Assembly: GCF_009695905.1 (NCBI RefSeq)
Contig: NZ_VUNA01000013.1
Span: 24,750 to 48,749 of the forward strand
DNA length: 24,000 nt
From: Mogibacterium kristiansenii
GTDB taxonomy: Bacteria; Bacillota; Clostridia; Peptostreptococcales; Anaerovoracaceae
Reading direction: 5' to 3'
Shown here: piece by piece, positions 1 to 24,000 of the stretch
How the letters are laid out: the number at the start of each line of letters is the position of its first letter
How positions within the stretch are numbered: position 1 is the first letter of the stretch
Program-made: the position numbers and the translations under genes
Notes under the pieces: model-generated
Database searches by the model: none
Seen by the model: the letters and a program-made list of their open reading frames with translations, nothing else
What the model was told of the DNA's origin: nothing

Positions 1-151
1 TATTGCTCTCCTCCACGCCGTGACGAACCAGGCCGTCCACCGCACCGTCCAACAGCTTCTGTACGATAAAGCTGTTGAAACGGGAAGCGATAATGCCTAC
101 CTTCATTCCTTCCGGTGCAACGACTTTTCCTTCTAACAGATTAATTGCCAT
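1..151 (-). CDS. ribH: 6,7-dimethyl-8-ribityllumazine synthase, first 50 codons (gene runs off the window start)
   Basis: Absent from the ORF track because it is truncated. My reverse-complement translation from the ATG (CAT at 149-151 on +) gives MAINLLEGKVVAPEGMKVGIIASRFNSFIVQKLLDGAVDGLVRHGVEESN. This matches the lumazine synthase N-terminus (hydrophobic-I-x-SRFN motif). GGAGG (160-164) lies 8 nt upstream. It follows ribBA in a rib operon. Confidence 0.85.
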   Translation of the reverse strand, partial: MAINLLEGKVVAPEGMKVGIIASRFNSFIVQKLLDGAVDGLVRHGVEESN

Positions 152-258
152 TTCTTTTTCCTCCTACTTTTATCCGTGCCGTCTTCGACACCCTTTGCAA
201 TTTGTTTTTGTATTTTCCCCGGACGCGTCGGGGCGCCCGAATTTGTTTTTACCGAAAA

Positions 259-1476
259 TTACTTATCGAACTTGATCTGCTCGAACACGTGGCCCATTTT
301 GTCCTTCTTGGTGCGGAGATAGAACTCGTCGTATTTTCCCGGCTGAATCTCGATCGGCACCCGCTGGGTAATCTTGAAGTCGAAACCTTCCAGACCGTAG
401 ATTTTGCTCGGGTTGTTGGTCATGAGGCGGATGGATTTCACGCCCAGGTCCTGCAGCATCTGCGCACCGGACCAGTACTCCCGCAGATCCGGCTCAAAAC
501 CCAGTTCCACGTTGGCTTCCACCGTGTCTCGACCGTGTTCCTGCAGCTCGTACGCCTTCAGCTTGTTGATCAGGCCAATGCCCCGGCCTTCCTGGCGCAT
601 GTACAGAATCACGCCTCGGCCCTCTTCCTGAACCATTTTCATCGCGGTGTGCAGCTGATCGCCGCAATCGCAGCGGGCGGACCCGAACACATCGCCGGTA
701 AGGCATTCCGAGTGCACCCGGCACAGCACGTCCTCGCCGTCCCGGATGTCGCCGCACACCAGCGCCACATGGTGTTCGCCGGTGATGTCGTTCACATATC
801 CCTTAATCCGGAATTCGCCGTACACGGTTGGCAGCTTGGCGTTTGCCACGCAGTTCATGTGCTTCTCGTAACGGCGGATGTAGTCCTGCAGGTCTTTGAT
901 GGTGATAAAACAAATATCATATTCTTCCGACATCTTCTGGAGTTCCGGCGCCCGCATCATGGTGCCGTCTTCTCTCATCACCTCGCAGCAAAGGCCCACT
1001 TCTTTCAGTCCGGCCAGTCTCATCAGGTCCACCGTCGCTTCGGTATGTCCGTTCCGAACCAGCACACCGCCGTGACGTGCCACCAGCGGGAACACGTGTC
1101 CCGGTCTTCTCAAATCGTTCGGCTGAGTCTCCGGATCCGTCAGCATCCGGCAGGTATACCCTCTCTCCTCCGCGGAGATTCCGGTGGTGGTATTTACGTG
1201 GTCGACGGATACGGTAAAAGCAGTGCAATGGTTGTCGGTATTTTCCGATACCATCTGCGGCAGGTTCAGTCGGTGGGCGAAATCCACCGACATCGGCGTG
1301 CAAATCAGGCCTTTGGCATGGGTCGCCATGAAGTTCACGTTCTCCGTGGTAGCGTGCTCCGCCGCACAGATCAGATCTCCTTCATTCTCCCGATCCGGAT
1401 CGTCGGTGCAGAGAATCAGTTTTCCGGCTCTCAGCGCCTCCAGCGCTTCTTCCACTGTGTTGTATTTAAAACTCAT
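259..1476 (-). CDS. ribBA: bifunctional 3,4-dihydroxy-2-butanone-4-phosphate synthase / GTP cyclohydrolase II
   Basis: 405-aa ORF. The N-terminal half carries DHBP synthase motifs ([18 protein letters not shown]). The C-terminal half carries GTP cyclohydrolase II motifs ([30 protein letters not shown]). GGAGG lies 9 nt upstream of the ATG at 1476. Confidence 0.95.
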
Positions 1477-1543
1477 TGCAATAGTCCTCCCTTGCTTTTT
1501 TGTTTGCTTTATTTCACGGGCGAATCGCCCGCCTTTTCCTATT

Positions 1544-2194
1544 CTAAAATCCGTTTTCCGCCAGGAATTCCCAGGTCACTTTGCTTTCCGGGGCTTCTTC
1601 CGGTGCCGGATTCGTCAGCAACCGCTGTACGTATTTTCCGATAATATCGTTTTCCAGATTCACCACATCTCCGGCCTTCTTTCCCAGAAGGATGGTTTCG
1701 CTCCCGGTATGGGGAATGATGGATACTTGGAAGCTGTCCGAGTCCAGGGCGGCCACCGTCAGGCTGATGCCGTCGATGGTGATGGATCCCTTCTCCACAA
1801 TCAGGCGCAGGATTTCCGGCGTGGTTCCGATTCGAACCCAGACCGCATTTCCTTCCTTGCGCTGTTCCACAATCCGACCGGTTCCGTCGATATGCCCGGA
1901 TACCAGGTGACCGCCGAACCGTCCGTCCGCCGCCATGGCTCTCTCCAGGTCCACGGGATCCCCCGGTTTCAGCTGACCCAGATTGGTGCGCCGCAGGGTT
2001 TCCGGCATCACATCCGCAGTAAAACCATCTCCCGTCATTCGGGTGACGGTCAGACACACCCCGTTTACCGCAATGCTGTCTCCCAGCTGCGTGCCTTCCA
2101 GTACCTTGGATGCCTGCAGGTGAATCTCTCCGGATTGGCTTCCCATGCGAACGCCCTGCATGGTTCCCACTTCTTCTACTATTCCGGTGAACAT
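1544..2194 (-). CDS. ribE: riboflavin synthase (alpha chain)
   Basis: 216-aa ORF starting with the canonical [10 protein letters not shown]. It has two lumazine-binding repeats (the second near [12 protein letters not shown]). AGGAG lies upstream. The ATG overlaps the end of ribD by 16 nt, which suggests translational coupling. Confidence 0.95.
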
Positions 2195-3306
2195 TCCGTC
2201 TCTCCTTCCACATCGTATTCCAGCAGCATGTCGTTCAGCAGCACGGTAATCTTAGCCAGCCGCAGCTTTGCGCATTCCTGCGGAAGGCGGATGCCCGACC
2301 CTTCCACCGGTGTCTTGGCATCCTCGCCGCCAAAGATTTTCGGTGCGATGTACGCGTATACGTGATGAACGATATGTGCTTTTAGGACGGCTTCATTGAC
2401 CGTGCCTCCCCCTTCTATCAGGACGGAGTCGATCTTCTCTTCTCCCAGCCGCTGCATGAGCACGTTCAAATCCGGATGGCCGTTCTTCTCCGGAAGGGTC
2501 CAGACCTTGGCCCCGGCTTCTTCCAGCTTCTGAATTCGGTTTGTCCCTTCTTCCCGGTCCCGGGTGCTCTCATTGCACACGATCAGCAGCGGATACTCCT
2601 TCGCACTGCGAACCAGCCGGCTGCCCATTGGAATCCGCAGGTGGCTGTCCAGAATAATCCGCAGCGGCTGATGGGCTCCGTCGATTCGGCAGTTCAGCAT
2701 CGGGTCGTCCGCCAGCACCGTGCCGATGCCCGCCAGGATTCCCGCATATCGGCCGCGTAGCTGATGCACGTGATTCCGGGCCGCTTCCCCCGTAATCCAT
2801 TTGGAGGCGCCGGTTCGAGTCGCGATTTTTCCATCCAGCGTCATGGCAAATTTCAGAACGACGTACGGCGTCTTGGTGGTGATGTAGTGGAAAAACACCG
2901 GATTCAAGGCATCGCAGGCCTCTCGCATGTAGTCCTCCACCACGTTGATTCCGTGCTCCCGAAGAATCCGAGCCCCTTTGCCCGCCACCTTCGGATTCGG
3001 ATCTCGAGATCCGATAACCACCTTGGCGATTTTCTTTTCGATGATAATCTCCGTGCAAGGCGGCGTCTTTCCGTAATGGCAGCAAGGCTCCAGCGTCACG
3101 TACAGAGTTGCGCCCGCCGGATCTTCAGTGCAGGCCGCCAGCGCATTTCGCTCCGCGTGAAGTTCGCCGTATTTCCGATGATATCCCTCACCAATCACTC
3201 GACCGTTCTTCACCACCACTGCGCCTACCAACGGGTTGGGAGCCGTCCAGCCCACCCCTTGCTTCGCCAGTTCAATGGCTCGTTTCATGAATTGTTCTTC
3301 TGCCAT
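2179..3306 (-). CDS. ribD: bifunctional diaminohydroxyphosphoribosylaminopyrimidine deaminase / 5-amino-6-(5-phosphoribosylamino)uracil reductase
   Basis: Deaminase zinc motifs are present (HAERNAL, TLEPCCHYGKTPPC), followed by a reductase domain (KFAMTLDGKIATRTG). The ORF track starts at 3333. I prefer the ATG at 3306 (MAEEQFMKRAIELA) because AAGAGGGA sits 5 nt upstream of it. Confidence 0.92.
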   Translation of the reverse strand: MAEEQFMKRAIELAKQGVGWTAPNPLVGAVVVKNGRVIGEGYHRKYGELHAERNALAACTEDPAGATLYVTLEPCCHYGKTPPCTEIIIEKKIAKVVIGSRDPNPKVAGKGARILREHGINVVEDYMREACDALNPVFFHYITTKTPYVVLKFAMTLDGKIATRTGASKWITGEAARNHVHQLRGRYAGILAGIGTVLADDPMLNCRIDGAHQPLRIILDSHLRIPMGSRLVRSAKEYPLLIVCNESTRDREEGTNRIQKLEEAGAKVWTLPEKNGHPDLNVLMQRLGEEKIDSVLIEGGGTVNEAVLKAHIVHHVYAYIAPKIFGGEDAKTPVEGSGIRLPQECAKLRLAKITVLLNDMLLEYDVEGETECSPE

Positions 3307-3383
3307 AGCCGTCCCTCTTTTCTCAAAAACCATATAAAGCCCCGCATCCCTATCGACACGAGGCTTTCTTCTCCCAATCAGTC

Positions 3384-3417
3384 AAATATATAAACCCCGG
3401 AACCATCGTCCCGGGGT
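3384..3417 (-). terminator. intrinsic terminator serving as the expression platform of the FMN riboswitch
   Basis: The minus strand reads ACCCCGG-gacgatggt-CCGGGGT (3394-3417) followed by TTTATATATTT (3384-3394). It lies between the aptamer and the ribD start. Confidence 0.75.
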
Positions 3418-3431
3418 CGCATGCTCTGACC

Positions 3432-3562
3432 ATCTTCTTTCATCCAGACTATACTGTCGGCTTCGGAATCTCACCGAATCATGCGGTTTTCCGGAACTCC
3501 GTCCCTCGGAAAACGCTCGCGGGCTGTACCGCCGGTGGGGAATTGCGCCCCGCCCCGAAGAT
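3432..3562 (-). promoter_or_regulatory. FMN riboswitch (RFN element) aptamer
   Basis: The minus strand reads TCTTCGGGGCGGGGCGCAATTCCCCACCGGCGGTACAGCCCGCGAGC...GATTCGGTGAGATTCCGAAGCCGACAGTATAGTCTGGATGAAAGAAGA. These are the conserved RFN blocks (GGGGCGGGG.AATTCCCCACCGGCGGTA..AGCCCGCGAGC; GGTGAGATTCCGAAGCCGACAGTATAGTCTGGATG). It sits directly upstream of ribD. Confidence 0.92.
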
Positions 3563-3579
3563 TTTAAATTGCCATTGTT

Positions 3580-3607
3580 ATTATACTACATCCCGGCCAA
3601 AAGTAAA
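3580..3607 (-). promoter_or_regulatory. sigma-70-type promoter for the riboswitch/rib operon
   Basis: Minus strand: TTTACT (3602-3607), 16-nt spacer, TATAAT (3580-3585). This places the transcription start about 10 nt upstream of the aptamer. Confidence 0.55.
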
Positions 3608-3620
3608 GATTGTATTTTCC

Positions 3621-4721
3621 TTACGGATGACAATTTCCGCAGGGGCTGTACCCCTCTGCAATCAGCTGTTTCCGGGACTCCTTGGTGGTCACGGTATTCC
3701 GCTCGCTCATCTGCTTCACGGAATAGCAGGATGGGTAGTGGAATTTTCCCGTGTTGGTGTTCACGATGTATTTGGTGCCCTGCCCCTTCTTCACCGTATG
3801 CTTCTGCAGCTTCTTGGAGGAATACGTCGTGCCGTTCTTCCGGGTGCGGTATCCGCTCTTATCTCCGGAGATGGTGGATTTGCTCTCCCCGGTGGCATAG
3901 TCGATCTTAATCTTCGGCTGCACGTTGTAGCAGTAGACGTTAAAAGAAATTCCGCGCCCGCCGTCTTCCACCGACAAAGCTTCCATGTGGACGCCTCGGG
4001 CGACGGCTTCATCTCCCTTAAAAACAGGTGTCACGCGGTACATCACATGGTTTCCGGTGGACCGAAGGTATTCGGCCACTTTCGATTCGAAAGGCTCCAT
4101 CCCTTCCACATTCATGTACCGAGTGCCGGTAATCAGATTGCGGGCCACCGCATCGTTTCCCGTCAGCTGCCAGCCGATTAGGTGGCAGCGGTTGTACAGG
4201 CTTCCGCCGGAGACGCTTCGGTACTGTACACTGTGCCATCCCGTGGGATGGATCTCGCTGATGGATCCTCGCTGCTGACCGTCTTTCGGCATGATCTCCC
4301 GCCCCAGGCAGGCCAGAGTGCCGGTGCACCGTCCCAGACGGTCCAAATCTCCCAGTCGCTCGTAGGCCTTCTTCGAGATTTCCGATTTGCGAAATTCCGG
4401 CTTCCCCCCGTTCAGCTCCCGGTAGGGCTGTCCGGAATAATTCGGTACAGTTTTCCGGATGCTCTTGTCCGACAGGTTCTTGGGAGACAGGCCGCCGGAT
4501 TTGTATCCGGCCTTGGCCACGCCGGCCTCCGCGTGAATGCCCTTGGATTGAATGAGGTTCTGAATTTCATCTCCCTTATGGGCGAAGAGGATGCCGGCGG
4601 CGGCAATTAAAATCACCGCCAGGGTGAGAATCCGCTTCCGGTTGGCACACCGTCCGTCTTCGCCGGGGCCGGGTGTTTTTTTATTCGGTTTTTTTGTGGT
4701 ATGGTTTGCACTCATGTTCAC
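3621..4721 (-). CDS. membrane-anchored DNA/RNA non-specific endonuclease (EndA / DNA-entry nuclease family) with a C-terminal Cys-rich Ada-like zinc motif
   Basis: 366-aa ORF with a basic N-terminus and one TM helix (ILTLAVILIAAAGILFA). The nuclease core resembles S. pneumoniae EndA: YNRCHLIGWQLTG, NLITGTRYMN, HVMYRVTPVF and FNVYCYNVQPKIKIDYATGE. The tail is KFHYPSCYSV...GYSPCGNCHP. The first codon at 4721 is GTG. The ATG at 4715 is an equally plausible start, with AAGGA upstream. Confidence 0.8.
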   Translation of the reverse strand: MNMSANHTTKKPNKKTPGPGEDGRCANRKRILTLAVILIAAAGILFAHKGDEIQNLIQSKGIHAEAGVAKAGYKSGGLSPKNLSDKSIRKTVPNYSGQPYRELNGGKPEFRKSEISKKAYERLGDLDRLGRCTGTLACLGREIMPKDGQQRGSISEIHPTGWHSVQYRSVSGGSLYNRCHLIGWQLTGNDAVARNLITGTRYMNVEGMEPFESKVAEYLRSTGNHVMYRVTPVFKGDEAVARGVHMEALSVEDGGRGISFNVYCYNVQPKIKIDYATGESKSTISGDKSGYRTRKNGTTYSSKKLQKHTVKKGQGTKYIVNTNTGKFHYPSCYSVKQMSERNTVTTKESRKQLIAEGYSPCGNCHP

Positions 4722-4771
4722 AGTGTCCTTTTTTATTGTATTTTAAGTTTATTATACCATACGCTCAAAAC

Positions 4772-4802
4772 AAAAATCCCGGTCATCGGGCCGGGATTTT
4801 TG
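4772..4802 (-). terminator. intrinsic terminator after the lipoprotein gene
   Basis: The minus strand reads AAAAATCCCGG-cccgatga-CCGGGATTTTTGTTTTG, immediately downstream of the stop at 4815. Confidence 0.8.
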
Positions 4803-4814
4803 CTTATTCACCAT

Positions 4815-5183
4815 TTAATCTTCCATCAGCTTGCCTGTCGGGCTCATGCTGGAAGGGGTATACTTGCCGTTCTCATCCGCCTTGAACAACACGTGCAGGC
4901 GAGAATTCTCATCCGGGCCCGGGAAGTCCACCACCAGGTAACCTTCTCCCCAGCTTTCAGTGGAGTCCTCGTCCTCCACATACTTCACGCCCAGAAACTG
5001 TTCCATTTCTTCCGGCGTCAGTTCATACCACTTGGTTTCCCGCAGCTTGTCGTACTGCTCCTTGGTCACGGTTGCGTTTGGATCGATGCCGTCGTCTTTT
5101 TTCTTATCTTCTCCACCCCCGCAGGCGGCCACTGAGAAGCACATCATCAAAGACATCACCACCGTCATTATTTTCTTTTTCAT
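4815..5183 (-). CDS. small lipoprotein, unknown function
   Basis: Signal peptide with a lipobox: MKKKIMTVVMSLMMCFSVAAC-GGGEDKKK. I prefer the start at 5183 (GGTGAGAG upstream) over the track start at 5195. A terminator follows. No domain recognised in the mature part. Confidence 0.75.
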   Translation of the reverse strand: MKKKIMTVVMSLMMCFSVAACGGGEDKKKDDGIDPNATVTKEQYDKLRETKWYELTPEEMEQFLGVKYVEDEDSTESWGEGYLVVDFPGPDENSRLHVLFKADENGKYTPSSMSPTGKLMED

Positions 5184-5361
5184 ATCTCTCACCATCTCTC
5201 GAAATGATCCTTTCGAATCTCGGGTGCGATAACGGTTTTGTGTAAAACATACGAAGTACTTCTTGCTTGTGAGAGTATTTTACCAAGTTCACGCCGGCGG
5301 AACATCACCCGAAAGGGTATTTTTCGGGGTCTTCCCTTTTTCGCGCCCAAGGGTTCCGTAT

Positions 5362-5392
5362 AAAAAAACGAGCCTCCGGAAGGAAGCTCGTT
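5362..5392 (-). terminator. intrinsic terminator after the 269-aa gene
   Basis: The minus strand reads CGAGCTTCC-ttcc-GGAGGCTCG (one G-U pair) followed by TTTTTTTATAC. It starts 8 nt after the TAA stop at 5400-5402. Confidence 0.85.
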
Positions 5393-5399
5393 CATGATA

Positions 5400-6209
5400 T
5401 TACCTCGTCATTTCCTCAATTTTCGCCGGATAAACGGCAATGGATTCCTTGGACTTCGGCATCCTCCGAACCATCCTGCGAGACAGTGTGCAGCTGTTAT
5501 GATAGTAAGGATAGTATTTCAGGTATATTCGAGGAATCCGAAAGAATCCTTCCGGTCGCTGATTGGATACGCCAATTGCATCCCCCAGCCATTCTCCCGG
5601 TTTGGCCTTTTCCCCATATCCCAAAAGAAGCGACAGCGGATCTTCCTCCACTTCATAGTAATATCTTTCCGTCGAAAAATCTGCATTATAAACACGTGCC
5701 ACAACCGCAGTCTCTCCCAGTTCATAGTAGATTCCCTTGGTATAGTTTATCGTGTAGCGGTATTCTTCGGTTTCCCTTTGGAACTGTCCGCGGAACGGAT
5801 GATTGATGTCAATTCCGAATTCGTTGGGAACATCTATACCTGCTCTAACGTCTGCAATATAAGCTCCGATATATTCCCGCACACATTCTTCCGCTTCTTT
5901 GAACAAACCGGATACATCCTGATATGTCTCGCAAATTAAATCAAACACATCTTCGGGATGACCGAATTCCACCGTTTGCTCGTATAGAACCCGAATCAAA
6001 TCGTTGGGATAAGATTCTTCCACACTGCAGGAATCTCCAATCCAAAGAATACGATTCCCTTTCCACTCATCGCTCAACAAGCTGTGCAGCGCATTTCGCA
6101 CCTCGTTCTCTCTGGACATACACTGATGGAATCTAGCGCCGTAATTAAATGCAAAAGGCTCAATATATTCTCGTTTGTCCACATTGACCCATTTAAAATC
6201 CTCCCCCAT
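5400..6209 (-). CDS. hypothetical protein, no recognisable domain
   Basis: 269-aa ORF flanked by its own candidate promoter and a strong terminator. An in-frame TAG two codons upstream fixes the ATG at 6209. The Shine-Dalgarno is weak (GGTAGTG). The composition is acidic and aromatic-rich, with no TM segment or signal peptide. It is called coding on length and context only. Confidence 0.65.
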   Translation of the reverse strand: MGEDFKWVNVDKREYIEPFAFNYGARFHQCMSRENEVRNALHSLLSDEWKGNRILWIGDSCSVEESYPNDLIRVLYEQTVEFGHPEDVFDLICETYQDVSGLFKEAEECVREYIGAYIADVRAGIDVPNEFGIDINHPFRGQFQRETEEYRYTINYTKGIYYELGETAVVARVYNADFSTERYYYEVEEDPLSLLLGYGEKAKPGEWLGDAIGVSNQRPEGFFRIPRIYLKYYPYYHNSCTLSRRMVRRMPKSKESIAVYPAKIEEMTR

Positions 6210-6277
6210 TGCACACTACCGCAACGGAATTCGTACAAACTTAAAGGATTCCGTCGCGACTCCTTTCTTGTGGTTAC

Positions 6278-6306
6278 ACCATACCTTGAATGCATCGGGT
6301 TGTCAA
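6278..6306 (-). promoter_or_regulatory. candidate sigma-70-type promoter of the 269-aa gene
   Basis: Minus strand: TTGACA (6301-6306), 17-nt spacer, TATGGT (6278-6283). The -35 is embedded in an 8-bp inverted repeat, TCAAGGCT-N16-AGCCTTGA (6303-6334). Confidence 0.5.
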
Positions 6307-6368
6307 GGCTCTAGACGGTCGGCGAAAGCCTTGATTTGCGACCGGCAAAGGAAGTGGCACTGATTCGC

Positions 6369-6621
6369 CCGGGACGTGGTGCCTCACCGCTCGCAAACCC
6401 TTTGTTCTTCGTCGCCAAGCACCACGTCTCCCGAGCCAAAGGAGTCTTCAGCGCCCCGGGCGTGGTGCCTCACTCCCCGCTAGCCCTTGTTCCTTCGTCG
6501 ACAGGCACCACGCCGACAAGGCCAATGGGTCTTCCGCCGCACTGGGCGTGGTGCCTCACCGCCCGCTAGCCCTTATTCCTTCGTCGACAGGCACCACGCC
6601 GACAAGCACACCCGCCCTGCC
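6369..6621. repeat. three tandem 86-bp units, each a long GC-rich hairpin/inverted repeat
   Basis: CGTGGTGCCT starts at 6375, 6461 and 6547, an exact 86-bp period. Copies 2 and 3 are 60/63 identical over 6458-6520 versus 6544-6606. The arms are GGCGTGGTGCCT / AGGCACCACGCC around a conserved ~32-nt core. Copy 1 has GACGTGGTGC / GCACCACGTC, a compensatory pair of changes. Confidence 0.9.
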
Positions 6622-6623
6622 AC

Positions 6624-6663
6624 AAAAAAACCTCCGACGCCGCCTCATCCGCGGCCGTCGAAG
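6624..6663 (-). terminator. intrinsic terminator after the XRE-family gene
   Basis: The minus strand reads CTTCGACGGCCGC-ggatgag-GCGGCGTCGGAG (12 bp with one bulge) followed by GTTTTTTTGTGG, about 30 nt after the TAG stop at 6692-6694. Confidence 0.85.
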
Positions 6664-6691
6664 ATTTCCTCTCATTCTATTTTTTCTACAT

Positions 6692-7459
6692 CTACTTGCT
6701 TTTCTTCCACACAATGGAATTGCCCGCATTCGCATCCACAATTCGATTTACATCGCTGAACCACATATACGTCAAAATGGCGCTTCCGCCCTTCTTCCCG
6801 AAAACCCGGTCTAAATTGCTCATCTTCAGGATCAGCTCCACGGTATCCGCCCCCTCTTTGGAGGATCCCACCGAAACAACCGTCCGATCCGGCACCTCCA
6901 GCGTTATGCAGGTGGCCGCTTTGCTGTTCATCAATTGATTGTACTCTTCCCCCTCGAACACGTAAATTCCCTTGCTCGGGGCTTTGGTCCCGTTCACCCC
7001 GTAGTAGATTCCCGTATTGTCGTTTGGAAATTTATAAAAAGCCATCTTCCGACCCCGATCGATTTTCACATCGTCGAGATGAATTGATTTCACCTCCACC
7101 ACCTCCGCACCGCAGTCTTCGGCGCTCAGCCGAACGTAGGTATGGTTCAGAGCGAACAACCCCAGTCCCACCAACAGAAGCAGCCCCACCGTGAGCGCCG
7201 CCATCTTATAGTTCTGGAAACGCCCCTTGCGCTGTTCCTTCGTAATCTCCTGCACCATCTTGCCATCTCCTTTCACCAGAGCGTCCAAGGAAATATCAAA
7301 AGAATCGCTGATAAAAACCAGCATCTCCAGGTCCGGATAGCTTTTCCCGTTCTCCCAATTGGAAATGGTCTGCCGTGTGACACTGCACCGCTCCGCCAGC
7401 CCTTCCTGGGTCAGGTTATTTGCTTTTCTCAGCTCCGTAATTCTTCTTCCAAGTTCCAT
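6692..7459 (-). CDS. membrane-tethered XRE-family helix-turn-helix transcriptional regulator
   Basis: N-terminal Cro/C1-type HTH (LGRRITELRKANNLTQEGLAERCSVTRQTISNWENGKSYPDLEMLVFISDSF). One TM helix follows (MAALTVGLLLLVGLGLFAL), then a ~140-aa extracytoplasmic domain I do not recognise. The track start at 7468 is a GTG abutting the SD. The ATG at 7459 lies 9 nt after GGGAGAGGG. Confidence 0.85.
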   Translation of the reverse strand: MELGRRITELRKANNLTQEGLAERCSVTRQTISNWENGKSYPDLEMLVFISDSFDISLDALVKGDGKMVQEITKEQRKGRFQNYKMAALTVGLLLLVGLGLFALNHTYVRLSAEDCGAEVVEVKSIHLDDVKIDRGRKMAFYKFPNDNTGIYYGVNGTKAPSKGIYVFEGEEYNQLMNSKAATCITLEVPDRTVVSVGSSKEGADTVELILKMSNLDRVFGKKGGSAILTYMWFSDVNRIVDANAGNSIVWKKSK

Positions 7460-7548
7460 ATTCGACACCCTCTCCCGAAAAATATTTGCAAGATGATTCT
7501 GCCTTTATTATAGCCGAAAGTCTATCCAATTACATTTGCATCGCCCAT

Positions 7549-7576
7549 GAAAACAGCGCAAAGAATCTTTGCGCTG
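7549..7576 (-). terminator. intrinsic terminator after the Lin0512-like gene
   Basis: The minus strand reads CAGCGCAAAG-attc-TTTGCGCTG followed by TTTTCAT, about 30 nt after the stop at 7606. Confidence 0.75.
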
Positions 7577-7605
7577 CGTTAAAGTCATAGGTTTCCGTCT
7601 TTCTT

Positions 7606-7965
7606 TTATGCATCCACGTACACGGTAAGTGCGACAATTGCGATTGTAATCTCGGTTTTCGGTTTTCCATTCAAGGCAATCCCCTCCGGGTTTGCACCGC
7701 CGTGATGCACCTCTGTTTCCACATTCCACCAGTGCAGATAATCCGTTACGATTTTCGGATCCACTTCCTCCGGATGCGGAGCATAGATGTCCGCCTTGAT
7801 AAATGCCTGCTTCTTTCGGTCGGTAATCTCAAAAATCTCTGAGATTCCTGCCATGCAGCAGTGATGGATGGCATCTTCCGTAGCCTTCCGCACCGCATTG
7901 TTCTGGTCGCCGCCGTGCATATCCACACCCTGCCCAAATTCAATTAAAAGTCTCTTCATTGCCAT
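7606..7965 (-). CDS. Lin0512-family-like small conserved protein (function unknown)
   Basis: M(A)MKRLLIEFGQGVDMHGGDQNNAVRKATEDAIHH fits my memory of the Lin0512 family N-terminus (E-x-G-x-G-x-D-x-HG ... A-x-x-A-x-x-DAI) and its ~115-aa size. The start is 7965 or 7959. The 13 upstream codons in the track run into the TnpB remnant and are probably not translated. Confidence 0.55.
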   Translation of the reverse strand: MAMKRLLIEFGQGVDMHGGDQNNAVRKATEDAIHHCCMAGISEIFEITDRKKQAFIKADIYAPHPEEVDPKIVTDYLHWWNVETEVHHGGANPEGIALNGKPKTEITIAIVALTVYVDA

Positions 7966-7990
7966 GCTGTACCTGCCACTCAAAATATGA

Positions 7991-8359
7991 TTAAATATGC
8001 TCACATCGAGATAATGTAAGATGTTTGGTTTTCACCATCTCTGCAATTGTTTTATTGCTGTAATCAGTACGAATATTATTAATCTTATGATGAAGTTTTT
8101 GTACCTTAAGCCTTTGTTTTTGTATATTTACTCTTTGAGTGGCTCCTCCTTTCTTTAAGTTTTCATACTTTCGAGAAAGACTCCTCTGTTCTCGAATGAT
8201 TTGTTTTTTATACTTACGAAGCCCATCCAGCCTACAAATCATAAGTGTAATAACGCCTATTAGTTGGAGTTCGGTTTGCCTCCTTTGCAGCTCGCATCTG
8301 TTATGTTCAATAACCCGAAACTTTAAATATGCTTTATAAGTTTCTTCCAATATTTTCAA
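7991..8359 (-). pseudogene. tnpB: remnant of an IS200/IS605-family TnpB (OrfB) gene, internal fragment only
   Basis: LSRKYENLKKGGATQRVNIQKQRLKVQKLHHKINNIRTDYSNKTIAEMVKTK matches the conserved TnpB block (LSRK...R-hydrophobic-K-hydrophobic-A-KLH-x-KI-x-N-x-R-x-D-F/Y-x-H/N-K-x-S/T...V). The downstream RuvC (IEDLN) and zinc-finger parts are missing, as is the N-terminal third. The sequence is very low in GC. Confidence 0.55.
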
Positions 8360-8693
8360 GTTCTTTTATAGAATCCTTGTTTTTTGCAAGTTCATCACTG
8401 GCTGTTGCACAATATGATTTTTGAAAAATTACATCCCATGAAAGATATTTCGCCATGCAGCCGAACTGTTTGTCAATTAACTCATACTGGATGCTGTCCA
8501 CCGGGGCTCCTCCCACAACGATTGTTCCAATTTTTTTATTTTTCAGCTTCAAACCGCGGCAGTAACATTTATCGATGATAAGTTTCAACTGTGCAGACAT
8601 TCCCCACCAATATACCGGAGTAGCAAAAAGAATCACATCTGCAGCGGCAATTTTATCAATTGTTGGATTTGTATCATCCTGGTCAACCTCCAA
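8334..8693 (-). pseudogene. 5'-truncated flavodoxin-like / NAD(P)H-dependent FMN reductase family gene
   Basis: The 119-aa ORF aligns only with the C-terminal two thirds of this family (ADVILFATPVYWWGMSAQLKLIIDK..., GTIVVGGAP). The N-terminal MKxLxIxGSPR nucleotide-binding strand is absent. The 'start' is a TTG directly abutting AAGGAG, with an in-frame TGA just upstream. Confidence 0.6.
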
Positions 8694-8788
8694 CTCCTTA
8701 TTTCATGAAATATTATACCTTTTTTCGATTATCCCGGCAATAGCCCTAAAACCCCGTAACCACGGGCTTTCCCCGTAATTTCGAGACA

Positions 8789-8816
8789 TAAAAAAACTCG
8801 AAGCAAATGCTTCGAG
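8789..8816 (-). terminator. intrinsic terminator of the tRNA operon
   Basis: The minus strand reads CTCGAAGCA-tt-TGCTTCGAG followed by TTTTTTTAT, 12 nt after the CCA end of tRNA-fMet. Confidence 0.85.
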
Positions 8817-8828
8817 ATTAGTTTCAAG

Positions 8829-8904
<76 letters not shown>

Positions 8905-8915
8905 ATATTAAGAAT

Positions 8916-9004
8916 TGGTGCCGGAAACCGGGGTCGAACCGGTACGAGAATCACTTCTCACGGGATTTTAAGTCCCGGGCGTCTGCCAATTCCGCCATTC
9001 CGGC
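8916..9004 (-). tRNA. tRNA-Leu (anticodon TAA)
   Basis: Reverse complement: GCCGGAATGGCGGAATTGGCAGACGCCCGGGACTTAAAATCCCGTGAGAAGTGATTCTCGTACCGGTTCGACCCCGGTTTCCGGCACCA. The acceptor stem is GCCGGAA/TTCCGGC and the anticodon loop is CTTAAAA. It has a long variable arm, and CCA is encoded. Confidence 0.93.
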
Positions 9005-9016
9005 GTAAAAAATAAA

Positions 9017-9091
9017 TGGCTCCGAGGGTGGGGCTCGAACCCACAACCTACCGGTTAACAGCCGGTTGCTCTGCCATTGAGCTACCTCGGA
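9017..9091 (-). tRNA. tRNA-Asn (anticodon GTT)
   Basis: Reverse complement: TCCGAGGTAGCTCAATGGCAGAGCAACCGGCTGTTAACCGGTAGGTTGTGGGTTCGAGCCCCACCCTCGGAGCCA. It folds as a clean cloverleaf with anticodon loop CTGTTAA. CCA is encoded. Confidence 0.93.
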
Positions 9092-9120
9092 TTAATTCAC
9101 CCCTTATTTGCGACTCCTAT

Positions 9121-9149
9121 AGTATACGTCATTTCGAGCTTCATGTCAA
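9121..9149 (-). promoter_or_regulatory. strong sigma-70-type promoter of the tRNA operon
   Basis: Minus strand: TTGACA (9144-9149), 17-nt spacer, TATACT (9121-9126), about 30 nt upstream of tRNA-Asn. Confidence 0.75.
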
Positions 9150-9267
9150 CACTTTTTTAAAATTCTTTTCAAAAGTGTTTTTCGTGTTCTCAAATCAAAC
9201 GTATTACTAATATATTATACACATTCGCTATGCTAATTGCAAGTCTTTATTTATTATCCCCAGGATA

Positions 9268-9299
9268 GAAGAGCTGCCGCATCCCTGCGACAGCTCTTC
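9268..9299 (-). terminator. hairpin terminator after proC
   Basis: The minus strand reads GAAGAGCTG-tcgcagggatgcgg-CAGCTCTTC, about 35 nt after the proC stop. The trailing T-tract is poor (TATCCTGGGG), so efficiency is uncertain. Confidence 0.5.
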
Positions 9300-9333
9300 C
9301 GGCAATTATAAAACCCACTAAAGAAGTAGTGTC

Positions 9334-10140
9334 TTATTTTGCGCTCTGCATAGCGATGGACTTCTCGGTCGCTGCAGTTACCCCTTCGATAACGGTAGTT
9401 CTCAGACCACCCAGCTCCAGCTCTCTAACACCGGCAATTGTGGTACCGGCCGGGGAAGAAACCATGTCCTTCAGCTCGCCCGGGTGCTTTCCGGTCTCCA
9501 AAACCATCTTTGCTGCGCCCAGTACGGTCTGTGCAGCGAATGTGTACGCCTGCTTTCTCTGCATTCCACCGTTAACGGCAGCATCTGCCATTGCTTCGAT
9601 GAACATGAATACATAAGCCGGGCCGCTTCCGCTCACACCGGTAACGATGTCGAACAGGTTCTCCGGCATGATTTCAGCCTTACCAAATGCGTTCAGAATG
9701 TTCAGTGCGCGCTGAGTTTCTTCCTCAGTTACATATTCGTTCGGGCAAGCAGCGGACATACCCTCTCCAACCTGAGCCGGAGTATTCGGCATAACACGAA
9801 CTGTTTTTACCGGCTTGCCGAACTGCTCTGCCAAGTATGCCAGAGTTCTGCCGGCACCGATGCTGATGAACAGGTGCTTATCTGTTACGTGATCCTTAAT
9901 TCCCTCGATTACGCCGGCATAGTACTGCGGCTTGATGGTCAGGAAAACAGTATCGCAGTTCTCCAGAACTTCGACGTTGCTATCGGTTACATTGATGCCG
10001 TTTACTTCCTTTGTCTTCTGTCTGCTTCCTTCGAAAGGATCTGCACCCCAGATATCCTCCGGCTTGTACAGGCCGGCCTTGATAATGCCGCCCATCATTG
10101 CATTGGCCATTACTCCGCATCCGATAAATCCAAGTTTCAT
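9334..10140 (-). CDS. proC: pyrroline-5-carboxylate reductase
   Basis: 268-aa ORF with an N-terminal Rossmann motif (KLGFIGCGVMANAM). P5CR C-terminal signatures are present (GSGPAYVFMFIEAMADAAV, VSSPAGTTIAG). AGGAG lies 7 nt upstream. Confidence 0.93.
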   Translation of the reverse strand: MKLGFIGCGVMANAMMGGIIKAGLYKPEDIWGADPFEGSRQKTKEVNGINVTDSNVEVLENCDTVFLTIKPQYYAGVIEGIKDHVTDKHLFISIGAGRTLAYLAEQFGKPVKTVRVMPNTPAQVGEGMSAACPNEYVTEEETQRALNILNAFGKAEIMPENLFDIVTGVSGSGPAYVFMFIEAMADAAVNGGMQRKQAYTFAAQTVLGAAKMVLETGKHPGELKDMVSSPAGTTIAGVRELELGGLRTTVIEGVTAATEKSIAMQSAK

Positions 10141-10245
10141 TTCATTCTCCTTTTCTTCACACTTGAGATAGTTAATTGGTTAACACCTTTTATTTATGCC
10201 ACAGGCGCTCCCGCTAGAGGAACGCCTATGGTAAAAGCAATTATA

Positions 10246-12621
10246 TTATTCGAAAGACTGTTCCGTACGTTCGATGATTTCGTCCTGCAGCGGCTTGTCC
10301 AGGTTACGGAAGAAGTCACTGTATCCGGCAACGCGGACAATCAGATCCTTGTGATCTTCCGGATGTTTCTGAGCCTCAATCAGAGTCTGACGATCTACTA
10401 CGTTAAACTGAATGTGGTGTCCATCCATTGCAAAGTAGGAACGAACCAGGCTGGCCATGTTGTTCAGACCTGCTTCACCGGCAACTACGTTCGGTGTGAA
10501 CTTCTGGTTCAGCAAGGTACCTGCGGTTGCCAGGTGATCCATCTTTGCACAAGACTTGATTACAGCGGTCGGACCGTTGGTATCTGCGGATTTCTCCGGA
10601 GAAATACCCTCGGATACCGGCTTGTGAGCCTTTCTGCCGTTCGGGGTAGCCAGGATAACGTCACCGAAGTATACGTGGCAGGTGGTCGGCAGCATGTCGA
10701 TGCCGTACTTTCCGCCTTTCATGTTCGGACGGCCAACGATGGTGTCGTGATACAGATCGAAGATTTCTCTCATCAGATCATCGGCGTAATCGTCATCGTT
10801 TCCGTACTTCGGAGTCTTATCGTGAACCAGGCTGTAGATGTAATCATAGCCTTCGAAGTCATGTTCCATTGCATCGATCAGTTCTTCCATGGTGAAGTTC
10901 TTCTCGTCGTATACGTTGTACTTAACAGATGCTACACAGTCGGTAACGGTTCCGATTCCAACACCCTGGATGTAGTTGGTGTTGTATCTTGCACCACCGG
11001 CATTGTAGTCCTTTGCGTTGGAGATGCAGTCGTTGGTTACAACGGACAGGCACGGTGCCGGCATTTCCTCTGCGTACAGTCTCTCAATTACGTTGTTTCC
11101 GCGAATCTTGATGTCAACAAAGTGCTTCAGCTGCTTCTTGAATGCAGCCCACAGCTCGTCAAAGGTCTTGAAGTCCTTCGCATATCCCAGCTGCAGACCC
11201 AGCTGCTTGCCGGAATACTCATCAAATCCGTTGAACAGAGTCAACTGGAAAATCTTCGGAATGTTCATGTATCCGGTCAGGATATATGCTTCGCTTCCCC
11301 ATGCACCGGTCTCTACGCAGCCGGAGGATCCGCCTCTTCTTGCATCTTCCAGAGATTTTCCGGCATTAATCAGCTCGGTAATCTGTGCTTCGGTGTTGTA
11401 AAATGCAGGCTGTCCCCATCCCTTTCTGGAAATTTCACAAGCTCTCTTCAGGAACTTCTGCGGAGACTTCTTGCTGATGGTCACGTTGGAGTTCGGCTGA
11501 ACCAGCTTCATCTCGTCCATGCAGTCCAGAATCAGGTAGCTGACATTGTTAACTCCGTTCTTTCCTTCCGGAGTTACACCACCGGTGTTGATGTTGGCAA
11601 AGTCGGTATATGTTGCACTCTCTTTCAGGGTGATACCTACTTTTACCGGAGCCGGCTGGTTGTAGAACTTCACCCACAGGCACTCCAGGAGCTCCAATGC
11701 GTGCTCGTCGTCCAGGATTCCTGCTTCTACGTCTGCTTCGTAGTATGGGTTCAGGTGCTGGTCCAGTCTGCCCGGGCTGAATGCGTCCCAAGGATTCAGC
11801 TCAGTGGTTACTGCCAGGTGAGTGAACCAGTACAGCTGAATTGCCTGCCAGAAAGTCTGTGGCTTGTGAGCCGGTACAACTTCCAGGTTCTTTGCAATCT
11901 GCTCCAGCTCTGCCTTTCTCTTTGGATCGGTCTCCGCTGCAGCCTTCTCAACAGCCATCTCGTGGTATCTTTCACCCAAAATGATAACCGCGTCACAGCA
12001 GATATCCATGGCCTTCAGTTCTTCCATCTTATCGGAAGCTTCCGGATCGTTCATCCAATCCAGCGCGTCCATGGTCTTCTTAATCTTTTCCTTGTAATCC
12101 AAGTAGCCGGTAGTGAATACCTGCTCTCCGCCGCATGTATGTCCCGGGCCGCGCTGTTCCATGAACTCGGTGAAGATGCCGGCTTCGTAGCAATCATGCC
12201 ATTCCGGTGTCATTCTGGACAGCAGCTTCTCACGAATGGTTCTGCCCTTCCAGAACGGGATGATTTCTGCAGCCTGCAGCTTGCGATCTTCTTCTGTAGT
12301 ATGGAAGGAAACCAGCTTTCTTTCACTCATAACCTTCATATCCTCTTCGCTGTGGCAGCACAGCTCCGGGAATGTTGGGGAAGCCTGTGGGTTCTTACCT
12401 TTCTCACCCAGAATCAGCTCATCATCGCCGAAGTACAGGGTCTTCTTGGAAAAGTATTCCTTCAGAGTCATCGCTCTCATTACCGGAACAGAATACTTTC
12501 CGTCGTTTTCCTTGTAAAAATCTGTTTCGATTTTTGCTCTCTCCAGGTCGATGTGAACCGGCGTGGTTACACTCTGTTCTCTCAGGCGCTGGATTCTTTC
12601 GTTCATACCGCGTTTTGCCAT
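10246..12621 (-). CDS. hypD: glycyl radical enzyme, probable trans-4-hydroxy-L-proline dehydratase
   Basis: 791 aa. The C-terminal glycyl radical motif is present (DLIVRVAGYSDFF), as is the thiyl Cys loop with Glu (GGSSGCVETG). The PFL-fold length is typical of dehydratase-type glycyl radical enzymes. The gene sits between its activase and proC, the arrangement described for HypD. GGAGG lies upstream, and the ATG is 3 nt after the activase stop. Confidence 0.78.
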   Translation of the reverse strand: MAKRGMNERIQRLREQSVTTPVHIDLERAKIETDFYKENDGKYSVPVMRAMTLKEYFSKKTLYFGDDELILGEKGKNPQASPTFPELCCHSEEDMKVMSERKLVSFHTTEEDRKLQAAEIIPFWKGRTIREKLLSRMTPEWHDCYEAGIFTEFMEQRGPGHTCGGEQVFTTGYLDYKEKIKKTMDALDWMNDPEASDKMEELKAMDICCDAVIILGERYHEMAVEKAAAETDPKRKAELEQIAKNLEVVPAHKPQTFWQAIQLYWFTHLAVTTELNPWDAFSPGRLDQHLNPYYEADVEAGILDDEHALELLECLWVKFYNQPAPVKVGITLKESATYTDFANINTGGVTPEGKNGVNNVSYLILDCMDEMKLVQPNSNVTISKKSPQKFLKRACEISRKGWGQPAFYNTEAQITELINAGKSLEDARRGGSSGCVETGAWGSEAYILTGYMNIPKIFQLTLFNGFDEYSGKQLGLQLGYAKDFKTFDELWAAFKKQLKHFVDIKIRGNNVIERLYAEEMPAPCLSVVTNDCISNAKDYNAGGARYNTNYIQGVGIGTVTDCVASVKYNVYDEKNFTMEELIDAMEHDFEGYDYIYSLVHDKTPKYGNDDDYADDLMREIFDLYHDTIVGRPNMKGGKYGIDMLPTTCHVYFGDVILATPNGRKAHKPVSEGISPEKSADTNGPTAVIKSCAKMDHLATAGTLLNQKFTPNVVAGEAGLNNMASLVRSYFAMDGHHIQFNVVDRQTLIEAQKHPEDHKDLIVRVAGYSDFFRNLDKPLQDEIIERTEQSFE

Positions 12622-12624
12622 TTT

Positions 12625-13533
12625 TTAACCTCCGATCTTGGTATTCGCATATCCTGCTTCTTTGAACATCTCCGCAAATTCCTGCATTTCTTCTTTTGTA
12701 GGTGCCTGCAGGTCCGCACCTTCATATGTCATTCCGATTCTCGGGTACTTACTGCATCCGGTGTTATGGTACGGAAGCAAGTTGACCTGAGCGACATGAA
12801 TGTTGTTTTTATGAAGGAAATCGATGGTTGCCCGAATGTTCTTTTCCGTGGCGTTGACTTCCTTAATCATCGGAATTCGGATGTAGATTCGAGCTCCGTC
12901 TGCGCTCAGCCGGCACAGGTTGTCCAAAATTCGGGCATTGTCTGCCCCCATGTATTTCTTGTGAATCTCCGGATCCATCGACTTTACATCGTACAGGAAG
13001 GTGCTTACGTACGGCAGCATTGCCTTAAACCGTTCGTATGGCGCCTCACCGCAAGTGTCCACCGTGATGTCGATGCCCTGACGATGCAATTCTTTTGCCA
13101 GCGCCAGAACGTATTCCGGATCGACACTCATAACCTCTCCGCCGGAAAGGGTCACTCCGCCGCCGGACTCTTCATAGAACATCTGATCTTTCAGAAGTTC
13201 TTTCACCAAAGGACGAATCTCGTGTTCATGTCCCAGGATATCCCGGATGCTGCTCGGACAAGCCTTTACGCACTTACCGCAAAGCATGCACTTCAGCGGG
13301 TTGGTAACCGCCTTGCCATTCTCAATCTTGATGGCATCGTTTGGACAGGCTTTCATACAGAATCCGCATCCAACGCATTTTGCCTCATCAAACTGCATCT
13401 GTGGATTATACTTCTGGGTCTCCGGGTTATGGCACCAAACGCAGTGCAAAGGACATCCTTTAAAGAACACCGTCGTCCGAATTCCATCACCGTCATGCAC
13501 CGAGAATTTCTGAATATTCGTAATCGCGTGCAT
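12625..13533 (-). CDS. glycyl-radical enzyme activating enzyme (radical SAM)
   Basis: 302 aa. The radical SAM motif CPLHCVWCHN (CX3CX2C) is near the N-terminus. Two ferredoxin-type clusters follow (CVGCGFCMKACP, CMLCGKCVKACP), then the GGE SAM-binding motif (TLSGGEV). Confidence 0.93.
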   Translation of the reverse strand: MHAITNIQKFSVHDGDGIRTTVFFKGCPLHCVWCHNPETQKYNPQMQFDEAKCVGCGFCMKACPNDAIKIENGKAVTNPLKCMLCGKCVKACPSSIRDILGHEHEIRPLVKELLKDQMFYEESGGGVTLSGGEVMSVDPEYVLALAKELHRQGIDITVDTCGEAPYERFKAMLPYVSTFLYDVKSMDPEIHKKYMGADNARILDNLCRLSADGARIYIRIPMIKEVNATEKNIRATIDFLHKNNIHVAQVNLLPYHNTGCSKYPRIGMTYEGADLQAPTKEEMQEFAEMFKEAGYANTKIGG

Positions 13534-13586
13534 CTCTTTATCTCTCTTTCTGACTAAGTTATAGACCGCAGTCTATTCTTATCTTG

Positions 13587-13614
13587 ATTATACCCTCTGA
13601 CAGATAATTGTCAA
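13587..13614 (-). promoter_or_regulatory. sigma-70-type promoter of the activase-hypD-proC operon
   Basis: Minus strand: TTGACA (13609-13614), 16-nt spacer, TATAAT (13587-13592), about 50 nt upstream of the activase ATG. Confidence 0.7.
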
Positions 13615-13685
13615 GAAAAAAACTATAGTTATTCATTATTTTTATAAAGGTATTTCTTGGATTCTTTTGAACGATAGCAGACGCA

Positions 13686-13727
13686 TAAAAAAAAGGATGT
13701 CTCGCTGAAAAATTCAGTGAGACATCC
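13686..13727 (-). terminator. intrinsic terminator after the rubrerythrin gene
   Basis: The minus strand reads GGATGTCTCACTGAA-ttt-TTCAGCGAGACATCC followed by TTTTTTTT. Confidence 0.9.
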
Positions 13728-13754
13728 AAATACTCAAGTCTAACGGTGCCGGTT

Positions 13755-14297
13755 CTAGCCGAAGTATCTCTCCAGCAGACCCTTGAATGCTTTGCCGTGA
13801 CGAGCTTCGTCGCGAGCCATTTCATGAACGGTATCATGGATTGCATCCAGATTTGCAGCCTTTGCTCTCTTTGCCAAGTCGGTCTTGCCGGCAGTTGCGC
13901 CGTTCTCTGCAGCAACTCTCAGCTCCAGGTTCTTCTTGGTGCTGTCGGTAACAACGTCGCCCAGCAGTTCTGCAAACTTTGCAGCGTGCTCTGCTTCTTC
14001 GTAAGCAGCCTTCTCATAGTACATGCCAACTTCCGGATAGCCTTCTCTGTGAGCCACTCTTGCCATTGCCAGATACATACCAACCTCAGAACATTCACCT
14101 TCGAAGTTCGCTTTCAAATCTGCCAGGATATCTTCGCTCACGCCCTGTGCAACGCCAACTACGTGCTCAGCTGCCCAGCTCATTTCGTCATCCTGTTTTG
14201 TAAACTTATCGCTGCCAACGTGGCATACCGGACATTCTTCCGGCGGCTGATCTCCCTCGTGAACGTATCCGCATACCTGACATACCCATTTACTCAT
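13755..14297 (-). CDS. rbr: reverse rubrerythrin (N-terminal rubredoxin-like domain plus C-terminal diiron ferritin-like domain)
   Basis: The N-terminus has CQVCGY...CPVCHV (two CxxC pairs). A four-helix diiron domain follows with E/ExxH ligand motifs ([27 protein letters not shown]). I prefer the start at 14297 ([17 protein letters not shown] upstream) over the track start at 14330. Confidence 0.9.
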
Positions 14298-14375
14298 AAT
14301 TCTTACCTCTCTTTCATGAACCTTTTTCAAACTATACTGTATTCGAAAGGTTTACTTTACTTATCTCGTATAGTT

Positions 14376-14404
14376 AGTATAATCGTTTCCGCTTTGGAAG
14401 TCAA
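14376..14404 (-). promoter_or_regulatory. sigma-70-type promoter of the rubrerythrin gene
   Basis: Minus strand: TTGACT (14399-14404), 17-nt spacer, TATACT (14376-14381). Inverted repeats abut the -10 (see findings). Confidence 0.65.
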
Positions 14405-14577
14405 CCCCTCTTTTAAATACTTCACGGAATACTCATATTGGATGGCGAAAGTGTTTTTATGAGGGGATATCCGGAGGTTAGACGGATTGAACAAAAACGC
14501 GTCACACCTTGTTTTATACTTCTAACTGTGGTATTCTATGTAGAGATTATACAGGCAAAACGGGAGGATTCACCACC

Positions 14578-15003
14578 ATGGAAATACGGAAATCATCCGA
14601 AGATTATCTGGAAACGATGCTGATGCTCAAGGAACAGAACGGATATGTTCGCTCCATTGACATTGCAAAACATCTGAATGTGACAAAGCCGAGCGTTTCC
14701 TACGCTACCAAACGGCTTCGGGAGAACGGCTATATTGAAATGAACAACGATGGGCTGATTACGCTGACCGATTCCGGGATGGCCATCGCTCATAAGATCC
14801 TGGACCGCCACAAGATGCTTTCCCAGTTTCTGATTATGCTGGGCGTGGACAAGGATGTTGCCGACGAGGATGCTTGCAACATCGAGCACGATATCAGCAA
14901 CGAGTCCTTCGAAGCGATTTGCAATCACGTGAATAATTTCATGTCCGAATGCCCGAGAATCAATTCCTTCGCACCGGATTGCGAAGGCCGGACACGGGAA
15001 TAG
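14578..15003 (+). CDS. DtxR/MntR-family metal-dependent transcriptional repressor
   Basis: 141 aa. MEIRKSSEDYLETMLMLKEQNGYVRSIDIAKHLNVTKPSVSYATKRLRENGYI is the DtxR-type winged HTH. The dimerisation/metal domain follows (DRHKMLSQFLI...DACNIEHDIS). GGGAGGA lies 9 nt upstream of the ATG at 14578. It is the only plus-strand gene I accept. Confidence 0.88.
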   Translation: MEIRKSSEDYLETMLMLKEQNGYVRSIDIAKHLNVTKPSVSYATKRLRENGYIEMNNDGLITLTDSGMAIAHKILDRHKMLSQFLIMLGVDKDVADEDACNIEHDISNESFEAICNHVNNFMSECPRINSFAPDCEGRTRE

Positions 15004-15073
15004 CACAACGGTACTTCAAGCCTTTGCGGGATTTCTTGCACCAAGTCCCGGGCCCGCCGCCAAGCGAAAACAT

Positions 15074-15118
15074 GAAAGACCTGTATCGTCTGGCTTTAGC
15101 TGACGATACAGGTCTTTT
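15074..15118. terminator. bidirectional terminator between the convergent regulator gene and fhs
   Basis: GAAAGACCTGTATCGTC-tggctttagct-GACGATACAGGTCTTTTC forms a 17-bp stem. It is T-rich on the plus side (TTTTCTTAT) and moderately so on the minus side. Confidence 0.8.
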
Positions 15119-15164
15119 CTTATGCTTATTGTCAGAGCAGCCAAGGCTGACCCTACTTTGTCTA

Positions 15165-16835
15165 TTAAGACAATCCGATGATGGTGCCGTCGGACAGGAT
15201 ATCCATTCCGTTGGCTGCCGGAACCTTCGGCAGACCCGGCATGGTCATGATGGATCCGGTGAGCGCCACGATGAATCCGGCGCCGGCAGATACTTTTACC
15301 TCCCGAACGGTGATTCGGAAGTTCTTCGGTGCACCCAGCTTCTTCGGGTCATCGGTGAAAGAATACTGTGTCTTTGCCACGCAGATCGGCAGGCGGTCCA
15401 GGCCAAGCTTCTCCAGCTCCCGAACCTGCTTCAGAGCATCTGCGGTGAAGTCCACGCCATCCGCGCCGTAGATTTCAGTCGCGATGGTGTTCATTTTATC
15501 TTCGATGGAATCGTTCACATCATACAGCGTGTGGAAATCGGATTTCTGATTCTCGCAGATGTTGATGACTTCCTTTGCCAGCTCCATTCCGCCTTCGCTG
15601 CCCTTTGCAAATACTTCGGACAGAACCACGTCGATACCCTTCTCCTTGCACAGGTCTCTCAGCAGTTCCAGCTCGGCTTCCGTATCGGTTGGGAAACGGT
15701 TGATGGCAACCACTGCCGGAACACCGTATTTTGCCACGTTGTCCAGGTGGCGAAGCAGGTTCGCCGATCCGGCTTTCAGTGCATCCAGGTTTTCCTCTGC
15801 CAGATTGTCTTTTGCCACGCCGCCGTTCATCTTCAGCGCACGAACCGTTGCCACGATTACCGCAACATCCGGCTTCAGTCCGGCATACCGGCACTTGATA
15901 TCGAAGAATTTCTCCGCACCCAGGTCCGCACCGAATCCGGCCTCGGTGACCACGTAATCGCCCAGCTTCAGTGCTGTCTGCGTTGCCATAACGGAGTTGC
16001 AGCCGTGAGCGATATTGGCAAAAGGTCCGCCGTGAATAATAGCCGGTGTGTTTTCCAGTGTCTGTACCAGGTTCGGCTTAATGGCATCCTTCAGAAGCAG
16101 TGCCATCGCACCGGTCGCCTGCAGGTCGCCGGCGGTTACCGCTTCACCCTTGCTGTTGTATGCAACCACCATTCTGGACAGGCGCGCCTTCAAATCCTCG
16201 ATGTCCGTTGCCAGGCACAGAATTGCCATGATTTCGGAAGCCACGGTAATATCGAATCCGCTCTCCCGCATCACGCCGTCGCCCTTCTTGCCCAGGCCAA
16301 CGATGATGTGGCGCAGGGAACGGTCGTTCATATCCATTACTCGCTTCCACACGATTTTCTTCGTTACGATATCCAGCGCATTTCCCTGGTGGATGTGGTT
16401 ATCCAGCATTGCCGCCAACAGGTTGTGTGCCGAAGTGATGGCATGGAAATCCCCGGTAAAATGCAGGTTGATATCATCCATCGGTACCACCTGGGAATAT
16501 CCGCCGCCGGCAGCGCCGCCCTTAATGCCGAAGCACGGTCCCAGAGACGGCTCTCTCAGCGTGGTAATGGTCTTCTTTCCCAGCTTGTTCAGCGCCATAG
16601 ACAGTCCCACGTTCGTGGTGGTCTTTCCTTCTCCGGCCGGAGTCGGGTTGATGGCGGTTACCAGCACCAGTTTTCCGTTGGGACGGTCCTTCAGCCGCTC
16701 CAACACATCCGGGCTGATTTTCGCCTTATATTTTCCATACAGCTCCAATTCATCATCCGAAATATCCAACTGGGATGCGACCTCCACAATTGGTTTCATC
16801 TGCGCTTCCTGTGCAATCTGTACGTCTGTCTTCAT
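15165..16835 (-). CDS. fhs: formate--tetrahydrofolate ligase
   Basis: 556 aa with an FTHFS signature N-terminus ([13 protein letters not shown]...LYGKYKAKI) and P-loop ([10 protein letters not shown]). The length is canonical. GGAGG lies upstream. Confidence 0.96.
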
Positions 16836-17110
16836 TTAAAACCTCCTAGATTCAATCATATAAGTCCTACGCTTATTGTAGCAAAACATGTTATATCATT
16901 CAATATAGCCGTCAATTGTTACTATACTAAACAAATTTATAACGTTATTCTAAAAGAAAAAGTTCTTCATTTTTTCTCGGAGATTGCCTTTTCGTATGCG
17001 AGTCCATTCAGTGTTCGCTTATATAGTAGCCTGGGTCAAAAAGTGTGATTCTAACTGCATTAGTTAAAATTTACGTGTGCAATCTTATATGTCTAGAAAT
17101 TTGAAGGCAC

Positions 17111-17349
17111 TTCACGCTTTTTGACAGAAAACGCGGATTCAGCGTGAACGTAATTCGCGGCTTTTGTAAGATTCTAATTTTGGAACGACAGATTTCCACT
17201 GGCGATTCACGCAAAAATAAGGATTCCCTCCCCAAAAGCGTGAACTTTTTTTAAAGGATGATTTGAACGGAGAAAATTACACGACAAAATCGTGTATAAC
17301 AAAAAAATATGTTCACGCTGATTTGCAAAAATTATAAAAACAGCGTGAA
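17111..17349. repeat. three copies of an 8-bp inverted repeat, TTCACGCT-N22/23-AGCGTGAA
   Basis: Unit 1: TTCACGCT 17111-17118 and AGCGTGAA 17141-17148. Unit 2: TTCACGCA 17206-17213 and AGCGTGAA 17237-17244. Unit 3: TTCACGCT 17312-17319 and AGCGTGAA 17342-17349. Spacers are 22, 23 and 22 nt with no mutual similarity. Unit starts are 95 and 106 bp apart. Confidence 0.85.
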
Positions 17350-17420
17350 GTCGCCCTGAAAATCTAGGCATATTTTATTATATCAGATTGATAAATTCTA
17401 ATTATCGATTGATGAGATTT

Positions 17421-17780
17421 TTACTGTTTTCCTCTATTCTCTACATCTTCATTTAATACATTTTCTGCGAATTTGACAGACTCTAAGATGTTGCTTTCCC
17501 TGCATTTTTCAGGGAACTTATCAGCAAGATTCTTATATGCTTGCAAAAGTTCTCGACTTCGGGTTCGCTCTGCCAGATTATCAATTATTTCACTAATCCA
17601 ACTAAGTTCTTCCGCAGTACATTCATTCTGAAGGAACGAGATTGTCGCATCAACATCTTCACTTAGCATCTCTATTTCTTCGTTCCAGCATTTTTCGATT
17701 CCAAATAACCATTCATCACAACATTCTGCTGCAATTCTGCTTCTCTCTCGAATAATTTCTTTGAATTTTCCTATCTTCAT
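17421..17780 (-). CDS. hypothetical small acidic protein, probably all-helical
   Basis: I prefer the start at 17780 (MKIGKFKEII) because GGTGGAGAAGG sits 4 nt upstream. The track's longer N-terminus is Arg-rich junk that overlaps a terminator hairpin. The gene is low in GC relative to its neighbours. No domain recognised. Confidence 0.6.
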   Translation of the reverse strand: MKIGKFKEIIRERSRIAAECCDEWLFGIEKCWNEEIEMLSEDVDATISFLQNECTAEELSWISEIIDNLAERTRSRELLQAYKNLADKFPEKCRESNILESVKFAENVLNEDVENRGKQ

Positions 17781-17870
17781 TTTCCTTCTCCACCTTTCTT
17801 GTGTTTCTCCCGCCAACATAGTCCGGACTTTCCCTGACTGTCGTCTTATTTGCTTACGCCTAGGAACAAA

Positions 17871-17914
17871 AAACCTGCATCCGGAAAGCAATCTCAGCTA
17901 AACGGTGCAGGTTT
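17871..17914 (-). terminator. probable terminator after the PBP gene
   Basis: The minus strand has AAACCTGCA paired with TGCAGGTTT (9 bp, plus a 3-bp extension with one bulge), followed by TTTGTTCC. The loop is long (about 19-26 nt), so confidence is moderate. Confidence 0.5.
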
Positions 17915-17952
17915 GTTGGTTGTGAACCCTCTAGTAAAAGTGAAAAATCTTT

Positions 17953-19302
17953 TTATTCACTGTCATTATTGCTGATAATCCGATTCAGCACGTCCTTCGC
18001 CACCGGTCCCGCCGATGCGTACCCGGTGCCGCCGTTTTTGATCCATACCACGAAGGCCAACGGATAATCCTCATTATCGATGAATCCCACGAACCAGCCG
18101 TCTTCGCCGCTGCCGGTTTCCGCGGTACCGGACTTGGCATAGAGATCCAACCCGTAGAAATTGGACTCCCCGTAGGTTACTTTTACGTTGTTCTTCATCA
18201 TGGAGCGCAGCTCATCGGCGGTTTCGGAACTGATGTATTCTCCCAGGGATTTGCCGGATTTGCCGGCGGACAGGAAGCTGGAGGATTTCATCAGCTTCGG
18301 CTGGACCGGCTCGCCGCCGTTGGCGATGGCGCCCATGTACACCATCATGGCGCACGGGTTCACCTGGTCATCGTACTGTCCGATGCCTGCCCAGCTCAAG
18401 TTCACCTCGTTGTCCTCCGGAAAAGTGAAGGAACCCGCTTGAGTCTTGATTCCGTCCACATCCACGGATTTGGTCAGTCCCACTTTCTGAGTGGTGGTGG
18501 AAAGGTTTGCGGCACCCACCTCCCGGGCTAGTTTTCCGAAGGCGCCGTTGCAGGATACCGCAAGGGCCTGGCGGAAGTTCACCGTACCGTGAGCCGAGGT
18601 GCAGGTGATATCATCTTTATTGTATCGATTCTTTCCGTCGCAGGTGAATCGGAAGGAATCCACGTCCACGCCGGACTCTAAGGCGGACGCCGCCGTCACC
18701 AACTTGAAGGTGGATCCCGGTGTCATGGCCCCCTGCAGGAAATTGTTGAAATAGATGGAGTCTCCGCTGTCATTTCCGCTTTGATCCAGCTCCGGATCGA
18801 AGGCCGGCGTACTCACCATGCACAGAATCTCTCCGGTCTTGTAGTTATAGACACCCACCGTACCGGTCTTGCCGGAAAGCCGTTCATAGGCCGTCCGGTT
18901 GGCTTCCGCATCGATGGTCAGCGTGATTTCCTTACCCTCTGCCGAGGTGTCGTAGGTTCCGTTCAGCAAATCGTATCCGATTAGGTCCCCGCTCCACATG
19001 TTGATGGCACCGGTGGCCACATTTCCGGCCGGATCGCCCACCGTATGCACGGTAGCTTTCCGAAGCTCCGAGTCGTCGGAATAGTGTGTACCGTCCTTAT
19101 CGCACTTCAGAAGCTGCGTCCCGTGGCGGTCATAGATGGTTCCTCGGTTCAGGTTTCCATCCACGTAGATCTGCAGATTTCCGGAGAAGCTGGCCCAGGT
19201 CTTTCCCTGAGTCACAAAACGCCACACGAACACCCCGGTCCCCAGGAACAGGACCGCTGCCAGAAGCAGACATATTGTTGCACGTCTTTCTACTTTACGC
19301 AT
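17953..19302 (-). CDS. class B penicillin-binding protein (PbpA/FtsI-type D,D-transpeptidase)
   Basis: 449 aa with an N-terminal TM anchor. The transpeptidase triad is present: STFK (PGSTFKLV), SCN (AVSCNGAF) and KSGT (AKSGTAE). GAGGAG lies 6 nt upstream of the ATG. Confidence 0.9.
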   Translation of the reverse strand: MRKVERRATICLLLAAVLFLGTGVFVWRFVTQGKTWASFSGNLQIYVDGNLNRGTIYDRHGTQLLKCDKDGTHYSDDSELRKATVHTVGDPAGNVATGAINMWSGDLIGYDLLNGTYDTSAEGKEITLTIDAEANRTAYERLSGKTGTVGVYNYKTGEILCMVSTPAFDPELDQSGNDSGDSIYFNNFLQGAMTPGSTFKLVTAASALESGVDVDSFRFTCDGKNRYNKDDITCTSAHGTVNFRQALAVSCNGAFGKLAREVGAANLSTTTQKVGLTKSVDVDGIKTQAGSFTFPEDNEVNLSWAGIGQYDDQVNPCAMMVYMGAIANGGEPVQPKLMKSSSFLSAGKSGKSLGEYISSETADELRSMMKNNVKVTYGESNFYGLDLYAKSGTAETGSGEDGWFVGFIDNEDYPLAFVVWIKNGGTGYASAGPVAKDVLNRIISNNDSE

Positions 19303-19340
19303 GGATAGCTCCTCTTCTTTCTATCGGTCCTCCGGCCGTC

Positions 19341-21125
19341 TCACATCTCTTCTGCGTCCTCATCGGTCTCCTCCGCGTAATCCTGCAGAGATACTTTTAC
19401 CTTAGAACGTTTTATGGCGATGCTGGCATCCTTCCGCATATCCGCCGCTTTAAAGAATGCCAATATGGCCCATGAGGCCATCATACTGGTACCTCCTGCC
19501 GACACGAACGGGAAGGTGACACCGGTAAGCGGAAACAAATCCACCGCACCGAACACGTTCAGCATGGTCTGGAACAGGAAGAACGTGGACGCGCCGCAGG
19601 CCCCGATGGTGTAGAAGGTGGACCGTCCGGCCACGATGGAATTCACCGCAAAGAGGCACAGGGTGATGATGCACACGATCAGCAGCAGGGCGATGATCAA
19701 TCCCCACTCTTCCGTCACCATTCCGAATACCAGGTCCGTATTGGAGGCGCCCACTGTTTTCAGATATCCGTTTCCGGCGCCCTGTCCCAGAAGTCCGCCT
19801 CCGGCACTGTAGCACATGGTTCGAACCTGCTGGTATCCTTTGTCCGCCGGATCGTCCCACACATGTCCCCAGATGGAAAACCGGTTGGCGATATACGGCA
19901 TAAAACGAAGAATCATCAATCCCATGATTCCGGCACCGACTCCGGTGAGAATCAGCCGGGACAGATCGCCGCTTCGCAGGAAGGATACCACCAGAAATGT
20001 GACGAAGAAAATCAGTGCTGTACCAAAGTCTCCCATCACCGCCAGGCATCCCAGGCAGTAGAAGGAAAACAGCACGTACTGCATCAGGTTCTTCTTCTGG
20101 AACAGCTCTTCCAGAGTGGCGGCTCCCACCAGAACGAAGACGATTTTCACCAGCTCTGACGGCTGAAAACCGAAGTTCCCGATATACACCCAGTTGGCGG
20201 CACCGTACTTAATCTGGCCGCACACCAGGTTGAAGGCCAGCAGAAGCACCGATGCCACTGCCATGATGGGACGAATCCGCTCCGTCCGATCCAAATCCCG
20301 AAGGAAGAGGCAGATGACGAAGAACATCAGCAGGCCGATGACAACGGATACGAACTGCGTGAACGTTCGCTCCGGCTCCGAGGATGCGGTAATCGCCAGG
20401 CTGATGGTGGACATAAAAAAAGCGATCAGCTCAATCTCAAAACCCTTTCGCCCCATCGCCTTTCCGGTGAGGATATACACCCACATCACCACACCCAGCA
20501 GCAAAATGGAAAGAAGGGCGGTCACCGTCACTTTCGTCCCCATTCCCAGAATCAGCTGCACCACAGCGAGAATCTGAAATGCCGTAATTCCCAGCATCGC
20601 CGACCACGGTGACAGCGGTTCTTTATCCATCAGCCGAAGTTCTTCGTTGTTGCGAGTTTCCTCCAAGCTGATCGAGGCCAAGGTCGTACGCACCCCGCCC
20701 AGGGTGATTTTGTCCCCCGGCTCAATCATGTACCGCCTTCCGGGCACCAGCTTCCAATCGTTCACCACCGTTCCGTTGGTAGACCCCAGGTCCTTGATCA
20801 TCCACTTCTCGTCCGATTGTCGGATCAGCAAAGCCTGGCTCTTGGAGACGGTTTTGTCCTTAATTCGAAGATCCACGGAGGAGGATCGGCCGATGATGTT
20901 TTCCCAATGGGTGATGGGAATGCCTTCTCCCCCTTCCACGTGGAGATACCCCCATACCTCCGGCGTGGCTCTGGTAGACAGCAATGAAATGATGCACATC
21001 AACAGAATCCACACCGCCAGCAGTACGAACACCCACCGGAGTCCGGTGGTGATGTACTTCGCCGTTTCGGGATGGGAATTCGCCAGAGATAATATTGAAT
21101 TCACAATGCCATTGATGGTATCCAA
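19341..21125 (-). CDS. FHA domain fused to a SEDS-family (FtsW/RodA/SpoVE) peptidoglycan polymerase
   Basis: 594 aa with one N-terminal TM helix. The FHA domain follows (IIGRSSSVDLRI...VSKSQALL...DLGSTNGTVVN...GDKITLGG). A multi-pass SEDS core follows (GFQPSELVKI, FPLTGVTFPFVSAGGTSM). The start codon is TTG at 21125, with GAGGGAG 6 nt upstream. Confidence 0.88.
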   Translation of the reverse strand: MDTINGIVNSILSLANSHPETAKYITTGLRWVFVLLAVWILLMCIISLLSTRATPEVWGYLHVEGGEGIPITHWENIIGRSSSVDLRIKDKTVSKSQALLIRQSDEKWMIKDLGSTNGTVVNDWKLVPGRRYMIEPGDKITLGGVRTTLASISLEETRNNEELRLMDKEPLSPWSAMLGITAFQILAVVQLILGMGTKVTVTALLSILLLGVVMWVYILTGKAMGRKGFEIELIAFFMSTISLAITASSEPERTFTQFVSVVIGLLMFFVICLFLRDLDRTERIRPIMAVASVLLLAFNLVCGQIKYGAANWVYIGNFGFQPSELVKIVFVLVGAATLEELFQKKNLMQYVLFSFYCLGCLAVMGDFGTALIFFVTFLVVSFLRSGDLSRLILTGVGAGIMGLMILRFMPYIANRFSIWGHVWDDPADKGYQQVRTMCYSAGGGLLGQGAGNGYLKTVGASNTDLVFGMVTEEWGLIIALLLIVCIITLCLFAVNSIVAGRSTFYTIGACGASTFFLFQTMLNVFGAVDLFPLTGVTFPFVSAGGTSMMASWAILAFFKAADMRKDASIAIKRSKVKVSLQDYAEETDEDAEEM

Positions 21126-21146
21126 TGTTTTCTCCCTCTGTCTGTA

Positions 21147-22805
21147 CTACTTCTTCCAGGAGCTCTTCAGACCTACGATGCTGTTAAATACCTTCTCATC
21201 CTCGGTAGTCAGCTTCCTGTCTGCAATATAATATCCCTTCCGGAAGAACTGGAATCGGTCTTCCGGCTTTGCCTCCTTGATGGACGGCTCTGCATAACCC
21301 CAAGTGTCGCGGAGGGAATCCTCGTTGAATACGGAATTTCCTTCCTCGTCCTCAATCATCATGTAATCGTACTCCCGAATTCGGATCCGAACCGCGGTAC
21401 TGGCCTCCACAAAGTGGATGGTACCCTTCACCTTCCGGCCGTCCGGTGCGTCTCCGCCGCGGGTTTCCGGATCGTAGGTGCAATGCAGCTCCCGAATGGA
21501 TCCATCTTCGTTCTTAATCACTTCATTGCAGGTAATGTAGTATGCACCCTTGAAGCGAACTTCATTTCCCGGGAAGAGACGGAAATACTTCTTTACCGGT
21601 ACTTCCATAAAATCATCTCCGTCAATCCACAGTTCCCGGCCGAACGGAACCTCTCGCTCACCCAGCTCCGGAACCTTCCGGTTATTTTCTACGGTGCACA
21701 TTTCAATCTGACCCTCCGGATAGTTGGTGATTACCACCTTAATCGGGTTGGTCACTACGTGCACGGCCGGCACTTTATCCTGCAGATCGTCCCGGACTGC
21801 GGCTTCCAGCTGCGCAATATCCACGGTGGAGTTGGCTTTCGCCACACCGATTTCGTCGCAGAACGCCCGAACCGCTTCCGGCGTATATCCTCTCCGGCGG
21901 ATGCCGGCGATGGTTGGCATCCGAGGATCGTCCCAACCGTCTACATGACCTTCGTCCACCATTCTCTTGAGATACCGCTTGCTCATCAGGGTGTGGGTGA
22001 TGTTCAGACGAGCGAACTCAATCTGACGCGGCGGATTCGGCCACAGACCCACTTCCTGCAGCACCCAGTCGTACAGCGGACGGTGATCCTCAAACTCCAA
22101 AGTACAGATGGAATGGGTAATGCCCTCAATGGCATCTTCAATCGGATGAGCAAAATCGTACATCGGATAGATGCACCACTTGTCCCCCGTATTGTGGTGG
22201 GTCACGTGAGCTACCCGGTAGATAATCGGATCTCTCATGTTGATGTTCGGGGATGCCATATCAATCTTGGCACGGAGAACCGCTTCTCCGTCACCGAACT
22301 CTCCGTCCTTCATGCGCCGGAACAGCTCCATGTTCTCTTCCACGCTTCTGTTCCGATATGGGCTCTCTTTTCCCGGCTCCGTTAGGGTTCCACGGTATTC
22401 CTTCATCTGCTCTGCCGTCAGGTGGCACACATAGGCCTTTCCTTTCTGAATCAAAGACACTGCGGCTTCATACATCTGATCGAAATAATCCGATGCCCAC
22501 AGTCTCTTGTTCCACTGGAATCCCAACCAGTGTACATCCTCCTCGATGGCGTCCACGTATTCCGTATCTTCCTTGACCGGGTTGGTGTCGTCATAACGAA
22601 GGTTGCAGGTTCCGCCGTACTTCAGTGCGGTTCCGAAGTTCAAGCACAGGGATTTGGCATGTCCGATGTGGAGATAGCCGTTTGGTTCCGGTGGAAAACG
22701 AGTGGCGATATGATCCCACTTTCCGGTTTCCAGGTCGTTATCGATGATGTCGTGGATAAAATTCCCTCTCATCTCTTTGTATTCGTTCGTTTTTTCGTTA
22801 CTCAT
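21147..22805 (-). CDS. glnS: glutamine--tRNA ligase
   Basis: Class I aaRS HIGH motif in a GlnRS context ([17 protein letters not shown]) and the KMSKS variant (LMSKR). The C-terminal anticodon-binding beta-barrels are present. I prefer the ATG at 22805 (GGAGG 5 nt upstream) over the TTG at 22817. Confidence 0.95.
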
Positions 22806-22839
22806 TCCAGCCTCCAAATAATTAATACACTTATTTGTG

Positions 22840-22868
22840 ATTATAGCACAATGGGAAATTTTCTACAA
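22840..22868 (-). promoter_or_regulatory. sigma-70-type promoter (extended -10) of glnS
   Basis: Minus strand: TTGTAG (22863-22868), 17-nt spacer ending in TGC, TATAAT (22840-22845), about 30 nt upstream of the glnS SD. Confidence 0.65.
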
Positions 22869-22925
22869 TCAGCGTAATGCAATTCCGGGCTCGACAAACC
22901 GCCGAACCCGGATATGAAAATGCCC

Positions 22926-24000
22926 CTATATATCCGTCCTTGACAGAATTTCCGCCGGCGTTTTCCGAAGGGTTCGGAATACCGGAAGGAGCCCTGCCAG
23001 CAGGTTGAACAGCACCAGCACGCCGAAGGACAGGAGCGCAATGCCCGGGTTCACCACATACTGGTTGGCAATGTAATCGATTCCCTGCATCAAATTGTAC
23101 AGAAGGTAATACGCCGCCCCGATGCCCGGCACCGCTGTCAGCACGGTGATTACCAGAATTTCTCCGGTGAACATGCGGTAAATATCCCGCTTCTTCAGCC
23201 CGATGGCCCGCAAAGTGCCCACTTCCTTGATTCGGGACAAGAAGGAGGATCGAAGCATCAGGAAGATTTCAATGAGAGAAATCAGCAAAATGATTCCCGC
23301 CACTACCAGCGCGGAGCGCAGGTTGTCCCGGTGCTTTCGCATGTAATCGGTGCGGTCCCGCTCGTAATTTATTTTTGCGGAATAGCCCTCTTCCTGCAGC
23401 GTGGTCAGCGTCCCATAGGTGTCGGTGGTGTATACCGAACAAACCTTTTGTTTTGCAATGTAATTCTGCCGAACCGTATCCTTGCTCACGTAGACGATAT
23501 CGTTCTGGTAATCGCTGGTGTAGAATCCCACCAATTTCAGCTTGTGCCCGTTCACCTTTCGGTTGAGGGTCTTGCCGATGGTATACCCGTCCTCGCCGTT
23601 GTGGGAATTGTTCACCACCGCCTCATAGGTATTCTTCGGTGCGGACCCCTTCTTAATCCGAAGAGCCGAAGAACGCAGGTCGTAATTCACGATGGCATTA
23701 TCCTCTTCGCCGGAAGCCTCTGCGTCCATCTCGTCATCCTCGCCGTAATCCGAAAAATCACTCGCCGTATCATCCGTTCCCTTCTTCGCATTGGACAGCA
23801 CGTCGATGGTTTGACTTGCCGGAATGAAAATGGACGGGGATTTGGTGTCGGAAACGCCCACGATTTCGTAATCCTTCAGGTGCGGAATCTTAATCCGCCG
23901 TCCTATGAATTGTTTTACGGAAGTCAGCCCCACCATGTTGCCCGCTTTGGCTTTGATGAATTTATCCAGAATCATCCGGTCGATGACGATTTCATGTCCC
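22926..24000 (-). CDS. FtsX/MacB-type ABC transporter permease, C-terminal part (open to the window end)
   Basis: The C-terminal FtsX domain has typical TM helices and the loop motif (RIKEVGTLRAIGLKKRDIYRMF). The frame stays open upstream of the track's first Met (23975) to position 24000, so the gene is partial. Confidence 0.85.
   Translation of the reverse strand, partial: GHEIVIDRMILDKFIKAKAGNMVGLTSVKQFIGRRIKIPHLKDYEIVGVSDTKSPSIFIPASQTIDVLSNAKKGTDDTASDFSDYGEDDEMDAEASGEEDNAIVNYDLRSSALRIKKGSAPKNTYEAVVNNSHNGEDGYTIGKTLNRKVNGHKLKLVGFYTSDYQNDIVYVSKDTVRQNYIAKQKVCSVYTTDTYGTLTTLQEEGYSAKINYERDRTDYMRKHRDNLRSALVVAGIILLISLIEIFLMLRSSFLSRIKEVGTLRAIGLKKRDIYRMFTGEILVITVLTAVPGIGAAYYLLYNLMQGIDYIANQYVVNPGIALLSFGVLVLFNLLAGLLPVFRTLRKTPAEILSRTDI

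What the first reader, a model, noticed from the sequence alone, without database searches (positions are those of the whole stretch)
6369..6621. Three exact-period 86-bp tandem hairpin modules with a compensatory stem change, lying between a terminator and a promoter
Seen in sequence:
- CGTGGTGCCT begins at 6375, 6461 and 6547, an exact 86-bp period.
- Copies 2 and 3 are 60/63 identical over their cores (6458-6520 versus 6544-6606). Copy 1 is more diverged (27/36 in the central part).
- Each unit is an inverted repeat, GGCGTGGTGCCT ... AGGCACCACGCC (12 bp). It encloses a conserved ~32-nt segment: CACCGCCCGCTAGCCCTTATTCCTTCGTCGAC on +, which is purine-rich GTCGACGAAGGAATAAGGGCTAGCGGGCGGTG on -.
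- In copy 1 the arms read GACGTGGTGC ... GCACCACGTC. The G-to-A change in the left arm is matched by C-to-T in the right arm, so complementarity is kept by a double substitution.
- 86 is not a multiple of 3, and the track ORFs cross the copies in different frames. It is therefore not a protein repeat.
- The hairpins lack T-tracts, so they are not terminators.
- The array is GC-rich relative to its flanks. It sits between the XRE gene terminator (6624-6663) and the orphan gene promoter (6278-6306), so it is not obviously part of either mRNA.

Inference, three alternatives:
1. Tandem structured sRNA or cis-RNA modules.
2. REP/BIME-like extragenic palindromes.
3. Phased binding sites (86 bp is about 8 helical turns) for a regulator such as the adjacent membrane-tethered XRE protein.

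I do not recognise it as any riboswitch or ncRNA class I know.
Basis: partly seen in the sequence, partly recalled or inferred. Interest (0 to 1): 0.7.

Follow-up and report, generated by a model that had tools for sequence, protein, structure and literature searches.

The report
Dispersed 86-bp tandem hairpin repeat family
The three 86-bp hairpin modules are real, but they are one small, strain-variable array of a previously undescribed repeat family scattered over many intergenic sites in one genus of gut Clostridia. They are not a regulatory device belonging to the neighbouring genes.

Summary
In detail: 2.8 copies of an 86-bp unit lie at 6368-6605. Each unit is a 56-nt hairpin (10-12-bp stem, about 32-36-nt conserved loop) plus a 30-nt linker. 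The array sits between the XRE gene's terminator and the next gene's promoter-like site.

It is not locus-specific. An exact-pattern scan of 185,579 species genomes found the same unit in four assemblies. Three are congeneric with the window. The fourth gave one short contig whose flank resembles one of their loci. There were 34 hit stretches at about 14 independent sites, with 1-13 units each. Spacing is 86 bp in 84% of cases.

Four arm types share one loop core, and the stem covaries between three of them (6 of 10 pairs with double changes). Arrays lie downstream of unrelated housekeeping genes, usually just past an intrinsic terminator. The purine-rich strand runs with the upstream gene at 13 of 14 sites.

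At the window's own locus, related strains carry one unit, three or more units, or deletions that remove it. Sister species carry five and at least seven.

An IS110-family insertion sequence inserts specifically into the loop core, as IS621 does into REP.

Verdict: a new REP/BOX/MIRU-like dispersed repeat family. The XRE-operator idea is refuted. An RNA role is unproven.

The parts
6366..6621 (-). The array: partial linker, then three 86-bp units (hairpin plus linker) in direct tandem orientation. The purine-rich-loop strand ('G-strand') is the window's minus strand, the sense strand of both flanking genes.
   Evidence: It is type A of the family defined.
6545..6600 (-). Hairpin unit 3 (first in minus-strand reading order). 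Arms 6589-6600/6545-6556, 12 bp. Loop GTCGACGAAGGAATAAGGGCTAGCGGGCGGTG.
   Evidence: I4.: -29.9 kcal/mol on the minus strand and -23.2 on the plus strand.
6459..6514 (-). Hairpin unit 2, 53/56 identical to unit 3. The linkers on either side of it are only 15/30 alike.
   Evidence: (I2).
6373..6428 (-). Hairpin unit 1, the ancestral resident unit of this locus. It corresponds to the single unit of strains L003, L005, L007 and L010-L012 and is identical in L001 and L002. Arms GACGTGGTGC/GCACCACGTC.
   Evidence: (I9).
6429..6458 (-). 30-nt linker between units 2 and 1. It is locus-typical and also present in L001, with relatives in L036.
6515..6544 (-). 30-nt linker between units 3 and 2, a different variant (15/30 identical to the other linker).
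6601..6621 (-). Partial, degenerate linker joining the terminator T-run to unit 3. The 'head' motif that other strains carry here is missing.
6624..6663 (-). Intrinsic terminator of the XRE-type gene. It is context, not part of the repeat. Arrays of this family typically start 19-114 nt after such a T-run.
6278..6306 (-). Promoter-like site (TTGACA-17-TATGGT) of the downstream 269-aa gene. It is context, conserved in L003-type strains and in sister species L023.
15003..15047 (+). Degenerate solo remnant (3' half) of a type-B unit. It lies on the plus strand just after the stop of ORF 14509-15003 and before a terminator.
   Evidence: nhmmer E=3.6e-4...CAAGCCTTTGCGGGATTTCTTGCACCAAGTC.

Best explanation
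The three modules are one array of a dispersed, non-coding repeat superfamily confined, as far as the scans show, to one genus-level clade of human-gut Clostridia. NCBI labels for that clade are 'uncultured Clostridia bacterium', 'Mogibacterium sp. 18NH' and 'Clostridium sp. W2P44.032'.

SHOWN
- The unit is a 56-57-nt hairpin (10-bp Watson-Crick core stem, conserved purine-rich loop core CG(A/G)AG(G/A)AAYAAGG(G/C)YTNGCGGG) plus a roughly 30-nt faster-evolving linker.
- Units are always in direct tandem orientation, with an 86-bp period.
- Arrays of 1-13 units sit in intergenic DNA, usually just downstream of the intrinsic terminator of unrelated, mostly housekeeping genes. The purine-rich strand is co-oriented with that upstream gene.
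- Copy number and even presence differ between strains at the same site.
- At least four arm types keep the stem through compensatory changes.
- An IS110-family element inserts into the loop core.

INFERRED
- Arrays grow and shrink by slipped-strand or unequal recombination between units. Alleles are also exchanged: the window's units 2 and 3 with their linkers are not a simple duplication of resident unit 1.
- The hairpin (stem plus loop sequence) is kept because it is recognised as a single-stranded or cruciform structure by some trans-acting factor that spreads or maintains the element, as REP sequences are by their transposase-like proteins.
- At this locus the array has no specific tie to the XRE gene or the downstream gene. 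It occupies the dead zone between a terminator and a promoter and behaves as a hypervariable minisatellite-like allele.
For: Dispersal
- 34 hit stretches in 4 of 185,579 species genomes carry the exact pattern, almost all with 86-bp spacing.
- In L013-L046 there are 168 units in 39 arrays. Spacing is 86 bp in 84% and 85-88 bp in 95%.
- Three of the four genomes are 91-97% identical to each other in the flanks, and one of them is 95% identical to the window.
- No predicted gene overlaps any array.

Hairpin under constraint
- Identity between different loci is 0.82 for hairpins and 0.43 for linkers (0.29 when shuffled).
- The 10-bp stem is 96.1% paired across 54 A, B and C units. Six of 10 pairs have double changes (82 cells). 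0 of 500 shuffles reach this, and slid controls are 21-52% paired.
- RNAalifold independently returns only this stem.

Position and orientation
- The upstream gene is co-oriented with the G-strand in 22 of 25 arrays, about 13 of 14 independent sites. The window remnant at 15003 is also co-oriented.
- A terminator-like hairpin plus T-run lies between the upstream stop codon and the first unit at 12-13 of 15 sites.

No gene association
- Flanking genes include a GltD-like oxidoreductase, GuaA, an ABC ATPase, EF-G, SfsA, pyruvate kinase, IlvC, a tRNA synthetase, ApbE and tRNA genes. There is no other XRE.

Locus polymorphism
- Alleles seen: one unit plus head motif; at least 3 units with different units 2 and 3 (L001); the window's 3 units without head; and two kinds of deletion. 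The orthologous site has 5 units in L023 and at least 7 in L036.

IS target
- A 1,681-bp element encodes a 382-aa protein with DEDD_Tnp_IS110 and Transposase_20 domains.
- It is inserted after ..AAYAAG in A, B and C loops in 19 of 27 metagenome copies. IS110-family elements insert into REP elements in the same way (PMC11208160).

Not a known RNA, plasmid or phage sequence
-.
Against: - No trans-acting enzyme (RAYT or other) was identified, because whole genomes could not be scanned. Mobility is therefore inferred from distribution, not seen.
- Most arrays sit at orthologous sites in three species, so recent transposition is not demonstrated. Linkers are largely locus-specific, so homogenisation between loci is not evident either.
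- The strong cross-locus conservation of the loop and stem could therefore reflect a host function.
- The strand bias has no proven cause. It tracks both the upstream gene (13/14) and GC skew (13/14), and the exceptions conflict.
- The window strain's complete genome was not available. Dispersal in that strain rests on one degenerate remnant in the window and on conspecific contigs that carry type C and D arrays 1.5 kb away.
Confidence: 0.7

Rival explanations
1. Structured RNA modules. The purine-rich (G) strand is transcribed by read-through from the upstream gene. The tandem hairpins act in the 3' region, for example as exonuclease barriers or as Shine-Dalgarno-like (GAAGGAA/GGAGGAA, AAGGG) decoys for ribosomes or an RNA-binding protein.
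For: - The G-strand is co-oriented with the upstream gene at 13 of 14 independent sites, and also at the window remnant, which lies before its terminator.
- The stem covaries and the loop sequence is conserved.
- The minus-strand RNA of the window array folds with z = -3.2, against -1.55 for the plus strand.
Against: - At 12-13 of 15 sites the array starts after a canonical terminator hairpin plus T-run, and no promoter was seen.
- The GGA motif is absent from 41 of 102 type-A loops.
- Units are dispensable and variable in number between strains with identical neighbouring proteins.
- Wobble pairs show no consistent strand signature.
- There is no Rfam match.
Confidence: 0.15
2. Double-stranded DNA binding arrays. 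The palindromic arms and the loop core are sites for a nucleoid-associated protein or topoisomerase, as BIME-2 arrays bind gyrase. They would be placed downstream of heavily transcribed genes to manage supercoiling or domain structure.
For: - Arrays lie 3' of genes such as EF-G, pyruvate kinase, GuaA, IlvC, a tRNA synthetase and tRNA genes, about half of them between convergent genes.
- The compensatory arm changes are all Watson-Crick to Watson-Crick. That is also what symmetric half-sites for a dimer would show.
Against: - The 86-bp period is 8.2 helical turns, so it is not helically phased. Type B uses 87-88 bp.
- Four different arm types coexist in one genome, which would need four specificities.
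- No candidate protein was found.
- The link to expression level is anecdotal.
Confidence: 0.1
3. Antisense-transcription traps. Read in the opposite direction, each unit exposes a roughly 32-nt C-rich, G-poor loop (C 14, G 4 in the window unit). The arrays could load Rho and stop transcription running back into the upstream gene.
For: The idea would explain the orientation relative to the upstream gene and the position at gene 3' ends. Loop composition is read directly from the sequence.
Against: - It is purely inferential.
- A rut site does not need a conserved sequence or a covarying stem.
- One locus has B and C units in the opposite orientation.
- Rho dependence in this clade is unknown.
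Confidence: 0.04
4. Phased operator sites for the adjacent membrane-tethered XRE-family regulator.
For: Only adjacency in the window and the palindromic arms.
Against: - Arrays at about 13 other sites have no HTH neighbour among the genes scanned.
- Strains encoding the identical 255-aa XRE protein have one unit or a deletion that removes it.
- The array lies downstream of the XRE gene's own terminator.
Confidence: 0.01
5. A CRISPR- or TIGR-like guide array, with the hairpin as repeat and the 30-nt linker as spacer.
For: The 56 + 30 nt layout is superficially like repeat plus spacer. Linkers differ between arrays.
Against: - Linkers within an array are 76% identical and share a family consensus.
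- There are at least 14 arrays per genome-clade.
- No cas- or tas-like gene appears among the flanking genes scanned.
- The repeat is longer than any CRISPR repeat.
Confidence: 0.01

Closest known systems
REP / BIME elements of Enterobacteria and Pseudomonas (including BIME-2 arrays)
   Same: - Extragenic, hairpin-forming and high in copy number, sitting at gene 3' ends and between convergent genes.
- Can form local clusters of variable size.
- Specific insertion targets of IS110-family elements, as IS621 and ISPpu9/10 are in REP (PMC11208160, PMC12288879). Shown here.
   Different: - REPs are 20-40-nt imperfect palindromes with tiny loops. They usually occur as inverted pairs or in alternating orientation.
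- Here the hairpin is 56 nt with a conserved 36-nt loop, all units are direct repeats at a fixed 86-bp period, and there is a strand bias.
- There is no sequence similarity.
- RAYT association is untested.
BOX elements of Streptococcus pneumoniae (boxA-boxBn-boxC)
   Same: - Modular intergenic repeat with an internal module that is tandemly amplified a variable number of times.
- Predicted stable secondary structure.
- Dispersed over many loci.
- A recurring 'head' motif (GGAAACGGnnnnGCCGTTTCC...TAAGTGCGGCCGG) precedes arrays at 3 or more non-orthologous sites here, and linker-like tails follow them.
   Different: - The head is optional; the window lacks it.
- The module is 86 bp rather than 45 bp.
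- Several covarying arm types exist.
- There is no sequence relationship, and the phylum-level lineage differs.
- This comparison rests on my own knowledge of BOX, not on a tool test.
MIRU-type minisatellites (VNTR loci) of Mycobacterium tuberculosis
   Same: - 40-100-bp units in direct tandem arrays at many intergenic loci.
- Oriented with the neighbouring genes.
- Copy number polymorphic between strains. At the window locus: 0, 1 and 3 or more units between strains, and 5 and 7 or more in sister species.
   Different: - MIRUs are not defined by a conserved hairpin with covarying arms.
- Some MIRUs carry short ORFs overlapping the flanking genes.
- Here all three frames of the G-strand are closed in many units, and arrays lie beyond terminators.
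CRISPR arrays
   Same: Regularly spaced, partly palindromic repeats with roughly 30-nt intervening segments.
   Different: - The intervening segments are related to each other.
- There are many arrays per genome.
- No cas genes are seen.
- The repeat is too long.

Membership tests
REP/BIME | Extragenic location | tested here: met
   No predicted gene overlaps any of about 38 arrays. The window array lies between a terminator and a promoter-like site.
REP/BIME | Short (20-40 nt) imperfect palindrome with a small loop | tested here: not met
   A 10-bp core stem encloses a conserved 36-37-nt loop. The unit is 56-57 nt.
REP/BIME | Many dispersed copies per genome | tested here: met
   9-13 hit stretches per genome for type A alone in three congeneric assemblies, and 168 units in the stretches held.
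REP/BIME | Units in inverted or alternating orientation (REPIN or BIME mosaic) | tested here: not met
   All units within an array share one orientation. Only one locus has arrays of different types facing each other.
REP/BIME | Cognate RAYT (Y1 transposase-like) gene in the genome | not testable with these tools
   Whole genomes of the clade could not be fetched.
BOX-like modular repeat | Conserved terminal modules flanking a tandemly amplified internal module | tested here: inconclusive
   A head motif is present at 3 or more non-orthologous loci and linker-like tails at several. Many arrays, including the window's, lack the head.
MIRU/VNTR minisatellite | Direct tandem units of 40-100 bp at multiple intergenic loci, with copy number varying between strains | tested here: met
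CRISPR | Unique spacers between repeats | tested here: not met
   Linkers are 76% identical within arrays and 43% between loci, against 29% when shuffled.
Any Rfam RNA family | Covariance-model match | tested here: not met
   No relevant hit at the gathering threshold in the window or in four further loci. None at E<=10 in 6150-6750.
Intrinsic terminator | GC-rich hairpin followed by a T-run | tested here: not met
   No unit is followed by a T-tract. The real terminator is the separate hairpin at 6624-6663.
Operator array of the adjacent XRE regulator | Co-occurrence of the sites with the regulator gene | tested here: not met
   No HTH gene flanks the other sites scanned. The identical XRE protein occurs with one unit or none.

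The most novel reading that the evidence does not exclude
The hairpin modules are not junk repeats. They would be a new class of strand-oriented, structured nucleic-acid element under purifying selection (10-bp covarying stem, invariant purine-rich loop core, at least four arm specificities). Acting as RNA or as single-stranded DNA, the element would work behind terminators of highly expressed genes, for example as a binding scaffold or sponge for a protein or for the ribosome. Alternatively it is mobilised by an unrecognised hairpin-specific enzyme. In either case an IS1111-type, bridge-RNA-guided recombinase has evolved to use the loop as its landing pad.
Probability: 0.2. Interest if true: 0.65.

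Novelty: new variant of a known kind. Interest (0 to 1): 0.4.

Why it matters
- The finding turns an apparently unique 'device' into a member of an undescribed family of bacterial interspersed repeats. The host is a poorly known, largely uncultured gut Clostridia genus.
- Repeats of this kind break short-read assemblies: many of the contigs examined end inside arrays or inside the IS.
- They also generate spurious gene calls. The 157-aa and 164-aa 'proteins' called inside arrays in L003 and L006 are examples.
- They provide hypervariable markers for strain typing.
- The family comes with a matched IS110-family element of IS1111-like build that targets its loop. That is a natural target/recombinase pair outside Proteobacteria, and it could be useful for studying how bridge-RNA recombinases choose repeated 'safe' targets.
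- The cause of the strand bias, and whatever keeps the hairpin conserved, remain open and testable questions.

Tried and rejected
- **Rfam:** gathering and permissive thresholds on the window, and gathering on four other loci, gave only the FMN riboswitch and tRNAs plus chance hits.
- **Plasmid and phage collections:** blastn in distant mode found no match.
- **Viral contigs:** only one contig (L047) carries the units, and it shows the same arrays.
- **Strand assignment from wobble pairs:** type A outer pairs favour the C-rich strand (A.C 37 versus G.T 5; 51 versus 18; 73 versus 13). Type C pair 10 favours the G-rich strand (T.G in 17 of 19). I therefore rejected this as a strand indicator.
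- **Extra conserved helices in the loop or linker:** RNAalifold finds none common to the family. Inner pairings are subfamily-specific, and linker mini-hairpins are not in register.
- **Separating transcription from replication as the cause of the orientation bias:** both predictors score 13 of 14 and their exceptions conflict.
- **Literature:** full-text searches for an 86-bp tandem hairpin repeat or a Clostridia interspersed repeat family returned nothing relevant.
- **Exact-protein look-up with the GTG-start XRE ORF:** this failed. The ATG-start form worked.
- **My first loop-core regular expression:** it was too strict and found almost nothing, so I replaced it with arm-based patterns.
Full report
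**1. What is in the window**

Window 6366-6621 holds 2.8 copies of an 86-bp unit (Tandem Repeats Finder: period 86, score 309, 83% matches). Each unit is a 56-nt hairpin followed by a 30-nt linker.

- In copies 2 and 3 the arms GGCGTGGTGCCT/AGGCACCACGCC are 12/12 complementary around a 32-nt segment. Copy 1 has GACGTGGTGC/GCACCACGTC.
- The arm 12-mer is over-represented: 8 matches against 1.66 expected, and 0 of 100 shuffles reach 8.
- The array has 64-68% GC against 43-52% in the flanks.

Both neighbours are on the minus strand:

- Upstream is an HTH_3/XRE-type 255-aa protein (6692-7459). Its terminator at 6663-6624 folds at -27.8 kcal/mol and is followed by U7.
- Downstream is a 269-aa protein with no Pfam match (5400-6209), preceded by TTGACA-17-TATGGT at 6306-6278.

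I call the minus strand of the units the 'G-strand'. Its loop reads GTCGACGAAGGAATAAGGGCTAGCGGGCGGTG.

Rfam has nothing for it, either at gathering thresholds or at E<=10.

**2. The same locus in other strains**

The exact XRE protein is on record in 416 blocks of the assembly collection. Ten long contigs show the orthologous intergenic region.

- Six carry the terminator, then a 'head' (GTGGGGAGCAGAAGGAAACGGTTCCGCCGTTTCCAACACCTGTGTAAGTGCGGCCGG...), then a single unit (AACGTGGTGCTT...AAGCACCACGT), then the same promoter.
- Four have lost the unit, the promoter and the 5' part of the downstream gene. These deletions start within 2 nt of each other just after the head hairpin.
- A Logan contig encoding the identical downstream protein has at least 3 units. 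Its unit 1 and the adjacent linker match the window, but its units 2 and 3 differ.
- The sister species carry 5 units (L023) and at least 7 units (L036) at this site.
- In the window, units 2 and 3 are 53/56 alike but their linkers only 15/30, and the head is missing. The window allele is therefore not a simple in-place duplication of the resident unit.

The locus behaves as a hypervariable minisatellite. The array is dispensable for strains that keep the identical XRE protein.

**3. Dispersal**

I scanned one genome for each of 185,579 species with a relaxed pattern (TGGTGC-N7-CGAAG-N5-AGGG-N15-GCACCA, about 0.3 chance hits expected by my own estimate). It returned 34 stretches from only four assemblies:

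- two 'uncultured Clostridia bacterium' MAGs from Hadza samples;
- 'Mogibacterium sp. 18NH';
- 'Clostridium sp. W2P44.032'.

The first three are 91-97% identical to each other in shared flanks, and one of them (L023) is 95% identical to the window in conserved genes. They are congeneric with the window. The fourth is a single 2.3-kb contig whose flank is 87% identical to one of their loci.

- In the stretches held there are 168 units in 39 arrays of 1-13 units. Spacing is 86 bp in 84% and 85-88 bp in 95% of neighbouring pairs.
- After collapsing orthologous sites there are about 14 independent loci.
- A profile search of the window finds a fourth, degenerate copy at 15003-15047 on the plus strand.
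- Conspecific contigs (L003, L006, L011) carry long arrays of other subtypes only 1.5 kb from the XRE gene, between the tRNA genes and the Lin0512-family gene. The window has a flavodoxin/TnpB-fragment segment there instead.
- Plasmid and phage collections have no match, and IMG/VR has one contig.

**4. Anatomy of the family**

Four arm types were seen, all with the same loop core CG(A/G)AG(G/A)AAYAAGG(G/C)YTNGCGGG and the same roughly 86-bp period:

| Type | Arms |
|---|---|
| A | ..CGTGGTGC/GCACCACG.. (the window's type) |
| B | GACTTGGTGCA/TGCACCAAGTC |
| C | TGTTGGCG(TG)/(CA)CGCCAACA |
| D | GGTTCGCGC/GCGCGAACC |

- On an alignment of 54 A, B and C units, the 10-bp stem is paired in 96.1% of cells. 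Six of 10 pairs change on both sides (82 cells). No shuffle of 500 reaches the observed covariation, and slid controls pair at 21-52%.
- RNAalifold on its own predicts exactly this stem and nothing else.
- The caveat is that these changes separate three lineages of copies, so the number of independent events is small.
- Between different loci hairpins are 82% identical (77% at positions not fixed by my search pattern). Linkers are only 43% identical, against 29% for shuffled linkers.
- Mixed arrays and a hybrid unit (B-type 5' arm with A-type 3' arm) occur in L047, which shows recombination between units.
- The outer stem pairs (2-55, 11-46, 12-45) are loose. Their mismatches do not point consistently to one strand, so the sequence alone cannot say whether the relevant form is RNA, single-stranded DNA or duplex.

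**5. Where arrays sit**

I used a self-trained codon-usage gene finder, which reproduced the database gene calls on the window.

- No array overlaps a gene.
- The gene on the 5' side, in G-strand orientation, is co-oriented in 22 of 25 arrays. That is about 13 of 14 independent sites, a two-sided binomial p of about 0.002 by my own calculation. The window remnant at 15003 is also co-oriented.
- The gene on the 3' side is co-directional or convergent about equally often.
- At 12-13 of 15 sites a terminator-like hairpin plus T-run lies between the upstream stop codon and the first unit, 19-114 nt before it.
- GC skew of the flanks is positive in the G-strand orientation at 13 of 14 sites. The bias could therefore equally reflect replication direction. 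The exceptions conflict: L021/L028 and the window remnant follow the gene, while L029/L041/L044 follow the skew.
- Upstream genes are unrelated and mostly housekeeping: a GltD-like oxidoreductase, GMP synthase, an ABC ATPase, EF-G, SfsA, pyruvate kinase, ketol-acid reductoisomerase, a class II tRNA synthetase, ApbE and tRNA genes. No HTH regulator appears among the 20 flanking genes scanned.
- A head motif with the hairpin GGAAACGG-N4-GCCGTTTCC recurs between terminator and first unit at three or more non-orthologous sites. Degenerate linker-like repeats often trail the arrays.

**6. An insertion sequence that targets the loop**

Several contigs end, inside a unit loop, in the same foreign sequence. 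A metagenome scan with 24 nt of it returned 27 contigs.

- The complete element (L055:1785-3465, 1,681 bp) encodes a 382-aa protein with DEDD_Tnp_IS110 and Transposase_20 domains.
- It has a 108-nt left and a 424-nt right non-coding end, and 12-bp subterminal inverted repeats (11/12 identical).
- An AG dinucleotide is present on both sides of the insertion.
- Its ends would create TTGACA-17-GATAAT on circularisation (read directly from the sequence).
- A short left end, a long right end and long subterminal repeats are the stated hallmarks of the IS1111 group of the IS110 family. Insertion into REP elements is a known habit of the family (PMC11208160; ISPpu9 in PMC12288879).
- In 19 of 27 copies the left flank is a recognisable A, B or C unit cut after ..AAYAAG. 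In three further copies (L050, L053, L066) the right flank is a unit's 3' half.
- The right end contains AAAGCCTTTGT, identical to the C-rich strand of the type-C target across the core. This may be part of a guide, but I did not establish that.

The window's three units are unoccupied targets.

**7. Interpretation**

*Shown.* The modules belong to a genus-restricted, dispersed superfamily of direct tandem hairpin repeats in intergenic DNA. The stem is kept by compensatory change, the loop core is conserved, and the linker evolves faster. Orientation is biased, copy number varies between strains, and a dedicated IS110-family element parasitises the loop.

*Inferred.*
- Arrays change size by slippage or unequal recombination, and alleles are exchanged between arrays or strains.
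- The hairpin is conserved because a trans-acting factor recognises it. This could be for the element's own spread, as with REP and RAYT, or for some host use.
- At this locus the array has no specific connection to the XRE gene or to the downstream gene.

*Rivals.* I rank an RNA role (3' modules read through from the upstream gene) as the main rival. It explains the orientation, but it is weakened by the terminators in front of most arrays and by the dispensability of the units. A duplex-DNA protein-binding role (BIME-2-like) and an antisense Rho-trap role are possible but have no direct support. The XRE-operator and CRISPR-like readings are contradicted.

**8. Comparison with known elements, and novelty**

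The element works like REP/BIME, BOX and MIRU elements. It is not a member of any of them.

- It fails the REP criteria of a short palindrome and inverted arrangement.
- It has no sequence similarity to anything in Rfam, plasmids or phages.
- I found no description of it in the literature searched.

I class it as a new variant of a known kind (bacterial interspersed repeats). It is of moderate interest in itself and of some added interest because of the matched IS1111-type element. As a 'novel regulatory device', the original finding does not stand.

Noticed in passing
L055:1785-3465 (also L050, L051, L052, L053, L066; ends in L018, L019, L033, L034, L037, L042): A 1,681-bp IS110-family element with IS1111-like build. 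It encodes a 382-aa DEDD recombinase and has a 108-nt left and a 424-nt right non-coding end, 12-bp subterminal inverted repeats and a duplicated AG core. Circularisation would create a TTGACA-17-GATAAT junction promoter. It inserts into the loop core of A, B and C units after ..AAYAAG. Its right end contains AAAGCCTTTGT, which matches the target's C-rich strand and may be a bridge-RNA guide.
   Followed up: partly
L003:4409-5300, L006:3969-4900, L011:375-950 (same species as the window); window 7975-8786: Conspecific strains carry 7-11 type-C units, alternating two sub-variants in a 172-bp higher-order period, plus type-D units (arms GGTTCGCGC/GCGCGAACC). These lie between the tRNA cluster and the Lin0512-family gene. 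The window and L009 have a flavodoxin-like fragment and an OrfB_IS605 (TnpB) fragment there instead.
   Followed up: partly
L003:4527-5000; L006:4087-4560 and 4775-5269: Database gene calls of 157 and 164 aa with no Pfam match lie entirely inside the repeat arrays. They are almost certainly spurious ORFs created by the repeats.
   Followed up: partly
L004, L006 and L008 (junction ...CCGTTTCCAACA|TCGGAATTCGG) and L009 (...CCAACACC|GACTGGGAG), versus L003:6875-7391: Two independent deletion alleles start within 2 nt of each other, right after the head hairpin. They remove the unit, the promoter and the 5' part of the 269/279-aa gene. Shared left breakpoints suggest the head hairpin is a breakage or recombination hotspot.
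   Followed up: partly
window 15003-15047 (+): A degenerate 3' half of a type-B unit lies directly after the stop of ORF 14509-15003 and before a bidirectional-looking terminator at about 15078-15115. It is oriented with its upstream gene and against the local GC skew.
   Followed up: partly
L047 (IMGVR_UViG_3300029360_000167), 1-2115: A contig classed as viral carries type A, B and C arrays side by side. It includes a hybrid unit with a type-B 5' arm and a type-A 3' arm, which is evidence of recombination between units. Whether the contig is really viral was not examined.
   Followed up: no
L016:824-2094 and L032:1236-1890: One locus has type-B and type-C units in the opposite orientation, directly abutting a type-A array in the usual orientation. 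This is the only case seen of arrays facing each other.
   Followed up: no
window 3428-3566 (-) and 8832-9091 (-): An FMN riboswitch (111 bits) precedes the riboflavin operon (ribD, lumazine-binding protein, ribBA). There is also a cluster of three tRNA genes.
   Followed up: no
window 5400-6209 (-) and orthologues: The downstream 269-aa protein has no Pfam match. It exists as 269- and 279-aa forms and as 5'-truncated, promoterless remnants (224, 178 and 110 aa) in different strains. A small lipoprotein-like ORF and an Endonuclease_NS_2-domain protein follow it. It may be a dispensable or counter-selected gene.
   Followed up: no

What the first reader, a model, noticed from the sequence alone, without database searches (positions are those of the whole stretch)
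16836..17420. 585-bp AT-rich intergenic region upstream of fhs carrying three TTCACGCT-N22/23-AGCGTGAA inverted repeats
Seen in sequence:
- The gap between fhs (start 16835) and the upstream gene (stop 17421) is unusually long and AT-rich (15/60 G+C at 17281-17340).
- It contains six copies of one 8-mer arranged as three inverted pairs: 17111-17118/17141-17148, 17206-17213/17237-17244 (7 of 8 positions pair, because the left arm reads TTCACGCA) and 17312-17319/17342-17349.
- Spacers are 22, 23 and 22 nt and share no similarity. Flanking bases do not extend the pairing. Unit starts are 95 and 106 bp apart.
- A further palindrome with the same CACG/CGTG core, TACACGA-caaaa-TCGTGTA, sits at 17278-17296.
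- GATTCTAA recurs at 17047-17054 and 17170-17177 (AATTCTAA at 17394-17401).

Inference:
- Identical arms with free spacers argue for recognition of the 8-mer itself. That points to a DNA-binding protein contacting half-sites three helical turns apart, or recombinase/partition-type sites. It argues against three independent RNA stems, which would be expected to covary rather than stay identical.
- Alternatively the whole region could encode a large structured ncRNA.
- A plus-strand promoter-like TTGTTA-16-TATAAC (16916-16943) points into it. On the plus strand, unit 2 is followed by CTTTTTTT (17245-17252).
- I looked for ZTP (pfl) and THF riboswitch cores, which often precede fhs, and did not see them.
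Basis: partly seen in the sequence, partly recalled or inferred. Interest (0 to 1): 0.6.

Follow-up and report, generated by a model that had tools for sequence, protein, structure and literature searches.

The report
Dispersed repeat with phased heptamer pairs
The three inverted repeats upstream of fhs are not an fhs control region. They are one copy of an undescribed non-coding repeat element, scattered 9 to about 24 times per genome in a small clade of human-gut Mogibacterium-like bacteria, whose six invariant 7-base motifs sit on one face of the DNA helix and look like docking sites for an unknown DNA-binding protein.

Summary
In detail: the three TTCACGCT-N22/23-AGCGTGAA units lie exactly where stated.

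**What it is**
- The array is not unique to fhs. It is the core of a 355-bp AT-rich element (window 17050-17403; the inserted segment reaches 470-510 bp at other sites).
- There are 9 copies in this 2.05-Mb genome and 12 to about 24 in three sister species. I collected 137 distinct copies at 35 sites.
- It was found nowhere else among 185,579 species genomes, and it has no Rfam, plasmid or phage match.
- Neighbouring genes are unrelated in function.
- One sister species lacks the element at fhs but keeps the 120 bp with the fhs promoter-like site.

**Evidence for a DNA-level protein-binding platform**
- The six heptamers TTCACGC/GCGTGAA are 99.8% invariant across the family.
- Within orthologous sites they changed 9 times in 4,281 chances, against 7.2% elsewhere in the element.
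- There is no compensatory variation.
- Spacings are fixed (31 bp inside a unit) or differ by whole helical turns (-22, -10/-11, +10 bp).

**Unresolved**
- The binding protein is unknown.
- No transposase or recombinase family I tested is shared by all four genomes.

The scan had not noted this element on other DNA.

The parts
16957..17049 (+). Left extension of the inserted segment. From about 16992 (TTCGTATGC...) it is homologous to the left extensions of other copies. The break in homology with the sister species that lacks the element is at 16955/16956.
17050..17403 (+). Conserved core of the repeat element, shown here in A-to-C orientation. It starts with TCTAAC and ends with TCTAATT.
   Evidence: conservation among 53-137 copies starts and stops at these positions
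17050..17055 (+). Left TCTAAT-type motif (TCTAAC in this copy), the first of three direct copies.
   Evidence: 2.3% change within orthologous sites, against 12.2% in the rest
17086..17098 (.). Left 13-mer of the bracketing inverted pair (consensus CATATGYCTAGAA; TATATGTCTAGAA in this copy). It lies a fixed 22 bp (start of ATGYCTAGA to start of heptamer) before unit A.
   Evidence: 22 bp in 113 of 113 copies
17111..17148 (.). Unit A: heptamers TTCACGC (17111-17117) and GCGTGAA (17142-17148), with starts 31 bp apart.
17173..17178 (+). Middle TCTAAT motif (consensus ATTCTAATTTTG).
17206..17244 (.). Unit B: heptamers at 17206-17212 and 17238-17244, with starts 32 bp apart in this copy. The eighth arm position varies freely (T/C/A) without compensation.
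17278..17296 (+). Small palindrome TACACGA-caaaa-TCGTGTA. It is present only in the main subfamily and lost in the divergent subfamilies.
17312..17349 (.). Unit C: heptamers at 17312-17318 and 17343-17349, with starts 31 bp apart.
17362..17374 (.). Right 13-mer of the bracketing inverted pair (TCTAGGCATAT core). It lies a fixed 20 bp after the start of the last heptamer.
   Evidence: 20 bp in 113 of 114 copies
17397..17403 (+). Right TCTAATT motif, the end of the conserved core. This copy lacks the right extension seen at other sites.
16875..16903 (-). Context, not part of the element: fhs promoter-like site TTGAAT-17-TGnTACAAT. It lies in the 120 bp that the sister species without the element also has.

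Best explanation
The region holds one copy of a previously undescribed, non-coding, dispersed repeat element.

**What is shown**
- The element has a 355-bp core. The whole inserted segment reaches 470-510 bp at other sites.
- It entered intergenic DNA at many places in the common ancestor of four closely related gut species. It lies typically just downstream of a gene's terminator, and copies are now being lost by deletion.
- At this locus it sits between a small ORF and fhs's own promoter. It is not an fhs-specific control region.
- It carries six invariant TTCACGC heptamers arranged as three inverted pairs with starts 31 bp apart.
- It also carries two inverted 13-mers (CATATGYCTAGAA) at fixed distances outside the outer pairs, and three TCTAAT motifs.
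- All of these motifs keep the same rotational setting on the double helix.

**What is inferred**
- The element works at the level of double-stranded DNA.
- A sequence-specific, multimeric DNA-binding protein occupies the heptamers cooperatively on one face of about 270 bp of AT-rich, bendable DNA, forming a wrapped or looped complex.
- The heptamers have stayed unchanged in resident orthologous copies since the species split, and no common transposase was found. I therefore think the protein is still encoded in these genomes and that the copies are kept by selection.
- The identity of the protein and the benefit to the cell are unknown.
For: **Family and distribution**
- There are 20 exact units in 9 arrays in this genome and none in the reversed-pattern control.
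- The whole roughly 355-bp element aligns among copies.
- The element is present in 4 of 4 species of the close clade, where fhs is 96-99% identical. It was found in none of the 5 other species of the genus, nor in 32 other relatives, apart from one 24-nt chance match in G032.
- Only three other MAGs among 185,579 species genomes hold the pattern.
- Among 119 other genera of the family there is a single chance hit.
- More than 120 human-gut metagenome contigs hold it.

**Not an fhs regulator**
- The neighbouring genes are an alpha/beta hydrolase, a DUF5692 protein, peptide deformylase, a methyltransferase-aminotransferase fusion, a YitT protein and a tRNA.
- G002 has a DUF4417 gene instead of the element but keeps the fhs-proximal 120 bp.

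**Indel polymorphism**
- Clean presence/absence differences of 473 and 513 bp lie next to terminators.
- Internal-deletion remnants exist at other sites.

**Selection on the motifs**
- The heptamers are 99.8-99.9% conserved across the family, against about 70% for the rest.
- Within orthologous sites the heptamers show 1 change in 1,160 chances, against 12.2% in the rest. With 137 copies the figures are 9 in 4,281 against 7.2%.
- Subfamilies only about 50% identical overall keep every motif and every spacing.

**DNA rather than RNA**
- There is no compensatory change. The eighth arm position of unit B is T, C or A opposite a constant A.
- The RNAalifold covariation terms are -0.17 and -0.09 kcal/mol on the two strands.
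- Spacing from 13-mer to heptamer is 22 bp in 113 of 113 copies and 20 bp in 113 of 114.
- Heptamer starts within a unit are 31 bp apart, 32 in some copies of unit B.
- Spacing between units departs from the mode only by -22 (5 sites), -10/-11 (4 sites) or +10 bp (1 site). The best-fitting period is 10.25-11 bp, with resultant 0.9.

**Motif is dedicated to the element**
- Outside the elements the heptamer occurs at background frequency and never as a 24/25-spaced pair.
Against: - No binding protein has been identified.
An RNA role is therefore argued against only indirectly.
- In tandem gene pairs the C end faces the upstream gene in 12 sites and the reverse in at most 2. That orientation bias could reflect a strand-specific (RNA or single-strand) function rather than an insertion preference.
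- The T/C variation at the eighth position of unit B would read as U-A or U-G on the minus strand, which is compatible with a hairpin on that strand.
- The length classes that differ by whole helical turns come from few independent events (about four classes), and sites within a subfamily share ancestry.
- The three sister genomes are MAGs of 89-96% completeness, so the absence of a transposase family from them is not proof.
Confidence: 0.6

Rival explanations
1. Purely selfish non-autonomous transposon (MITE-like). On this view the heptamers and 13-mers are binding sites of a transposase or recombinase encoded by an autonomous partner that is rare, lost or unassembled, and the copies have no function for the cell.
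For: - It is a multi-copy, non-coding family with presence/absence polymorphism next to terminators and between convergent genes.
- Inverted 13-mers bracket an array of repeated subterminal motifs, as in transposon ends that carry several transposase sites (established knowledge of Mu and Tn7 ends).
- Copy number differs between the sister species: 9, 12, 16 and about 24.
Against: - Resident orthologous copies keep the heptamers unchanged while the rest drifts at 7-12%. Selection for mobility alone would not do that to copies that stay in place.
- Paralogues are at most about 85% identical, so there has been no recent burst.
- No partner with the same 13-mer exists in this 99%-complete genome.
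- None of Y1_Tnp, IS110, RVT_1, rve, Resolvase or DDE_Tnp_1 is present in all four genomes.
- The inverted 13-mers lie 36-100 bp inside the inserted segment, not at its tips.
- A target duplication is seen at only one of the two clean sites.
Confidence: 0.2
2. RNA-level element. On this view the copies are transcribed, either as 3' extensions of the upstream gene or from their own promoter. The three hairpins closed by the long-range stem would then act as a structured RNA, for example an mRNA stabiliser like REP, a protein sponge or a small RNA.
For: - The element lies downstream of a gene's 3' end in a preferred orientation, often just after an intrinsic terminator (20 of 34 sites).
- The arms can pair, and the bracketing 13-mers can form a closing stem.
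- The small palindrome at 17278-17296 shows one compensatory change between copies.
Against: - There is essentially no covariation.
- The Y/R position of the bracketing pair is uncorrelated and gives C-A mismatches on either strand.
- The 22-24-nt loops are unstructured and not conserved between subfamilies.
- Length variation in steps of about 10.5 bp has no rationale in RNA.
- There is no Rfam match on either strand, even at E = 10.
- No promoter-like site is conserved across copies (at most 12 of 52 at any position).
Confidence: 0.13
3. REP/REPIN-type system: inverted short repeats mobilised and maintained by a REP-associated tyrosine transposase (RAYT).
For: - The short motifs are in inverted pairs, lie at the 3' ends of genes, and are conserved in place. 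These are all properties of REP/BIME and REPIN populations (established knowledge).
Against: - No Y1 transposase (PF01797) was found in this genome (99% complete), in G004 or in G008. The control genomes gave hits as expected.
- The arms are only 7-8 bp with a 24-bp non-pairing spacer.
- There are tens of heptamers per genome, not hundreds of REPs.
Confidence: 0.04
4. Operator array of a transcription factor that controls fhs, possibly as part of a one-carbon or purine regulon.
For: - The array lies upstream of fhs, and the repeated palindromic sites look like operators.
Against: - The same array sits beside functionally unrelated genes, mostly at their 3' ends.
- The fhs promoter-like site lies outside the element, in sequence that G002 keeps without the element.
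- The distant species of the genus share no upstream homology with this region.
Confidence: 0.02

Closest known systems
REP/BIME elements of enterobacteria, especially the IHF-binding RIB/RIP type
   Same: - Dispersed, non-coding intergenic mosaics.
- Built from short motifs in inverted orientation around a spacer of fixed length.
- Concentrated at the 3' ends of transcription units.
- Bound by DNA-binding proteins, with motifs conserved in place.
   Different: - No sequence similarity.
- The arms are 7 bp long and do not form a long hairpin.
- There are three pairs per element, in helical phase, plus bracketing 13-mers.
- Copy number is 9 to about 24 per genome rather than hundreds.
- No RAYT gene was found.
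BOX elements of Streptococcus pneumoniae (boxA-boxB-boxC modules)
   Same: - Modular intergenic repeat of a few hundred bp in a Gram-positive bacterium.
- The outer modules are complementary to each other and bracket internal repeated modules.
- Mobility is suspected, but no transposase is known.
   Different: - BOX is thought to act as a folded RNA, and its boxB number varies.
- Here the number of units is fixed at three, apart from mini derivatives. Pairing shows no covariation, and the spacing obeys the DNA helical repeat.
MITEs such as Neisseria Correia elements
   Same: - Small, non-coding, multi-copy elements that are insertion/deletion polymorphic.
- They carry inverted repeats and an internal protein-binding site.
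   Different: - The inverted 13-mers are not at the tips of the inserted segment.
- There is no consistent target duplication and no parent IS.
- The internal motifs are under purifying selection in resident copies.
Multi-site nucleoprotein assembly regions such as Tn3 res (three inverted-repeat dimer sites) or P1 parS (heptamer and hexamer boxes around a bend)
   Same: - Three inverted-repeat sites, or several heptamer boxes, whose relative helical phase matters.
- This is how I think the element works.
   Different: - Those are single-copy sites next to the gene of their protein on a plasmid or transposon.
- Here the array is dispersed over the chromosome with no linked gene.
- Resolvase genes are not shared by all four genomes.

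Membership tests
REP/REPIN-RAYT system | A cognate Y1 (RAYT) transposase gene in the same genome | tested here: not met
   PF01797 was not found in G000 (99% complete), G004 or G008. It was found in the control genomes.
REP/REPIN-RAYT system | Units that are imperfect palindromes or doublets able to form a long hairpin | tested here: not met
   Only 7-8 bp pair. The 24-bp spacer is not self-complementary and is not conserved between subfamilies.
MITE | Terminal inverted repeats at the very ends of the inserted segment | tested here: not met
   The inverted 13-mers lie 36-100 bp inside the segment that is present or absent between species.
MITE | Target-site duplication of fixed length | tested here: inconclusive
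   A run of 6-7 A is duplicated at one clean site and nothing is duplicated at the other.
MITE | Parent IS sharing the ends | tested here: not met
   The 13-mer does not occur outside the element copies in paired form in G000. No left and right ends were found kilobases apart in about 1 Mb of metagenome loci.
MITE | Short, non-coding, multi-copy, with presence/absence polymorphism | tested here: met
   There are 137 copies at 35 sites. No frame longer than 59 codons stays open in the window copy, and clean indels were seen.
Any Rfam RNA family, including the ZTP and THF riboswitches and large ornate RNAs | Match to a covariance model | tested here: not met
   Nothing scored above chance on either strand at E up to 10 in the window. 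In the eight other G000 loci only a tRNA beside one copy matched.
Structured RNA in general | Compensatory base changes that keep the helices | tested here: not met
   The covariation terms are -0.17 and -0.09 kcal/mol. The paired columns are invariant or vary on one side only.
Transcription-factor regulon (operators upstream of co-regulated genes) | Sites lie upstream of functionally related genes | tested here: not met
   Neighbouring genes are unrelated in function, and 24 of 27 genes on the C-end side present their 3' end to the element.
Phased protein-binding array on DNA (a way of working, not a named family) | Spacing between sites is constant or changes by whole helical turns | tested here: met
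   Fixed distances of 22, 31 and 20 bp. Departures between units are -22, -10/-11 and +10 bp only, and the best period is 10.25-11 bp.
Phased protein-binding array on DNA (a way of working, not a named family) | A protein that binds the motif | not testable with these tools
   This needs EMSA, pulldown or ChIP.

The most novel reading that the evidence does not exclude
The copies are domesticated assembly sites for a dedicated, still unidentified DNA-binding protein that wraps about 270 bp of DNA through six phased heptamers. On this reading the clade has a new chromosomal system of 9 to about 24 nucleoprotein landmarks placed after terminators, for example as insulators, transcription roadblocks or chromosome-organising sites. 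It would have been born from a mobile element and then kept by purifying selection.
Probability: 0.3. Interest if true: 0.75.

Novelty: new variant of a known kind. Interest (0 to 1): 0.55.

Why it matters
- It removes a false lead. The long AT-rich gap before fhs is not a riboswitch or an fhs operator.
- It defines a repeat family in a poorly studied gut lineage. That family breaks assemblies and marks variable intergenic slots.
- The family gives an unusually clean computational signature of function on double-stranded DNA. The motifs are frozen in resident copies while everything between them drifts, and the spacing is quantised by the helical repeat.
- That signature makes a concrete experiment possible: fishing for the binding protein with a 38-bp probe.
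- If the protein proves to be a host factor, this would be a clear case of a mobile element turned into a set of chromosomal protein-binding landmarks.

Tried and rejected
**RNA families and structure**
- Rfam at permissive thresholds on the window and on eight other copies gave nothing.
- RNAalifold on both strands gave no covariation.

**Coding and promoters**
- Conserved ORF: none.
- Conserved promoter inside the element: none.

**Inversion**
- Invertible-DNA idea: 885 flank matches were in the same orientation and 0 flipped. No spacer or inter-unit inversions were found among orthologues.

**Other readings of the heptamer**
- Chi-like or uptake-sequence idea: the heptamer is not over-represented outside the elements (250 occurrences outside the elements, 306 in all, against a mean of 258 for permuted 7-mers).

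**Search for a mobilising partner**
- Y1_Tnp, IS110, RVT_1, rve, Resolvase and DDE_Tnp_1: none is present in all four genomes.
- 13-mer search for a parent IS in G000: none.
- Ends separated by kilobases in metagenome loci: none.
- Similarity between the element's extensions and IS110 or RT loci: the hits proved to be a different 43-bp repeat and orthologous flanks.

**Other collections and literature**
- Plasmid and phage collections: no match.
- Literature searches found nothing relevant.

**Not available**

Full report
**1. Observation**

- There are three units of TTCACGCT (TTCACGCA in unit 2), a 22/23-nt spacer, then AGCGTGAA. They lie at 17111-17148, 17206-17244 and 17312-17349.
- The palindrome is at 17278-17296.
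- The GATTCTAA-type words are at 17047, 17170 and 17394.
- The exact paired pattern occurs twice in the window, against none in 100 shuffles.
- The 8-mer is not enriched elsewhere in the window.
- The region is AT-rich: 30-40% G+C, against 50-60% in the flanking genes.
- The repeat finder also shows a long-range inverted pair around the three units. In the family alignment it resolves into two 13-mers with consensus CATATGYCTAGAA, at 17086-17098 and 17362-17374.

**2. The array is a dispersed repeat, not a feature of fhs**

Copy number and alignment:
- A pattern search of the whole 2.05-Mb assembly finds 20 exact units, and none in the reversed-pattern control.
- Allowing one mismatch per arm, they form nine arrays of three units on eight contigs.
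- Aligning the nine loci shows that the whole element is homologous, not only the arms.
- With 53 and then 137 copies, conservation begins at a TCTAAT word (window 17050) and ends at a TCTAATT word (17403).

Order of features in the core: TCTAAT, about 30 bp, left 13-mer, unit A, TCTAATTTTG, unit B, unit C, right 13-mer, about 25 bp, TCTAATT.

Neighbouring genes in this genome are unrelated in function:
- an alpha/beta hydrolase
- a DUF5692 protein
- peptide deformylase
- a methyltransferase-aminotransferase fusion
- a YitT-family membrane protein
- a tRNA

**3. Distribution**
- A DNA search of 40 relatives finds the element only in three other species of the genus, with about 12-21 matches each.
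- Those three plus the window's genome are the four species whose fhs is 96-99% identical. The five other species of the genus (fhs about 80% identical) have none.
- A 22-base pattern scanned over one genome for each of 185,579 species hits only those three MAGs. They are labelled 'Mogibacterium sp. 18NH' and two 'uncultured Clostridia bacterium' MAGs from Hadza gut samples.
- In one genome from each of 119 other genera of the family, the bare heptamer pair occurs once, in a G+C-rich chance context. It occurs 26 times in this genome and 71 times in G008.
- More than 120 human-gut metagenome contigs carry the element.
- One predicted viral contig carries a copy after a truncated tail gene.
- There is no match in the plasmid or phage collections and none in Rfam.

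**4. The fhs locus**
- G004 and G008 have the orthologous copy. It is 86-87% identical, while the flanks are 91-98% identical.
- G002 has a 250-aa DUF4417 gene in its place. Its start overlaps the stop of the same 119-aa ORF that precedes the element in the window.
- Homology between G000 and G002 breaks at window 16955/16956 and resumes at 17415.
- The 120 bp next to fhs are shared. They include the promoter-like TTGAAT-17-TGnTACAAT at 16903-16875 on the fhs strand.
- The element is therefore an insertion, or a replacement, upstream of the fhs promoter.

**5. Mobility and context**

Indels:
- Flanks of the 45 copies from the sister genomes were compared with this genome.
- Two sites are clean presence/absence differences of 473 and 513 bp, next to an intrinsic terminator. 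One of these also adjoins a tRNA gene.
- The inserted segment is longer than the core. A left extension begins about TTCGTATGC (window 16992), and a right extension ends about GAAAAAGTGAAAAAC in many copies.
- Other 'empty' sites in this genome keep short remnants of both ends, so they are internal deletions. One lies between 7-bp direct repeats.
- A single-unit mini derivative exists at G000:C2:58657-58827.
- A target duplication (a run of A) is seen at one clean site and not at the other.

Age of the family:
- In the four genomes there are 29 sites, 14 shared by at least two species and 4 shared by all four. With the metagenome contigs the total is 35 sites.
- Paralogues are at most about 85% identical.
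- The family therefore spread before the four species split, and no recent burst is visible.

Orientation:
- The gene on the C-end side presents its 3' end to the element at 24 of 27 sites. On the A-end side the split is 13 to 12.
- Only tandem gene pairs are informative for orientation. Among them, 12 have the C end toward the upstream gene and at most 2 the reverse.
- A strong terminator points at the C end within 150 bp at 20 of 34 sites. On the other side the figure is 10 of 34.
- Divergent, promoter-only spacers are almost never used.

**6. Which parts matter**
- Family-wide, the 42 heptamer positions are 99.8-99.9% conserved. The 13-mers are 94% conserved, the TCTAAT words 96% and all other positions about 70%.
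- The stronger test compares orthologous copies, which have sat at the same site since the species or strains diverged.
- Among the four genomes, the heptamers show 1 change in 1,160 column-lineage chances. The rest of the element shows 925 in 7,598, or 12.2% (binomial p about 6e-64). The 13-mers change at 5.0% and the TCTAAT words at 2.3%.
- With 137 copies at 27 multi-copy sites, the heptamers show 9 changes in 4,281 chances, against 7.2% in the rest.
- The counts are parsimony counts on related sequences, so the p-values are only indicative. The contrast is 30- to 100-fold.
- Two divergent subfamilies are only about half identical to the window copy. One of them includes the copy at G000:C19. 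Both keep every motif and every distance, while all the intervening sequence has changed, including the unit spacers and the small palindrome.

**7. DNA or RNA?**

Covariation:
- The arms never covary because they never vary.
- Where the eighth position of unit B does vary (T 23, C 22, A 3 of 48), the partner stays A.
- The Y and R positions of the two 13-mers vary independently: C-G 18, U-G 11, C-A 4 and U-A 1 of 35.
- RNAalifold predicts only the arms and the bracketing stem, 34 pairs over 365 nt. The covariation term is -0.17 kcal/mol on one strand and -0.09 on the other.

Geometry:
- The left 13-mer to unit A distance is 22 bp in 113 of 113 copies.
- Unit C to the right 13-mer is 20 bp in 113 of 114 copies.
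- Heptamer starts within a unit are 31 bp apart, or 32 in a minority of B units.
- The distance from unit A to unit B is 94-96 bp, or 73 bp at 5 sites.
- The distance from unit B to unit C is 103-106 bp, or 94-95 bp at 4 sites, or 115 bp at 1 site.
- No site departs from the mode by any other amount above 3 bp.
- The A-to-C distance falls into classes at 177-179, 189-190, 198-201 and 210 bp. The best-fitting period is 10.25-11 bp, with resultant 0.9.
- In the window copy the six heptamer centres fall within 0.15 of a turn of one another.
- Quantisation by the helical repeat is expected if proteins bound at the sites must face the same side of double-stranded DNA. It has no rationale in an RNA.
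- The number of independent length-changing events is small (about four classes), so this is good but not overwhelming evidence.

Other checks:
- There is no conserved ORF and no conserved promoter.
- There is no inversion polymorphism.

**8. Who binds?**

The binding protein is unknown.
- The heptamer is not over-represented outside the elements, and no 24/25-spaced pair exists outside them. The sites are therefore dedicated to the element.
- A RAYT-type Y1 transposase is absent from this 99%-complete genome, from G004 and from G008.
- IS110-family genes are in G000 and G004 only.
- Reverse transcriptase is missing from G004.
- rve matches above the family cut-off are in G000 only, with weak sub-threshold hits in G008.
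- Resolvase is missing from G004.
- DDE_Tnp_1 is missing from G000, G002 and G004.
- No IS in this genome shares the 13-mer.
- The sister genomes are MAGs of 89-96% completeness, so these absences are not proof. Taken with the selection seen in resident copies, they favour a protein that is part of the stable gene set of the clade.

**9. Verdict**
- The pattern belongs to a dispersed repeat family rather than to fhs.
- The family resembles REP/BIME, BOX and MITE elements in lifestyle. It fails the defining tests of REP-RAYT and of classical MITEs, and its anatomy has no described counterpart that I could find: three phased inverted heptamer pairs inside a bracketing inverted pair.

Noticed in passing
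window 17413-17780; L071:311-1391 (G002); L070 (G004): The slot between the PBP gene and fhs is variable. G002 has the 119-aa acidic ORF plus an overlapping DUF4417 gene. G000 has the 119-aa ORF plus the repeat element. G004 lacks window 17413-17703, which is most of the 119-aa ORF. The 119-aa ORF has no Pfam match.
   Followed up: partly
G000:C2:58657-58827; C41:10768-10819; C1:74382-74397; C6:40083-40118; C19:112-418: Degraded or derived copies of the element in the window's genome. One is a single-unit mini version. Two are internal deletions that keep both ends. One is a solitary unit. One belongs to a divergent subfamily.
   Followed up: partly
G000:C1:158993-159027: A perfect everted repeat, GCGTGAAC-N19-GTTCACGC, lies outside any element. 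It is the only other paired occurrence of the heptamer in the genome and may be chance.
   Followed up: no
G000:C8:44550-44969; C7:49671-50102; C9:39300-40250: Flanks of several element copies in the sister genomes match tandem arrays with 86-87-bp spacing in this genome. This looks like the other repeat family that the scan noted at 6369-6621 of this window, so the two repeat families often share intergenic slots.
   Followed up: no
G000:C15:3075-4634 (L133); G004:C9 (L135): A 1,560-bp IS110-family insertion sequence is 97% identical between two species. In G000 it abuts a 43-bp repeat (C15:2888-2930, 3038-3080; also C8:9155-9197), which could be its target.
   Followed up: partly
L262/L263 (IMGVR_UViG_3300029885_000339): A siphovirus-like prophage fragment carries head, scaffold, major capsid, tail and chaperone genes. 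Its tail protein gene is cut to 113 aa and is followed by a copy of the repeat element.
   Followed up: partly
window 16875-16903 (- strand): A likely fhs promoter, TTGAAT-17-TGnTACAAT with an extended -10. It is conserved in the sister species that lacks the element.
   Followed up: partly
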